Notes: generated from the sequence alone by a model not told the origin. A stretch of 59,144 bases of DNA, filler included, from Nitrospirota bacterium (GCA_011620345.1; 7 parts of 7 records of this genome joined end to end with filler, not necessarily neighbours in it), one strand, 5' to 3'. Shown: positions 1-59,144, counted from the first letter of the whole stretch. Made by a program: numbers and translations.

Positions 1-300
1 AAAAATAGCCAAAGCTGCCGAGTCCAATCACGCAATACTGCCCCATTACCCCACCCTTCCTACAAACATGGCTACTATTATTATACCCTTTGCTAAAGGA
101 TGGAGCCACCGCGTGATCTCGAGCGAGAACTGGGCGGTACCAACCGCCGAAACCAGATCGAATAAGTACGCGACGGACAGGCCAAGATGGCCCAAAGAAG
201 CATGCCCCCAAGAACACCCGCGCCACGATGCATACAGCAAAGACTCTCTTTAGGGTAAGGCTTGGAATGGCCAGGCGAAAGAGCGTGAAGGGGGCCTTCT
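1..300 (-). pseudogene. TrkH/KtrB potassium uptake permease C-terminal remnant
   Basis: The minus strand gives 'FTLFRLAIPSLTLKRVFAVCIV...' and then, after a frameshift, 'LFDLVSAVGTAQFSLEITRWLHPLAKGIIIVAMFVGRVG*'. This matches the KtrB/TrkH C-terminal pattern FEVVSAFGTVGLSxGIT...MFxGRVG. There is a stop directly after GRVG and no N-terminal part before lptF. Confidence 0.65.
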
Positions 301-360
301 TGATGGGTGGAACGCAAAATGGGTAAGCTTAAAAGACCTCCCCCCTGTTTAAACATTAGG

Positions 361-1542
361 ATGCCAACATTGAAGACGCTCTACGGCTACATCGCGCGAA
401 AAATTGTCCTCACGTTCATCGTTTTCTTTGCGATACTGACGCTGTGCATCCTGTCGGGTTACGCCATCCGCATTACCGAGCTCGTCGTCGAGAACGGGTT
501 TTCTCTCGCTTCCGTGCTAAAGATGCTCGCTTTTCTTGTCCCTACATTCCTTGCGCTAAGCATGCCCATCGCGCTTTTGATGAGCACGGCCTACGCGTTC
601 ATGGATTTCAAGACGACCAAAGAAGCCTATGCCATGGCATCGCACGGCGTTTCACCAAAAAGGCTCTACATCCCAGTCGGAATCCTCGGAATTATCGGAA
701 TTATCGCATGCGCGTGGACCAACGGCTGGCTTATGCCCTTAAGCCAGCTTCGCATGGAACATTATGCGTTTTCGTTGGCGTCCCAAAAGGTCACGCTCGG
801 CATCAAAGAGGCGACTTTCATCAAACTCTTCCCCAACTTTACCATCTACATCACTCGGCTCTCCCCCGCAAGGGAGCGCTTTGAGGGCGTATACATTCAT
901 TCTGTCCAGCAGGGCAAGCCCTTCCACATCTTCGCCAAACGAGGAATCATTCTTTCTAACCCCAAGAAGGCAACGCTTACACTTAGGCTGCTCGATGGAA
1001 CAATCCAGTATGCCTACGGGGAGAGCATCAGGCAGGAGGGGTCGCGCTTCGGCATACAAGACATCGACCTCAAGGCACTCGCCTCGCTCAAGTCGCCTTT
1101 GGCCAGCAAGACCGACAAGCGTACGGCTACGATAACCGAGCTCCTTTGGCCAGCATATACGGATTCCAAGGACGGGGGGCTGGCTGTTAGGGTCGAGCTG
1201 AACAAACGCTTGGCTATGTCACTTTCTCCCTTGCTTGTAGCACTGTTTGGGGCATATTTGGGGCTCCTCCAACCCCCTAGGCCGAGATGGGTTAGCCTGA
1301 TTTTCGCAAGCCTCGTTGTTTTGTTCAACTATATGGGGCTTACGCTCGGAGAGTCCCTAGCCTTGCGACAGGTTTTGCCCGCATGGGTAGGGCTCGAAAT
1401 GGTAAATGGTCTTTTGTTTGTAGGATGGCTTACGGGCCTTCTTCGTAATGAAGGCCATTTTCTTCGAATCGAACCCTTCTGGAACGAACGGGGTTCTAGG
1501 TTTCGTAGGTCATCGCTGAAAGCTCGGGAGAAAAGCGCATGA
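361..1542 (+). CDS. lptF: LPS export ABC transporter permease LptF (YjgP/YjgQ family)
   Basis: Three N-terminal TM helices, periplasmic domain, 'ELNKRLAMSLSP', and three C-terminal TMs. Overlaps the paralog lptG by 4 nt. Start chosen at ATG 361. Confidence 0.85.
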   Translation: MPTLKTLYGYIARKIVLTFIVFFAILTLCILSGYAIRITELVVENGFSLASVLKMLAFLVPTFLALSMPIALLMSTAYAFMDFKTTKEAYAMASHGVSPKRLYIPVGILGIIGIIACAWTNGWLMPLSQLRMEHYAFSLASQKVTLGIKEATFIKLFPNFTIYITRLSPARERFEGVYIHSVQQGKPFHIFAKRGIILSNPKKATLTLRLLDGTIQYAYGESIRQEGSRFGIQDIDLKALASLKSPLASKTDKRTATITELLWPAYTDSKDGGLAVRVELNKRLAMSLSPLLVALFGAYLGLLQPPRPRWVSLIFASLVVLFNYMGLTLGESLALRQVLPAWVGLEMVNGLLFVGWLTGLLRNEGHFLRIEPFWNERGSRFRRSSLKAREKSA

Positions 1543-2612
1543 GGGTCGTTGATCGCTACTTCTTCAAAGAGTACCTGAAGCTTCTTGTCGTCACCGAGCT
1601 CGCAAGCGTAAGCATCTACCTGCTTGTAGATACACTCTCCAGAGTCGGGAATTTTCAGGGCATTCAGGGTGGAAGCATGCTGGCGTTGGAGTATTTTCTA
1701 TACAAACTTCCTCTAATGGCATCGCAAACCCTCCCCTTGAGCTCTCTTTTGGCCGCCCTTGGCGTTTCAGGCCAATTGGTTCGTCATAATGAGATTCTGG
1801 CCCTAGAGACGGCTGGCGTATCCCCTAGACGCCTCCTGATTCCTTTCTTAATGGGAGGTCTACTTATGACGCTTGCGTTGTTTGTCCTCTCTGAAGCGCT
1901 CATCCCTATTAGCTACGGCAAGGCAGGCCTCCTAAAGCAAGAGCTCAAGGTCAAGAAGGGAAAGACCATGCTGAAGGAAGGTTTTGTGTTCAAGCCTTCC
2001 AAAGATTCCTTCTGCTTTGCCAACCTGTTTGACGTAAGGAAGGCCATTCTTTATGGCGTTACACTGGTTAAGCTCGATAAAGACTTTAACCTAAAACAAC
2101 GCATCGATGCCGATCGCGTACTGTACACCAAAAAAGGCTGGATTGCCAAGAATGCTATGCGGACTGCTTTCGAGGCCACAGCGCTCTTCGGCAAAAAAGA
2201 AATATTGCCAAAGATAGCGCTTCCGATCCCTTTCGAGCCTAGAGAGCTAACTGACCAAAGCTTGGAACCCGAAGAGATGAACGTGCTTCGGTTAAAACGA
2301 TATATCCAAGACCAGCGGCAGCTTGGGAGAGACCCCGCCAGCTTGGAGATGGATTTTCATCTAAGGTTGGCGTTGCCCCTGGCCTGCCCTATCCTCATCC
2401 TTGTCGCCTTTCCAGTGGCGACGCGGTCCGCTAGGCCCTCCTTTGCGGGAACGCTTGCCTTTAGCCTTCCTTTGGGGTTCGGATACTGGTTACTGACATC
2501 GTTCGCCAGCTCTATGGGCCAAGCACACATCCTACCCATGGGCCTTGCTGCTTGGATTAGCAACCTCTTGTTCTTGGGGGCCGGGCTAGCGCTGGTTTTA
2601 AGGCGCACATAG
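1539..2612 (+). CDS. lptG: LPS export ABC transporter permease LptG
   Basis: 'MRVVDRY', 'RHNEILAL..AGVS..R', 'PEEMN..L..YI', 'AAWISNLLF' are YjgP/YjgQ motifs. Confidence 0.88.
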   Translation: MRVVDRYFFKEYLKLLVVTELASVSIYLLVDTLSRVGNFQGIQGGSMLALEYFLYKLPLMASQTLPLSSLLAALGVSGQLVRHNEILALETAGVSPRRLLIPFLMGGLLMTLALFVLSEALIPISYGKAGLLKQELKVKKGKTMLKEGFVFKPSKDSFCFANLFDVRKAILYGVTLVKLDKDFNLKQRIDADRVLYTKKGWIAKNAMRTAFEATALFGKKEILPKIALPIPFEPRELTDQSLEPEEMNVLRLKRYIQDQRQLGRDPASLEMDFHLRLALPLACPILILVAFPVATRSARPSFAGTLAFSLPLGFGYWLLTSFASSMGQAHILPMGLAAWISNLLFLGAGLALVLRRT

Positions 2613-2640
2613 TCGCTCCAAAATACTCGGGAGGAAAGAG

Positions 2641-3030
2641 GTGAACTTTCGTGTGTTCGTTTCCAAACCCATCCCAAAGGCATGGCTCGAGCCGCTTGTT
2701 GCATCGCTAAAAATCGACTTGAGTATACATGAAAGTACCGAGAGCCTTTCTCGAGAGGCGTAGGAGCTGGCTCTCGGGATAATCGACGAGCAGGCCCTAA
2801 TCGAGGCGCTCAACGTAAGAAAGATGCCGGGGTAGGCCTAGATGTTTACGAGCACGAACCTTTCATCCCCGAGGCGCTAAAAAACCTAAAAAAGTCGTCC
2901 TTACGCCCCACATCGGCTCCGCAGCTTTCGAGGCGCGCAGGCGTATGTGGCTTTTGGCAAGCCAAAACATTCTGGACGTCCTCCAAGGAGAGATTCCGGC
3001 ATTCTGCGTGAACCATGCCGCGCTCTCGCT
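2641..3030 (+). pseudogene. Glyoxylate reductase / D-glycerate dehydrogenase (D-2-hydroxyacid dehydrogenase) pseudogene
   Basis: GTG 2641 'NFRVFVSKPIPKAWLEPL...LSREA*', then 'GIIDEQALIEAL', a frameshift to 'AGVGLDVYEHEPFIPEALKNL', and a frameshift to 'VVLTPHIGSAAFEARRRM...NILDVLQGEIPAFCVN'. The central ~190 aa, including the Rossmann fold, is absent. Confidence 0.85.
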
Positions 3031-3035
3031 TAGGC

Positions 3036-4367
3036 TTACGTCCCTTGCTGCCAGTCGGCCAAGTAGCGTTGCTGGGCCTGGGTAAGGGAATCAATCCGAA
3101 CGCCCATCGAGCCAAGCTTCAACGTCGCGATGGATGCATCTAACGCCTCTGGTAAGGGATACACTTCTTGGCTAAGGCGGCCTCTCTCTTTTTTGAGCGT
3201 TTCCACGGCCAGGGCCTGGCCTGCAAAGCTCATGTCCATTACTTCCGCAGGATGGCCCTCGGCGCATGCAAGGTTGGCCAGCCTTCCGTCTGCGAGCACG
3301 AAGATAGTGTTTGCGTTTTCAAGGGTATAGCCCTTAATGAGCGGTTTGACTTGCTTGACTTCTTTTGCTAGCTCCTCGAGGGCCTCAATATCGATCTCGA
3401 CGTCGAAATGTCCAGCGTTGGCAAGGATGGCCCCGCTCTTCATCCGAAGGAAGTGCTCCTTGCGGATTACGTCGCGATCACCCGTAACCGTTACGAAAAT
3501 ATCGCCGATGCTTGCGGCCTCTTCCATGGGGCATACGACAAAACCATCCATCACGGCCTCAATCGCACGGACAGGGTCAACCTCCGTAATGATTACCTGG
3601 GAGCCCATGCCTTTGGCCCGCATCGCCACGCCTTTACCGCAATATCCGTACCCGCATACAACGAAACGCTTTCCTGCAAGTAGCTCGTTTGTCGCCCGCA
3701 GGATTCCGTCGATCGTACTTTGGCCCGTTCCGTAGCGGTTGTCGAACAAATGCTTCGTTTTGGCCTCGTTCACGGCGATTACCGGGAACGGGAGCACCTT
3801 AGAGGCAGCCATCGCCTTTAGCCGAACGACGCCCGTCGTCGTCTCCTCCGTTCCGCCCAAAAACCCCGCCTTCAGCCTAGCGATCCCATCTTTGCCAAAG
3901 TGCTCCTTCAAGGACTGCAACGCGGGGGGCAAGCGATCCCAAAAGCCTTGGAACAGCATCACGAGGGCGCTCGTCAAGTCCGCTCCGTCGTCCACAGTAA
4001 CGTGCGGCTCAAAGGCGATGGCCCTTCGAATATGCTCGTAGTATCGATCGGCACTCTCGCCCTTGACGGCGAACACGCCAATGCCGGAATCGGCCACAAG
4101 GCTTGCCGCCACGTCGTCTTGCGTGCTCAAAGGGTTCGACGCGCAGGCGATAACCTCGGCCCCCCCCGCCTTCAACGCCTTAAGGAGGTTTGCCGTCTCG
4201 CTCGTAATATGCAAGCAACAAGCTACCCTTAGTCCATCGAGCGTCCTTTCTTTGGCGTAGCGCTCGGCAATCGTTCGAACGACTGGCATCTTACGGCCAG
4301 CCCACGAAATCCGTTCGCCTCCCCTAGAATGAAACGATAGGTCTGTCACGTCATGGGCAACGCCCAT
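3036..4367 (-). CDS. ahcY: Adenosylhomocysteinase
   Basis: Motifs CLHITSETA, SNPLSTQD, DDGADL, EETTTG, TKHLFDNRYGTGQS, GYGYCGKG, NAGHFDVEID, GHPAEVMDMSF. Confidence 0.97.
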   Translation of the reverse strand: MGVAHDVTDLSFHSRGGERISWAGRKMPVVRTIAERYAKERTLDGLRVACCLHITSETANLLKALKAGGAEVIACASNPLSTQDDVAASLVADSGIGVFAVKGESADRYYEHIRRAIAFEPHVTVDDGADLTSALVMLFQGFWDRLPPALQSLKEHFGKDGIARLKAGFLGGTEETTTGVVRLKAMAASKVLPFPVIAVNEAKTKHLFDNRYGTGQSTIDGILRATNELLAGKRFVVCGYGYCGKGVAMRAKGMGSQVIITEVDPVRAIEAVMDGFVVCPMEEAASIGDIFVTVTGDRDVIRKEHFLRMKSGAILANAGHFDVEIDIEALEELAKEVKQVKPLIKGYTLENANTIFVLADGRLANLACAEGHPAEVMDMSFAGQALAVETLKKERGRLSQEVYPLPEALDASIATLKLGSMGVRIDSLTQAQQRYLADWQQGT

Positions 4368-4417
4368 AAAAACTCCTTTCGAACTATGAATAATTCGCCG
4401 GATTTGCGGTTTATTGC

Positions 4418-5242
4418 CTACTTTTCAGAAGGAATTTGGATCATTGGAACCAGGTCCTTGCTGAAAGGCATGATGAGCACGGTGTTGTTCGGTGAGTCGA
4501 TCAGCGCATGGAGCGCATCGATGTACTTCCACTGGAGGTAGCGGGGGTTAAGCGACCCTCCTATTATTTCCTGCGAAGCAGCAATTCCTTTGGCTTCGAG
4601 CTGTTTTCTTTCGGCCTCCTGGGATTCTTTTTGGAGAACGTAGCGCATCCGCTCGGCTTCCTGCATTGACTGGATTTTGGCCTCGATCGACTTGACGACG
4701 TTCTCAGGAAGCGCGATGTCCCGAATTAGAATCTCTCTGACCTCCACGCCCTCCTGGGCAACCTTATCGCGCACTCGTTCGTCCAAGGCCCGCTGAAACT
4801 CGCCGCGCTTTTGGTAGATGGCCGAGGCATCGAAAAGCGTGCCCACATCTCTCGCGATCGAGCGAACCAAGGGGACCACGAGCCTCTCGTCCCACACCTT
4901 CCCGTACTTAACGTACACTTCAGCCGCCTGGGTATCTTTGAGCTGATAGAGGACGGTCAGCTCAATCGTGACCTTCAGCCCGTCGTTGGTCAGCGCAGAT
5001 ATGATGTTCGCGCCGGTAAAGTCCGCACGCCTCACGCGGACCTCTAGCCTGTCAATGCTCGTTACGCCAGGAAGGAAGAAGTGCAACCCGGGATTAAGCT
5101 CTTTCGTATCCACCTTGCCGAGCGTTTTTTTGATTCCGACCTCCCCGCTTGGAACGGTCGTACAACCAAAGAACGAAAAAAGCATACTGAAAGCAAAGGC
5201 CCCAGCCGCAAGCTTACCAAGCCATTTCATGAGTGCATCCAC
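4418..5242 (-). CDS. SPFH/band 7/prohibitin family membrane protein
   Basis: N-terminal TM, 'VPSGEVGI', 'PGLHF', 'ILIRDIALP', and a C-terminal coiled coil 'QEAERKQLEAKGIA'. Confidence 0.9.
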   Translation of the reverse strand: MDALMKWLGKLAAGAFAFSMLFSFFGCTTVPSGEVGIKKTLGKVDTKELNPGLHFFLPGVTSIDRLEVRVRRADFTGANIISALTNDGLKVTIELTVLYQLKDTQAAEVYVKYGKVWDERLVVPLVRSIARDVGTLFDASAIYQKRGEFQRALDERVRDKVAQEGVEVREILIRDIALPENVVKSIEAKIQSMQEAERMRYVLQKESQEAERKQLEAKGIAASQEIIGGSLNPRYLQWKYIDALHALIDSPNNTVLIMPFSKDLVPMIQIPSEK

Positions 5243-5244
5243 TA

Positions 5245-5925
5245 CTACTTCACCCCTTCTTTTGGGACGATCACGATCTCGACCCGGCGATTCATCGCAC
5301 GGCCCTCCGGCGTGGCGTTGCTCGCAATCGACTGGCTTGAGCCAAAGCCCTGGATCACCATCCTGGAGCGGTCCACGCCGTTTGATGCGAGCAAGCTCGC
5401 GACAGACTCGGCCCGCCTTTCGGAAAGCGTTTGGTTGAAGGCCTCGGAGCCCGTCGAATCGGTATGCCCATGGATTCTTACGACTGTCTCAGGATACTTG
5501 TTCAGGATTTGCGCGATGTCGGCAATCGTAGCGTAGGCCCCAGGCTTTACCTCTGCCGAGCCTGTATCGAACACAAGCTGGTCTTTGACGCGCACCACGA
5601 GGTTCTGGCCTTGCTCTTCGACCTTGATTTGGTCGCTCTTTGCCTCTACGCGCTTCAGTTCTTCTTTTTGCTTGCCCATGTAATGGCCGAGCACCCCCCC
5701 GATTACGGCACCCGTACCGGCGCCCACGGCCGCACCCGTACCGGCATGCCCCCCTAGGCTGCCGAGCGCCGCACCCGTACCGGCGCCTAGAACCCCTCCA
5801 AGGCCTGCACCCTTACCCTCCGAAGAGGTCGCGGTTCTCTTGATCGTTTCGCACCCTGAAAGCCCAACGCACAGGCAGAACACGCAAGCGGCTGCCAACT
5901 TACCCTGAAAAGCACGTCCAATCAT
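5245..5925 (-). CDS. OmpA-family lipoprotein with glycine zipper (YiaD-like)
   Basis: Lipobox LSGC, Gly-zipper GAGLGGVLGAGTGA, and OmpA_C motifs GHTDSTG, NQTLSERRA, NRRVEI. GGAGG lies upstream of ATG 5925. Confidence 0.92.
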   Translation of the reverse strand: MIGRAFQGKLAAACVFCLCVGLSGCETIKRTATSSEGKGAGLGGVLGAGTGAALGSLGGHAGTGAAVGAGTGAVIGGVLGHYMGKQKEELKRVEAKSDQIKVEEQGQNLVVRVKDQLVFDTGSAEVKPGAYATIADIAQILNKYPETVVRIHGHTDSTGSEAFNQTLSERRAESVASLLASNGVDRSRMVIQGFGSSQSIASNATPEGRAMNRRVEIVIVPKEGVK

Positions 5926-6065
5926 CTCGTTTCCTCCCTCTATGGCATCCAATGTCCGCTGTGTGACAAAATGTATACCTTAACATTCCGCCATGGTATG
6001 CTAACGTTCTAAGGTTTATGCTAGCACGAGCTAAGATAGGGGTCAACGAAAGGAGGAAAAAGCCT

Positions 6066-7421
6066 GTGCTGATCGAGAAAGGGGCGGACAAAATCATCAA
6101 GGTGTTGCGTGTACTCATCCCCGATAGGCCCGGCTCACTCGGACGCATTTTGTGCACGATAGGCGAACAGGGCGCCCATATTGGGGACATTTTACGGGTT
6201 CGTTTCGGGATTACGCACAACGTCAGGGACATAGAGGTGTACCTCGAGTCTGAAGATCACCTCGAACGAGTGCTTGCCGCAATCGGCACGCTCGAGGGCG
6301 TGATTATCGAAGAGATGTACGACCCGGTGCTTTCCATGCATAAGGGCGGCAAGATCAAGGTGATGAGCAAGATCGTCGTGGACGGCATCGCCAACCTGCG
6401 CAAGGTGTATACCCCTGGCGTGGCCAAAGTATGCAGAGAAATTGCCAGGGAACCGGACAACTTCGAGATCTACACGTGGACTCAGAACACCGTCGCAATC
6501 GTAACGAATGGTACGGCCGTCCTTGGGCTTGGCGACATCGGAGTTCGGGCCTCGTTACCGGTAATGGAGGGAAAAGCCGTCCTCTTGGAGCAGCTCGTGG
6601 GATTAAGCGGTATCCCCATCCTTATTCCTCACAAGGATCCGGATACGTTCGTAAACGCCGTCCTTGCCATCCACGAAAGCTTCGGGGCCATCAACCTTGA
6701 AGACATCGCGGCCCCTGCTTGTTTTGAGATCGAGGACAGGCTGATCGCTTCCGGCATTGAAAAGCCCGTAATGCACGACGACCAGCACGGGACGGGAGTC
6801 GTCGTTTTGGCAAGCCTTTTGAACGCGAGCAAGTACGCGGGCGTCTCGCTAAAGAACGAAACGATCGGGCTGATCGGACTCGGTGCGGCCGGGATGGGGA
6901 TCGCCAAGCTCTTGCATGCCTACGGCGTCAAGCGAATCATCGGATGCGACCTCTCTTCGCAGGCAATGGAGCTGTTCGAAAGGACCATTCAAGGTTCGAC
7001 GGCCAACCTCGAGGAGCTCATGCGCTCGGCCAAGATCATCATCTCAACGACAGGTCAGAAGGGGTTGATCAAGCCGGGGATGGTCCAGCCCGGTCAGGTC
7101 ATCCTGGCGCTGTCAAACCCCGACCCTGAAATCCGCCCCGAAGATGCGACGTCTGCTGGCGCAAGGTTTGCCGCAGACGGAAGGAGCGTAAACAACGCGG
7201 TAGCCTATCCGGCAATCTACAAAGGGGCACTCGCGGCGAGGGCTAGACGAATCGGAAACAGGATGAAGATCGAGGCCGCCAAGACGATCGCATCGTTCGC
7301 CGAGGAGGGCGAAATCCTCCCCTCCGTCCTCAACAAGGCCATGCACGAAGCGACCGCCAAGACGATCGAGCGAACGGCCTACGAATCCGGGCTTGCAAGG
7401 GTCATCAAAGAAGAGGGCTAG
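6066..7421 (+). CDS. NAD(P)-dependent malic enzyme with N-terminal ACT domain
   Basis: ACT 'DRPGSLG', then YTPGVA, TNGTAVLGLGDIG, PVMEGKA, INLEDI, HDDQHGT, GLGAAG, ALSNPDPEI. AGGAGG lies before GTG 6066. Confidence 0.93.
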   Translation: MLIEKGADKIIKVLRVLIPDRPGSLGRILCTIGEQGAHIGDILRVRFGITHNVRDIEVYLESEDHLERVLAAIGTLEGVIIEEMYDPVLSMHKGGKIKVMSKIVVDGIANLRKVYTPGVAKVCREIAREPDNFEIYTWTQNTVAIVTNGTAVLGLGDIGVRASLPVMEGKAVLLEQLVGLSGIPILIPHKDPDTFVNAVLAIHESFGAINLEDIAAPACFEIEDRLIASGIEKPVMHDDQHGTGVVVLASLLNASKYAGVSLKNETIGLIGLGAAGMGIAKLLHAYGVKRIIGCDLSSQAMELFERTIQGSTANLEELMRSAKIIISTTGQKGLIKPGMVQPGQVILALSNPDPEIRPEDATSAGARFAADGRSVNNAVAYPAIYKGALAARARRIGNRMKIEAAKTIASFAEEGEILPSVLNKAMHEATAKTIERTAYESGLARVIKEEG

Positions 7422-8296
7422 AGGTTCTTTAGCCGTTCCCTCAAGAACTCGATCAAGGGTTCGCCGATATCGGGCCGTTTGATAGCGTAGGCAAAAACAG
7501 CCTTCACGAACTCAAGCCTGTTGCCCGCGTCAAACCGCTCGCCCTCGATCAGGCAGCCTACTAGCCCGTTGGTGCGCGCTTCGATCTCAAGGGCGTCGGT
7601 AAGCTGAATTTCGCCGGTTGAACCGTGGGGCTCGAGATCTTTGAGGGCATGCATGACGCTTTGGTTTAGGACATACCGGCCGACGATGGCCAGATTCGAG
7701 GGCGCCTTCTCTGCAGACGGCTTTTCGACGACGCCTTTGATCTCTACGGCCGTCCCTTCACGGTTCCTTACGGAAACAATGCCAAATTTGTGGATATCCT
7801 CTCTCGGAACTTCCTTGAGCGCGACCACACTCTTGCCGGTACGTTTGTGAACCTCGATCAACTGCCCGATGGCGGACTTTTTTGCATCGACAAGGTCGTC
7901 GCCGAGGATCACGGCAAACGGCCCTTCCCCGACGACATGCCGGGCACAATACACGGCATGGCCAAGCCCTAAGGGCTTTTTCTGCCGGACGGCGATTGTC
8001 TCAACAAGGCCCGCGATACGTTGCACTTGCTCCAGAAGGTCTTTTTTGCCCTTGGAGCCTAGCTCGAACTCGAGCTCCGGGGCGTAGTCAAAGTAATCCT
8101 CGAGCGCGCTTTTGCCCCTGGCCGTGATGAACACAACCGACTGAATCCCGGCCTGGAGAGCCTCTTCGACGATCAAATGGATGACCGGCGTATCCACGAC
8201 CGGCAAGAGTTCTTTTGGGACGGCCTTGGTAAAGGGTAAGAAGCGGGTTCCCAGCCCTGCGCACGGGATAATGGCTTTCATGGTTCCCCTCGCCAT
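7418..8296 (-). CDS. galU: UTP--glucose-1-phosphate uridylyltransferase
   Basis: AGLGTRFLPFTKAVPKELLP, RQKKPLGLGHAV, VEKP, GEIQLTDA. Confidence 0.97.
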   Translation of the reverse strand: MARGTMKAIIPCAGLGTRFLPFTKAVPKELLPVVDTPVIHLIVEEALQAGIQSVVFITARGKSALEDYFDYAPELEFELGSKGKKDLLEQVQRIAGLVETIAVRQKKPLGLGHAVYCARHVVGEGPFAVILGDDLVDAKKSAIGQLIEVHKRTGKSVVALKEVPREDIHKFGIVSVRNREGTAVEIKGVVEKPSAEKAPSNLAIVGRYVLNQSVMHALKDLEPHGSTGEIQLTDALEIEARTNGLVGCLIEGERFDAGNRLEFVKAVFAYAIKRPDIGEPLIEFLRERLKNL

Positions 8297-8420
8297 AACT
8301 TAGAATGTTACGTAGCACCTCTTCATAAAGTACGTGTTCTTTATGGCGTAGCGCAACCCTTGCCCTTTTCAAGCCAGGAAGGATTGCGTATCGTAAGATA
8401 AAGAAAAAATCGAAACGGAC

Positions 8421-9383
8421 TTGAAAAAAATTATGGAACTTCTTTCGACACGGCTCGCCAAAAAGCTCGTCAGCGCCAAACAGGGCGATCCAGAAGCGCT
8501 GAGCCGTATCGCTGCCATCACGACCATTGTCGTAAATCTTGTTTTGTTCATAGCAAAGCTCTTTACGGGGATTGCCATCGCCAGTATGGCGCTAGTTGCG
8601 GACAGCCTGGATTCACTGTTCGACGTCCTTATCGCGGGTGTTATGTGGTTCGGCTTCCGGGTTGCCTTCAAGCCTGCGGATTCAGAACACCCTTTCGGCC
8701 ATGGCCGGTTCGAGCATGTGGCCACGCTTATCCTGGCAATGTTCCTTACCTTGACGGGCATCTCGATCGCTTATGCGAGCATTCAAAGGTTGAGCGGGGA
8801 ACCAAAAATCCAGCTTGCGGACTGGGCCTTGTTCGTTATCGTCATAAACGTTCTACTAAAGTTCTTTCTCGTTCGGTTCTCTATGAGGCTTAACCTTGAA
8901 ATCGAAAGTGGCACCATCGAGGCAAACGTATGGAACCTGTTCGGAGACGTATTGTCCTCTTTGGTCGTGCTCGTTTCCCTTCTGGTTTACCGCTTTACGG
9001 GCTTTCCTCACTTGGACGCCTGCGCAAGCCTCTTTATCTCCGCCATGATTTTGAGTGTTGCCGTGAAGTTCTTCAAGGAAGCCTCTTCTACCCTAATGGG
9101 AAAGGCTGTCCATACAGAAGACGCCGAACGTATCCAAAGAATCGCGGAAGGCATCGAAGGGGTGAAGGGCGTACATGGGATTGCATGGCACAGCTACGGT
9201 AGGAAGCACGTCGTATCGATGCACTTGGAGATCGATAAGAACCTTACGGTTGGGAAAGCTCACAGGATCACCCAGGAGGTTGAACGCAGCATCCTGGGCA
9301 CGCAGCGCCACATTCAAAGCCTCGTTATCCACGTGGACCCTGCCACGGAAGGAGGTTGCTCTAAAGGTACCGCCTCCTCCTGA
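8421..9383 (+). CDS. Cation diffusion facilitator (FieF/YiiP-like) metal exporter
   Basis: Six TMs, KPADSEHPFGHGRFE, and C-terminal ZT dimer domain 'AHRIT..VE...LVIHVDP'. Confidence 0.93.
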   Translation: MKKIMELLSTRLAKKLVSAKQGDPEALSRIAAITTIVVNLVLFIAKLFTGIAIASMALVADSLDSLFDVLIAGVMWFGFRVAFKPADSEHPFGHGRFEHVATLILAMFLTLTGISIAYASIQRLSGEPKIQLADWALFVIVINVLLKFFLVRFSMRLNLEIESGTIEANVWNLFGDVLSSLVVLVSLLVYRFTGFPHLDACASLFISAMILSVAVKFFKEASSTLMGKAVHTEDAERIQRIAEGIEGVKGVHGIAWHSYGRKHVVSMHLEIDKNLTVGKAHRITQEVERSILGTQRHIQSLVIHVDPATEGGCSKGTASS

Positions 9384-10312
9384 AGAAAAGGAGAAAGGCC
9401 GAGCGCTTCGAGCGCCAAGAAGGCCGCACCCATCTCGGGCGGGAAAAGAGGTTGCATCGGTTTTGCATCCGGAAACCTGCTCTTTATGGTTCCCAGGAAC
9501 ATCTCAAGAAACGCCTCGTTTCTAAAAAGGCCGCCTGCCGTCACGAAAGGAAACGCCTCTTGCAGTTGCAGCTTTCGAACGAGCGCTTCGAGCGCCCGCA
9601 GAAGATCTTGAGCCCCTTCCCGAACAATCATTTCTGCGACCATGTCGCCCTCGAACCCTAAAGAAAGGACCTCCGGGGCAAACCGTGCAATCACGTCAAC
9701 TCTCGAACGGCTCCGGTATACCAAAGGAAGAACGCCCGAGGGGTCCTCGATCCCGTAAAACGCCATGAGGGCTTGGGGCAGACGCGTTTCAGGCCCTGTC
9801 CCGTCGACACTTCGCAGTGCCGCTTGCATCCCCTTCCTTCCTAAGTCAAACCCGCTTCCTTCGTCGCCAAGAAGAAACCCGAAGCCTCCCGTCCGCCCGA
9901 CCTGCCCTTTGGCATTCCTCCCCAACACCACCGAACCCGTACCTGCTATGACGAGCACGCCAGGGTTTCCGGCGAGCGCCCCCAGAAGAGCAACGCTCGC
10001 ATCCGTATGGGTGAGTACGACAGGGGATCCCTCAAGGCCCCTACGGACGAGCGCCTCAAGTCTATGCTTCCTTCGGTCCGCCTCTAGACCTGCTACCCCA
10101 AGACAGACAGCGCGGATTACGGGACTAAAAGAAGCGAGAGGAGCAAGGGCTTCCGATAGTGCCCGGTTGAAGGCCAAAAGAACCCCCCTCAAGCCTACGC
10201 TGTTCGGGTTGGCGGGGCCCGCCAGCGATACGCTCAAGGGCCTTGCGTGCAGGTCGGCGACAACGCAGGCGGTTTTCGAGGCCCCCATGTCCAGCCCGGC
10301 TACGACGTCCAT
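9314..10312 (-). CDS. BadF/BadG/BcrA/BcrD ATPase family sugar kinase (GlcNAc/MurNAc kinase, MurK-like)
   Basis: GLDMGASKT, GPAN, GVAG, 'TDA..AL.GA', IAGTGS, GGFGFLLGDEGSG, GGLF. Start at ATG 10312. Confidence 0.88.
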   Translation of the reverse strand: MDVVAGLDMGASKTACVVADLHARPLSVSLAGPANPNSVGLRGVLLAFNRALSEALAPLASFSPVIRAVCLGVAGLEADRRKHRLEALVRRGLEGSPVVLTHTDASVALLGALAGNPGVLVIAGTGSVVLGRNAKGQVGRTGGFGFLLGDEGSGFDLGRKGMQAALRSVDGTGPETRLPQALMAFYGIEDPSGVLPLVYRSRSRVDVIARFAPEVLSLGFEGDMVAEMIVREGAQDLLRALEALVRKLQLQEAFPFVTAGGLFRNEAFLEMFLGTIKSRFPDAKPMQPLFPPEMGAAFLALEALGLSPFLQEEAVPLEQPPSVAGSTWITRL

Positions 10313-10319
10313 AGCCTGC

Positions 10320-11144
10320 TCAAACCCGGACGGAGCGCACCATCCCGAGCGCGCTACGGATCTCGAAGGCAAGCTCCTCGATGGATTTATGGGTTACATC
10401 GAGCATCCGCCACCTTCGATGGCGTCGGCATATTTCTTCAAACTCGCGGACCTCCGACGTCACACGCTCTGGGTCTACGTACTCGCGCGGCAACGTGTAG
10501 GCCCTGGCCATCACCCTGGCCTTCCTGCGCTCGATCAAGATCTCGACGGCGATCGTTAAGGCAAAAACTTTCTTTGGGTCGAGCGTAAGAAGCTTTTCAG
10601 AAAGCGGCACCTCCGGCACGTAGGGAACGTTCGCCGTCTTCATTCCCAGGCATGCGAGGTACATCGAAAGCGGGGTTTTCGAGGTTCGCGAAGGGCCCAC
10701 GAGTACTGCATCTGTTTCGTCGAGCGATTCAACCCCGGCTCCGTCATCATGCGCGATGGTAAACTCGATCGCGTTGATCCTATCGAAGTAGTGGTCGTCC
10801 ATACGGTACAAAAGCCCTGCCTTCTGCTCTGGCTCTTCATGGAGGTAGTCCCGAAGCGTAGACAGCATGGAGCCCATCAAGTCGGCATAAAGAATCGGCT
10901 TTCCCTTGGCCAACGTAACGAACGCCTCGCGAAGATTCTTTTGTACGAACGTAAACACCACGAGTCCCCGGACTTTGCTGGCCTCCTCAATAAGTCGTTG
11001 AACCTGCTCGAGCGTCCGCGTCCTTGGCACTCTGATCATATCGACCGCATGATCACCCAAATCAAACTGGACCAAGCAAGCCCTTAGGACTTTCTCGGCT
11101 GTATCTCCGGTGGCATCGGATACGAGGAACACGGGCTTTTTCAT
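10320..11144 (-). CDS. PEP synthase/pyruvate phosphate dikinase regulatory kinase/pyrophosphorylase (DUF299)
   Basis: VSDATGDTA, YFDRINAIEF..AHDDG, VLVGPSRTSKTPLSMYLA, ANVP, KSIEELA. Confidence 0.95.
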   Translation of the reverse strand: MKKPVFLVSDATGDTAEKVLRACLVQFDLGDHAVDMIRVPRTRTLEQVQRLIEEASKVRGLVVFTFVQKNLREAFVTLAKGKPILYADLMGSMLSTLRDYLHEEPEQKAGLLYRMDDHYFDRINAIEFTIAHDDGAGVESLDETDAVLVGPSRTSKTPLSMYLACLGMKTANVPYVPEVPLSEKLLTLDPKKVFALTIAVEILIERRKARVMARAYTLPREYVDPERVTSEVREFEEICRRHRRWRMLDVTHKSIEELAFEIRSALGMVRSVRV

Positions 11145-12571
11145 GCTTTCTCCCTGGCAAACGCCTCCAAAATTCGCTCTTTGAACGCTTGGGTGTCCGC
11201 ATTCGACAAAAGGACAAGGACAAATGGGCTTCCTAGAAGCGTAAGCGTTTTTTCAACAAGCCGATCCGTATCCGGTTCGATGCAAGCCTTTACCCCACGG
11301 CTTTGGAGCGTTTGGACAACTTCTTGTGGGTCTATTCGCTCATCTTCCGGAACCGTATCCAGACGGTCTGGAGGACGAAGAAAGACCGCGTCGGCCAAGC
11401 ATAACGCATCTATCAGCGCTTCTTGAAGAACTCGCCTTCGCATCGTGTTGGACCTCGGCTCGAAAATAACCCGAAGCTCCCTGTTGGGATAAGAATCCCT
11501 GATTGCCGTCAATACGGCCCGAACTGCCGTAGGATGGTGGGCGAAATCCTCGATCACGCTCGCATGGCCTGTCTCTGCCAAAATTTCGACCCTCCGCCGA
11601 ACGCCATGAAAAGCTTGAAGGCTCTGGGCTGCGGACTGAACCTCCGCACCGAGGAGCAAGGATACCCCAAAGGCGGCCGTCAAGTTGCGGGCGTTGAACA
11701 TCCCTCTAAGCGGTGTCTCGATGGGCACCTCTTGTCCGAGGAGTCCGCAAACAATGCGAAAGTATGCACCGTCGCCGGTATGGCGAAAGTCGCGGATTGA
11801 AAACTCATCGTTTTGGTAATCCCCAAAGGTATACATCCTGCCTCGAAAGCCCTCCAATAGGCCGTGTAACCCTTGAATTTCCGAGGAGGCAAGCAAAAAC
11901 CCTTCGGGGGGAACAAGGCCTGCAAGGAATCGAAATGCGTCGCGAACGTGCCCCAAATCCCTGTAGATATCTGCATGGTCAAACTCGACATGCGTAAGCA
12001 CGAGCCCAAAGGGCGCGTAATGGAATGCCTTGGGATGCTTGTCAAAGCAAGCCGTATCGTACTCGTCGCCTTCAAGCACGCAAAACGGCCCCTGCCCTAT
12101 GCGATACCCTTGTTTTGTGTTGCGCGGGATCCCCCCGATGAAGTACGAAGGGTCAACGCCGGTGTCATAAAGGCTCCAGGCGATCGCCGAAGAAGTGGTC
12201 GTCTTTCCGTGGGTCCCCGCCACAACCACGGCTCGCTTGTCTTGAATGAGGAACATCCTGAGCACTTCGGGGAGCGAAAACACGGGGGCATTGGCCAGGA
12301 GCAGCGCTTCAAGCTCCTGGTTTCCGTAAGAAACGGCATTCCCTACGACAAAGAAGTCTGTCTTGCCTGTTTGAGATGCGACCTTCCCCGCGTCGTATCC
12401 GACTCTGTAAGGAATACCCTTCTCCTCCAGAAGGTCCCTTGCTGGAGGATACACGCCTTTGTCCGAGCCAGCCACCTCAAAGCCTAGATCTTTGAGCAGA
12501 CAAGCCAAGTTCGCCATGGCTATCCCCCCGATGCCCAAGATGTAACAGCGGCCGGGAGGTTTTAATCTCAT
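11141..12571 (-). CDS. mpl: Murein peptide ligase (UDP-MurNAc:L-Ala-gamma-D-Glu-mDAP ligase), MurC family
   Basis: GIGGIAMANLA, GSDKGVYPP, GNAVSYGN.E, AGTHGKTTT, EGDEYDTA.FDK.PK..HY, EFDHADIY, DFAHHPTAV, FEPRSNTM are Mpl-type motifs. Confidence 0.88.
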   Translation of the reverse strand: MRLKPPGRCYILGIGGIAMANLACLLKDLGFEVAGSDKGVYPPARDLLEEKGIPYRVGYDAGKVASQTGKTDFFVVGNAVSYGNQELEALLLANAPVFSLPEVLRMFLIQDKRAVVVAGTHGKTTTSSAIAWSLYDTGVDPSYFIGGIPRNTKQGYRIGQGPFCVLEGDEYDTACFDKHPKAFHYAPFGLVLTHVEFDHADIYRDLGHVRDAFRFLAGLVPPEGFLLASSEIQGLHGLLEGFRGRMYTFGDYQNDEFSIRDFRHTGDGAYFRIVCGLLGQEVPIETPLRGMFNARNLTAAFGVSLLLGAEVQSAAQSLQAFHGVRRRVEILAETGHASVIEDFAHHPTAVRAVLTAIRDSYPNRELRVIFEPRSNTMRRRVLQEALIDALCLADAVFLRPPDRLDTVPEDERIDPQEVVQTLQSRGVKACIEPDTDRLVEKTLTLLGSPFVLVLLSNADTQAFKERILEAFAREKA

Positions 12572-13068
12572 GGCGATAGCACCCCGAACCGCTCGACGCG
12601 AAGCGTATCCCCGACCACGCTTCCTGTAACCCATAGGGTAGCTCCGGGCTTTGGAAGGGTACCTTCCCTAAGGCCTCCAACATCCACCAGTTCAAGCGCT
12701 CGGCCTTCGCCGCTCTCAAGGAGAAACCTGCCGTCTTCTTCGCGAAGAACACCCACGAAAGGCCGCTTCCCCGAAATCGACAGGATCGTGTAGTTGCGCA
12801 CGTTGACTTCTGGGTATGGAACAGACGGACGAAGCTCCCCTTCTAACAAGACATGCGCGCCCGGAAGGCCAACGAGCCCCTTCTCCAACTTTCCGGAGAG
12901 CCTAACGTGCTTTCCGTCTTCGGTTCGAAGGAGGCAGATCGCCCTCCCTTTTTCCTCGATGGCGACGAGGGTTCCCGATGAGCGAAACACTCGCGAAGAC
13001 TCGCAGCCCAGGATCAGCAAAGCCATACAAGACAACAGTCCAAACACCCAAGCGAACCTATTGAACAC
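12568..13068 (-). CDS. Hypothetical lipoprotein (beta-rich, possibly tandem OB-like folds)
   Basis: Signal peptide with lipobox ILGC. Overlaps both neighbours in the operon. Confidence 0.7.
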   Translation of the reverse strand: MFNRFAWVFGLLSCMALLILGCESSRVFRSSGTLVAIEEKGRAICLLRTEDGKHVRLSGKLEKGLVGLPGAHVLLEGELRPSVPYPEVNVRNYTILSISGKRPFVGVLREEDGRFLLESGEGRALELVDVGGLREGTLPKPGATLWVTGSVVGDTLRVERFGVLSP

Positions 13069-15157
13069 GAACGACCGTCACGCTTAAAGGATAGGGCGTT
13101 TCCGTGGAAAAGACTACGTTTCGTTCCTTTGGGCCGTTCGTCGAGACAAGCTCGAAAAACGACGCACCTGCCGGGGGAATCACGTTGGCTACGACTGGAA
13201 GCCTCAGGGGCAAGACCGACCCGAAAGGAACCCACGCGATCGGGTTGTCCCAGTCGAGGGTAGGAGTGCGAGCCGGGATGGATTCAAGCCTTTTGATGTA
13301 AGGCCCCGTAAAATATACCCGCCCAAACCCGCCAAAGTCTTCATTTCCCGTATCGTTCGGCCCGTAGATTCTGATGCCTACCTCCTGCCCGCTCAAGGGG
13401 TCTTTGACGGGCTCTTTGTAGCGGTAGGCTTCCCCCTTGAACCTTTGAACACCCTCCAGCACAAGCGTGGCGTACCAATCTTTCATTAGGTCCGCAAAAG
13501 GCCTGTTCGAGGCCCGCTCGATCGCCCGCATTTCCTTGTTTAGGCCAGAATAAGAGAACACCCGATAGAGCCAGGCTATCCCCCCGTTATCGTTGAGAGC
13601 TCCGCTCCTTGAAATGCTGGCGCCGCCAGCCCGGTCGAACAAGAAGCGTAAAAATAGATACCCCAACCCACGCCTGTAAGACGAGTCCCCTCCACCTTCA
13701 TCGCCAAGATCGTAGCTCACGAACACGTCCTTGCCCGTCAAGGAAAGGTTTGGAAAGGCCATCAGGGCGAACAACGCGAGCTGCTTGGGGCCGGAGGGCT
13801 CGGAGCCGTACCCGGAGAGATCCTCGGCCAGGTACGCCAAGGCTTCCGTAAACCAGGTTACGGGTGCGCTTGCAAGCTCCCTGCGCGCGCTCGGTTCGAC
13901 GATACGGTTGCCGAAATAGATGAGATGGGCAAGCTCGTGCGCCATCGTCGCCAGAAGAAGCCCGTTTTGATCAACATCCTCCGGGACGAACGCATAAAAC
14001 ACTTCCCCCTCATTGCTGAAAGGGTTGAGGCTTTCTTCCGGCGCGTCATGATCGGCCATATTGGGGAACAAATCGGTCATGATTGTAAACCCTGAGGCCT
14101 GCGTGCCGTTCAACACGGGCGTCAAGAACACGATGACCTTGCCGTTTCCGTCTACGTCCGTAGGCGCCCCGATAACCTGCATATCCCGCGGAACGATCGT
14201 CTCGTTGGCGACACGAACGAGCTTATCGAGTACATCGTCCGAAAATTCTTGGGCTTCGGCATCAAGATAGAGGTCTATATAGCTTCCTTGGGAGATACGC
14301 CTTGCCGGCCGCTCAAGTGCGCTACGCCCTCCTGACTGGATCACGCCGTTTTGCCATTTTTGGTCCAGGTCAAGCCCCGTAACGTCCACGTAGAACGTCC
14401 GCATGTCGCCATCTCGTGCCGAAGGCAACAAGGGCTCCTGAGAAGAGGATGTCTGCGTGGCTCCTTCCGATGGCTCCGTGCCCTTAATAGAGCCAACCTG
14501 GGGCAACGACCCATCAGGGGAGGTTGCTTGCTGCCCAGGCTCGGTTAGAGCAGGGGCCGTCTGCGGCGCAGACTGGGTAGGCGGCTTGGCGGCGGCCTGT
14601 GGGGCGACTGGAACCGGCACAGGGATCAAGATGGGGGGAACGGCTAAGCTCACGCGGGCCGCTGCAAGCGGTCCAATGCCCGCGTTCAACAACCGGGCGA
14701 GGGCCCCCTGCCTTGAACGGTCAAAAAGAATCCTCGCCGAGCCGGAGGCAATCGTTTCTTGCTGCGTTTCCAGGGCAAACGGGTTTACCGACATTGGGTT
14801 CTGCCAGTCGTGCACGCCCGAGGGACTCGACAAAAGAAAGCGGAAGCTGTGCCCTTGAAGCTTCAGCTGGTAGGTTGGATCGCCTAAATTGGCGTTGGCC
14901 GGGTTCGGTACGGGCATCACGTAGCTTGCAAGCCCTTGGGATTTGTCGATATCCGGAAAATACGGGTCGGCGTGCACGATAACCACGTAGGCCTCTTCCC
15001 CTTTTGACTCCGGAAAAACCAACGAGGCGGACCCGGAGGGCGTAGGGACGTGGTAGGACTCTCCCGCGCTTTGATTGATTCGGTAGGTCAACCCAAACAC
15101 ATGCATCGGGAAAAGGAGCAAAAGCCCAAGGAAACCCGTCAATCGAACCAAGGCCAT
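13058..15157 (-). CDS. Secreted zinc metallopeptidase, M30 (hyicolysin)-like, with Pro/Ala/Thr/Gln-rich linker
   Basis: Signal peptide; DVDGNGKV; SNEGEVFY; AHELAHLI...WFTEALAYLAED (HExxH plus downstream E, gluzincin). Confidence 0.8.
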   Translation of the reverse strand: MALVRLTGFLGLLLLFPMHVFGLTYRINQSAGESYHVPTPSGSASLVFPESKGEEAYVVIVHADPYFPDIDKSQGLASYVMPVPNPANANLGDPTYQLKLQGHSFRFLLSSPSGVHDWQNPMSVNPFALETQQETIASGSARILFDRSRQGALARLLNAGIGPLAAARVSLAVPPILIPVPVPVAPQAAAKPPTQSAPQTAPALTEPGQQATSPDGSLPQVGSIKGTEPSEGATQTSSSQEPLLPSARDGDMRTFYVDVTGLDLDQKWQNGVIQSGGRSALERPARRISQGSYIDLYLDAEAQEFSDDVLDKLVRVANETIVPRDMQVIGAPTDVDGNGKVIVFLTPVLNGTQASGFTIMTDLFPNMADHDAPEESLNPFSNEGEVFYAFVPEDVDQNGLLLATMAHELAHLIYFGNRIVEPSARRELASAPVTWFTEALAYLAEDLSGYGSEPSGPKQLALFALMAFPNLSLTGKDVFVSYDLGDEGGGDSSYRRGLGYLFLRFLFDRAGGASISRSGALNDNGGIAWLYRVFSYSGLNKEMRAIERASNRPFADLMKDWYATLVLEGVQRFKGEAYRYKEPVKDPLSGQEVGIRIYGPNDTGNEDFGGFGRVYFTGPYIKRLESIPARTPTLDWDNPIAWVPFGSVLPLRLPVVANVIPPAGASFFELVSTNGPKERNVVFSTETPYPLSVTVVRVQ

Positions 15158-15174
15158 ACGCTTCCTCCTAAGGG

Positions 15175-16722
15175 CTATGGGGCAAGGTAAACAGCAAGCA
15201 AGCCAGAGTCGCCTCGAAACGTAACGTCTACATAGGCCGGGGAAGAGGCAGTTGGATCAAAAAACCGCGCGCTGCCCCCTTGAACCGTCCAGCTTCCAGA
15301 CGGGTCCGACTCGGACGCTGGCCCATCGAGCGGAATCGTGACCCTGTTTCCTCTGCAGTTATCGCAGTTGACCGATCTATTCCCTCTAAGCGCAATCCCA
15401 ACGGTCTGGCCCGTGATGGCGTCTTTTTTGGGCGGGTCGTAACGGAACCCTTGCTCTTTAAGGCCAAGCATTCCGTCGGCCATGAGCGTGGCAACCCAGC
15501 TCACGAACGATTCTTTAAACGGCCTACCTGTTGCCTTCTCTAGGTTGGCCCTTCCCGCAAGCCCGCTTGAAATAAGTTTACGGGTAAAAGCTGCACCCCC
15601 TCGGTCCACAAGATTTCCCGTCGTGTCAAACCCGGCAGTCCCTCCTGCCTGCTCGAACAGGTAGCGAAGGAACAAATAGGCTGCCCCGCGCTGGGCAGCC
15701 GTATCGGTCTTTCCGTCAATATCCGGCCCTGTCAAGGAGGCATCGGGGGCAGATTGGAGGTATTCGAACGACATGGCGGGCGGTCCGTTACTATCATCGC
15801 CAAGCCCGCAGTTGTCCTCGGCCATGTAGGAAAGCCCCTCGTTAAGCCAGACTTCTTCCGGCACGGCATTCGGGATTTCATAAATACGTCTGGAGAAATT
15901 GATCAGATGCTGATATTCGTGCGCAATCGTGGCGTACAGCAAATTCCTAGAAACCCCCCCGGTAACAGGGGTCGCGTAGAGAATCTCCTGCTGGTTGCTG
16001 GAGGGGTTTGAAAAGATTCGCCTAGGAAAGAGGTCGGCCGCACTAAAGAACCCCACGGCACCGCTGTTTTTGAACCGATCGGTCAAAAGTACGCTGAAGT
16101 GAGCGTCCCCGTTGATGTCCGATTCCTGGCCAAATAGGAGCCTGTCCCTGGGTACGATGAGATCGTCTATCCTACGAACAAGCTCGGGCACAAGCCCGGG
16201 CTCTACAGAGATCCCCTCTTCTTGGTATACCTTGGCGTACTTGGTTTGCTCGATGAGCTTCGCTTGAATAACCATCACGCCCTTGCCCGGCACAAGGCCC
16301 GTTAGGTCGAGATAGAAAGAGTACGTGCCCGGGCTTGAGCCGGAAGCCATGGGCATGGCCTGGGTCTTGCGCTGCCTTTGGAATCGCTCGAGCCCTAGGG
16401 CTTGCCATTCCCGCTGCCTTAAAACGGATTCGAGCCCTCCCACCCTGGGGTCGCGAGGCAAATCAGCCGGAAAGGAAAGCCCGAGCGCCTTGATCAAGGG
16501 GCGCATGGCGGGAATTCCCGCGTTGAACACGGCCGCCCCGATACCATCGGGCGAGGCCACGGCGAAGGCCTTGGAAGCCGCCCCGGCAAGCGGCACCCGG
16601 ACCGTACCCTTGGCTTGGAGCGTCCTGAGCTCTAGCGCCCGCCCTGCCTCCGGGATTGCAAGCGTAAGCAGGCAGCAAGCCAAGAAAAAACGCTTGAGAA
16701 AGCCTATTTTTTGGGATTCCAC
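15175..16722 (-). CDS. Secreted zinc metallopeptidase, M30-like (paralog of the adjacent gene)
   Basis: Signal peptide; DINGD; GFF..ADL; SNQQEILY; TIAHEYQHLIN...WLNEGLSYMAED. Confidence 0.85.
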   Translation of the reverse strand: MESQKIGFLKRFFLACCLLTLAIPEAGRALELRTLQAKGTVRVPLAGAASKAFAVASPDGIGAAVFNAGIPAMRPLIKALGLSFPADLPRDPRVGGLESVLRQREWQALGLERFQRQRKTQAMPMASGSSPGTYSFYLDLTGLVPGKGVMVIQAKLIEQTKYAKVYQEEGISVEPGLVPELVRRIDDLIVPRDRLLFGQESDINGDAHFSVLLTDRFKNSGAVGFFSAADLFPRRIFSNPSSNQQEILYATPVTGGVSRNLLYATIAHEYQHLINFSRRIYEIPNAVPEEVWLNEGLSYMAEDNCGLGDDSNGPPAMSFEYLQSAPDASLTGPDIDGKTDTAAQRGAAYLFLRYLFEQAGGTAGFDTTGNLVDRGGAAFTRKLISSGLAGRANLEKATGRPFKESFVSWVATLMADGMLGLKEQGFRYDPPKKDAITGQTVGIALRGNRSVNCDNCRGNRVTIPLDGPASESDPSGSWTVQGGSARFFDPTASSPAYVDVTFRGDSGLLAVYLAP

Positions 16723-17102
16723 GATCCTTTCCTTTCGACCGTAACCCGGATTATCGTCTCGTTTTCGCCGGCGGCGAGCGAAATGCTCCCCCGCGCCTTG
16801 AGTGGCAGGTTCGCTATAAGATAGGTAATCGTCGCGTCATCGATGTCCCTCCTTCCGATTTCCCAACCGGCCCTGGAAAGCTCTTTTTGATAAAAAGCAT
16901 CGACTTTGGCGAGGTCGTCCCCCGTTTTAAGGTCAGCAGAGAAAACCTCAAGCGTTTTCGCCTCTTGCGTCCGTACAACCTTTGCCTGAGGATACACAGG
17001 GATGGTGCTTGGATAGGCCTTTGGAAACGTAAGCCCCAAACACATTGCAAGCACCATCAACCCCGTACTGAGCGTTGCACATTGAACTGCTCGAAATTTC
17101 AT
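16704..17102 (-). CDS. Hypothetical exported protein
   Basis: N-terminal hydrophobic segment, 'IPVYPQAK', 'VDAFYQKEL..AGW'. GGAG RBS before ATG 17102. First gene of the operon. Confidence 0.7.
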   Translation of the reverse strand: MKFRAVQCATLSTGLMVLAMCLGLTFPKAYPSTIPVYPQAKVVRTQEAKTLEVFSADLKTGDDLAKVDAFYQKELSRAGWEIGRRDIDDATITYLIANLPLKARGSISLAAGENETIIRVTVERKGSWNPKK

Positions 17103-17213
17103 TGCCCTTCCTCCGTTTGGATAGGAAATAAAGATTGCTGCCAACAAGACGTTCCCCTATAATGGAAACCAAACATCGCATCGAACCCCAAACGAACCTT
17201 CAGAATTTAAAGC

Positions 17214-18746
17214 ATGCTTACCCAACGTTCGCTCGCAAGGCAGGCCCTTACCGTCTCGCTCATGACGTTCCTGAGCCGTATTTCAGGGGCCGCAAGGGAC
17301 ATGCTCACGGCCTACGCCTTCAGCCCCTGGGTTACAGACGCGTTTTTCCTGGCCTTTCGCATTCCCAACGTCTTTCGACAGCTATTGGCGGAAGGGGCCA
17401 TGAATGCCGGCTTTGTTCCCGTCCTGGCCCAGGAAAAGTCCAGGGGAACACCCGATCATTATGGAGCATTTCTACGGGCAAGTCTAGGCGCCCTTCTAGC
17501 ATTGCTTATCGCGACCTGCCTGATGGGCATTGTTTCTGCGCCATGGATTATCCGTCTGTTTGCACCCGGGTTTTCTAGCGACCCCTTGCAACTCCGGCTG
17601 GCTAGCAGGCTGCTTGCGCTTTGCTTCCCGTACCTTTTCCTGATTAGCCTATGCGCGTTCTTTGCCGGCATCCTCAATGTCGAGGGTTCGTTTTGGGGCC
17701 CAAGCTTTTCGCCCGTCGCCTTCAACGTTACGCTATGTTCGGTGATCTTTTTTTCGATGCACATTCGGCCTAACTGGGGCTACAGCCTAGGAGTGGGCGT
17801 CCTTTTAGGCGGGCTGGCCCAGCTCGTTTTTCACCTGATCCCACTCGAGGACCGATCAAGGCGCTTAAGGCCCTCCTGGAACCCTGCACACCCTGCCTTG
17901 AAACAGATGGCCTTTCTTATCCTTCCGTCCATTCCCTCTTTCGGCATGACACAGATCAACATTCTTGTCGATAGCCTATTCGCAACGCTTGTAGGCAAAG
18001 GGTCCGTGTCGGCCTTGTACTACGCCGCAAGATTGCTCGAATTTGCTATGGGAATCGTACCGATCGCGCTTGCCACCGTTACCCTTCCAAGGTTCGCGAC
18101 ACTGATCGCCAAGAACGACAAAAAGGCCCTCGAGATAGGCTTTCAAAAGACGCTCTTCTTGACGCTCTTCTTGACGCTCCCAGCGGCGGTTGGCCTTTGC
18201 ATTCTTGCTACGCCGATCGTCCGCCTCGTTTACGAACGCGGGAATTTTCTGCCCGAACTCACCCACTCGACATCCGCAGCGCTCGTTGGGTTCTCGATCG
18301 GGCTGGTCCCTTACGCGTTCATCCGGATCATGGTTAGCACCTTTTACGCGTTTCAGGACACAAAAACACCGTTGATTTGGTCCTTTGTGGGGATGTTAGC
18401 GAACGTCCTGGGAGATTATTTTTTTCTTGGGTTCGGAACGTTCGGCCTAGCGCTGGCCACTTCGCTCTCGGGCTGGATTCAGCTGATCGGGCTCAGCCGC
18501 TCACTGAGAGCCTACCATCAGCTTGATCTAGGGCTGCTTCTTTCCGGCCGGGCGCTTAAAGTCTATCTTGCCGGGGTTTCGATGGTCGCAGCCTGGTATT
18601 TCCTGGGAAAAGGTTGGCTTTTTGGGTTTTCCGGTGTTGTTGCGTTTTCCTTCGCCGTTCTCGGCGTCATCGCATTCCTGGCCTTGACATACTTCAGCGT
18701 CTACTTCGGCTTTGGCCTAATAAGCAAGCTACGCGAGCGTCTTTAG
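17214..18746 (+). CDS. murJ: Lipid II flippase MurJ (MviN)
   Basis: SRISG.ARD, DAFFLAFRIPN.FRQL.AEGA....FVP, LYYA.RL.E, FYAFQDTKTP. Confidence 0.95.
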   Translation: MLTQRSLARQALTVSLMTFLSRISGAARDMLTAYAFSPWVTDAFFLAFRIPNVFRQLLAEGAMNAGFVPVLAQEKSRGTPDHYGAFLRASLGALLALLIATCLMGIVSAPWIIRLFAPGFSSDPLQLRLASRLLALCFPYLFLISLCAFFAGILNVEGSFWGPSFSPVAFNVTLCSVIFFSMHIRPNWGYSLGVGVLLGGLAQLVFHLIPLEDRSRRLRPSWNPAHPALKQMAFLILPSIPSFGMTQINILVDSLFATLVGKGSVSALYYAARLLEFAMGIVPIALATVTLPRFATLIAKNDKKALEIGFQKTLFLTLFLTLPAAVGLCILATPIVRLVYERGNFLPELTHSTSAALVGFSIGLVPYAFIRIMVSTFYAFQDTKTPLIWSFVGMLANVLGDYFFLGFGTFGLALATSLSGWIQLIGLSRSLRAYHQLDLGLLLSGRALKVYLAGVSMVAAWYFLGKGWLFGFSGVVAFSFAVLGVIAFLALTYFSVYFGFGLISKLRERL

Positions 18747-20084
18747 CCTTCGCGAAAGGTACTCTCTCGAAATACCTAAAGACCTGGCCGCTTTTGTAAT
18801 GTTCCCCTCGAACAACTCGAGACGATCCAAGATCAGCCGACTCTCGAAGCGCTTTTTGGCTTGTTCGAGCTTTTCGGCTACCTGCTCCCCGTCCGAGCGG
18901 TCCTCTGGAGAGTGTAGAGGTTTTGGGCGCTCGAATAAATCTAAACAAACCTGCTTCATCAATTCCGTACCGATTCGGCCGTCCTGGGAAAAGATCAAGA
19001 GTCTTTCCGTGATATTCTTGAGTTCCCTGACATTACCAGGCCAGGAGTATTCCCGAAGGACAGCGAAGATGTCCGGGTCGACCTGCCTGACCGGCTTGCC
19101 CATTTCCCCTATCGCCCTTTCTAGGAAATGCCAGAAAAGGAGTTCGACATCTCCTTTACGCTCCCTGAGCGGGGGGATCCACAACGGAACAACGTTGAGC
19201 CGAAAGTAAAGGTCCTCCCGAAACTTTCCCCGATTGACCTGCCCCCCGAGTTCCCGGTTCGTCGCCGTCACCACACGTACGTCAACCGTAAGCAGATCGT
19301 TGCCCCCTAAGCGGCTCAAGGTCTTCTCTTCGATTACCTTTAGCACCTTGGCTTGGGCCGCAAGGCTCAAGTCTGCAACCTCGTCCAAAAACAATATCCC
19401 ACCGTGGGCCATCTCGAACTTGCCCTTCTTTTGCTGGTAGGCGCCCGAAAAGGCCCCCCGCTCATACCCAAAGAGTTCGGCTTCCAAAAGGTCGTCCGGG
19501 ATCGCGGCGCAGTTCAACTCTACAAAGGGTCCTTCAACCCTATCGGAAAGCCTGTGGATCTCCCTGGCCAGCAACCCCTTGCCCGTCCCGCTTTCGCCAC
19601 AGATAAGGACCGTTACGTCTGCCTTGGCAACGAGAAGCACCTTACTTTTTAGGTTTTTGACCGCCTTCGTCTCTCCTACGAGCCCTTCGAGAATGCCCGG
19701 GGCTTCGCTTTCGAGATGTTGTCGCCTTCGCACCCTAAGGGCTTTCTTGACGGTACCAAGAAGTCTTTCCAGCGCGATGGGTTTTTCTAGGAAATCGTAA
19801 GCACCAAGCTTGATCGCCCGAACCGCGTCTTCGATCTGGCCATGGCCCGAAATGACGATGACAGGCGGACGTAACCCATCCTGTAGAGATTCCAGAAAAT
19901 CCAAGCCATCGCCGTCGGGCATTTTGATATCCAATAGAAGAAGGTCCGGGGTTTCTTCATCCAGCAGGGAGCGAGCCTTGTAGAGGCGATCGGCCGTTTG
20001 CACAGAATACCCCTCGTCCTCCAAGATGGTCTTGAGAATTTGGCAGATTCCCTCTTCGTCGTCAACTACAAAGATGCGCGCCAT
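18729..20084 (-). CDS. Sigma54-dependent response regulator (REC-AAA-HTH), NtrX-like
   Basis: REC (VVDDE, LDIKMP, SGHG, KP); GESGTGK; ELFGYERGAFSGA; FLDEV; FREDLYFRLNV; WPGNVREL; Fis-type HTH. Start ATG 20084. Confidence 0.93.
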   Translation of the reverse strand: MARIFVVDDEEGICQILKTILEDEGYSVQTADRLYKARSLLDEETPDLLLLDIKMPDGDGLDFLESLQDGLRPPVIVISGHGQIEDAVRAIKLGAYDFLEKPIALERLLGTVKKALRVRRRQHLESEAPGILEGLVGETKAVKNLKSKVLLVAKADVTVLICGESGTGKGLLAREIHRLSDRVEGPFVELNCAAIPDDLLEAELFGYERGAFSGAYQQKKGKFEMAHGGILFLDEVADLSLAAQAKVLKVIEEKTLSRLGGNDLLTVDVRVVTATNRELGGQVNRGKFREDLYFRLNVVPLWIPPLRERKGDVELLFWHFLERAIGEMGKPVRQVDPDIFAVLREYSWPGNVRELKNITERLLIFSQDGRIGTELMKQVCLDLFERPKPLHSPEDRSDGEQVAEKLEQAKKRFESRLILDRLELFEGNITKAARSLGISREYLSRRLKTLA

Positions 20085-20088
20085 ACCC

Positions 20089-22140
20089 TTAAGTCCCTGA
20101 TGAGGGCTTTTTTGTTGGTAAGTAGACCTCGATGGTTGCCCCTCCCCAATCATTCGCGTGCAATCGAATCTCCCCACCGTGGGCCTCGACAATACCCCTG
20201 ACCAGCCCGAGGCCAATTCCTGAGCCTTGAGCCTTCGTCGAGAACGATAGATCCCCCAAGACGGGCAAGGCCTCCTTCGGTATCCCTTTACCGGAATCCT
20301 CGACAAACAGGCTTATCCCGCCTGAAGGCACGTAGCGGCTCCGAAGGCGCAAGATTTTGGAGGAAGCAGCGGCCTCTTCCATCGCCTCAAGGCCGTTCTT
20401 AATCAGGTTCACGAGTGCCCGGCGGACATAATCGGGGTCAAGCGATGAGTTAGGAACATGGGGGTCAAGCTCGAGCTTCCATAAAACATCCGGAAACACC
20501 GTACGGTAGCTCTGGACAAGCCCCGTGAGCAACTCGTTCACGTCAGTCATTGCAAGCCGCAAGCTTGGAAGCCTTGCATAGGCGCTAAAGTTATCGACGA
20601 GCAGAGTAAGCTCTCCTACCTCCCTCACGATAATCCCCGTACATTCTTTAAGAACTTCGCGCTCCTTTGTCGTGCGAGGCTTCAAGGCTTTCGAAAGCCT
20701 GTCTGCACTCAGCCTTATGGGCGTCAAAGGGTTTTTGATCTCATGGGCGACGTGCCTTGCCGCCTGCTGCCACACCTGCGTCTTTTGAGCCAGCACGAGC
20801 TCTGTTTGGTCTTCTACAACGACCAGAAAAAGTCCCCCTTCGGAGCGGTCTTTTGGCCGGATGGCCGAAAGAAACCATACGAGATACCTCTTATTGCCCC
20901 GGACATCCTTGACCTCTAACGGCGAGGTAAGGCTGGAACCTTGGGCATGGTTCATTCGCCTGAACAGTTCATGTCCCTTGAGAACGAACCAGGCCTCGAG
21001 CGCCCGCCAGTAGGCCATGCCCACGTACGCGGAATCACCGTTTTTCAGGAAGGCTTTTGCAGGTTCATTGATTGAAATAAGCTTACCCTTAAGGTCGATC
21101 CCGATGACTGCGGCCGTAATATGGTTGAGCAAGCCCTCGAGATAGCGATTCTTTTCCCAGAGTTCATCCTGAACCTTTTTTAGCTCTCCCACCATTTGGT
21201 TGAACGCTTCGACCAAAGCAGAAAACTCCCCATTGCCCTCTACATCGAGCGCATTCTCGTATTTACCGATCCGTACGGATGCAATGACCTCGGACAGCCG
21301 CCTTAGAGGCACCAGAAGCGCGTTGGCAAACTTGAAGGCGCCCCATGTCGCCACAAATAGCACGCAAAAAAAGATATTCGTGAACAAAAGAATATAGAGC
21401 GCCTTGATGGGGCTCTTGAGAACATCGGCCTTTTGGTAAGCGGCTTGAAGTTGCTCAAGCTGCCCTTTCCCTTCTTTCCACGCATCTGGAACCCGAAAGC
21501 GGACGACCCAAGGTGGCTCTACCCATACCCACTCTGGCTCATCCCTAGAAACTCTCTCTTGTGGAACGGGAAATGCGCCATCTCGCACGGCCCCCGCTAG
21601 TCGCTCCACCCTGACGCCTCCACCAAGAACCCGCTCCAGTTGCTTTTCAAGCGCTTGGGGTGTCAAAGCCCGTTCTTCCGAAAGGAGGACCTCGAGTACG
21701 CCGTTTATTTCTTTATAGCGGGCGTCCAGCAACTCATCTTGTAACGCTTTAACGCCCTGAAATGTGGATTGCACCTGGGAGCCAAACCAGCCGTTAATCA
21801 CCTGGATCACGATAAAAATGCTGGGAATGAACAAGCAAAGGGCGGGCAACAGCGAGGTAACCAGCGACACGAAGAGCATTTTCTTGACAAGCGAACTCCC
21901 CAACGGCCCGCGTCTTTGCTCGATTCCCAACTTCGTAATGTTTCGAACAAAAAGGAAAACGACGAGCGCGAGCAAGAAAATGTTGAAATTAAGAAACAAG
22001 AAAAAAGGGAGGTTCGTAACCAAGGGAAGCTTTTCGGCGTAGCGCGTCGCCGTAAGCTGCACGGCAAGGGCGACAAGGAAGGCTACAAGAGACACCCCTC
22101 CTACGATAAGCTCGATCTTGCGCTTTTTGTGCTCATCCAT
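20089..22140 (-). CDS. Membrane sensor histidine kinase, NtrY-like (TM-HAMP-PAS-HisKA-HATPase)
   Basis: Multi-TM N-terminus, HAMP 'AFNQM', 'WQQAARHVAHEIKNPLTPIRLSADRL', and N/G boxes DSGKGI and GSGIGL. Confidence 0.92.
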   Translation of the reverse strand: MDEHKKRKIELIVGGVSLVAFLVALAVQLTATRYAEKLPLVTNLPFFLFLNFNIFLLALVVFLFVRNITKLGIEQRRGPLGSSLVKKMLFVSLVTSLLPALCLFIPSIFIVIQVINGWFGSQVQSTFQGVKALQDELLDARYKEINGVLEVLLSEERALTPQALEKQLERVLGGGVRVERLAGAVRDGAFPVPQERVSRDEPEWVWVEPPWVVRFRVPDAWKEGKGQLEQLQAAYQKADVLKSPIKALYILLFTNIFFCVLFVATWGAFKFANALLVPLRRLSEVIASVRIGKYENALDVEGNGEFSALVEAFNQMVGELKKVQDELWEKNRYLEGLLNHITAAVIGIDLKGKLISINEPAKAFLKNGDSAYVGMAYWRALEAWFVLKGHELFRRMNHAQGSSLTSPLEVKDVRGNKRYLVWFLSAIRPKDRSEGGLFLVVVEDQTELVLAQKTQVWQQAARHVAHEIKNPLTPIRLSADRLSKALKPRTTKEREVLKECTGIIVREVGELTLLVDNFSAYARLPSLRLAMTDVNELLTGLVQSYRTVFPDVLWKLELDPHVPNSSLDPDYVRRALVNLIKNGLEAMEEAAASSKILRLRSRYVPSGGISLFVEDSGKGIPKEALPVLGDLSFSTKAQGSGIGLGLVRGIVEAHGGEIRLHANDWGGATIEVYLPTKKPSSGT

Positions 22141-22207
22141 CCTGGCAGGCCGCATGCGTTTCAGGTACTTAGGCTTTGCGCCTACCCACCCATTATGCCA
22201 TACGGCA

Positions 22208-22246
22208 CAAAAAAAGGCTCCCCCCAAGGGGAAGGAGCCTTTTTTG
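22208..22246 (-). terminator. Intrinsic terminator downstream of lpxC (A/T tracts on both sides)
   Basis: AAAAAAGGCTCC...GGAGCCTTTTTT inverted repeat about 18 nt past the lpxC stop. Confidence 0.8.
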
Positions 22247-22263
22247 TCCTCGGACGTTTGATG

Positions 22264-23181
22264 CTAGCTTATTGCAGCGGCCAGAAGCGGGCTATCGGCC
22301 GAGGCGCGGAGTTGATCCTGGTCTTGGATAACAAAGGCGCCTTGGATGGTGCGAAGACGCTCGATCATCATGACGTTCAAGGCATGGCCAGGCTTAAACG
22401 CCACGTAGCGGCCAACGAGCGGGTAACCGACGAGCGATAGATCTCCTACGATATCGAGCGCCTTGTGACGAACGAACTCGTCCGGGAAGCGTAACCCTTC
22501 AGGGTTCAAGACGCCAGCGTCCGCATCCAATACAACGGCATTTGCAAGGCTTGCGCCCTTAATGAGCCCTTTGGAGCGCATCGCTTCGACATCCTCGAGG
22601 AAACCAAACGTCCTTGCAGGAGCAAGCTCCTGCCTGTAAATCCCTGGGGTTACATCAAGCTCGAGCGATTGCCTCCCGATTGCTGAATGGGCAAAGTCAA
22701 CTTCCACCTCAATTCGAAGCGTCCTGGGATCGTCCTCCACTCTTGGCCATAAACTCACCCAACGATCTCCTAGCGTGACAACGACCGGCTTCAACACCAC
22801 GGCCACCTGCTTTCTCGCAGGCTGCCGAACCAGGCCGGCACGCTCGAGTACCTCGAAAAAAGGAAGGGCGCTTCCGTCGAGAATGGGAATTTCCGGCCCT
22901 TGAACACGAACAGTAACGTTCGTCAGGCCTATTCCAAAGATGGCCGATAGGAGATGTTCTACTGTCTTTACTTCTTTCTTACCCTTGGCAATTCCCACGC
23001 ACAGCTCCGTGCTTCGTACCGTGGCCTCCCTCAGGGTAAAGCGCTCGGAACCCAAGGCAAAGGTGATCCCACTTCTAGGTGGAGCAGGCTCTAGGCTGAC
23101 GCCCACGCATGCTCCCGTATGCAGGCCTGTCCCCTTGATCGTTACCGGCCTTTTGAGGGTCGTTTCACTCGCGTATGCCAC
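22264..23181 (-). CDS. lpxC: UDP-3-O-acyl-N-acetylglucosamine deacetylase
   Basis: G.GLHTG, TVEHLLSA, EIPILDGSA, ARTFGF, LRFPDEFVRHKALDIVGDL, GHALN. Confidence 0.97.
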   Translation of the reverse strand: MAYASETTLKRPVTIKGTGLHTGACVGVSLEPAPPRSGITFALGSERFTLREATVRSTELCVGIAKGKKEVKTVEHLLSAIFGIGLTNVTVRVQGPEIPILDGSALPFFEVLERAGLVRQPARKQVAVVLKPVVVTLGDRWVSLWPRVEDDPRTLRIEVEVDFAHSAIGRQSLELDVTPGIYRQELAPARTFGFLEDVEAMRSKGLIKGASLANAVVLDADAGVLNPEGLRFPDEFVRHKALDIVGDLSLVGYPLVGRYVAFKPGHALNVMMIERLRTIQGAFVIQDQDQLRASADSPLLAAAIS

Positions 23182-23249
23182 ATCTTCCTCCGTCCAGTGT
23201 TTTTCCGCGCATCCAAGCGGTCCGTGAGGCTCAACAAACGAATTGAATG

Positions 23250-23265
23250 AGCAATTGTCATGCCA
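23250..23265 (-). promoter_or_regulatory. Sigma54 (-24/-12) promoter of lpxC
   Basis: The minus strand reads TGGCAT-GACAA-TTGCT, with the exact GG-N10-GC spacing, about 70 nt upstream of the lpxC start. Confidence 0.75.
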
Positions 23266-23314
23266 TCTAGAACGGGCCGTACGGACAAGGTCTTACAGAA
23301 AGCCGTGGATCGAA

Positions 23315-23358
23315 GCGTGACCTTTGGTTCACGCAAAAGTGTGACCAAAACATCACGC
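23315..23358. promoter_or_regulatory. Tandem palindromic upstream activating sites (G[CT]GTGA-N8-TCACGC x2)
   Basis: GCGTGA-CCTTTGGT-TCACGC (23315-23334) and GTGTGA-CCAAAACA-TCACGC (23339-23358), centred about -85 and -109 from the inferred sigma54 TSS. Confidence 0.65.
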
Positions 23359-23365
23359 GGGGTGT

Positions 23366-23581
23366 CTACCTTCTTAGGAAGAGGTTTATCACGACCGTAA
23401 GGATAAGGCTAAGGATCAGACAAGAGGCAAGCGGAAGGAATACGTGGACGTTTTTAAATTGGAAGTGGAGGTCTCCTGGAAGCTTCCCAAAAAGCGGGAT
23501 ATGGGCAAACGCGAGCAACAGGAAGCCTGCCAGAATAATACAAACCCCTAGCGCGATCAGCACCCATGCAAAAGGCTGCAA
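23366..23581 (-). CDS. DUF2905 family small membrane protein
   Basis: Two TMs with 'GKLPGDL.F...NVHVFLPLASCLILSLILT'. This family is commonly found next to ruvB. Confidence 0.85.
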   Translation of the reverse strand: MQPFAWVLIALGVCIILAGFLLLAFAHIPLFGKLPGDLHFQFKNVHVFLPLASCLILSLILTVVINLFLRR

Positions 23582-23594
23582 CGCCGTTCACCCT

Positions 23595-24620
23595 CTATGA
23601 GTTATCGAATAGCCCTTTGCCTGTACGGGGTAAGGGCTTGGGGGGGCAAGCCATGACAGCGTACCCCTTTTCGGTCACTACGCGGCCTCGCTGCGTCTTA
23701 TGGATGATCCCCTCGCGCAGCAGATAGGGCTCATAGACATCCTCGATCGTGTCCTTTTCTTCCATGATGGCCGAAGCGAGCGTTTCGATCCCGACCGGAC
23801 CTCCGTGGAACTTCTCGATCATCACGGAAAGGATCTTACGGTCCATGCTTTCTAGGCCATTGCTATCGACGCCGTTCAATGCAAGCGCCGCCCCTACAAG
23901 CTCTTTATCGATCAGGCCCGCCTGGAATACCTGGGCATAGTCCCGTACCCTCTTAAGGAGCGACAACCCTACCCTGGGTGTACCCTTTGAGCATCCCGAA
24001 AGCTCTTGGAGTGCATCATGGGACATTGCGACCCCCCACTGCTTGGCATAAGCGGCAAGGATTCGCCCAAGATCTTCCGGTTCATAGAAGTCCAAATGAA
24101 AGCCCAACGCGAACCTGCTTCGAAGCGGAGCACTTAGAAGCCCCTGCCTTGTCGTGGCCCCTATCAGCGTAAACCGACTCAAAGGAAGCCTAACGGCCTT
24201 GGCCTTAGGGCCTTCTCCGATTATCACGTCTAACGCAAACTGCTCCATGGCGGTGTACAAGAGCTCTTCTAAGGGCTTTTTGAGCCGATGGATCTCGTCG
24301 ATAAATAAAACATCGCGCTCGTTTAAGTGCGTCAGAATAGCGGCAAGCTCGCCTTGCCTTTCGATAGCCGGGCCTGAAGTCACCCGCAACGCACAAGAAA
24401 GCTCTTTGGCAATCAGCCTCGCCAGCGTCGTTTTCCCGAGTCCAGGAGGGCCGCTCAAAAGAACGTGATCAAGGCACTCCGCGCGCTCCTTGCAGGCTTG
24501 AATCGCGAGCCGAAGCGAGGCAACGGGCTGCCTTTGGCCAATGAAGCCCTCTAGGCTTTCAGGGCCAGGAATGCCGAAGGGATCGTAGAGGCGTTGGCCA
24601 GAAGGGGTTTTATGGTCCAT
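23595..24620 (-). CDS. ruvB: Holliday junction branch migration helicase RuvB
   Basis: LDHVLLSGPPGLGKTTLA, FIDEIHRL, GATTR.G, GGPVGIET, EDVYEPYL. Confidence 0.97.
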   Translation of the reverse strand: MDHKTPSGQRLYDPFGIPGPESLEGFIGQRQPVASLRLAIQACKERAECLDHVLLSGPPGLGKTTLARLIAKELSCALRVTSGPAIERQGELAAILTHLNERDVLFIDEIHRLKKPLEELLYTAMEQFALDVIIGEGPKAKAVRLPLSRFTLIGATTRQGLLSAPLRSRFALGFHLDFYEPEDLGRILAAYAKQWGVAMSHDALQELSGCSKGTPRVGLSLLKRVRDYAQVFQAGLIDKELVGAALALNGVDSNGLESMDRKILSVMIEKFHGGPVGIETLASAIMEEKDTIEDVYEPYLLREGIIHKTQRGRVVTEKGYAVMACPPKPLPRTGKGLFDNS

Positions 24621-24626
24621 CGTGGA

Positions 24627-25217
24627 TCAATGCCTTAGGTGGCGCAACGCTCTTAGAATCCCCTCTTCAAGGGGGATGCTGGGTTGATCCCCTAATACCT
24701 CTCGGCACGCCTTCTGGGCCTCAGCGTGGGAAAACCCGAGCCCTTTGAGCGCCACGACTACTTCATGGAGAGTTTCATCCGGCAGACCGCCGGACATGGC
24801 CAGCTCTAGCTGCCCAACCAGCCCCTTTAATTCAAGGAGGATGCGTTCCGCCATCTTCCTGCCAATACCTGGCACCTCCATAAAAGCCTTAGGATCCATT
24901 GCAAGAATGGCATGGGCAGCCTGGGCGGGAGTTTTATGCGAAAGGATCGACAACGCAAGCTTAGGGCCTAGCCCGCTCACCTTCAGAAACAGCCGAAACA
25001 TGCGTCTTTCTGCCTGCTCGAGGAAGCCGAAAAGCTGGAAGGAGTCCTCCTTCAGCACCTCGTGAACGAAGAGCCGCACCTCGCTTCCCACCGGGGGCAA
25101 GACGGCCAGCGTCTGCCTGCTTACCCAAAGCTCCATCCCAACCTGTCCTTCAAAGAGAGCGAGGGTCAAGCAATTCTCCGAGACAGCCTCTAGGCGGCCT
25201 GACAGAAAGTCAATCAT
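24627..25217 (-). CDS. ruvA: Holliday junction branch migration protein RuvA
   Basis: LFGF...ER..F..FLKVSGLGPKLA, VPGIGRKMAERILLELK, ALKGLGF. Confidence 0.96.
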   Translation of the reverse strand: MIDFLSGRLEAVSENCLTLALFEGQVGMELWVSRQTLAVLPPVGSEVRLFVHEVLKEDSFQLFGFLEQAERRMFRLFLKVSGLGPKLALSILSHKTPAQAAHAILAMDPKAFMEVPGIGRKMAERILLELKGLVGQLELAMSGGLPDETLHEVVVALKGLGFSHAEAQKACREVLGDQPSIPLEEGILRALRHLRH

Positions 25218-25229
25218 CTAGGCTTGGTA

Positions 25230-25706
25230 TTAGAATAAAAAATAGCTCATCGCCACGGCAATCGCATCTGTATCGTCAAAAACCCCTTCTTTTTTCACAA
25301 CGTCTTTGGCTTCATCCACATATGCGCTAACCCATCGTTTCACTTGATCCTTGCTTGCTCCGCCGTACCCGATAAGAACGCTTCGGACTTTTTTTGGCGA
25401 GATTTCCAAAACCTCCAGTCTCTTTTGACCGGCAATGAGCTGGAACATGGCCGCAACCGCGCCAAGGCGCATGGCCGTTCTTGCGTTTTTATAAACAAAA
25501 GGCGCTTCGATGCACACAGCGTCAGGCTGGTATGATTCCGTTATGGCCGTAAAATACTCATAAATTAAAGCAAGCTTTTCGGAGAACCCAATTTTTCCCG
25601 GGAGCTTGAACACCCCCGCCTCCAAGGCCAAAAAGCTATCTCCTTGTCCATGGACAATGCCGTAGCCAAGCCGGTAGAGGCCTGGATCCACCCCCAAAAC
25701 AATCAT
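25230..25706 (-). CDS. ruvC: Crossover junction endodeoxyribonuclease RuvC
   Basis: [36 protein letters not shown]. Confidence 0.95.
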
Positions 25707-26458
25707 GCAACGTACTTTTGAAGCTCCTGGGGGTCGATGTCAAAGTTGGCGTAAGCGTTTTGGACGTCGTCAAGCTCGTCGAGCGCATCCATAAGTTTCA
25801 ACATTTGCGCGGCATCTTTGCCCTCTAGACGAATGCTCGTCTTGGGAACGCCCGCTACTATTGCGCTTTCCACGCGAAAACCCGCCTCTTCGAGCTTGCG
25901 CCTTGCTTCCTCCAGCCGAAAGGGCTCTACGTGAACTTCCCAGGTTTCCTCCGAGGGGTTTTTCTGTGTATCGATGGCATCCGCAGCGAGAGCCGCCTCC
26001 ATCAGGAGGTCCTCGTCGACGTCCCCTCCTTCAAGGACAAGAATCCCTCGCTTTTCAAACAGCCAACCGACACTTCCCGTTTCGCCCAGTTTCCCGCCAT
26101 GCTTAGAAAAGGCCCTCCGGACTTCCGAGACGGTCCTGTTCTTGTTGTCGGTAACGCTTTCCACCACCACCGCAACCCCACATGGGCCGTAACCTTCGTA
26201 GATGATTTCTTCATAGGTTACCCCATCAAGCTCGCCCGTTCCTCGCTTGATCGCGCGTTCGATGTTGTCCTTGGGCATGTTTTGGGCTTTCGCCTCTTCC
26301 ACGGCCGCCCTCAGCCTTGGGTTGCCGCCGGGATCTCCGCCACCAAGGCGCGCAGAAACGGTGATTTCTTTAATGAGGCGCGTAAACACCTTACCTCTCT
26401 TTTCGTCCTGGAGGCCCTTTTTCCGTTTGATTTGGCTCCATTTCGAATGCCCTGACAT
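25703..26458 (-). CDS. yebC: YebC/PmpR family DNA-binding/translation factor
   Basis: [47 protein letters not shown]. Confidence 0.97.
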
Positions 26459-26466
26459 CGCTCCTC

Positions 26467-27597
26467 CTATTGGCACCCTTTTTCTTTTATTGACCCTTGC
26501 AAAAATGCTTCCAGCCCGACCCTAGCCTCTTTTTCATCCATTTGAACGGGCGGATGTTTCATGAAGTATGCACAGGCAGGGTACAACGGCCCGCTTAGCC
26601 CTTTCTCGCGCGCAAGCTTCAAGAAGCGGATCGCATCGACAACCACACCTCCGGAATTCGGGGAATCCTCCACGCTCAGACGGAGTTCCAGCTCGATCGG
26701 CGCCCCTAAGAATCCTTCCGCTTCGATCCTCAAAAAGCACACCTTATTGTCCTTTTGCCAAGGCACGTAATCCGAAGGTCCAATATGGACGTTTCTTGAC
26801 TCAATCTTTCCCTCTATCGTCGACACCACGGCTTCCGTCTTCGAGATTTTCTTGGATTTTAGGCGAGTTCGGTCTAGCATGTTCATAAAATCCGTATTTC
26901 CGCCAACGTTTAGCTGATAGGTCCGCCTGATCTTCGCACCTCGCTCCCGGAACAGGGTCGATAACGCCCGATGAACAATCGTCGCTCCCACCTGAGACTT
27001 CACATCGTCCCCGATGATCGGAATGCCAGCCTGATCAAAGCGATTATACCATTCTGGGTCCGAGGCAATGAACGAGGGGATGCAGTTGATTAAGCTCACG
27101 CCCGTTTTAAGGCATTGATCGGCATAGTACCTCGTGGCCTGGTCTGCACCGACAGGAAGGTAGGAAATGAGGATTTCTGCGCCCTTCTCTTGGAGGACCT
27201 TTCCCGCATCAACCGGCTCTAGGTCGGCGACCAAGAACCTCTCGTCTTCCGGATAGGCATCCATGAGCGGAGAATACCCATCCAATACAGGCCCCATGAA
27301 TACTTCCGCTTGACAGAACTCGAGGTCATCAAAAAACATGGTCGTACAATTTGGCTTTGCCTTGGCCGCTTCTCCTAGGGGTTTTCCGACCTTCCTGACG
27401 TCGACGTCAAAGGCGCAGACAACCTCGATATCTCCAGGCGTAAACCCGCCGATATTGTAATGCATAAGACCAACCTGGTTCCCGTGCGTCCCTTGAGCCC
27501 GGTAATAGGATATTCCTTGAAGAAGACTCAAGGCGCAATTTCCGACACCAGCGATGGCCACACGAACCTTCCTGCTTTCCAAGACCAAGTCCTCCAT
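26467..27597 (-). CDS. ino1: myo-inositol-1-phosphate synthase
   Basis: [57 protein letters not shown]. Confidence 0.95.
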
Positions 27598-27767
27598 TCG
27601 AACGGCAGAATAAAGACGGGCATCATTGCAATAAAAGTAAAGACATTATAGCGTAAAAGAAAGTGCATGGACAACCGAGTGCACCCCTTTTCATATTACT
27701 GTATAACGTATTTTTGTTTTTATACAATAACCCTCCTTTGCAACAATGCCCAGCCGGAAGGAAAGTC

Positions 27768-28370
27768 ATGGTAGCAATCGCTGCCTTCCTTGATTTGGAA
27801 ACCACAGGGTTAAGCCCTTCTTGCTCCGTCCTTTCCGCCTCTTCAGTGCTCGTAGAGGTTTCTACCACAGGAGAGCTAACGAAAAATGGGGTTTTCAACC
27901 GCTATTACTATCCTGAAGAGGGGACGAACCGCGCCGTACAGATCAACGGGCTTAGCTTTGAAGAAATTTCCAAGCATCGCGACAAGGCGACTTATCCAGA
28001 ATATTTCAAAGACGATGCCGAATCTTTCCGAAACTTCCTAGAGGCTGCAGGGCTATTCATAGCCCACAACTTGCGTTTTGATGCTTCATTTTTGCCATTC
28101 AAGCTTAGTCCTGGGCTTTGTACCATGCGTTTTCACAACGATCTCACAAGAATTAATGGTAATCGTCGGTTTGGGCCTAGCCTAGAGAGGCTTGCCTGGC
28201 ATTACGGGGTCAAATTGGATCTTTCCAGGAGGCACACAAGCCTCTACGACGTAGAGCTGCTCGTTTGTATTTTTGAACGCATGCTAAAACTGCGAGAAAC
28301 AAAGTCTCGTTTGCGTCAGGCTTTCCAGGGGGCTTTTGGGCAAACATTCCAAGACGCCTTTGGCCCTTAG
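27768..28370 (+). CDS. DEDDh 3'-5' exonuclease (DnaQ-like)
   Basis: ExoI DLETTG, ExoII AHNLRFD, ExoIII HTSLYD. Confidence 0.85.
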   Translation: MVAIAAFLDLETTGLSPSCSVLSASSVLVEVSTTGELTKNGVFNRYYYPEEGTNRAVQINGLSFEEISKHRDKATYPEYFKDDAESFRNFLEAAGLFIAHNLRFDASFLPFKLSPGLCTMRFHNDLTRINGNRRFGPSLERLAWHYGVKLDLSRRHTSLYDVELLVCIFERMLKLRETKSRLRQAFQGAFGQTFQDAFGP

Positions 28371-28467
28371 AGTACGATTCTTAAGGTCCAAGGGCTTCAA
28401 AAGACTACAAAGCGCCCTCAAGATGGATTCTTTTCAAACTATTTCGCCTAGAACCAAAGGAGGCTCC

Positions 28468-29361
28468 ATGAAAAATTCCATACCCGTAACCGAACTAGCC
28501 ATAAAAGAACTCGCCGGGTTCGAAAGTTTCACGGTCCCCCAGATCATCGAACGGATTCACCAAGAAAACGCCTTAGCATGCGAGGCCGTTGGCCGTGCCC
28601 TCCCTGCGATCGCAAAAGCTCTCGAGGAGGCGTTCGTTCAGATGAAGGCAGGGGGAAGGCTCGTCTATGCCGGCGCGGGAACATCGGGCAGGCTTGGCGT
28701 AATGGATGCAGCAGAACTGCCCGTTACGTTCGGAATACCCGAGAATAGGGCTCGAGCCGTCCTGGCGGGGGGCCCTGAGGCGTTTTGCCGCGCCATCGAA
28801 GGCGCCGAGGACAACGAGGAGGCCGGTAGGCATGCCATTCTTCAAGAACAAATGGAGCCCCGCGATTTGGCCATAGGCATAAGCGCTTCGGGCAACACAC
28901 CATTTGTCATCGGAGCGATATATCAAGCAAAGGAGGCAGGAGCGAAAACGATTGGCCTTTGTTGCAACCCTTTAGGGAAGATTCTTACGCTCACGGACGT
29001 ACCGATCCTTCTTGAGACGGGCCCAGAAGTTTTGGCTGGGTCTACGCGGATGAAGGCGGCCACGGCACAAAAAATGGCCCTCACCATGTTCTCGACCACG
29101 TTGATGCTTAAATTAGGCTACGCATTTGGCCCCTACATGGTAGGGATGAGGACCCACAACGCAAAGTTAAAGATGAGGGCCGTACGAATTCTCTCCGAGG
29201 TTGCCGCTCTAAAAATGGCCAACGCCGAAGAGGTCTTGAAACAAGCAGGCTGGGATCTCAAAGTGGCCCTTGTGATGGCCAAGAAGGGCGTAAGCCACGA
29301 TGGTGCCAAGAGTATACTCGAAAGTACGCATGGGGACTTAACGGAAATTCTCGGAGGTTAA
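28468..29361 (+). CDS. murQ: N-acetylmuramic acid 6-phosphate etherase
   Basis: GAGTSGRLGVMDAAE..PVTFG, EGAED, ISASG.TP, GPEVLAGSTRMKA.TAQK. AAGGAGG lies before ATG 28468. Confidence 0.95.
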   Translation: MKNSIPVTELAIKELAGFESFTVPQIIERIHQENALACEAVGRALPAIAKALEEAFVQMKAGGRLVYAGAGTSGRLGVMDAAELPVTFGIPENRARAVLAGGPEAFCRAIEGAEDNEEAGRHAILQEQMEPRDLAIGISASGNTPFVIGAIYQAKEAGAKTIGLCCNPLGKILTLTDVPILLETGPEVLAGSTRMKAATAQKMALTMFSTTLMLKLGYAFGPYMVGMRTHNAKLKMRAVRILSEVAALKMANAEEVLKQAGWDLKVALVMAKKGVSHDGAKSILESTHGDLTEILGG

Positions 29362-29615
29362 GGCATCAACGACGAGGATGGAACAAGATGAACGCTTAGA
29401 CCTCAGAGGGGGTTGAGTGAGGATAAAATCAACCTACCAACGACCGAAAAGAGCGTACAGGGAACTCTCGAAATTTCAAACGTTCAAGCAACACAGCGGC
29501 TCGCACAAGGGACGGTAGAAGACGTTGCCCCTGCTGTACGGCATAAGGCAAACAAACCATCCTGCAGTCTTTTCTTTTCTGTTTTGCTTGTAGCCTGTTC
29601 TTTCCGATAAAGCGA

Positions 29616-29715
29616 NNNNNNNNNNNNNNNNNNNNNNNNNNNNNNNNNNNNNNNNNNNNTTAATTAATTAANNNNNNNNNNNNNNNNNNNNNNNNNNNNN
29701 NNNNNNNNNNNNNNN
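29616..29715. other. Artificial contig linker (N-run with TTAATTAATTAA)
   Basis: A 100-nt spacer with stops in all frames. Identical linkers occur at 35311-35410, 40989-41088, 46131-46230, 50551-50650 and 54869-54968. Confidence 0.98.
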
Positions 29716-29807
29716 CGTTTGGTTTAAGTTGGGCGTTTTAGGCAACGATCGTCTTCAGCGCATTTCGTCTTTCATGGGCGAAGCCTCCTTTTATTGCTTA
29801 TTGCTTC

Positions 29808-30083
29808 TCATGGCAGCAAAAATCCGTTCAAAACGAGCGGGTTTTGGGGTGCGTTGACATCCAAAAAAGGCGTAAGGAGCACGTCGTCAACGTAGTAAAC
29901 GAGCCACTCGGCAAAAGGTATATAGTCCATGCTCGGGATGAGCAGGCCATTCAATAGCGTATCGAGGCCGGTGCCGATCAGGTTGGCTGAATCCAATATG
30001 GAGCTGAAGCTTGCCTGGATGAGGCTGCCCGAAGCCCCGAGGATGCTTGTCAGCGCCTGGCCGGATGCCGTGAAGACCTCCAT
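29808..30083 (-). CDS. Hypothetical small amphipathic protein (91 aa, no K/R/H/C) downstream of pilC
   Basis: AAGGAG RBS. Starts about 33 nt after the pilC stop, on the same strand. Confidence 0.65.
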   Translation of the reverse strand: MEVFTASGQALTSILGASGSLIQASFSSILDSANLIGTGLDTLLNGLLIPSMDYIPFAEWLVYYVDDVLLTPFLDVNAPQNPLVLNGFLLP

Positions 30084-30115
30084 GCGTGCTCCTTTTTTAT
30101 TAGCCTTGGTTTTTA

Positions 30116-31345
30116 TTAGCCTTGGATTTGGCTCACCAACTCGCCCACCTTGAAAAGCGGCATGTATATAGAAATGAGGATGAACCCGATGATTCCGCCC
30201 ATGCCCAAGAGTAGGGCGGGCTCCAAAAGGCTCAACATCGTCTCGATCGCGCTTTCCGTCTCGGACTCGTAGTAGACGTTTATCTTTTGGAGCATTTGAT
30301 CGAGCGTGCCCGACATCTCGCCCGCCGCCACCATTTGAACAACCATTCCTGGGAAATGCGGGTCCTTCCCCATCGAAGCGGCTATAGATTCACCTTGGCG
30401 TACGCTTTCGGCCACTCCCAGAATCGCGTCTTTTAACGCGAGGTTGGGGATGGCCCGTGAGCTTGTCTCGAAGCAGCGCATGACGGGCAGGCCGCAGACC
30501 AAAAGCGTCCCGAACGTGTCGGCAAAGCGTGCCAGGCCGGATTTGTGCGCAACGGGCCCGATGGCCGGAAGCTTCAAGGCGAGCCTATGCCAAGCCCGCT
30601 TGATACGGGGCACTTTCATGAGCGCGTAGGCCATAACGACAAGCCAGACGAGCACGGCCGCCGAGATGAACGCGTGGTCTCTTAGAGCATGGCTTGCGCC
30701 GAGCATAAACTTGGTGGTCGGGGGCAGGATCGTCACAAAGTCCTTGAACGTGGCCTCGAAGTTCGGGATTACCCAAAGGAGGAACAACAAGATCACACCA
30801 AAAGATAAGACGGCCAGCACGCTCGGGTAAACGATCGCCCCGCGGATCCTGCGCTTGATGGCGATCGCCTTTTCGATGTGGGTGGCCAGCCTGCCTAGTA
30901 CCCTGCCTAAAATACCAGAGCTCTCGCCCGCCTCTACGGTCCCCACGTAGACCTCGTCGAACACTTTGGGATGGGCCCCGAGCGCGTCATGGAGGCTCGC
31001 GCCTCCCTCGACCTCGGCGATGATGTCGGATAGGATCTTGGCGAAGTAAGGGTTGCGCTCTTCTTTCCTGAGCGTGCCAAGCGCGGTCAGAAGCGGCAAT
31101 CCCGCCTCGATCATGGCCGCGAGCTGACGGGTGAAGGCAAGTAACTCTTTTGCCTTAACCCGTCCTTTCAAGAAGGGAATGCGGATCTCTCTTTTGAGGA
31201 GGCTTGGCTTTTTTTCCTTGAGCCCTACCAAAAGGAGGCGTTCGTTGTACATCCAGGCCTTGGCGGCCGCCTCGGAGCCTGCCTCGAGGGTCCCATGCTT
31301 GAGCTCCCCTTCCTTCGTCCTTGCGGTGTAGGCGTATACCGGCAT
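30116..31345 (-). CDS. pilC: Type IV pilus inner-membrane platform protein (T2SS F family)
   Basis: FTRQLAAMIEAGLPL, AGESSG, AIVYP, MVAAGEMSGTLDQML, LEP, IYMPLF. Confidence 0.95.
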   Translation of the reverse strand: MPVYAYTARTKEGELKHGTLEAGSEAAAKAWMYNERLLLVGLKEKKPSLLKREIRIPFLKGRVKAKELLAFTRQLAAMIEAGLPLLTALGTLRKEERNPYFAKILSDIIAEVEGGASLHDALGAHPKVFDEVYVGTVEAGESSGILGRVLGRLATHIEKAIAIKRRIRGAIVYPSVLAVLSFGVILLFLLWVIPNFEATFKDFVTILPPTTKFMLGASHALRDHAFISAAVLVWLVVMAYALMKVPRIKRAWHRLALKLPAIGPVAHKSGLARFADTFGTLLVCGLPVMRCFETSSRAIPNLALKDAILGVAESVRQGESIAASMGKDPHFPGMVVQMVAAGEMSGTLDQMLQKINVYYESETESAIETMLSLLEPALLLGMGGIIGFILISIYMPLFKVGELVSQIQG

Positions 31346-31366
31346 GGGCGCTTGTTCCTATGTTTT

Positions 31367-32488
31367 TTAGGACGGCCGGCCCCGAAGAATCGGGCCGTTG
31401 TTTTTTGCATTCTTGAAAAGCTGGAAAGCCCGGTAGAATTCTTCTGTGTCGGAGGCGGCGTACAATGCATCCTCTTCGGAGATCGTGCCCTTTGCGAAGG
31501 CCTCGGCGAGCATTTGGCTCATCGTGACCATCCGGGTTTTTTCCTGGCCCATCTGCATTTGGGAGTAGATCTGGTGGGTCTTGCCCTCCCGGATCAAGTT
31601 GCGGACGGCCGGAGTGGCTATGAGGAACTCGTAGACCATGACCCTGCCTCCGCCTACCTTGGGCAGGAGCCTTTGACAAAGGACGGCGTCGAGGACGAAA
31701 GAGAGCTGGGTCCGCACCTGGGCTTGCTGGTGAGGCGGGAAGACGTCGATAATGCGGTTAATCGTCTGGACGGCCGAGTTGGTGTGCAGCGTAGAGAATA
31801 CCATATGCCCCGTCTCGGCGATGTGCAGCGCGGCCTCGATGCTCTCCAAATCACGCATCTCGCCGATCAGAACGACGTCCGGATCCTCGCGCAGCACGCT
31901 CCTTAGCGCCCTTTGGAAGCTCACGGAGTCTTGACCAATCTCGCGCTGGTTGACGACGGAGCGCCTATGGCGGTGGAGGTACTCTATGGGGTCTTCGATC
32001 GTGACGATATGCGCGCTCTTGGCTTGATTGATGGCGTCGATCATCGAAGCAAGCGTCGTCGACTTCCCTGACCCCGTCGGCCCGGTCACAAGGATAAACC
32101 CCTGGGGCTTTAGAGTCAGCTCCTCTAAGGCTTGGGGCAGCCCAAGGGCGCGAAGCGGCCAAGGCTCGTAGGGAATGAGCCGGATCGCCAGCGCAAGCGA
32201 GCCTCGTTGATGGTAGGCGTTGACACGAAACCTGCCGACGCCTTCAATGCCGAAGGAAAAATCGACCTCCATTTGGGTAGTGAGGGCTTCCCATTTACCG
32301 GGGGCATTCACGATGTCCTTGGCGATAAGCTCGATTTGGGGGGGGGTCAAGGGTGTATATCCTTCAACCTCCAAAAGTGTCCCGTCCACGCGGACCATCG
32401 GGGGTACGCCCACGGTCAGGTGAAGGTCTGAGCCTTTCTTGTCGGCGAGGATCTCTAGGAGGCTTCGTATCGCGATGTCCATGCTCAT
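31367..32488 (-). CDS. pilT: Type IV pilus retraction ATPase
   Basis: SDLHL, RFRVN, GPTGSGKSTT, TIEDPIE, LREDPD, AETGH, AVRNLIRE. ATG overlaps the pilB stop. Confidence 0.96.
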   Translation of the reverse strand: MSMDIAIRSLLEILADKKGSDLHLTVGVPPMVRVDGTLLEVEGYTPLTPPQIELIAKDIVNAPGKWEALTTQMEVDFSFGIEGVGRFRVNAYHQRGSLALAIRLIPYEPWPLRALGLPQALEELTLKPQGFILVTGPTGSGKSTTLASMIDAINQAKSAHIVTIEDPIEYLHRHRRSVVNQREIGQDSVSFQRALRSVLREDPDVVLIGEMRDLESIEAALHIAETGHMVFSTLHTNSAVQTINRIIDVFPPHQQAQVRTQLSFVLDAVLCQRLLPKVGGGRVMVYEFLIATPAVRNLIREGKTHQIYSQMQMGQEKTRMVTMSQMLAEAFAKGTISEEDALYAASDTEEFYRAFQLFKNAKNNGPILRGRPS

Positions 32489-34287
32489 CGGTCCGGCATG
32501 GTGGATGCGGTGACTTCTTCGATGCTCGTGAGGCCCGCCTTGGCCTTTTCGAGCCCCATCTGCCTCAGCGTTCGCATTCCGAACCGTCTTGCCTCGCGCT
32601 TGACCTCCGTAATAGGCGCCCGCTCCAAGAACATTTCCCGGATCTCGTCGTTGACGGCGAACACCTCGAAAATCCCTACCCTGCCCAAATACCCTGTATT
32701 GAAGCACTTTGGGCAGCCTTTTGGGCCGAACAGGTTAACGTCTGGAATATCCTTGGGGTCGAACCCCACCTGGATCAGCGCCTTGGAGGGAGGCTTGAGC
32801 GGAACCTTGCAATGGGGACACAGCTTTCTTAGGAGCCGTTGGGCCATTGTTAAAACGACCGAAGAGGCGACTAGGTAGGGCTCTACGTTCATGTTGGTCA
32901 GCCTTGCGAGCGCGGAAGGGGCGTCGTTGGTGTGCAACGTAGAAAGGAGGAGATGGCCCGTGAGGGAGGCCTTGATGGCAATGTCGGCCGTTTCGAAGTC
33001 CCGAATTTCGCCCACAAGGATAATATCCGGGTCTTGGCGCAGGAACGACCGGATAGCGGAGGCGAACGTTAATTCGATCTCTTCGCGGATCTGCATTTGG
33101 TTGATGCCGGGCAAGTCGAACTCGATCGGGTCCTCGACCGTCATGATGTTGACGGATTCCTTGTTGAGCTCGATGAGCATGCTGTAGAGTGTCGTGGTCT
33201 TTCCCGAGCCCGTCGGGCCGGTCACGAGCACCATCCCTTGAGGGGCGTGGATCGCATGCATTACGGAATCGAGCTCGTCTTGCTCCATGCCGAGCCTTCG
33301 GACATCGATCTGGAGGGCCGCCTTGTCGAGCAGCCGAAGGACGGCTTTTTCTCCGAAGAACGTGGGGACGATGCTCACGCGGATGTCGATGATCCTGCCG
33401 GGGCCGAGCGCGTAGTGGATTCTCCCGTCCTGGGGGAGTCGTTTTTCGGCGATGTCGAGCTGGCTTAAGATCTTGATGCGCGAAACTACCGAACCCGTGA
33501 TTGGCACAGGAAACGAGAACGCCTTAACGAGCTTGCCATCGAGCCTGTAGCGCACGCGGAACGTGTCCTCGAAAGGTTCGAAGTGGATATCCGAGGCCCC
33601 TGCGGCGATTGCTTTTCTCAACACGTAATCGACAATGTTGACGACCGCATCGTCCGTTTTTTGCTGGCCTACTGGCAAAACCGCCGCGGCTGGCTTGCGC
33701 TGGGATTCGCGCGCTTCCATGAGTGCCGTGTTGACAAAAATATCGAGGTTTGTGTCGCTTTCTTCGAACCGCCAGATACCCTTGGGTTCTGCATTGAAAC
33801 GCTCGCGGGTGTAGTCCCTTAGCTGGATTGGTGGCTTGACGGCAGACTCTTCTTTGAGCGACGGGTAGAGCGCTTCACGACCGGCCCGAACCTGGCTAAA
33901 GGTGGCCACGAGCGGGCGAAAATGGTAATCCGTGGCAAACTCGAGGTCTTTTAGCGTACCGAGAGCCTCGATGTCGGCGACGAGCATCCAGATATCCCGG
34001 CCCTCTCTCTTGAGCGGGACGATGTAGGGGTTGTTCTTAATCAGCTCAGGAGGCAGCATGGTTGAAAGGGAAGCATCCGGGGTGAGGCCGGCTTGTTGCG
34101 CCCTTGGCGCGTGGCTTATTTCGGCCAGAAACGCCGCAAGCTGTTCTTCGCTCGTTTCCCCCAGCGTCAAGACGTGCTCCAAGAGGCTCCCGCCCTTGTG
34201 ACGTACAAGCCACTCGGCCTGGCGTACGGCAAGCTCCGAAGCGAGGCCCTTGGAGATCAGCAAATATCCCAAGTCTTTGGTTTGCAT
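32485..34287 (-). CDS. pilB: Type IV pilus assembly ATPase
   Basis: ASDIHFEP, LDIAEKRLPQDGRI, GPTGSGKTTT, LRQDPD, TGHL, tetracysteine CPHC...CPKC. Confidence 0.95.
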   Translation of the reverse strand: MQTKDLGYLLISKGLASELAVRQAEWLVRHKGGSLLEHVLTLGETSEEQLAAFLAEISHAPRAQQAGLTPDASLSTMLPPELIKNNPYIVPLKREGRDIWMLVADIEALGTLKDLEFATDYHFRPLVATFSQVRAGREALYPSLKEESAVKPPIQLRDYTRERFNAEPKGIWRFEESDTNLDIFVNTALMEARESQRKPAAAVLPVGQQKTDDAVVNIVDYVLRKAIAAGASDIHFEPFEDTFRVRYRLDGKLVKAFSFPVPITGSVVSRIKILSQLDIAEKRLPQDGRIHYALGPGRIIDIRVSIVPTFFGEKAVLRLLDKAALQIDVRRLGMEQDELDSVMHAIHAPQGMVLVTGPTGSGKTTTLYSMLIELNKESVNIMTVEDPIEFDLPGINQMQIREEIELTFASAIRSFLRQDPDIILVGEIRDFETADIAIKASLTGHLLLSTLHTNDAPSALARLTNMNVEPYLVASSVVLTMAQRLLRKLCPHCKVPLKPPSKALIQVGFDPKDIPDVNLFGPKGCPKCFNTGYLGRVGIFEVFAVNDEIREMFLERAPITEVKREARRFGMRTLRQMGLEKAKAGLTSIEEVTASTMPDR

Positions 34288-34386
34288 CGAGCGTGCGCAA
34301 TCCTAGCGTTCATAAAAAGAGCGAAAGTTCAAAGGGGTTTCATGAATGAGCGTGGCACAAGCCCAGTGAGGGGTCAAGGGGGTTTC

Positions 34387-35271
34387 CTAGAGAGCCTTCC
34401 TGACGCGCTTTTCGAGCGCTTCTAAAAGGAGCCGAGGATTTTTTTCGACCTTTTTTCCAAAAAACAGCCAGAAGGCCAAGAGCCCCTGGAACAGGAGCAT
34501 GGGGAGGCCATTTTGAATACTCGCCCCGGCCCGCTTGGCCGCCTTGAGGAATGGGGTCAACGGGGGGTGATAGACCAAATCGACGGCCCGGACGGGACGG
34601 GACGGATTCCTTGGAAAGCGGATGTCCAGCCTGCCTCCCCCCATTTCGGCCGAAGCAGCCTGAACGATCCAATCGAACCTCCTCACAAACCCGGGCTCAA
34701 GGAGCACGTCTAAAGGATGGGCCTCTATGATCGTTGGGCCAAGGGCGCTCGCGGCCTCTTTGAGCAACCTGGCACGCTCGAGCGTTCGGTTGGCGATCAC
34801 AAGAACTCCTGGTCTTTGCCTTATGAGCCCGCAAGTGACTGCTCGGGCCGCCCCGCCGGCTCCAATGACCAAGATGCGTGACCCCTCGATCGTCGCCCCT
34901 CCAAACCCGAAAGCCAGCGCAGACATGAACCCTTGGGCATCCGTGTTGTGGCCAAGATAGCCCCCACCCACAAGCCGGACGACAGTATTCACGGCCCCGA
35001 TTGTACGGGCTTCATGGCTTAGGACGTCCAGGTGCTCGAGCATGCGTTCTTTGTAAGGGACGGTTACGTTGAACCCGTCGACCCCTAGCTCGTATAGGCC
35101 CTCGATTGCCTTCGAAAACCGCTCCGATGGAACTTCAAACGGGACATAGGAGCCTTTTTCGTGGGCAAGCTCCATGAAGAAGCCCTGCATCCACGGGGAG
35201 AGCGATGCGGACACGGCGCTGCCCAAGATGCCAAGAAACCTGGGTGGAAGGGCGGGCTTTATCCGTGACAA
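34387..35271 (-). CDS. aroE: Shikimate dehydrogenase
   Basis: SLSP, GFNVTVPYKE, GAVNT, NTD..GF, GAGGAARA, NRT, DLVY.P..TPFL, GL.MLLFQG. Confidence 0.93.
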   Translation of the reverse strand: MSRIKPALPPRFLGILGSAVSASLSPWMQGFFMELAHEKGSYVPFEVPSERFSKAIEGLYELGVDGFNVTVPYKERMLEHLDVLSHEARTIGAVNTVVRLVGGGYLGHNTDAQGFMSALAFGFGGATIEGSRILVIGAGGAARAVTCGLIRQRPGVLVIANRTLERARLLKEAASALGPTIIEAHPLDVLLEPGFVRRFDWIVQAASAEMGGGRLDIRFPRNPSRPVRAVDLVYHPPLTPFLKAAKRAGASIQNGLPMLLFQGLLAFWLFFGKKVEKNPRLLLEALEKRVRKAL

Positions 35272-35410
35272 CCTTTATCCGGCCTACCTTTAGGGAAAAA
35301 CGTACCAAGCNNNNNNNNNNNNNNNNNNNNNNNNNNNNNNNNNNNNNNNNNNNNTTAATTAATTAANNNNNNNNNNNNNNNNNNNNNNNNNNNNNNNNNN
35401 NNNNNNNNNN

Positions 35411-35463
35411 CGCCCGCGCCGTTGAAGCTGGAAGCCCCCGCCTTTAGGCGTGGGGCAATTCAC
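35411..35463 (+). mobile_element. Right end of an IS200/IS605-family (tnpB/IS1341-type) element at the contig edge
   Basis: GAAGCCCCCGCCTTTAGGCGTGGGG subterminal hairpin followed by ..TTCAC, the typical right-end layout. The assembly breaks here. Confidence 0.7.
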
Positions 35464-35589
35464 TCGCCGTATCTTCAAAAGATTACCCTTCAAAATAAAA
35501 AAAATTTATTAAGGAGTGTAAGCCTCCCTCGGTTTGGTTTCCTCCGCGCCGTAAAAAATCTCTCCTTGCCCAAGGAGAGATCCTGAATA

Positions 35590-36180
35590 TCATAAAGACG
35601 GCTGCCGCAATGAACGTGCTTGCCGTTCCAAATATGCAAGCCATTTTTGCCGGCGTTGTTGTGTACTTCCTTTCGAACCGGCAAACATCATCCGTTTCAC
35701 GTTCCGGATACCGCAAAACCGCAGGATTGCCCGGTTCATGACCGTCCATTCGGCATTAAAGCGAAACAGCGACACATACCACCCCGGCGAATCGATCGTA
35801 TAGACCACCCATGCGGATTTTCCTTGCAGCAGTCCTTTGGGTATTATTCCGTCGTATGTAAAAGCAAATCCGGAGACCAGTACTCGATCGATAAATCCTT
35901 TTAAAATAGCAGGCAGCCCATACCACCAAACAGGATATATAAAAATCAGATGTTCTGCTTCCCAAACAAGTTGACGATAGTTGGCGGTTTCCGGATCATT
36001 CTGCAGATCACGGCGCCGCTTAGTTTCGTTGAACACCAGGACAGGGTCGAACTTCTCTTGATACAGGTCAATGACCGTTACGTGATGACCGCCGTCCCGT
36101 GCTCCGGCTGCGATTGTTTCCAGCACGGCATGATTGAAACTGTCGGGGTCCGGATGTGCATACACAATCAGTACTTTCAT
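35590..36180 (-). CDS. NAD(P)H-dependent oxidoreductase, flavodoxin_2 (MdaB/KefF-like quinone reductase) family
   Basis: MKVLIVYAHPDPDSFN, IDLY...FDPVL, YPVWWYGLPAILKGFIDRV...GFAF. Confidence 0.93.
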   Translation of the reverse strand: MKVLIVYAHPDPDSFNHAVLETIAAGARDGGHHVTVIDLYQEKFDPVLVFNETKRRRDLQNDPETANYRQLVWEAEHLIFIYPVWWYGLPAILKGFIDRVLVSGFAFTYDGIIPKGLLQGKSAWVVYTIDSPGWYVSLFRFNAEWTVMNRAILRFCGIRNVKRMMFAGSKGSTQQRRQKWLAYLERQARSLRQPSL

Positions 36181-36323
36181 CGCATCTGCCCCTTTACTTG
36201 ATATATCAGGCCTACATGCCTTTCATCGCCGATTTTCACCTGCTTGAATCGGCGGCCTTCCTCTGCGAAACCGAGTTTCATATAAAGATGAATGGCCCTC
36301 AGATTGCTAAACGTATGGATGGA
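36177..36323 (-). pseudogene. GNAT acetyltransferase C-terminal fragment
   Basis: 'SNLRAIHLYMKLGFAEEGRRFKQVKIGDERHVGLIY' matches GNAT motif B. There is an in-frame TAG upstream and no N-terminal half. Its stop overlaps the oxidoreductase ATG. Confidence 0.75.
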
Positions 36324-36409
36324 CTAAGAAACAAAAACGCCCTTCTACAGGTATAACCCAATCTGCTATGGGTTGTAGTTGTACACCCATCTTGCTTTCT
36401 CCTCGAGAG

Positions 36410-36442
36410 AAAAGCCCACGGGGGTTGGCCCCGTGGGCTTTT
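36410..36442. terminator. Perfect 14-bp stem hairpin (bidirectional terminator or REP/IS605-like hairpin)
   Basis: AAAAGCCCACGGGG-GTTGG-CCCCGTGGGCTTTT. Confidence 0.6.
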
Positions 36443-36609
36443 GGTGGAAGGCATCTATGACTTCTCTGAGTGGTACGGTGATCAGGTTCAGTCCCGGTAC
36501 TTCAGTCAGCGGACGGATCAAATTCACACTCGCACCTAAGCAGTCATTGTCTTTATCCTTAGCTCCTACCCTTACCGGGCAGCCGCAGTCCCCTCTTTAG
36601 GCTTTGGGT

Positions 36610-37143
36610 CTATCCTGCCAAGTTCCTTAGGCCCTTTAAATCCATAGACTCTAAGATAGCCCTTAGTGTCCCGTCGTCTTTTGCGGCTCCATCCTCAGAT
36701 ACCGACACGCTGAAGAGGAAGCCCTCGTTATCGAGCAAGGCCGTGTATAGGAAATGCCCTGAGGAATCCGGACATTGTAAGGTCATGTCATAAACGCGAA
36801 ACCCTTGAATGTCGTACTCCTTGGAATCCGAGCGGCACTGGGGCCCCCCTTGATCTTCTGCTTGATCTTCTGTTTGGGTCGGACTTTTGATAAAGGCCTG
36901 GATCGTTACGTTTACGGTCCGCCCCGATGGCCCCGTATAGGCTTGATAGACGAAGGATCCCGTGTTCGGCTGGTCGAAAACCGTACTGGAGCGCGGGTCA
37001 GCCTCCCACCCTCTGGGGGCTGAGGGCAGAAATGTTGCCAGGCTTTCTGACGTTGGGATGGTCAAGCCCATTCCCAATGAAGCGCTCATTAGGTTCATCA
37101 GCAACACGGTTGCCACAAAAAACCCTTTTTGCCGGTAACGCAT
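36610..37143 (-). CDS. Hypothetical exported protein
   Basis: GGAG RBS, signal-peptide-like N-terminus, 'FLPSAPRGW', two Cys. Confidence 0.7.
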   Translation of the reverse strand: MRYRQKGFFVATVLLMNLMSASLGMGLTIPTSESLATFLPSAPRGWEADPRSSTVFDQPNTGSFVYQAYTGPSGRTVNVTIQAFIKSPTQTEDQAEDQGGPQCRSDSKEYDIQGFRVYDMTLQCPDSSGHFLYTALLDNEGFLFSVSVSEDGAAKDDGTLRAILESMDLKGLRNLAG

Positions 37144-37173
37144 AGCTGCTCCTCCAAAGATGGCGTGATTTTT

Positions 37174-37476
37174 TTAAGGTTTCAACGTGATGCCCCAAAA
37201 ATTCTGACTAAATCCAGGGTTCGATCGACCTCCTTGCCGCAAGGGAGGTCTCTTCTGGCGTCTCTTCTTCTGGTTGGCCTTTGTTTTGCGATGACTACGG
37301 CAGGGCCGGCTGGGATGTCCTGGGTAAGCCCTTCCTGGACCAGCCCGTAGATCTTGCTCGGTAAACGTCCCGTATACATGAATGACATCTTGGGCTTTGG
37401 CACACTCGAAAGGTAGCAACGAGCCGATTAAAAAGGCGGTCAGACCCAAAGAGGAACGCAGTAATTGTTTTTTCAT
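37174..37476 (-). pseudogene. Probable truncated or frameshifted exported protein
   Basis: Good signal peptide (..AKA|QD), then after about 45 aa an Arg/Lys/Pro-rich sequence that looks out of frame. Confidence 0.35.
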
Positions 37477-37669
37477 TGATTTAGGCCCCCTTTGGCGCAG
37501 GGATTCTAATCAATCAGAATTCAATACTATTATCGTCTATTTTGTCTAAAACTTTAAGCTTCTCTGGACTAGGCCTCCTCCCGAAACTGGTTTTTCCTGG
37601 GTGCTTTGGTCTAAGCTCTATGGTGAGACAAAAGCCTAGGCCGAACAAAACGTGCAACAAGGAGTGGGA

Positions 37670-38683
37670 ATGAGCGAGGAAAGGCCCTTTCTTGCCGTTA
37701 CGATGGGCGATCCTGCGGGTGTCGGGCCGGAGATCGTGCTGAAGGCGCTTTCAAGGCCGAGCCCCTACGAAGTGGCGAGGCCCATCGTTATAGGCGATTT
37801 GGACGTGCTCGAGCGCGTGGCTCCGCTTGTAGGGTTTCAAGGTAGGGTGCAACCGCTCTTTGGGCCAAAAGGTTTTCAGGAAGGCGTGATCAACGTCCTT
37901 TCGCTTGGGCTGATGCATAACGACTATCTCTTCGGAAAGGTGCAGGCCGAATGCGGGCGGGCGGCGCTCGGCTACATTAAAAAAGCGATTGCGTTGGCCA
38001 TGGCCGGCGATGTAGGCGGGATCGTGACCGCCCCGATCAACAAGGAGGCGCTCCAGTTGGCCGGCTGCCCTCACCCGGGCCATACGGAACTCTTGGCGGA
38101 GTTGACGGGCGCCAAGGAGTTCGGCATGATGCTCGCCGGCAAGGACTTGCGAGCGATTCACCTCTCCACGCACGTTTCGCTCAGAGAGGCGATCGAATTG
38201 GTCAAAAAAGAGCGTGTGTTGGCCATGATCCGGCTTGCCAACCGCGCGATGATGGGTTTTGGCATTCACGCACCAAAGATCGCCGTGGCCGGCCTCAACC
38301 CGCATGCGGGCGAGGCAGGGATGTTTGGCCTCGAGGAGCGAGAGGAAATCCTGCCCGCGATCCTCGAGGCCAAAGAGGAAGGAATCTTGGCCGAGGGTCC
38401 CTTCCCGCCGGATACGGTCCTATTGCACGTCAAGGAAGGCCTGTTCGATATCGCACTTTGCCTCTACCACGACCAGGGTCACATCGCGTTGAAACTCTAC
38501 GATTTTAAAGGGTTCGTGAACGTAACCGTGGGGCTTCCGATCGTTCGAACCTCCGTCGACCACGGGACCGCGTTCGACAAGGCGGGGAAGGGGATTGCCG
38601 ACGATGCCAATTTGCTCCTGGCCATTGAATTGGCCGCCAAAATGGCGTCCGTGAGGCGTCAAGGCCCGTCAAGCAAACAATAG
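37670..38683 (+). CDS. pdxA: 4-hydroxythreonine-4-phosphate / D-threonate-4-phosphate dehydrogenase (PdxA family)
   Basis: TMGDPAGVGPEI, TAPINKE, GHTE, GLNPHAGE, YHDQGH, RTSVDHGTAFD. Confidence 0.93.
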   Translation: MSEERPFLAVTMGDPAGVGPEIVLKALSRPSPYEVARPIVIGDLDVLERVAPLVGFQGRVQPLFGPKGFQEGVINVLSLGLMHNDYLFGKVQAECGRAALGYIKKAIALAMAGDVGGIVTAPINKEALQLAGCPHPGHTELLAELTGAKEFGMMLAGKDLRAIHLSTHVSLREAIELVKKERVLAMIRLANRAMMGFGIHAPKIAVAGLNPHAGEAGMFGLEEREEILPAILEAKEEGILAEGPFPPDTVLLHVKEGLFDIALCLYHDQGHIALKLYDFKGFVNVTVGLPIVRTSVDHGTAFDKAGKGIADDANLLLAIELAAKMASVRRQGPSSKQ

Positions 38684-38734
38684 CCCCGGCAGGCGCCTTT
38701 TTGGGCCGATATCCTAAAAATTGCGCAAAAGAAG

Positions 38735-38766
38735 GCGCCCGGAAGCGAAATCCGCCATCCGGGCGC
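38735..38766 (-). terminator. Probable intrinsic terminator of fdh
   Basis: GCGCCCGGA...TCCGGGCGC stem, followed on the minus strand by CTTCTTTT. It lies between the convergent pdxA and fdh. Confidence 0.5.
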
Positions 38767-38792
38767 TTATTGCAAAGAGCAAGCCAGCCTTA

Positions 38793-39851
38793 TCAGTCCT
38801 CGTAGGCGTAGCTGTAGCTTAGCGAGGCCACCCTTCCGTTCTCGACGATAATGTAGTCTCTTTCGATCGGCTCCCCCTTAAAAAACGCCTCGAGACACAT
38901 GCGTATGCCAGAAGCATACCTGGCTTGGGCCTCGAGCGTCGTACCCGAGTAGTGCGGCGTCATCGCGTGGTTTGGCATGAAACGCCACGGGTGGTCCTTG
39001 GGCGCGGGCTGAGGGTACCACACATCGCCCGCGTAACCGGCAAGATGCCCTACCTTCAACGCTTCGAGGAGCGCGTCGGTGTCGACGATCCGGCCGCGGG
39101 CCGTGTTGACGAGGTAAGCACCTTTCTTCATGGCAAACAAACGCTCTTTATTGAACAGCCTGTCTGTTTTGGGCGTGAGCGGGCAGTTGATCGAGACGAT
39201 GTCCGAGCGACAAAGGAGCTCTTGAAGCGGCAGGTAGCGAGCCCCGAAGACGGTTTCTTCGGCACTCGTTGCGCGCCGAAAATCATAGTAAAAAAGTGTT
39301 ACGTCGAAGGGCTTGAGCCTTATGGCGACTCGTTGCCCGATTCTTCCGAACCCGACGATCCCTATCGCCTTGCCTTCGATGTCGTGCGCCCTGGAAGCGA
39401 TGCCCGCGATGTCCCAACCGCCTTCCACGACGTTTTTGTAAGCGGGTACGAAGTTCCGGGCGAGCACAAGGATCTGCATCACGACGTGCTCGGCGACGCT
39501 CACGACGTTGGAGCCGGTGATCTCTGCGACCGTAATGCCCTTTTCGGCCGCGGCCTTAAGGTCGATATGGTCCGAGCCGACGCCCGCCGTGAGGATCAAC
39601 TTAAGGTTCTTGGCCTTATCGATCCGCTCTTTCGTGATGTAAGCGGGCCAAAAAGGCGTCGTGATGGCGACATCCGCCGTAAGGATTGCATCATCCAGCG
39701 CCTTTTCTTTGTCGGACAAAACGGCATACTCATGGCCCTGGCCCTCTAAGAATTCCCTAAGACCAAGCGCATTCTCGACGCAACCCAGTAGCTCCGGGTT
39801 TGCCTTGGCAATTTTTTCTCCGGCAGGGTACAACACCGCGACAATTTTCAT
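38793..39851 (-). CDS. fdh: NAD-dependent (metal-independent) formate dehydrogenase
   Basis: LGCVENALGLR, TPFWPAY, TAGVGSDH, GSNVVSVAEH, NTARG, YAGDVWYPQPAP.DHPWR.MP, TPHYSGTTL.AQ.RYA.G. Confidence 0.95.
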   Translation of the reverse strand: MKIVAVLYPAGEKIAKANPELLGCVENALGLREFLEGQGHEYAVLSDKEKALDDAILTADVAITTPFWPAYITKERIDKAKNLKLILTAGVGSDHIDLKAAAEKGITVAEITGSNVVSVAEHVVMQILVLARNFVPAYKNVVEGGWDIAGIASRAHDIEGKAIGIVGFGRIGQRVAIRLKPFDVTLFYYDFRRATSAEETVFGARYLPLQELLCRSDIVSINCPLTPKTDRLFNKERLFAMKKGAYLVNTARGRIVDTDALLEALKVGHLAGYAGDVWYPQPAPKDHPWRFMPNHAMTPHYSGTTLEAQARYASGIRMCLEAFFKGEPIERDYIIVENGRVASLSYSYAYED

Positions 39852-40117
39852 GGGGTCTCCTTGTGGATTGGCGAGGGTTCCATGGGGCATAACAAACCTG
39901 CCGATATTTTAGCATCCTCGTTTTTTTGTTCAACATTGCTTGGATAGTATGATGGGCATAATAAAGCAACCATCAAAGGCTTTGTGTTGATGAAGAATCG
40001 CCCGAAGGCACTCTTGGCCTCCCTTTTGTCATTCCGTATTCGGGTTTTTGCGCTCGTTTTGGTTGGGATGCTGCTGCGGCCCCTGGTGGTAGCCTTAAGC
40101 CAAGAAGACTGGGCTGA

Positions 40118-40988
40118 ATGATCTTTTCTTTGCCCGTAGGAACGCTTCTCATCCTTGTCTCCACGGTACTCTGGGGCTCGACGTTCGTCGTCATCAAAAG
40201 CGCCCTTGGCCAAGCAGGCCCGTTGGAGCTGGTCTTTTTTCGTTCGGCGATCGCTGTGCTTGTGGCAGCCCCTTTCTTACGCTGGACAGACCCTAAGGCC
40301 TTGCGTGCGGGGCTGGAGCTGGGCGTTTGGATGGGGATGGGGCATATCCTGCAAACAGTTGGGCTCATGCACACTACAACCAACAAAAGCGCATTTCTCA
40401 CGGCGCTCTACGTCCTTTTCGTGCCCATAATGAACGTGCTGTGGGGCAAAAAGGTCTACGTCGCCGTATGGTGTTGCGCCGGCCTGGCACTTCTAGGAAC
40501 AGGGCTTTTGGCATACGAGCATACGCCGCCAAACCGGGGGGATGTGCTTACCATCCTGAGCGCTACGATGTATGCGTTGTACATGGTACGAATGGAAACT
40601 CTTTGCCACGCTGGGCGCAGTATCGACCTGGCAGGGTTTCAGGCGCTCGGGGCGGCATTGTGCGCGCTCGCTTTTGGGTTGCGTGTGACGCCTTCTTTGG
40701 CGAGCGTCCCTTGGGGTGCATCTTTATACCTAGGCGTCGTAATCGGCCTTGGATGTGTTCTGCTTCAAACCGAAGGCCAAAAACGCGTTCCTGCGGCAAA
40801 AGCGGCCATCCTTTTTGCCGCAGAGCCCGTCTGGGCGAGCGCGTTTGCTTACGCCTTTCAAGGCGAGAGGCTTGGATGGCGTGGTCTTATTGGCGCTTTT
40901 TTGATTGTCTTTGCCGTTGCGCTCGTAGGGGTCTTGAGCTCCAAAAGGTCCCTGCCCGGCGCCTCTGGGGATCGATTTGCGCCTATTG
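40118..40988 (+). CDS. DMT/EamA family transporter (3' end truncated by gap)
   Basis: WGSTF..IK, QTVGL..TT..KSAFLT.LYV.FVP, GD.L, EPVWA. Confidence 0.9.
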
Positions 40989-41088
40989 NNNNNNNNNNNN
41001 NNNNNNNNNNNNNNNNNNNNNNNNNNNNNNNNTTAATTAATTAANNNNNNNNNNNNNNNNNNNNNNNNNNNNNNNNNNNNNNNNNNNN

Positions 41089-41118
41089 CCTCTCCACAGG
41101 CTGACACCGTGGAACTCA
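41089..41118. mobile_element. Possible IS200/IS605-type terminal hairpin at the contig edge
   Basis: TCCAC(A)GG-CTGACA-CCGTGGA resembles the CCACGGCTGAAGCCGTGG subterminal hairpins and sits at an assembly break. Confidence 0.3.
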
Positions 41119-41205
41119 CGGCCAGGTTTCTCAAGTCCATATTCTATATGAATGCGCCAAAATAAGCAACTACACCAGAAACTGCGAATTGCCTCAAATT
41201 AAATG

Positions 41206-41562
41206 TTACCCTTCTTCGGGCGGCGTAACCGCCGGGGTTCCTGGAGCCTTGACTGATTCCTTCTCGCGTTTTGTCAGGTTTCTCTCCTTGAATTTTAACA
41301 GTTGCCGTTCAAGCGTATCTGCTAGGAGGTCAACCGCCGCCGAAAGGGTTTCGGCGTTTTCTTCCGCCCTAAACGTCCCATGCGGTGCGTTTACAAGCGC
41401 TTTGGCAATGTGGTTCTGTTTTTGTTCCTCGAGCGTAATCTCGACAACGGAGGCTTCCTCTAAATAACGATGGAGCTTGCGGAATCTTTTCTCTACGTAA
41501 TCCTTTAGGCGGTCCTTCGCATTTTCGTTGGCGAGCTGACGAAACTGTACTGCAATTTCCAT
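41206..41562 (-). CDS. hpf: Ribosome hibernation promoting factor (HPF/RaiA, short form)
   Basis: 'LKDYVEKRF.KL..Y', 'AAVD..AD.LERQL.K.KE'. Follows rpoN. Confidence 0.92.
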   Translation of the reverse strand: MEIAVQFRQLANENAKDRLKDYVEKRFRKLHRYLEEASVVEITLEEQKQNHIAKALVNAPHGTFRAEENAETLSAAVDLLADTLERQLLKFKERNLTKREKESVKAPGTPAVTPPEEG

Positions 41563-41580
41563 GTTCGAGCCTCCATTGGC

Positions 41581-42963
41581 TTAGTCTTTCCTCGATGAAG
41601 ATGCGCGCAATCCCATCTCTTTGCGATATTTTGCGATCGTTCTCCTTGCTACCGTTATCCCCTTGGTCTCCAAGAGCCGCTCGGCGATGACAATATCCGA
41701 GAGGGGGCGGTTTTTGGGCTCATGATGCACGATCTCCCAGATCAACGCCTTGAGCGTTTTTGCCGCAACGCCGGCCCCGTCTCTCTCTGGCAACGCATGC
41801 GAGAAGAAGGCCTTGAGCGCGACGAGCCCCTGTGGCGTTTGGGCATACTTGCCGGCAATTGCCCGGGAAACCGTAGATTCGTGGATGCCGACCTCCAAGG
41901 CGACATCCTTGAGCATGAGCGGCTTGAGGCCCTCTAGTCCAAAGTCCAAAAAGTCTCGTTGAAGGCGGGCGAGTACCGTGGCGACCTTATAGAGCGTCGT
42001 TTCTCGCTGCTGTACGCTCCTTGCAAACCACAACGCCGAACTGACCCGCTTTCTAAGGTAGCCTACCGCCTCCCTATCGAGCGTGTCCGGGTTTGCCAAA
42101 AGACCACGATAGGAGGGGCTGATACGGAGCCTTGTGCTGAACGGGCGGTTGATCGTGACGATATAATCTTGCCCTAACTTTGTCATGACGACGTCGGGGA
42201 AGACGAGAGAAACTTTCGAGGGTTCGATTCGTTTGGCCGGGGCAGGGTCGAGCTTTGCAATCAACGCAAGCGAGCGTCTGGCCTCGTCTTCATCCACGCC
42301 AAACTTACGAGCGATCAGCTTTGGGTCGGGCTTTTTGATGTCCTCGTGGTGCTCCAAAACGAGCCTGTCCGCAAGCGTGCCCTCGAGCCCCATTTCTGTG
42401 AGTTGGATATGCAGGCAATCTTTTAAGTCTTTTGCGAAAATGCCGGAAGGCTCAAGCTTCTGGAGGGCTTCCAGAACGCCCTCCGCCCTTTCTAGGGGCA
42501 TCCCCGCCTCACTTGCCGCTTCTTCAAGAGGGATACCAAGGTAGCCCCTCTCGTCCAAATTGCCTGCCAGGATCTCCGCGAACCGTGCTTCTTCCTCGGA
42601 GAATCCGAGCGAATGGATCTGGAACGTGAGGTATTCGAGCAAAGAGGGCTCCGAAGGCTGCTCTGGCCTTGCAGAAGCTTCCGGCTCGTACAGGTGGAAG
42701 GATGCTTCCGGAAGGTCGTTGGAAAAAAGGTAATCCATGAACTCCCGGAGCTCTCCCCGGTCTTGAGCATCTTGGGCCTTTTCTTGGCCCTCTTCGGGAA
42801 GGGCAAGCTCAAGCACGGGGTTGGCAAGCACCTCCGCCTCGATGCGCTCCTCCAGCTCCAGGCTCGTCATTTTGAGGAGCTTGAGGGCGAGCTCGAGCCT
42901 CGGAGTCAAGCTTAGACGGGTCGTTAGTTTCGTTTCTGTCGAGAGCTTCAATTTTAACCCCAT
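41581..42963 (-). CDS. rpoN: RNA polymerase sigma-54 factor
   Basis: LDERGYL, LEPSGIFA, HESTVSR, RpoN box ARRTIAKYR. Confidence 0.97.
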   Translation of the reverse strand: MGLKLKLSTETKLTTRLSLTPRLELALKLLKMTSLELEERIEAEVLANPVLELALPEEGQEKAQDAQDRGELREFMDYLFSNDLPEASFHLYEPEASARPEQPSEPSLLEYLTFQIHSLGFSEEEARFAEILAGNLDERGYLGIPLEEAASEAGMPLERAEGVLEALQKLEPSGIFAKDLKDCLHIQLTEMGLEGTLADRLVLEHHEDIKKPDPKLIARKFGVDEDEARRSLALIAKLDPAPAKRIEPSKVSLVFPDVVMTKLGQDYIVTINRPFSTRLRISPSYRGLLANPDTLDREAVGYLRKRVSSALWFARSVQQRETTLYKVATVLARLQRDFLDFGLEGLKPLMLKDVALEVGIHESTVSRAIAGKYAQTPQGLVALKAFFSHALPERDGAGVAAKTLKALIWEIVHHEPKNRPLSDIVIAERLLETKGITVARRTIAKYRKEMGLRASSSRKD

Positions 42964-42966
42964 GGC

Positions 42967-43704
42967 TTACAAGGCGAAATCTTCCCCTAAGTAAAGCCTT
43001 CTTGCCTGCTCGCTCGCCAAGATTTGCTTGTCGGTCCCTTCTTCCAGAATCTTTCCGTCGTACAGGATGTAGGCCCTGTCGCAAATGGCAAGCGTTTCGC
43101 GGACGTTGTGGTCCGTAATGAGGATCCCGATGTCCTTGGCCTTGAGCCGCCTGATGATCCCTTGCAAGTCCTGGATGGTAATCGGGTCGATGCCGGTAAA
43201 CGGCTCGTCCATCAAAAGGAACAACGGTTCAATGCACAGGGCTCTAGCAATCTCCAGCCTCCTGCGCTCGCCGCCCGAGAGCGAATAAGCCTTTTGGCCG
43301 GCGAGCCGGCCGATCTGGAGCTCGTCCAAGGAGCGTTCGGCCCTAGAGAGCCGTTCTTTGCGATTCAGGGGCTGGAACTCGAGGACGGCCAGGAGGTTCT
43401 CGAAAACCGTCAAGTTGGTGAACACTGAAGGCTCCTGGGGAAGGTAGACGATCCCTTTCTTCGATCGCTCCAGAAGCGATGCAGACGAGATGTCCTGGTC
43501 GTCTAGGAATACGCTCCTCGAGGGGTTTTTCAAAAGCCCCGTGACCATGTGGAACGTGGTCGTTTTTCCGGCTCCGTTCGGTCCTAAAAGCCCCACCACC
43601 TCGCCCCGTTGGACATGGAGGGAGACACCCCTTAAAATATGGCGTTTTCCGTAGTTTTTGTTGAGATCGTGGGCATGAAGCCGTTTCGCCGTTTTTGTGT
43701 TCAT
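42967..43704 (-). CDS. lptB: LPS export ABC transporter ATPase
   Basis: GLLGPNGAGKTT, YLPQEPSVF, LSGGERRR, DEPF.GIDP, ITDHNVRETL, YLG. Confidence 0.97.
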   Translation of the reverse strand: MNTKTAKRLHAHDLNKNYGKRHILRGVSLHVQRGEVVGLLGPNGAGKTTTFHMVTGLLKNPSRSVFLDDQDISSASLLERSKKGIVYLPQEPSVFTNLTVFENLLAVLEFQPLNRKERLSRAERSLDELQIGRLAGQKAYSLSGGERRRLEIARALCIEPLFLLMDEPFTGIDPITIQDLQGIIRRLKAKDIGILITDHNVRETLAICDRAYILYDGKILEEGTDKQILASEQARRLYLGEDFAL

Positions 43705-43720
43705 GGCGTACTTCTAAACA

Positions 43721-44209
43721 TTAGGGTGTTCGAGTGGATTCCTGGAAGAGCTTGATGTTTACCTTCTCGTCGCCGTCGCTCAAGACCTTCATCCGGTTGG
43801 TTAAAAAATCTACGAGAATTTTGCTACCCATAAGGGAGCTCTTTCCTTTGAACAACACAGGCTCTTCTTCGAAGATCATTTGGCGTGTCGAAGGGAAGAA
43901 CGTCGCCTTGCCGCATTTGACCACCATATTCTGGTAGACAACCTTCACGTTCCCCGCTGCCAGAATTTTCGACACCGACTGCGTCTTCGGGTCGAGAAAG
44001 GCCTTTAGGCTGTCGCAGACCATGACGATATCTCCGTAGACGGCCTGCACGTCGCCTTGGTAGGCCATGACGCTTTGGTTTCGATCAAACGTTAGGGAGT
44101 TGCCCTGGATGGTGATCGGCCCTTCATCTTGCCGCATGCCCATCTCTTTGGCCGCTAGGGGGGCCGTCAAGATAAGCAAAGCAAGCAAGGCCGCCCAAAG
44201 GCTCCTCAT
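43721..44209 (-). CDS. lptA: LPS transport periplasmic protein LptA/OstA
   Basis: Signal peptide, 'PITI', 'GDVQA', 'A.GNV'. Lies between lptC and lptB. Confidence 0.85.
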   Translation of the reverse strand: MRSLWAALLALLILTAPLAAKEMGMRQDEGPITIQGNSLTFDRNQSVMAYQGDVQAVYGDIVMVCDSLKAFLDPKTQSVSKILAAGNVKVVYQNMVVKCGKATFFPSTRQMIFEEEPVLFKGKSSLMGSKILVDFLTNRMKVLSDGDEKVNIKLFQESTRTP

Positions 44210-44826
44210 CGCTTCTTTGCTCCTTTTGAAAGCTTGCCAGGTTCTAGGCGCGTTCTTGGGGTTCCGCCAAGCTTTAGGTTCTGGTTCCCCTGTAAGCTTG
44301 CTTCCAGCCCCTTGCCTTCTAGCCAAGTTCCAGGGCCCTTGATTTGTACCGTGTCTTGCGTGGTAAGGCGACGGCTTTCCGGGGTAAACGTAAGGGAGTC
44401 GGTTGTTAGTAAAAAGTCGTTTGGAAGGTACGCTTTTGTGTTGCCCCATAGGGTGATTTTAAGCGGTTGGCCAAAATCTTTTGCAAAAAGAATCCGGCCC
44501 TTGTCGGCTTCAAGCACGAATACTTTTCCATCCGGGGTTGTCAGGTGAAGCCGAATGCCCGTAAGGTCTGTTTTTGCGCTGTTTCTAAGGAGCGAGGCCT
44601 CTTTCGCTTCGAGCTCCCAGGCGTTTCCTTGTTTGTCGTAAAAGGCGTGCCGAAATGTCCGGAACAAAACCGCCGGCCGCTCTGGCTTGAGCAGAGGTTC
44701 GGTGTTAGGTTTTGAGAGTTCCACGCTTGCCTTGAGCGCGCTGCCTGGCAGGGCAATGTAGGCGCTAAGCGCAAGAAAGCTCCCGATGAACGCCGCAAAC
44801 AAAAAGACGTAGCGCATAGCCCTCAA
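44206..44826 (-). CDS. lptC: LPS export periplasmic protein LptC
   Basis: Single N-terminal TM, beta-jellyroll motifs 'W.L.A..A', 'L.TDSL', 'G.GL', and synteny. Confidence 0.75.
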   Translation of the reverse strand: MRAMRYVFLFAAFIGSFLALSAYIALPGSALKASVELSKPNTEPLLKPERPAVLFRTFRHAFYDKQGNAWELEAKEASLLRNSAKTDLTGIRLHLTTPDGKVFVLEADKGRILFAKDFGQPLKITLWGNTKAYLPNDFLLTTDSLTFTPESRRLTTQDTVQIKGPGTWLEGKGLEASLQGNQNLKLGGTPRTRLEPGKLSKGAKKR

Positions 44827-45815
44827 GCCCTTTGCCGTGCGTTCGGTTTGAGAATGTCGTGCATATGAACGATTCCGACGAGAAAGCCGGGTTCGTTCGT
44901 GACGCAGAGCGCCGTAATGGCGTGCTGCTCCATCTTTTCCAGCGCTTCAAGTGCTAAGGCGTCCTCGAGGACTCTTTTGGGGTTGGGTGTCATAATTTCG
45001 CGAGCCAGCCTTTCCCAGATTCTTTTGTCGCTTTGAATCGCGCGGCGCAGGTCCCCGTCCGTAATGATTCCCACGAGCCTATTTTTGGCATCCAAGACGG
45101 CGGTGACGCCGAGGCCCTTCGAAGATATTTCGAGGATTGCCTCGGCCATGGGGGTACCTTCGGAAACCTTGGGGAGTGCCTCCCTTGCGTGCATTAAATC
45201 CTTGACGCGCAGATGCAGCTTGTGCCCGAGCGCGCCGGAAGGGTGCCTTAGGGCAAAGTCTTCTTTTTGGAAGCCCTTGAGGGTGGCAAGACAAAGCGCA
45301 AGGGCATCGCCCACGGCCAAGAAGGCCGTTGTCGAGCAGGTTGGGGCGAGCCTAAGCGGCGGGGCCTCCGTCTCTACGGGCAAGACGAGCGTGAAATCTG
45401 CGCCTTGAGCGAGGCTCGAGCCTGCCTTGGTCGTAAAGGCCAGTACTTTGACGTCCATCCTCTTGATGAAGGGCAGAAGCAAGACGAGTTCTTCGGTTTC
45501 TCCGCTTGCCGAAAAAAGAAGGACGACGTCGCTTGCGCTGATCATACCCAGGTCTCCGTGGAGGGCATCGAGGACATCCAGGCAGAAGCTCTCGGAGCCC
45601 AAGCTGGCCAGCGTTGAGGCGATCTTTTTGGCGATCAGGCCGGATTTTCCGACACCCGCCGTGACGATCTTGCCTTTGCACCTGGCGAGCTCCATCACGG
45701 CACGCTCGAAGTCTTCTTTGAGAGATTCGCCGACCTTAAGCAGCGTCCTTCCCTCCAAGGTGACGATTTCGCGGCCAAGGGCTACGAGAGAGCCGTCTGA
45801 AATCTGCTGTTCCAT
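44823..45815 (-). CDS. kdsD: Arabinose-5-phosphate isomerase (KpsF/GutQ, SIS + 2 CBS)
   Basis: GVGKSG, HGDLG, SASGETEE, APTCSTT, GDALA, HPSGALG, TDGDLRR. Confidence 0.95.
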   Translation of the reverse strand: MEQQISDGSLVALGREIVTLEGRTLLKVGESLKEDFERAVMELARCKGKIVTAGVGKSGLIAKKIASTLASLGSESFCLDVLDALHGDLGMISASDVVLLFSASGETEELVLLLPFIKRMDVKVLAFTTKAGSSLAQGADFTLVLPVETEAPPLRLAPTCSTTAFLAVGDALALCLATLKGFQKEDFALRHPSGALGHKLHLRVKDLMHAREALPKVSEGTPMAEAILEISSKGLGVTAVLDAKNRLVGIITDGDLRRAIQSDKRIWERLAREIMTPNPKRVLEDALALEALEKMEQHAITALCVTNEPGFLVGIVHMHDILKPNARQRA

Positions 45816-45853
45816 CCCTTTTTAGCCTCTAAATCCGCTATTCTCAGGTCTTT

Positions 45854-45862
45854 ATTCTAGCA
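45854..45862 (-). promoter_or_regulatory. Extended -10 (TGcTAGAAT) of the kdsD-lpt-rpoN operon
   Basis: TGn + TAGAAT on the minus strand, about 40 nt upstream of the kdsD start. Confidence 0.45.
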
Positions 45863-45901
45863 TGGATACAGAACCGGGATAAAGGCAGGCACTAAACCGC
45901 C

Positions 45902-46031
45902 CGATAGCCCAAGGCTTTCCAGGCCCGTCAGCGGAGGGCGCGGCCTTACACGCGGGGCGAGTTTGTCCCGCTATCGTGGGGGATGAAGGAATACTCGATA
46001 GCCGGGCCTTTCCAGGCCCGGCAGGGAGGCG
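45902..46031. repeat. Imperfect direct repeat (2 copies, ~36-39 nt) with GC hairpin
   Basis: CGATAGCC..CTTTCCAGGCCCG.CAG.GAGG.G at 45902-45940 and 45996-46031. Copy 2 forms GCCGGGCCT-TTCC-AGGCCCGGC. Confidence 0.6.
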
Positions 46032-46363
46032 ATGCCATGCAAATGCGGGTTATGTTTGGCCCGTGCATCGGAAGCGGGCGCGATTGTCTCGCCTATCAGA
46101 GGGGATATATTCTAACAATCAAGCCCAAGCNNNNNNNNNNNNNNNNNNNNNNNNNNNNNNNNNNNNNNNNNNNNTTAATTAATTAANNNNNNNNNNNNNN
46201 NNNNNNNNNNNNNNNNNNNNNNNNNNNNNNGTACATTTCATTTGGCTTTTTTGTTATTTACTACAAATCGGGCCATACGGAAACTGTTCACCCAGCTTTC
46301 TGACGTTCAATGAGAGGCAAATAGGAACAAGTTTTGTTTGTTGCGCTGCAATTTTCATCCTCC

Positions 46364-46392
46364 TTGAAATGAGGCTGCTCCGTTGGCATAAT
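46364..46392 (+). promoter_or_regulatory. Sigma70-type promoter of the NSS operon
   Basis: TTGAAA-N17-CATAAT with TGn extension, about 50 nt before the NSS ATG. Confidence 0.55.
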
Positions 46393-46442
46393 AGACCGGC
46401 GTGGGATGTTTTGTTGCTTAAAGCCTTTGGAGGACAATACCA

Positions 46443-48005
46443 ATGGAAGGGACAAAGCACGACGGCTGGGCGTCCAGGTGGGGGATGATCCTCGCCATGG
46501 CGGGATCTGCCGTCGGCCTTGGCAACTTCCTTCGTTTTCCCGTGCAGGCCAGTCAGAACGGCGGCGGGGCATTCATTATCCCCTACCTCGTATCGCTCGT
46601 GATCCTCGGCATCCCTTTAATGTGGATGGAATGGGCGATGGGGCGGTACGGAGGGGCTTTTACTCATGGCTCGCTGCCCAGCGTGTTCCACCTTCTGTGG
46701 CCAAGGCGCGCTGCTAAGTACTTAGGCGGGATCGGCATCCTGTTGACGTTTGTTGTGAGCGTATACTACCTCTACATCGAATCCTGGAGCCTGGCATACA
46801 GCTTCTTTGCGCTTACAGGCCGCTTCGAGCGGATTACCGAGCACACGCAGATGGCGAGCTTCTTGAAGGGCTTCCAGGGCCTCGAAAGAAACGAATTCTT
46901 TCAGGGCGGGGGTTGGGCTTACTTTTTTTTACTCGTAACGCTCGCTATTAACCTTTGGATCCTCTCACGCGGCATTTCAAAAGGAATCGAGTGGTTTTCA
47001 AAGCTCGCAATGCCGCTTTTATTCTTCATGGGGCTGGTTTTGGTCGTTCGGGTGTTCAGCCTTGGCTCGCCTGTCCGGCCCGATTGGAACCTGAACGCCG
47101 CACTCGGGTTTTTGTGGAACCCGGATTTCAAGGCGCTCACTAAGCCAGGAGTTTGGCTCGCTGCGGCGGGGCAGGTATTCTTCACGCTGTCGTTGGGCTG
47201 GGGTCAGATCCTAACGTACGCTACTTATTTGCACAAAAACGACGACATTGCGCTAAGCGGCCTAACCTCCGTGTCTCTAAACGAGGTGTGCGAGATAATC
47301 TTGGGTGCTTCGATCGGGATCGTTGCGGCCTACCTGTTCTTCGGGCCTCAGATGACGGTCGAGATCGCCAAGGGCGGCAGCTTCGATTTGGGGTTTGTCT
47401 CGATGCCCGCGATCTTCACGCAAATCCCGGCCGGCAGGCTCTTTGCCTTCTTTTGGTTTCTACTTTTATTCTTTGCCGGGATCACCAGCTCGATCGCCTT
47501 GACTCAGCCGAGCGTCCATTTCTTGGTCAGCGCCTTCGACATGGATTCGACCAGGGCGTCCTCGATCGTAGGGGTCGTGATGTTCGCGTGCGTCCAGCCC
47601 GTTTACTTCTTTTTGGGTAAAGGGTATTTGGACGAGCTGGACTTCATCGCTGGGACGATGGGGATTGTTTTTTTTGGGCTCATCGAGGTTGTCTTGTTCG
47701 TGTGGGTGTTTGGCCCGGGAAAGGCCTGGCAAGAAATTACGCGAGACAACGACATCGCAATCCCTTCCTTCTTCAAGCCTCTGCTCACATGGGTTACACC
47801 CGTCGCACTTCTTGTATTGTTCCTTGTGTGGTGTGTTGAGGAAGCGCCGGCGTTTTTGTTTTTCGAGGGGATTCCCAAGGAACATATCGGCACGCGCTGG
47901 GCGGCCAGGGCGTTCGTGCTCGTCATGTTCAGTATGATTTGCATGCTCATCAAGCTCAAGAAAGAACGGCTCACTCGGACGACAGCCCTGGAGGTTTCCG
48001 AATGA
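46443..48005 (+). CDS. Sodium-dependent amino acid transporter, NSS/SNF family (LeuT-like)
   Basis: W.SR.G.ILAMAGSAVGLGNFLRFPVQA..NGGGAF..PY, QVFFTLSLG, FAGITSSIA. Confidence 0.96.
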   Translation: MEGTKHDGWASRWGMILAMAGSAVGLGNFLRFPVQASQNGGGAFIIPYLVSLVILGIPLMWMEWAMGRYGGAFTHGSLPSVFHLLWPRRAAKYLGGIGILLTFVVSVYYLYIESWSLAYSFFALTGRFERITEHTQMASFLKGFQGLERNEFFQGGGWAYFFLLVTLAINLWILSRGISKGIEWFSKLAMPLLFFMGLVLVVRVFSLGSPVRPDWNLNAALGFLWNPDFKALTKPGVWLAAAGQVFFTLSLGWGQILTYATYLHKNDDIALSGLTSVSLNEVCEIILGASIGIVAAYLFFGPQMTVEIAKGGSFDLGFVSMPAIFTQIPAGRLFAFFWFLLLFFAGITSSIALTQPSVHFLVSAFDMDSTRASSIVGVVMFACVQPVYFFLGKGYLDELDFIAGTMGIVFFGLIEVVLFVWVFGPGKAWQEITRDNDIAIPSFFKPLLTWVTPVALLVLFLVWCVEEAPAFLFFEGIPKEHIGTRWAARAFVLVMFSMICMLIKLKKERLTRTTALEVSE

Positions 48006-48124
48006 ACGGCTATGGCCTTGTTCTAATGGTATTATCCTGGTCGGCTATCATTGTCCTCGGCGCGTCTTGTATCTGGAAGATTCTCGCCTCAAGCCAAAAG
48101 AAGAAAGGGGAAGGGCTCCAATGA
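48002..48124 (+). CDS. Small single-TM protein, MetS-like NSS accessory subunit
   Basis: 40 aa MNGYGLVLMVLSWSAIIVLGASCIWKILASSQKKKGEGLQ. GGAGG RBS, with ATGA overlaps on both sides. Confidence 0.7.
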   Translation: MNGYGLVLMVLSWSAIIVLGASCIWKILASSQKKKGEGLQ

Positions 48125-48483
48125 TCGGGTATGTCGAGGTCTTCGAGCGCTTCGAGGCGGCCCACTACTTAACGAGCTACAAGGGAAGCCCCGAGCCCAT
48201 TCACGGCCATTCTTTCGGCGTTCGTGTACGCGTGTACGGAGATCCGGGAAACGAGGGAATGATCGTCGATTTCTTGGAGCTCAAGGCGCTACTAAAAAAC
48301 ACGATCGATCCTTTTTCCCAAAGGCTCATGAACGAGGTACCCCCCTTCGAGCGCACCAGCCCCACGGCCGAGCATATCGCTAGGTTCGTGTACGAGACGC
48401 TCAAGCCAACATTCCGCTCAGCGCCCCTTAGGGTCGAAGTCGAAGAGGCGCCCGGATGTGTTGCGGGGTATGGGGATGCCTGA
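48121..48483 (+). CDS. 6-pyruvoyl-tetrahydropterin synthase/QueD-family (T-fold) protein with ExxHGH motif (PTPS-III type)
   Basis: FEAAH.L, PEPIHGHSF, GMIVDF..LK, PTAEHIA. No Cys precedes HGH. Confidence 0.88.
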   Translation: MIGYVEVFERFEAAHYLTSYKGSPEPIHGHSFGVRVRVYGDPGNEGMIVDFLELKALLKNTIDPFSQRLMNEVPPFERTSPTAEHIARFVYETLKPTFRSAPLRVEVEEAPGCVAGYGDA

Positions 48484-49342
48484 GCCTGGGGGTTTGACCC
48501 CCCTTGTCGATTGCCATGCACATGTTTACCCGCCCGAGCTCGCAAAAAAAGCGCTTGCCTTTAGGGAGCAAAGGAAGCTCGAGGGCTCATCCTACTATGA
48601 CGGCGATACGAATCTTGACGGGACGGCCGAGGCTTATGATGCCTGGCTAGAGCGTGAGGGCTTTGCCTTCGGCGTCATCTTGCCGCTTGCCATGAAGCCT
48701 CACCAGGCACATAAGCTCAACGACTTCACCGAAAAGGCGACGAAGCGCTTCCCCAGGCTGCTGCCGTTCGGTGCGATCCATCCCGACATTGACGATCTCA
48801 AGGCTACACTTGAGAATCTTAAGACAAGGGGGTTTCTGGGTGTAAAGATCCACCCGTTCTTCCAAAAGGGCGCGACAATGAGCCCTTTTTTTGAACCTAG
48901 CTGGCTTAGGCTCTTTGAGGCCTGCTGCGATATGGGCCTCGTGGTGCTTACCTGCACGGTCTTCTACGACGAAATCGTCCAGAAATCCACCAGGGCGGCG
49001 AATGACCTGGCCAGGCTGCCAAAAGTCTTCTCGGGGCTCAAGATCATCGCCGCGCACCTTGGAGCCATTTACAACTGGGGGGCGATTCATGAAGAGCTTG
49101 TGGGCTCGGATGTCTACCTCGATCTTTCCTACGCGCTCGGCTTTTTGAGCGATGAGGAGGTGTTGAAGATTATTCTCAAACATGGCAACAAGAAGGTGCT
49201 CTTTGGTACGGATGCGCCCTACGGCAGCGCCGAGCAGAACCTGGAGCGATTCTTGAGGCTTCCCATTTCTAGCCAGGAACGGGCGAACATCGGGGGGTTG
49301 AATACACTCACGTTATTAGGAAAACAGGAGGGCCTTACTTAG
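48476..49342 (+). CDS. Amidohydrolase_2 family TIM-barrel metallohydrolase
   Basis: DCHAH, GVKIHP..Q, IAAHLG, VYLD.S, VLFGTDAP. Confidence 0.88.
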   Translation: MPEPGGLTPLVDCHAHVYPPELAKKALAFREQRKLEGSSYYDGDTNLDGTAEAYDAWLEREGFAFGVILPLAMKPHQAHKLNDFTEKATKRFPRLLPFGAIHPDIDDLKATLENLKTRGFLGVKIHPFFQKGATMSPFFEPSWLRLFEACCDMGLVVLTCTVFYDEIVQKSTRAANDLARLPKVFSGLKIIAAHLGAIYNWGAIHEELVGSDVYLDLSYALGFLSDEEVLKIILKHGNKKVLFGTDAPYGSAEQNLERFLRLPISSQERANIGGLNTLTLLGKQEGLT

Positions 49343-50550
49343 ATGAACGCCGCGGATACGGGATTCATGCTGATCGCTTCCGCCATGGTCATGCTGATGA
49401 CGCCGGGGCTTGCCGTTTTCTACGGCGGGCTTGTACGCGCAAAGAATATCCTTTCGGTCATCATGCATAGCTTTGCGTGCATGGGCATTGTTTCCGTGAT
49501 CTGGGTGCTTTATGGTTATTCGCTCGCGTTCGGTCCGGACATGGGCGGGGTTTTAGGCAACTTTGACTGGGTGATGCTAAAAGGGGTAGGGCTTGAAGCT
49601 GGGCCCTACGCTCCAGGGATTCCACACGTGTTGTTTTGCGCGTTCCAACTGATGTTTGCGATTATTACACCCGCCCTGATTACGGGCGCGTTCGCCGAAA
49701 GAATGCGCTTTTGGCCGTTTTTTTGGTTCGTGGTCCTATGGACGACGTTCGTGTACCTGCCCGTATGCCACTGGGTCTGGGGGGGCGGATGGCTTCAGAA
49801 GTTGGGAGCGCTCGATTTTGCGGGCGGAACAGTTATTCATGTCAACTCGGGCGCGGCGGCCCTCGTGAGCTCCTGGTTCATCGGCAAACGCATGGGTTGG
49901 GGTCACGAGCCGTTCCACCCGAACAACCTCCCCCTGACGCTTTTGGGCGCCGGGCTTTTGTGGTTTGGATGGTTCGGGTTCAACGCGGGCAGCGCCCTTT
50001 CGGCAAACCCCCTGGCCGCGCTCGCATTCTTCAACACTCAGGCGGCCACGGCCGGTGCGGCGCTCTCCTGGATTTTGGCCGAGGCCGTTCATAGGGGCAA
50101 GCCCACAACCTTAGGGATCGCCTCGGGGGCACTGGCCGGGCTTGTGGCCGTTACTCCGGCGGCAGGGTTCGTCGGACCTGCCCCCGCGCTGTTCATCGGG
50201 CTTGTCGCGGGCTTGCTGTGTTACATGGGGGTGTTCGCAAAATTTAAGGGCGGCTACGACGACGCGCTCGACGTGGTCGGTATCCACGGTGTCGGCGGAG
50301 TCTGGGGGGGGTTGGCGACGGGCCTCTTTGCCGCAAAATACTGGAATCCTTCCGGCGCAGACGGGCTTTTGTTCGGCAATTTCTCCCAAATCGCGATTCA
50401 AGGAATCGGCTTGGTCGTGACCGTGGCCTATTCTCTTTTGGTGACCTTTTTGATCGTTTGGCTCTTGGATCGTTCCCTGGGGCTTCGGGTGGCCCCTGAG
50501 GCCGAACAAAGCGGGCTTGACCTGACCGAACACCTGGAGTCCGGCTACAA
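49343..50550 (+). CDS. amtB: Ammonium transporter (3' end truncated by gap)
   Basis: MTPGLA.FYGG, FQLMFAIIT, AERM, DFAGGTVIH, WFGWFGFNAGS, DDALDV.GIHG (twin His present). Confidence 0.97.
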
Positions 50551-50667
50551 NNNNNNNNNNNNNNNNNNNNNNNNNNNNNNNNNNNNNNNNNNNNTTAATT
50601 AATTAANNNNNNNNNNNNNNNNNNNNNNNNNNNNNNNNNNNNNNNNNNNNGCAACATCCCAAGGCGC

Positions 50668-50696
50668 TTGATGCACCACGGAGGGTGTTTTAGAAT
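50668..50696 (+). promoter_or_regulatory. Sigma70-type promoter of the small orphan ORF
   Basis: TTGATG-N17-TAGAAT. Confidence 0.55.
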
Positions 50697-50749
50697 ATTG
50701 AGGCTGGGGTATGCATCTCGGCAAGAAACATTACAAAGGAGACGAGCCA

Positions 50750-50953
50750 ATGTACGACCTAACGTATGGTTTAATCGCTCCGGTTGCACAGCCGGTTGGA
50801 CAAATCATTCAAAACTTTGGTGTTGATACAAGTGCGGTTGCAGACTTTATTCAGAAATTTAGCCCTTTTCAGGATATTCCTTTCGTTGGTCCGCTTGTTT
50901 ATGGGGGGATGGCTGCCATCCGGGATGGCCTAGATAAGCTGCTCTTACAATAA
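50750..50953 (+). CDS. Hypothetical small amphipathic protein (67 aa)
   Basis: AAAGGAG RBS, its own promoter and a downstream palindrome: a complete monocistronic unit. Confidence 0.7.
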   Translation: MYDLTYGLIAPVAQPVGQIIQNFGVDTSAVADFIQKFSPFQDIPFVGPLVYGGMAAIRDGLDKLLLQ

Positions 50954-50964
50954 GCCCATTAAAG

Positions 50965-50990
50965 GGATAGGCCCAGCGCTGGGCCTATCC
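50965..50990. terminator. Perfect 26-bp palindrome between the convergent small ORF and cofG
   Basis: GGATAGGCCCAGCGCTGGGCCTATCC equals its own reverse complement. Confidence 0.6.
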
Positions 50991-51026
50991 TGATCATTGC
51001 CTCTTGATCGTTTCGTTGGTTATCCC

Positions 51027-52253
51027 TTATAAGCTCGGGCATGCTTCAATAGTCTTTTTTCCATATTCTTGAGCCCCGTTTTCATCCATGGATAGGCTTG
51101 CCCTAAATAAAGGGCGAACAAACGCCCTGGAAAAGAATTCCCGATACAAAGGGAGCCTGGGCTTCAGGCTGAACCCCTCCTTTGAAAGCTCGAGCCCCAG
51201 CGATTCGATATGCGGCCATGGCGCCTCCGGGTTGATAAAATCCTGCGTCAAGGGCGAGATGCCGCCCAAGTCGTTGATCCCGGCCCTGAGGTAATCTTCA
51301 AGCGGACCCGAGGCCAGGTTCGGCGGGGCCTGAATGTTCATGGCTCCGCCAAGAACAACCCTTGCAAGCGCAATGGTCAAGACCATTTCCTCATGGCTTG
51401 GGGGCCTTGCCTTGGCCATGGGGGTACGGGGTTTGGGGAGGAAATTTTGAATGATGACCTCCTGGATGTGGCCGAAGCGTGCCTGAATATCTTGAATGGC
51501 CAGAAGCGCTTCGAGCCTTTCTTCGAGCGTTTCGCCGATGCCTACTAGAATGCCCGTTGTAAAGGCAATGCCAAGCTCCCCGGCGCGCTCGAGCGTCCTT
51601 AGCCTTTCTTTAGGCGCCTTGCCAGGGCTTTTGGCGTGCGGCATTTTGGGGCTCAAGAAGCGCTCCGAGGCGTTTTCGAGCATTAGCCCCATGCTAAGCG
51701 AAGTAGGGCTTAGGAGCTCAAAATCTTCTTCATCCATGACGCCCACGTTGACGTGCGGGTAAAGCCCGGATTCTTCGAAGATACGCCTTGAAAGATGGGC
51801 GACGTAGGCGTTCGTCGAGCGAAAACCAAGATCTTCGAGCATTCGCTTATAAACCGGGTAGCGCTCCTCGGGTTTTTCCCCGAGCGTAAGAAGGGCCTCG
51901 CTGCAGCCAAAGCTTAAGCCTCGCCTGGCAAGATCGAGCGCGGCGGACTCTTGCATCAAGAACGCGCCCCAATGCTTAGGGGGCCTGGCGAACGTGCAAT
52001 AGTGGCAGTGGTTCCTGCAAAGCTTTGTTACGGGGAAGAACACCTTGGGCGAGTAGGTGATGATATGCCCGTGTGTGGAATCGCGAAGCCTGCCGGCCTG
52101 AGCAACCAGCCAATCGTGAGCGATAGGGCCAAACCGCTCGATGTCTTTGAAAAGCTCGCGGGCCCCTTCCGGGCTTAAGCCTTTCAAGGGAATACCGCTG
52201 CCTTTAGAGGGTCCCAAGGAAGAAGCTCCCGGGCTTTCCATCCGATACTCCAT
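51027..52253 (-). CDS. cofG: FO synthase subunit 1 (7,8-didemethyl-8-hydroxy-5-deazariboflavin synthase), radical SAM
   Basis: TYSPKVF.P.T.LCRNHCHYCTF, EALLTLGEKPE, PH.N.G, SMGLMLE, FTTGILVGIGE, HIQEVIIQNF.PK, QAPPNL, ND.GGISP.T.DFINPE.PWP. Confidence 0.93.
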   Translation of the reverse strand: MEYRMESPGASSLGPSKGSGIPLKGLSPEGARELFKDIERFGPIAHDWLVAQAGRLRDSTHGHIITYSPKVFFPVTKLCRNHCHYCTFARPPKHWGAFLMQESAALDLARRGLSFGCSEALLTLGEKPEERYPVYKRMLEDLGFRSTNAYVAHLSRRIFEESGLYPHVNVGVMDEEDFELLSPTSLSMGLMLENASERFLSPKMPHAKSPGKAPKERLRTLERAGELGIAFTTGILVGIGETLEERLEALLAIQDIQARFGHIQEVIIQNFLPKPRTPMAKARPPSHEEMVLTIALARVVLGGAMNIQAPPNLASGPLEDYLRAGINDLGGISPLTQDFINPEAPWPHIESLGLELSKEGFSLKPRLPLYREFFSRAFVRPLFRASLSMDENGAQEYGKKTIEACPSL

Positions 52254-52562
52254 CGCCTGAAGCTGGTTTGTAGCCAGTTGCCCTGGCTATCGCCTTGATT
52301 CCCTTTCCGGCACAACACCGCAATCATCGCAAGAACTAAAAAATACTGTTATTATTTTATATGCCTCCGAGAACGATGGTCAAGAATTCGAGGAAACAGG
52401 CGATCCACAACGCGGCATCCGGGTTTTATGGGCTGCAAAGAGCCACGAGGAGGCAACCAGGCTTGACTGGAACCAGTTCATCGATAAACATGGACGCTTC
52501 TTAAAAATAAGCTTCAAGCATTTTGTAAAGCGCCAACATAGATTTATAATAGGAATTCAACG

Positions 52563-53744
52563 ATGCCCCATACATTGCTAAAACCAAAATTAAACGGAAG
52601 CAATGCCTTCCTAGAGGCCCTGGGCCCATTAACGCGCTCTTTGGAAAAAATTCTCGAGAACGCGCTGGAAGGCAGGCCGCTAGGAGACGACGAGGCCCTT
52701 GAGCTGTTCCATGCTACAGGACCCGGCTTGAATGCGCTTGCTTGCGTGGCCGATAGGGTCAAGCGAAGGCGCGTCGGGGACACCGCCACGTTCGTGATCA
52801 ACCGCAACATCAACTTTACGAACGATTGCGTCGTCGGCTGCAAGTTCTGTGGGTTTTTTAGGAGCGCCCAAGACGAAGACGTGTACCATTACACGCTCGA
52901 GGACATCCAACAAAAGACGCTCGAGGCAAAGGCCCTTGGCGCGACGGAAGTTTGTATCCAGGGCGGCCTCCCTAAAAGCTTCGATGGGTTCTTTTACAGG
53001 GACATCCTAAGGGCAGTCAAACAATCGGCGCCCGAGATGCATATCCATGCATTTTCGCCGATGGAGGTCCTCTACGGATCGCAACTTACGGGCATGGGTT
53101 TTAAAGGCTTTCTTCAAATGCTCAAAGACGAAGGTCTTGGATCGATGCCCGGCACGGCGGCCGAGGTCTTCGACGAATCCGTAAGGGCGCTTATCTCCAA
53201 GAACAAGCTCCCTTTGGAGCTATGGGCCGAAATCGTCAAAACGGCCCATAGGCTGGGTATCCCCACAACCTCTACGATCATGTACGGCCATATCGAATCG
53301 CCCCAAGACATCGTCGCCCATATGCGGGCCATCAAGGACATCCAAAAAGAAACGGGCGGGATCACGGAATTCGTACCGTTGGGGTTCATCTATCCCAACA
53401 CAAAGCTCCATGCCGAAGGGAAGGTCAAATCAGGCCCGTCTGGGCTGCTCGACCTCAAGGTGCACGCAATCGCCCGGCTCTACTTTCAGGGGATGATTGA
53501 CCATATTCAGGCCTCATGGGTAAAGATTGGCCCCAAGCTCGCCCAGGTGCTCCTTTTGGCGGGTGCGGACGACTTCGGCGGGACATTGATGGAAGAGCAC
53601 ATCGCTAAGGCGGCCGGCGGAACAGAAAGAGAATACCTCCAACCCGACACGTTCGTTGCCTTAATTCGAGAGCTTGGGCTTACGCCGATCCAGCGCAGCA
53701 CGATCTACAAGCCCATTAAGGTCTACCAAAAGGCGGGCGCTTGA
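52563..53744 (+). CDS. cofH: FO synthase subunit 2, radical SAM
   Basis: VINRNINFTNDCVVGCKFCGF, ATEVCIQGG, HIHAFSPME, SMPGTAAE, TIMYGH.E, TEFVPL, IQASWVK, D.GGTLMEE.I. Adjacent to cofG. Confidence 0.9.
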   Translation: MPHTLLKPKLNGSNAFLEALGPLTRSLEKILENALEGRPLGDDEALELFHATGPGLNALACVADRVKRRRVGDTATFVINRNINFTNDCVVGCKFCGFFRSAQDEDVYHYTLEDIQQKTLEAKALGATEVCIQGGLPKSFDGFFYRDILRAVKQSAPEMHIHAFSPMEVLYGSQLTGMGFKGFLQMLKDEGLGSMPGTAAEVFDESVRALISKNKLPLELWAEIVKTAHRLGIPTTSTIMYGHIESPQDIVAHMRAIKDIQKETGGITEFVPLGFIYPNTKLHAEGKVKSGPSGLLDLKVHAIARLYFQGMIDHIQASWVKIGPKLAQVLLLAGADDFGGTLMEEHIAKAAGGTEREYLQPDTFVALIRELGLTPIQRSTIYKPIKVYQKAGA

Positions 53745-54868
53745 TGGAGCGCTTCAAGAACCTCATCCAGGACGTGGTGAACTTTGGCAGCTGCTGCGAG
53801 TGCGGCGCCTGCGTGCTCGTTTGCCCCTACGGCGTCATCGAATACATCGACGGCAAGCCCAAACAAACGGCCCGTCCCAGCGCCCCGGAGGACTTCTGCG
53901 CCGTTTCGGAGGGGATCGGCTGCGATGTCTGCGCCAAGGCCTGCCCGAGGCTCGATGGGAATGAAGGGGAGTTAGGGCGCTTCCTTGATCTTCCAGAGGC
54001 GGAAGGGAGCCCTTACGGGCGTCTCGAGCCGCTCGTTGTCGTGAGAACCAAGGACCCCGGCATTCTCGGCAAGGCCCAAGACGGCGGGTTCGTGACCCAG
54101 TTCCTTATCTGGGCGCTCGAAACGGGTCGCATCGATGCGGCCGTTGCGGCGATCGCCGACCCAAACGCCCCGGCCAAGCCCATCCCCGCCCTGCTGACGA
54201 CCAAAGAAGACATCCTAAAGAGCGCAAAATCTTGGTATACCTACTCGCCCAATTTGCTTGCCTTAAAGGAGGCCAAAGAAAGGGGCTTTCGGCGTGTCGG
54301 GTTTGTGGGAACCCCATGCGAGATCACCCCGTTGGTCAAGCTTCTTTCCAAGGATGCGGGTGGGCTTAGAACGCCCAAGAAGAACGAAAGGCAAGTTCTT
54401 CGCCAAGCCGAGCACTTGAAGGGGTTTGCCGAGATCGTGGCCATCCGGATCGGGCTTTTCTGCTCGGAGGTGTTCACGTTCGAGGGGCTAATGGAAGGCA
54501 AGATCGCGAAAGAGATGGGCATTCCTTTGGAGCGAATCCAGAAGTTCAACGTCAAGGGGAAGGTGCTGATTCACCTGGACTCGGGCGAGACGGTCACGCT
54601 ACCCCTAAAGGAGGCGCAGGCATTCGCAAGGCCCGAGTGTGCGTTCTGCGGAGATTTTAGCGCCGAGCATGCCGACATCGTTGCCGGCGGTGTGGGGCTT
54701 ACAGGGCAAACGCTGGCGGGCGCAAGAACAGCACTTGGAAAGGCTTGGATTGAAGAGGCGCTGAAAGAGGGCCTGTTCGAAATCCGGCCCGCCCAGGCCT
54801 ATCCAAAATCGCTGGAAATTTTGGATAGGCTCGCTAGAAAACAGAAGGCCCGGAGTGAAAAGGCCTAC
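53744..54868 (+). CDS. Coenzyme F420 hydrogenase/dehydrogenase beta subunit (FrhB/FdhB/FpoF family) with N-terminal ferredoxin domain; runs into gap
   Basis: CCECGACVLVCP, C..CDVCAKACP, AQDGG.VT, VGTPC, IGLFC.E.F, CAFCGDF.AE.ADI..G. TGATG coupling with cofH. Confidence 0.88.
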
Positions 54869-54968
54869 NNNNNNNNNNNNNNNNNNNNNNNNNNNNNNNN
54901 NNNNNNNNNNNNTTAATTAATTAANNNNNNNNNNNNNNNNNNNNNNNNNNNNNNNNNNNNNNNNNNNN

Positions 54969-55082
54969 GCACCCGCCGCAGCAACCTCCTGGACCGTATG
55001 GTTGGGCGTATGCGGTACCGAGCCCCACGAACCCGAGAAAGAAAGCGGTGCTTAAAAAGCTAAAAATCCTTCTGCTTTTCAA
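54969..55082 (-). CDS. Exported protein N-terminus (truncated by gap), Cys/Gly-rich mature start
   Basis: GGAGG, then TTG 55082: KSRRIFSFLSTAFFLGFVGLGTAYA|QPYGPGGCCGGC. Confidence 0.55.
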
Positions 55083-55228
55083 GGAAGACCCTCCTTGTTG
55101 AAGTTTTTGTTTGGGTTTTTGCAAAAAACGTGTCTTTGCTCCCTTGTTCGTAGCGGGTACAGGCATCCGCTTGCAGTCCCACCGTCTGGACATGAAGAAA
55201 GCGGGGGCGGTGATGTGTGGCGAGAGCC

Positions 55229-57292
55229 TTACTCATACCGGAGCGCTTCGACGGGGTCGAGCCTGGAAGCCTTGTTTGCGGGGTAAATGCCGAAGAAAAT
55301 TCCGACGGCCGCGCTGAAGCCCGTGGCCAGCAGGATTGATTTAAGCGAAACGACGGATTCAATCGCCTTTGAGGTTTTCAGCGCGCTCGCCAAGCCTTTG
55401 CTTACGAAAAACCCGAGCCCAACGCCAAGAAGGATGCCGAACAATCCCCCGATGACGCTGAGGCTGACCGCCTCGATCAAGAACTGCGAAAGCACGTCTT
55501 TCCTCGAGGCCCCGATGGCCTTCCTTATGCCGATCTCACGGGTTCTTTCGGTAACCGTTACGAGCATGATGTTCATGATGCCGATTCCGCCGATCAAGAG
55601 GGAGATCAGCGCGATTCCGCCCAACAGGACCGTAAACGTACCGGTGACCCGCTCCATCGTCTTTAGAAACTCTTCTTGCGTACGAATCGTGAAATCCTCG
55701 AGGCCGTTGTGGCGTGCCTTGAGAATGCTCGTGACCAGCGCCTGGACGAGCTTGGCCTGTTTGAGCTCCTTTGTCTCAAGGTAAATGGCCTGAACCCTGT
55801 CGTTGCCCGTGAAGCGCTTCTGGATCGTCGTGATGGGCAAGAACATCTGGTCGTTAGGGTCTACGAAGATGCTTTTTTCTTTACGCTCCATGATCCCGAT
55901 TACGGTCAGGCGTTCGTTGCCCACCTTGATCGTCTTCCCGAGCGGGTCTTCGGTCGTGCCAAAAAGCCTCTCTTGAACCTTCGTGCCGATGACGCAGACG
56001 TTGGCCCAGTTGTCCTCGTCGGCTTTACTGAAGAACCGTCCGCGCCCGACGTAGAACGTTCGGACGTAGGGGAAGTTCTCCGAGGTCCCCTTGACCGAGG
56101 TAAAGTACTGCTCCCCTTTGTAGCGAATCCAGCCGCCAAAGTTTGACTCCGGGCACACGCGCTTGATTTGGGGGATGCTTCGCGCAAGCGTATCGGCATC
56201 TTCGTTCGTAAGGCCTTTGGTAAGCCCGAGGGCTTTACGTTTCTCTTCCTTGGCCAGCTCGGCGATGGGCTTTGGGGAGACGATGATCAAGTTCGAGCCC
56301 AATTCCTGGATCTGGCTTGTAACCTGGCGTTTGGCCCCTTCGCCGATGCTGAGCATTCCGATGACCGCCGCTACGCCAATAATAATGCCGAGCATCGTAA
56401 GGAACGAACGGAGCTTGTTATGCAGAAGGTTGCGCATGCCGTTGTTGACGCCCTCTCTAAGGCTTGCCCGTCCCTTGTGTCCGAGGATCGTCTTTGCCTT
56501 TGCCGCGGCTCCGGATTGGGGCCTGCTGCCTGGCTCCAAGGCGCCCTGGGGCCCTACGATGCCTTCGGGGCCGCCGATCTTGGCCGCGGGAACGTGGCCC
56601 TGCCTTCCGTCAAGGTGCTCATCGCTCTGGATCTTCCCGTCTCGGATTGACAAGATCCGGTTGGCCTGTCTGGCGACTTCCGGGTCGTGCGTGACGAGAA
56701 TGATCGTTCGTCCTTCGGCGTTGAGCTCCTTGAAGATCCGCATGATTTCCGCCGAAGACTTGGAATCGAGGTTTCCTGTCGGCTCGTCGGCCAAAATGAG
56801 CGCAGGGTCACCCACAAGCGCACGCGCGATCGCGACCCTTTGACGCTCCCCGCCGGAAAGCTCGTTTGGGTCGTGGTGAATCCGGTGGCTAAGCCCTACG
56901 CGTTCCAGGAGCGCAACGGATCTCTTGAGCCGAGCCTCTTTTTCGATCCCCCTGTAAAGAAGGGGGAGCTCGACGTTCGCTACGGCAGGGAGCCTCGGCA
57001 AAAGGTTGAAGTTTTGGAATACGAACCCGATCTTCGCGTTTCTTATGGCCGCAAGCTCTTCATCGTCGAGCGCGCTGACGTTGATGTCGTCCAGCTCGTA
57101 GGTGCCGTAGGTAGGGGTCGAAAGGCACCCCACGATGTCCATGAGCGTCGACTTGCCAGAGCCGGATGGGCCCATGATGGCAACCATCTCTCCCGCTTCG
57201 ATCTCGAAGGAAACGTCATCGAGGGCGGCAACGAAGTTATCTTTTCCTAAGAAATAGTGCTTACTGATCCCTTCAAGCCGAATGAGCGGCAC
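55229..57292 (-). CDS. macB: MacB-type ABC transporter, fused ATPase + permease
   Basis: GPSGSGKST, LSGGERQR, ADEPTGNLD, RSFLTMLGIIIGV, GGIGIMNIMLVTVTERTREIG, LDPVEALRYE. Confidence 0.93.
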   Translation of the reverse strand: MPLIRLEGISKHYFLGKDNFVAALDDVSFEIEAGEMVAIMGPSGSGKSTLMDIVGCLSTPTYGTYELDDINVSALDDEELAAIRNAKIGFVFQNFNLLPRLPAVANVELPLLYRGIEKEARLKRSVALLERVGLSHRIHHDPNELSGGERQRVAIARALVGDPALILADEPTGNLDSKSSAEIMRIFKELNAEGRTIILVTHDPEVARQANRILSIRDGKIQSDEHLDGRQGHVPAAKIGGPEGIVGPQGALEPGSRPQSGAAAKAKTILGHKGRASLREGVNNGMRNLLHNKLRSFLTMLGIIIGVAAVIGMLSIGEGAKRQVTSQIQELGSNLIIVSPKPIAELAKEEKRKALGLTKGLTNEDADTLARSIPQIKRVCPESNFGGWIRYKGEQYFTSVKGTSENFPYVRTFYVGRGRFFSKADEDNWANVCVIGTKVQERLFGTTEDPLGKTIKVGNERLTVIGIMERKEKSIFVDPNDQMFLPITTIQKRFTGNDRVQAIYLETKELKQAKLVQALVTSILKARHNGLEDFTIRTQEEFLKTMERVTGTFTVLLGGIALISLLIGGIGIMNIMLVTVTERTREIGIRKAIGASRKDVLSQFLIEAVSLSVIGGLFGILLGVGLGFFVSKGLASALKTSKAIESVVSLKSILLATGFSAAVGIFFGIYPANKASRLDPVEALRYE

Positions 57293-58499
57293 GGGCCCCT
57301 TCCTCTTGCTTCTTCTCCTCGTGCAGCTGCTCGTACCGGTACACCGCTTCGCTTGGCGAAATTCCCTTGAGGATCTCCACGTAGAGCTCGTTTTTTATCC
57401 CAGGGGTCACGATGCGCTTGGTCCTTTGCCCATTCTCTTTCACGTACACGTAGGAATCGCGCCCTTCTTTTTGAATGAACTCTACAGGAATGTACAGGGC
57501 GTTTTCTTTCGTACCCGTGATGATGTCCACGTCAGCCGTCATGCCAGGAAGCATGGCCGGGTCTTTTTGGTCGATGTCAATAATGACCTCGTAGCTCATG
57601 ATGTTCTCGACGATCTGCCCCTTGGGGGTGATTTTGGATATATGGCCGGCGAATTCCTTGTTGGGAATGGCATCGAGCGATATCTTCACCTTTTGACCCA
57701 AGTTCACCTGAGCGATGTCTACCTCGTTGATGTAGGCCTTGATCTGCATCTTCGTCGTATCGGCCACCTCCATGAGGGCTGTGGTGGTAACAAAGAAGGA
57801 CACGCCCGAAGCTACCTGTTCGCCTTCCTCCAGGTTAATTTTTGTAACGACCCCTTCGATCGGGGAGGTGACAATCGTCTGCTCGAGCCTCGGGACTACG
57901 AACTCGTCCACGGACTGCATCATGGCCTCCGGGTCGTAGCCAGACCCTTTCAGGAGGAGCCATAGGAGCTTTTTGTCGTTTTGGTACTGGAGAAGTGCAG
58001 TCTCATAATTTTTTTTGTAATCTTCGTACTGGTCTTTAGAAACGATCCCCATGTCGTTGAGCGCTTTGTAACGCTCATATTTGGATTTGGCGACCTGAAG
58101 GTTGGTTTCGGAAACACGAACCGAGGCGCGTGCCTGGGTCAGTTGGGTGGCAAACTGGGTTTCTTGCTCGATAATGGCGAGTTTTTGGCCTTTGCTGACC
58201 TTATCGCCCTCCTCGACGAATATTTTCCTGATCGTGCCGCCCTGTTCAGACTTCACTTCGATAAGACTGGAAGGTTCGAGGTTCCCGACATCCTTGATGG
58301 CGGCCTCCAACGGGCCCACCTGAGGCTTGGCCGTGAGTTCGAACTCGTCCGTCTTGGTCTGGCCTCCCATGCGGGTCATGTAAAACACGCCGGCAATGAG
58401 GGCCAGCAAAATAAAGAACGCGGCCCTTCTTCTTGTCTTTGCCTTGGTTCGGTCGTTTCGTTGAAGACGCGGGGGAGTGCTCTTTGGTTGTACCTCCAT
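57273..58499 (-). CDS. macA: Efflux periplasmic adaptor (MFP), MacA-like
   Basis: N-terminal TM, lipoyl halves 'V.EGDKV.KGQ' and 'SPIEGVV', 'NEVDIA.V..GQ', 'LPGMTA'. Confidence 0.88.
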   Translation of the reverse strand: MEVQPKSTPPRLQRNDRTKAKTRRRAAFFILLALIAGVFYMTRMGGQTKTDEFELTAKPQVGPLEAAIKDVGNLEPSSLIEVKSEQGGTIRKIFVEEGDKVSKGQKLAIIEQETQFATQLTQARASVRVSETNLQVAKSKYERYKALNDMGIVSKDQYEDYKKNYETALLQYQNDKKLLWLLLKGSGYDPEAMMQSVDEFVVPRLEQTIVTSPIEGVVTKINLEEGEQVASGVSFFVTTTALMEVADTTKMQIKAYINEVDIAQVNLGQKVKISLDAIPNKEFAGHISKITPKGQIVENIMSYEVIIDIDQKDPAMLPGMTADVDIITGTKENALYIPVEFIQKEGRDSYVYVKENGQRTKRIVTPGIKNELYVEILKGISPSEAVYRYEQLHEEKKQEEGARAAHSA

Positions 58500-58625
58500 G
58501 GGGGAGAAGGCTTCCTTTTGGGTTGGATTGTCTTAATGTTTATCGTGAATAAGCGGGCAGGGTTTCCAGGCTAAATTTCTTCTTTCACCTTAACCTTTGG
58601 CATGCAGGTTGTCAAACCTTCGGGC

Positions 58626-59141
58626 TTAACGTCCCACACCGCCCCGCGGTGACGTAGAGGGGCCTTTTTCATACCAAGGGGTTCTTGGGTTTTGGATGCC
58701 CTCCGGATAGTGGGAGGGCGAACGTAGCTTTGGCAGCGGCTCAGACCTATTGGGCGGTGTCGATCTTTCAGGCCCTTGCGTTGTGGGGGATGACGGGGCA
58801 TCAAACTCCCAGTTTCGCATGGGGGCGCGCTTTTGTCGGATGATGTGGCGAGGCTTGGTTTTTGCCTCCTCCCCGCCTGGCGGCGTGGACGATGTCCAAG
58901 GTACTTGAATTTCCACGCCCTCGGGGATTACGGCCTTATCTGGCTCTACAACACGCACTCCGCCGAAAGCGCCTTCTTGCTTTTTCGCTGGATTGGCCTT
59001 CATGCCTATCGAGCTCGAAAGGCTCCTATCGCGAACGTCGCCTACTCCTTGAGCATGGGCATTTTTTGCCGGCCTCAAGCTCAGGCTCGTCATGACAAAA
59101 AGCACCCCTACTACGAATGGGGCAATCCTAAAACAACGCAT
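58626..59141 (-). CDS. Hypothetical exported, Pro-rich, probably disordered protein
   Basis: Signal-peptide-like N-terminus (AHA|Q) and a low-complexity C-terminal half. Near the window edge. Confidence 0.45.
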   Translation of the reverse strand: MRCFRIAPFVVGVLFVMTSLSLRPAKNAHAQGVGDVRDRSLSSSIGMKANPAKKQEGAFGGVRVVEPDKAVIPEGVEIQVPWTSSTPPGGEEAKTKPRHIIRQKRAPMRNWEFDAPSSPTTQGPERSTPPNRSEPLPKLRSPSHYPEGIQNPRTPWYEKGPSTSPRGGVGR

Positions 59142-59144
59142 ATC

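Follow-up and report, generated by a model that had tools for sequence, protein, structure and literature searches.

An FrhB/FpoF-type iron-sulfur flavoprotein encoded with cofH in a Nitrospirota bacterium: a candidate free-standing F420 reductase

Introduction

In a genome assembled as Nitrospirota bacterium (GCA_011620345.1), the two genes for FO synthase, cofG and cofH, stand divergently and cofH runs directly into a gene for an FrhB/FpoF-type iron-sulfur flavoprotein, here called FrhBl. The locus raises the question of what such a flavoprotein does beside F420 biosynthesis genes, and in particular whether it is, as the original prediction had it, a stand-alone ferredoxin:F420 oxidoreductase that regenerates F420H2. 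The window analysed, 59,144 nt in all, consists of MAG contigs joined in a row; the locus lies on one of them, contig C70 (50651–54868, 4.2 kb). To our knowledge the pairing of cof genes with FrhBl has not been studied so far.

The cofG/cofH locus and its flavoprotein gene

The radical-SAM subunit CofG of FO (7,8-didemethyl-8-hydroxy-5-deazariboflavin) synthase is encoded on the minus strand (51027–52253, 408 aa; Pfam Radical_SAM), and its product scores above the NCBIfam equivalog cut-offs of TIGR03550 (410.6 bits, cut-off 213.35) and NF004884 (385.6, cut-off 209). The match to the family model begins at residue 48–66, which indicates an N-terminal extension. The second radical-SAM subunit, CofH, is encoded on the plus strand (52563–53744, 393 aa; Pfam Radical_SAM and CofH_C) and likewise passes the equivalog cut-offs of TIGR03551 (462.5 bits, 374.1) and NF005609 (439.6, 426). 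The two open reading frames, their scores and the 309-bp spacer between them (52254–52562) confirm the separate, divergent cofG and cofH genes that had been predicted. The spacer contains a sigma-70-like site on the cofH side (52523–52550, plus strand, TTGTAA-16-TATAAT) and another on the cofG side (52383–52354, minus strand, TTGACC-18-TAAAAT); since the contig has three such sites against 2.0 ± 1.4 in shuffled sequences, these are to be read as consensus matches only. No Rfam family was found in the spacer at E ≤ 1.

The stop codon of cofH (TGA, 53742–53744) shares its A with the start codon of FrhBl (ATG, 53744–53746), and this TGATG overlap (53742–53746, plus strand) implies translational coupling of the two genes. 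As predicted, cofH is the only upstream gene of the operon, with none for a hydrogenase or formate dehydrogenase there, and the downstream side is indeed lost. The FrhBl gene (53744–54868, plus strand) can be read for 375 codons before the contig end cuts it off at the C70/C71 scaffold linker (54869–54968), which consists of N runs around ttaattaattaa and is not genomic sequence. A full-length protein with 98% identity to FrhBl is 390 aa long, so that only about 15 residues of FrhBl are missing, and the N-terminus, MERFKNL, agrees with that of full-length relatives.

Domain architecture and conserved residues of FrhBl

FrhBl begins with a ferredoxin domain (53774–53950, plus strand; residues 11–69, Pfam Fer4 families) that carries two [4Fe-4S] motifs, C17-x2-C20-x2-C23-x3-C27-P and C52-x7-C60-x2-C63-x3-C67-P. 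This is followed (54035–54793, plus strand) by the Pfam domains FrhB_FdhB_N (residues 98–175) and FrhB_FdhB_C (residues 183–350), with a predicted FAD site and one further [4Fe-4S] cluster; both score well above their gathering thresholds (PF04422, 73.9 against 22; PF04432, 99.6 against 23.3). Sequence and Pfam assignments thus agree with the proposed coupling of cofH to an FrhB-family gene with a ferredoxin domain.

Across 34 FrhBl sequences all eight cysteines of the ferredoxin domain are invariant, as are C192, C240, C299 and C302 and the segments D113-G114-G115, S163-W-Y-T-Y167 and G237-F244, which makes all 12 cluster cysteines and the FAD loops invariant. The invariant residues align with the QDGG motif and the 71–77 and 131–138 loops of FrhB, which have been named as its FAD loops (PMC3930138). 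The AF2 model of FrhBl has a pLDDT of 83 and a pTM of 0.86, with the ferredoxin domain modelled at low confidence (pLDDT 46–77). An FrhB core preceded by two N-terminal ferredoxin-type [4Fe-4S] centres defines the Fsr-N architecture (PMC3448663), and FrhBl, with its two motifs within residues 17–68, has this build in common with FpoF/FqoF, FGltS(I)-alpha, aFsr-beta, zeta and FwdI. It nevertheless falls below every equivalog cut-off tried, for FrhB and for FpoF.

Comparison of FrhBl with known systems

A profile built from the 34 family members scored FrhB at 211, 202 and 198 bits, FwdI (8rja_E) at 197, ACDS zeta (8riu_B) at 191 and Fsr at 161 and 157, whereas HCAR reached 58.8 and FdhB 47–38 bits. 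When the AF2 model was searched with Foldseek, the best matches were 8rja_E and 8riu_B (TM 0.77–0.81), followed by FrhB and Fsr-N, and structural alignment with VIA-align gave Z scores of 41.1 for 8riu_B (rmsd 2.1 over 331 aligned residues), 36.9 for 8rja_E, 35.5 for Fsr, 35.0 for FrhB and 29.5 for HCAR. By its predicted model, then, FrhBl has its nearest structures among archaeal F420-reductase modules, namely ACDS zeta, FwdI, Fsr-N and FrhB. Profile and fold place it with the F420 reductase modules and away from HCAR.

The best structural matches, zeta and FwdI of Candidatus Ethanoperedens thermophilum (8RIU chain B and 8RJA chain E; 27–32% identity, PMC11493965), share with FrhBl an N-terminal domain with two [4Fe-4S] clusters, an FrhB-type domain with [4Fe-4S] and FAD, and a C-terminal tail, and in that paper this architecture is described as reducing F420. 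Zeta and FwdI, however, are archaeal subunits that associate with CODH or formylmethanofuran dehydrogenase and have their genes in the operons of those enzymes, whereas FrhBl is bacterial, has no such partner gene nearby and is found in or beside F420 biosynthesis genes. FpoF/FqoF, the input subunit of F420H2 dehydrogenase, has the same Fsr-N architecture and can act free-standing between ferredoxin and F420; the soluble FpoF of Methanosarcina mazei is reported to be a Fd:F420 oxidoreductase, as cited in PMC9012536. FrhBl scores far below the FpoF cut-offs (NF040616, 101.7 against 475; NF006808, 107.2 against 444) and is not part of an Fpo/Fqo operon, the complex-I-like cluster nearby being Hyf/Ehr-like and in a separate operon, and we therefore rejected its assignment as FpoF proper. 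FrhB itself gave the top profile scores, with Z scores of 35–34 and an rmsd of 1.6–1.8, and its FAD loops and four cysteines are conserved in FrhBl, but it has no N-terminal ferredoxin domain and its partners are FrhA and FrhG. An assignment as FrhB proper was likewise discarded, given scores below the cut-offs (TIGR03289, 160.4 against 331.5; PRK09325, 184.8 against 269), and the absence of hydrogenase genes such as frhA and frhG from C70 and from the annotated recurrent neighbours in 80 loci.

F420 pathway genes and the spread of FrhBl

The remaining genes for F420 biosynthesis, which were to be sought elsewhere in the genome, were found there: cofD (320.2 bits, cut-off 257.45), cofE (185.9, 180.65) and, directly upstream of cofE, a cofC that stays just below its cut-off (99.3–99.9, 105). 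One F420-dependent LLM enzyme is present (TIGR03617, 411.8 bits, cut-off 278). A genome search in which the positive controls were detected gave no match for Fno, and no Fgd was found in the genome, the sole LLM protein scoring 53 against a cut-off of 420 (TIGR03554). The genome also yielded no FbiE-like gene (best tblastn match 34% over 82 aa; TIGR03553 ≤26 bits).

FrhBl is a member of a free-standing bacterial family that is conserved at about 50% identity and present in single copy. The family occurs in 59 of the 101 Binatia sampled, in a second phylum, that of genome G042 (48 of 51 genomes), and in records labelled Tectomicrobia, Dadabacteria and Nitrospirota; no close fused forms were found. 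Where carrier genomes were checked for cofD it was present in five of five, and among Binatia in 55 of 59 carriers. Binatia genomes with both FrhBl and Fno number 26, those with FrhBl only 33, with Fno only 27 and with neither 15, a weakly complementary distribution (odds ratio 0.44, Fisher p 0.07) in which related genomes are not independent. From 80 FrhBl loci, 38 of 56 recurrent neighbour clusters were annotated, and these 38 are housekeeping genes, none of them a hydrogenase, FDH, complex-I or OFOR gene; the stand-alone character attributed to the flavoprotein therefore holds, since neither hydrogenase nor FDH nor Fpo genes recur beside it in related loci.

Proposed function of FrhBl

Taken together, the gene calls, the cof pathway, the negative searches for Fno and Fgd, the stand-alone loci, and the profile and fold comparisons make a free-standing, FeS- or ferredoxin-linked F420 reductase the most likely function of FrhBl, and one that we hold to be probable with modest confidence. 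F420 as the substrate is suggested indirectly, by predictions in which profile and fold rank FrhBl with F420 enzymes above HCAR, and by the cof linkage. CofG and CofH are the two subunits of the FO synthase, and the operon-coupled FrhBl of about 390 aa, whose gene follows cofH, is built like FpoF, Fsr-N and ACDS zeta: two N-terminal [4Fe-4S] clusters precede an FrhB fold that carries FAD and the third [4Fe-4S]. Single electrons from a low-potential FeS donor would enter at the N-terminal clusters, gather on the FAD and probably depart as hydride to F420 (or FO); the donor could be a ferredoxin in solution, or else an enzyme that reduces ferredoxin could pass the electrons on from its distal cluster. 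FrhBl would in this way be a source of F420H2 in an organism in which neither Fno nor Fgd was found. What stands of the original prediction is thus an FeS-linked F420 reductase as the best reading, with ferredoxin reduced from the named donor to one candidate. Fno and Fgd, the known dehydrogenases that reduce F420 in bacteria and often have their genes in cof clusters (PMC8498797), resemble FrhBl in its proposed supply of F420H2 and in adjacency to F420 biosynthesis genes, but they have unrelated folds (Rossmann and TIM barrel) and draw on NADPH and glucose-6-phosphate, whereas electrons for FrhBl would come from FeS clusters or ferredoxin.

Alternative roles

The recurring link of FrhBl to F420 biosynthesis genes is new, and it bears on a rather unlikely alternative, that FrhBl is a dedicated helper of deazaflavin biosynthesis that feeds electrons to the biosynthetic enzymes. 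The donor may be ferredoxin, or F420H2 in a self-priming loop, two variants that we weigh together, and the recipients may be the radical-SAM clusters of CofH and CofG and/or the FMN of an FbiB-C-terminal-like dehydro-F420-0 reductase. Cof genes adjoin FrhBl in 14 of 80 loci, and the linkage is seen in three phyla and in several deep branches of the FrhBl tree. In the G042 phylum FrhBl lies directly after cofH on the same strand in 42 of 48 genomes, with gaps of 13–20 nt and ribosome-binding sites in two loci read; the order in two complete genomes read is cofG-cofH-FrhBl-fbiE-like-cofD-cofC-cofE, where the fbiE-like gene encodes a nitroreductase or FbiB-C-terminal-like reductase (TIGR03553, 144 bits). 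A Binatia subclade has FrhBl tail to tail with cofE (12 loci). A helper role would explain both why FrhBl keeps its place after cofH and before the fbiE-like gene across a whole phylum and why it is TGATG-coupled in the present genome, and the presence of the family in F420 biosynthesis operons of other phyla keeps a biosynthetic role open. On the other hand, 40 of 42 Binatia without FrhBl (a count that includes the unpublished genome G277) retain cofD, so FrhBl is not needed to make F420; two genomes of the G042 phylum have cofH above cut-off and no FrhBl; 66 of the 80 loci have no cof gene within the available flank; and the fbiE-like partner is missing from the present genome. Judged by established redox potentials, F420H2, at about -340 mV, is moreover ill suited to donate electrons to radical-SAM clusters. 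According to the F420 review, cof clusters also house F420-related redox genes, Fno and Fgd among them (PMC8498797, Figure 10 legend), so that linkage alone does not imply a biosynthetic role.

A further possibility, which we consider quite improbable, is that FrhBl docks on a larger enzyme as its input or output module, in the way that FpoF serves Fpo, zeta CODH and FwdI Fwd. Candidate partners may be a 2-oxoacid:ferredoxin oxidoreductase or the Hyf/Ehr-like membrane complex on contig C32, which C70 abuts through an exact 55-nt overlap; an 11914-nt contig from another study reaches 9373 nt upstream of the stretch in question. The C32 genes are NuoL-, NuoH-, HyfE-, NuoM-, NuoCD- and NuoB-like, and in this complex the NiFe cysteines are missing from the large subunit, while no NuoI-like gene, for a ferredoxin subunit of the NuoI/HyfH type, was found. 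The ferredoxin domain of FrhBl may be a stand-in for the missing NuoI/HyfH of a NiFe-less Hyf-like complex, as a bacterial counterpart of Fpo. Zeta and FwdI dock on their partner enzymes by the same N-terminal ferredoxin domain, as described in PMC11493965, and a second FrhB paralogue of this genome shares an operon with IorAB-like genes. Against a module of this kind, the C32 complex is separated from the FrhBl operon by two opposite-strand genes, cofG and one for a metallo-beta-lactamase fold, and the 38 annotated neighbour clusters described above, which come from other phyla, hold no partner genes of the complex-I, hydrogenase or OFOR type.

It is very improbable that FrhBl is an FrhB-fold reductase that takes electrons from ferredoxin and uses a substrate other than F420, in the manner of HCAR/BciB. 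These bacterial and plant enzymes of chlorophyll metabolism are ferredoxin-dependent and F420-independent, share the FrhB fold, FAD and FeS with FrhBl and, in HCAR, align to it with the Z score of 29.5 given above, and bacterial 'frhB' genes occur in photosynthesis clusters (PMC9426454). The likeness to HCAR, the member covered by the comparison, is however much weaker (23% identity; 58.8 bits, where FrhB, FwdI and zeta reach about 200), HCAR/BciB have no cof link, no pigment genes were found near FrhBl, and FrhBl is linked to cof genes in three phyla and carried by genomes with F420 biosynthesis.

Genome membership of the contig

C70 belongs to the genome. That it is a binning contaminant or chimera, and the module foreign to the organism, is hardly credible, even though the contig is short and the sister species G001, at 93% completeness, lacks cofH and any DNA match to C70: C32, joined to C70 by the 55-nt overlap, matches G001 at 97% identity over positions 1–2365, and the match lies at the end of a 90-kb G001 contig that is broken off at this very point; G001, moreover, carries cofD. 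The composition of C70 fits that of the genome, with a GC content of 0.552 against 0.557 and a tetranucleotide distance of 0.0192, the 72nd percentile of 400 own-genome fragments of 4.2 kb, against 0.0356 for the nearest foreign homologous locus. The same gene arrangement was recovered in independent public assemblies from four of four runs in four studies; a single independent contig of 5152 nt covers the whole of the stretch in question and shows 40 differences from it, none of them reported as an indel at the cofH/FrhBl junction. Close orthologues are found on contigs of up to 171 kb. The concern over bin membership raised with the original prediction was thus not borne out.

Implications

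The routes of F420 reduction known in bacteria are, according to a review (PMC8498797), Fno, Fgd and Adf, and neither FrhB nor FpoF is named in it (0 occurrences of either term). If FrhBl reduces F420, it would be a ferredoxin- or FeS-linked entry point for F420 reduction in bacteria, which would connect the chemistry of F420 with low-potential metabolism under anaerobic conditions, as in archaea, and explain how F420 is charged in bacteria that have neither Fno nor Fgd. Given the fixed place of its gene in operons for F420 biosynthesis, the question can be put to a direct test with a single recombinant protein, and FrhBl could serve as a regeneration module for F420-dependent biocatalysis.

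Gene content of contig C70

The window was built from MAG contigs chained by N-ttaattaattaa-N linkers, and the region of interest coincides exactly with one of them, contig C70 (window 50651–54868, 4218 nt), which carries three genes. The divergent cofG and cofH genes of the original prediction, with cofH coupled through a TGATG junction to a FrhB-family gene bearing a ferredoxin domain, are borne out by coordinates, cut-off scores and domain matches. The cofG gene lies at 51027–52253 on the minus strand and encodes 408 residues (410.6 against an NCBI equivalog cut-off of 213.35), and cofH, at 52563–53744 on the plus strand, encodes 393 residues (462.5 against 374.1). The third gene, also on the plus strand and here called FrhBl, starts with an ATG at 53744 that has one A in common with the cofH stop codon; its product contains two ferredoxin-type cluster motifs in residues 11–69, followed by the FrhB_FdhB_N and FrhB_FdhB_C domains. 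The reading frame continues for 375 codons until the end of C70 and, since a 98%-identical relative comprises 390 residues, about 15 residues are missing. No second contig of the bin has the last 15–31 bases of C70.

The 309-bp spacer between cofG and cofH contains one sigma-70-like site per direction, a count not above chance, and no family was matched at E ≤ 1 in an Rfam search of C70 including this spacer. No RNA datasets are listed as containing the C70 stretch. In CofG, an N-terminal extension of about 47–65 residues (window 52056–52253, the 5′ end of cofG) precedes the match to the family model, and translation may begin at the annotated ATG or at an internal site.

Assignment of C70 to the genome

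The start of C70 is identical over 55 nt to the end of contig C32 (8.6 kb), and positions 1–2365 of C32 in turn match, at 97% identity, the end of a 90-kb contig from G001, the sole other species of the genus (93% complete). In G001 neither cofH nor any DNA matching C70 was found, because its 90-kb contig breaks at that point; cofD is present there. The GC content of C70 is 0.552 (genome 0.557), and its tetranucleotide distance of 0.0192 falls at the 72nd percentile of 400 fragments of 4.2 kb from the same genome, while the nearest homologous locus of another phylum lies at 0.0356. A near-identical stretch is present in 20 DNA runs from 8 studies and was covered in all four runs examined (4 studies). 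A single public contig of 5152 nt covers the entire stretch and shows 40 differences, a further one extends 9373 nt upstream, in keeping with the C32–C70 join, and three extend 606, 1191 and 1742 nt beyond the C70 end. Given the overlap with C32, the match to G001, the composition and the independent assemblies, it is exceedingly unlikely that C70 is a contaminant or chimera, and the concern that it had been wrongly binned can be set aside.

Within cofH (window 52690–53510), the assemblies of three of the four examined runs fragment and the summed depth of contigs increases by a factor of two to four, which suggests strain variants or a stretch common to other organisms. The locus was probably recovered as a short contig because assemblies break there. 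The lineage is tiny: among 40 relatives offered, one is in the same genus and all others share only the domain, and one close NCBI orthologue carries a Nitrospirota label. Elsewhere in the window, the opening 40 bases of contig C60 (41089–46130) recur inside the 236-kb contig C50 near position 65475, and C60 may duplicate part of C50 or start in a repeat.

Identity and fold of FrhBl

FrhBl was placed relative to FpoF, FdhB and HCAR by profile and fold rankings. When a family profile built from 34 members was run against the PDB, the highest scores went to FrhB from three methanogen hydrogenases (211–198 bits), followed by the Ca. Ethanoperedens subunits 8rja_E (197) and 8riu_B (191), in which the N-terminal ferredoxin domain was matched as well. 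Fsr sulfite reductases scored 161 and 157, and HCAR (58.8) and FdhB subunits (47–38) far lower. The AlphaFold model of FrhBl (pLDDT 83, pTM 0.86, with the ferredoxin domain weakest) superimposes over its full length on 8riu_B with Z 41.1 and an rmsd of 2.1 over 331 residues at 32% identity, ahead of 8rja_E (Z 36.9), Fsr-N (35.5), FrhB (35–34), HCAR (29.5) and FdhB (26.8–24.1). By both rankings FrhBl is clearly less like HCAR and FdhB than like FrhB, zeta and FwdI. With ACDS zeta and FwdI (8riu_B and 8rja_E) it has in common the ferredoxin domain and the F420-reductase fold; the description of zeta in Lemaire et al. 2024 (PMC11493965) gives a ferredoxin domain with two clusters (residues 1–83), an F420-reductase domain with one cluster and FAD (84–349) and a C-terminal extension, in a CODH-bound protein that reduces F420.

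Eight ferredoxin cysteines (C17, 20, 23, 27 and C52, 60, 63, 67) and four core cysteines (C192, 240, 299, 302) are invariant in the 34-sequence alignment, as are the counterparts of the FrhB FAD loops QDGG, 71–77 and 131–138 named by Allegretti et al. 2014 (PMC3930138). Every NCBIfam equivalog cut-off is nevertheless missed (FrhB 160 against 331, FpoF 102 against 475). FrhBl is built like a Fsr-N/FpoF-type module but falls outside every named subfamily.

Distribution and neighbourhood of the family

A word-based search returned 921 relatives among 8000 candidates scored. A handful, of the window's own lineage, are 80–98% identical and sit on contigs of 29–171 kb; they are followed by proteins of 380–420 residues with 50–55% identity, labelled by their depositors as Binatia, Nitrospinota, Tectomicrobia, Dadabacteria or "Deltaproteobacteria". 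Public annotations name the protein "coenzyme F420 hydrogenase subunit beta". In a species-representative genome collection a relative is encoded in 278 of 336 pattern matches, a broad phylum-level sample around a Binatia genome yielded 4 orthologues in 151 genomes together with many distant paralogues, and a metagenome scan for close relatives returned solely the window's own contig.

Eighty loci were retained for neighbourhood analysis, with reading frames picked using a codon-position GC filter, and representatives were annotated for 38 of the 56 recurrent neighbour clusters. The annotated neighbours are housekeeping genes, among them pheS/T, an HU/IHF-type DNA-binding protein (Bac_DNA_binding), surE, pcm, an M23 peptidase, uvrC, comEC and amt; no hydrogenase, formate dehydrogenase or complex-I subunit occurs among these 38 clusters. 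A search of longer proteins found only three distant fusions at 27–29% identity, of which two carry GltD-like domains and the third is Fsr-like. The stand-alone character proposed originally thus holds up, and FrhBl appears free-standing as far as neighbour and fusion evidence goes.

Linkage to F420 biosynthesis genes

The main new result is the recurrent tie of FrhBl to F420 biosynthesis genes. FrhBl sits next to cof genes in 14 of the 80 loci. Two of these, both Nitrospinota-labelled, have the order cofG-cofH-FrhBl-cofD-cofC, with cofE next in locus L024, while locus L078 ends before it; in the other twelve, of Binatia type, FrhBl is arranged tail to tail with cofE-cofD(-cofH-cofG). When the sample was extended to all 51 genomes of the GTDB phylum to which one Nitrospinota-labelled genome belongs, FrhBl was found in 48 and cofH above cut-off in 49. 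In 42 of the 48, FrhBl follows cofH directly and in the same orientation, with gaps between matched regions of 34–610 nt (median 176); from the cofH stop to the FrhBl start there are 20 nt in one locus and 13 nt in another, with a ribosome-binding site in each.

In two complete genomes of this second phylum the operon order is cofG-cofH-FrhBl-nitroreductase-cofD-cofC-cofE. The nitroreductase gene between FrhBl and cofD is located at L115:9055–9855 in genome G310 and at L116:6388–6978 in genome G323, and is also found in L024 and L078. Because its best-scoring family model is that of the FbiB C-terminal domain (144 bits, below the cut-off of 249.55), it looks like the stand-alone dehydro-F420-0 reductase "FbiE" described in the F420 review (PMC8498797).

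In a quick maximum-likelihood tree of 29 rows, with SH-aLRT support only and an unsure root placed on the genome's own very long-branched paralogue, the five rows of the window lineage (support 95) form the sister group of the 23 rows (support 97) that make up the rest of the family. The Binatia loci arranged tail to tail fall into one subclade (support 99). The cof linkage thus appears on several deep branches and with three gene orders, which a single recently transferred operon does not explain.

F420 genes elsewhere in the genome

The host genome (1.8 Mb, 96.8% complete) also answers whether cofC, cofD and cofE accompany cofG and cofH: cofD (320 against a cut-off of 257) and cofE (186 against 181) are above cut-off, and a cofC-like gene directly upstream of cofE is slightly below it (99.9 against 105). 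Among the F420-dependent LLHT and FDOR enzymes considered at the outset, the former class is represented by a single LLM-class oxidoreductase of the TIGR03617 family (411.8 bits, cut-off 278) at C68:12811–13878 (L103:1408–2475, minus strand), directly adjoined by a cyanase-like gene (cynS model 102.5 bits, cut-off 113.3). PNPOx-type FDORs and Fno were not found in the genome search, in which controls were detected; a search for FDOR-A (PF04075) gave no match, but its controls were silent as well. Fgd was not found, the only LLM gene scoring 53 against 420 on the Fgd model, nor was a dehydro-F420-0 reductase of the FbiB C-terminal type (at most 26 bits; best tblastn match 34% over 82 residues). 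From this gene content we infer that the organism makes F420, and not FO alone, with very few recognisable F420 enzymes and without the usual bacterial F420 reducers.

The genome encodes a second FrhB-family paralogue of 385 residues, 33% identical to the first and with the same N-terminal Fer4 plus FrhB build. It lies in an operon on the minus strand of contig C61 (18429–25041; L007:4429–11042) with LutA-, LutB-, LutC-, IorA- and IorB-like genes, the IorA-like gene scoring 559 bits on TIGR03336 (cut-off 651). The flanks of this island are retained in G001 at 91% identity, the whole island being absent. The operon parallels, in a bacterium, the archaeal "FrhB6-Pfor" clusters as these are outlined in Chadwick et al. 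2022 (PMC9012536), and may link F420 reduction to the oxidation of lactate or 2-oxoacids. At the C61 end (25025–25113; L007:11026–11114) is a short repeat of about 30–70 nt with dozens of copies in G001 at 71–100% identity; several copies are closely spaced on contigs C44, C49, C51 and C22, and it could be a dispersed or tandem family, or an array.

Proposed function

The most economical reading, which we favour with modest confidence, is that FrhBl is a free-standing FeS-to-F420 reductase. Single electrons would enter via the two N-terminal clusters, the third cluster would hand them to FAD, and a hydride would pass from FAD to F420 or FO. FrhB, FpoF, Fsr-N, zeta and FwdI are known to work by this chemistry, and the step from reduced ferredoxin to F420 is downhill by established redox potentials. 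Soluble FpoF is reported to reduce F420 with ferredoxin, in work that Chadwick et al. 2022 (PMC9012536) cite in their account of these proteins. Since Fno, Fgd and other F420 redox genes also sit in cof clusters (F420 review, Figure 10 legend, PMC8498797), membership of FrhBl in the operon fits a "cofactor-charging" enzyme.

The very tight linkage to cofH and the adjoining FbiE-like gene would also suit a dedicated helper of F420 biosynthesis. This we consider unlikely; it is weakened by the genomes that make F420 without FrhBl. Among 101 Binatia genomes sampled at class level, FrhBl is present in 59, as a single copy in every carrier, and cofD in 95, that is, in 55 of the 59 carriers and 40 of the 42 non-carriers (counts that include the unpublished genome G277); five of five separately checked carrier genomes also have cofD, and two genomes of the second phylum have cofH and lack FrhBl. 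FrhBl is apparently not needed to make F420. Fno was found in 53 of the 101 Binatia genomes, with 26 genomes having both, 33 FrhBl only, 27 Fno only and 15 neither (odds ratio 0.44, Fisher p 0.07), a weak complementarity that is overstated by kinship.

That FrhBl is instead a docking module of a larger enzyme is suggested by its closest structures, which dock on partner enzymes, and by the adjoining HyfB-C-E-F-G-I-like cluster on C32 (268–7367; L008), a membrane complex of six genes (NuoL-, NuoH-, HyfE-, NuoM-, fused NuoCD- and NuoB-like). Neither NiFe-ligand cysteines in the large subunit nor a HyfH/NuoI-type ferredoxin subunit was found in this cluster, which looks like an "energy-converting hydrogenase-related" complex. 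The cluster is transcribed separately from FrhBl, and nothing like it is among the annotated recurrent neighbours of the 80 loci. We consider docking quite improbable. A FrhB-fold enzyme with a non-F420 substrate is more improbable still.

A free-standing reductase of this type would add to what is recorded for bacteria. FrhB and FpoF are never mentioned in the 2021 F420 review, according to which Fno is the one known F420-reducing dehydrogenase encoded by F420 producers among Betaproteobacteria and Tectomicrobia (PMC8498797). Proteins of this FrhB/FpoF type are known as such, but a bacterial, stand-alone and widespread clade of them that belongs to F420 biosynthesis operons was not found in the full-text literature searched.
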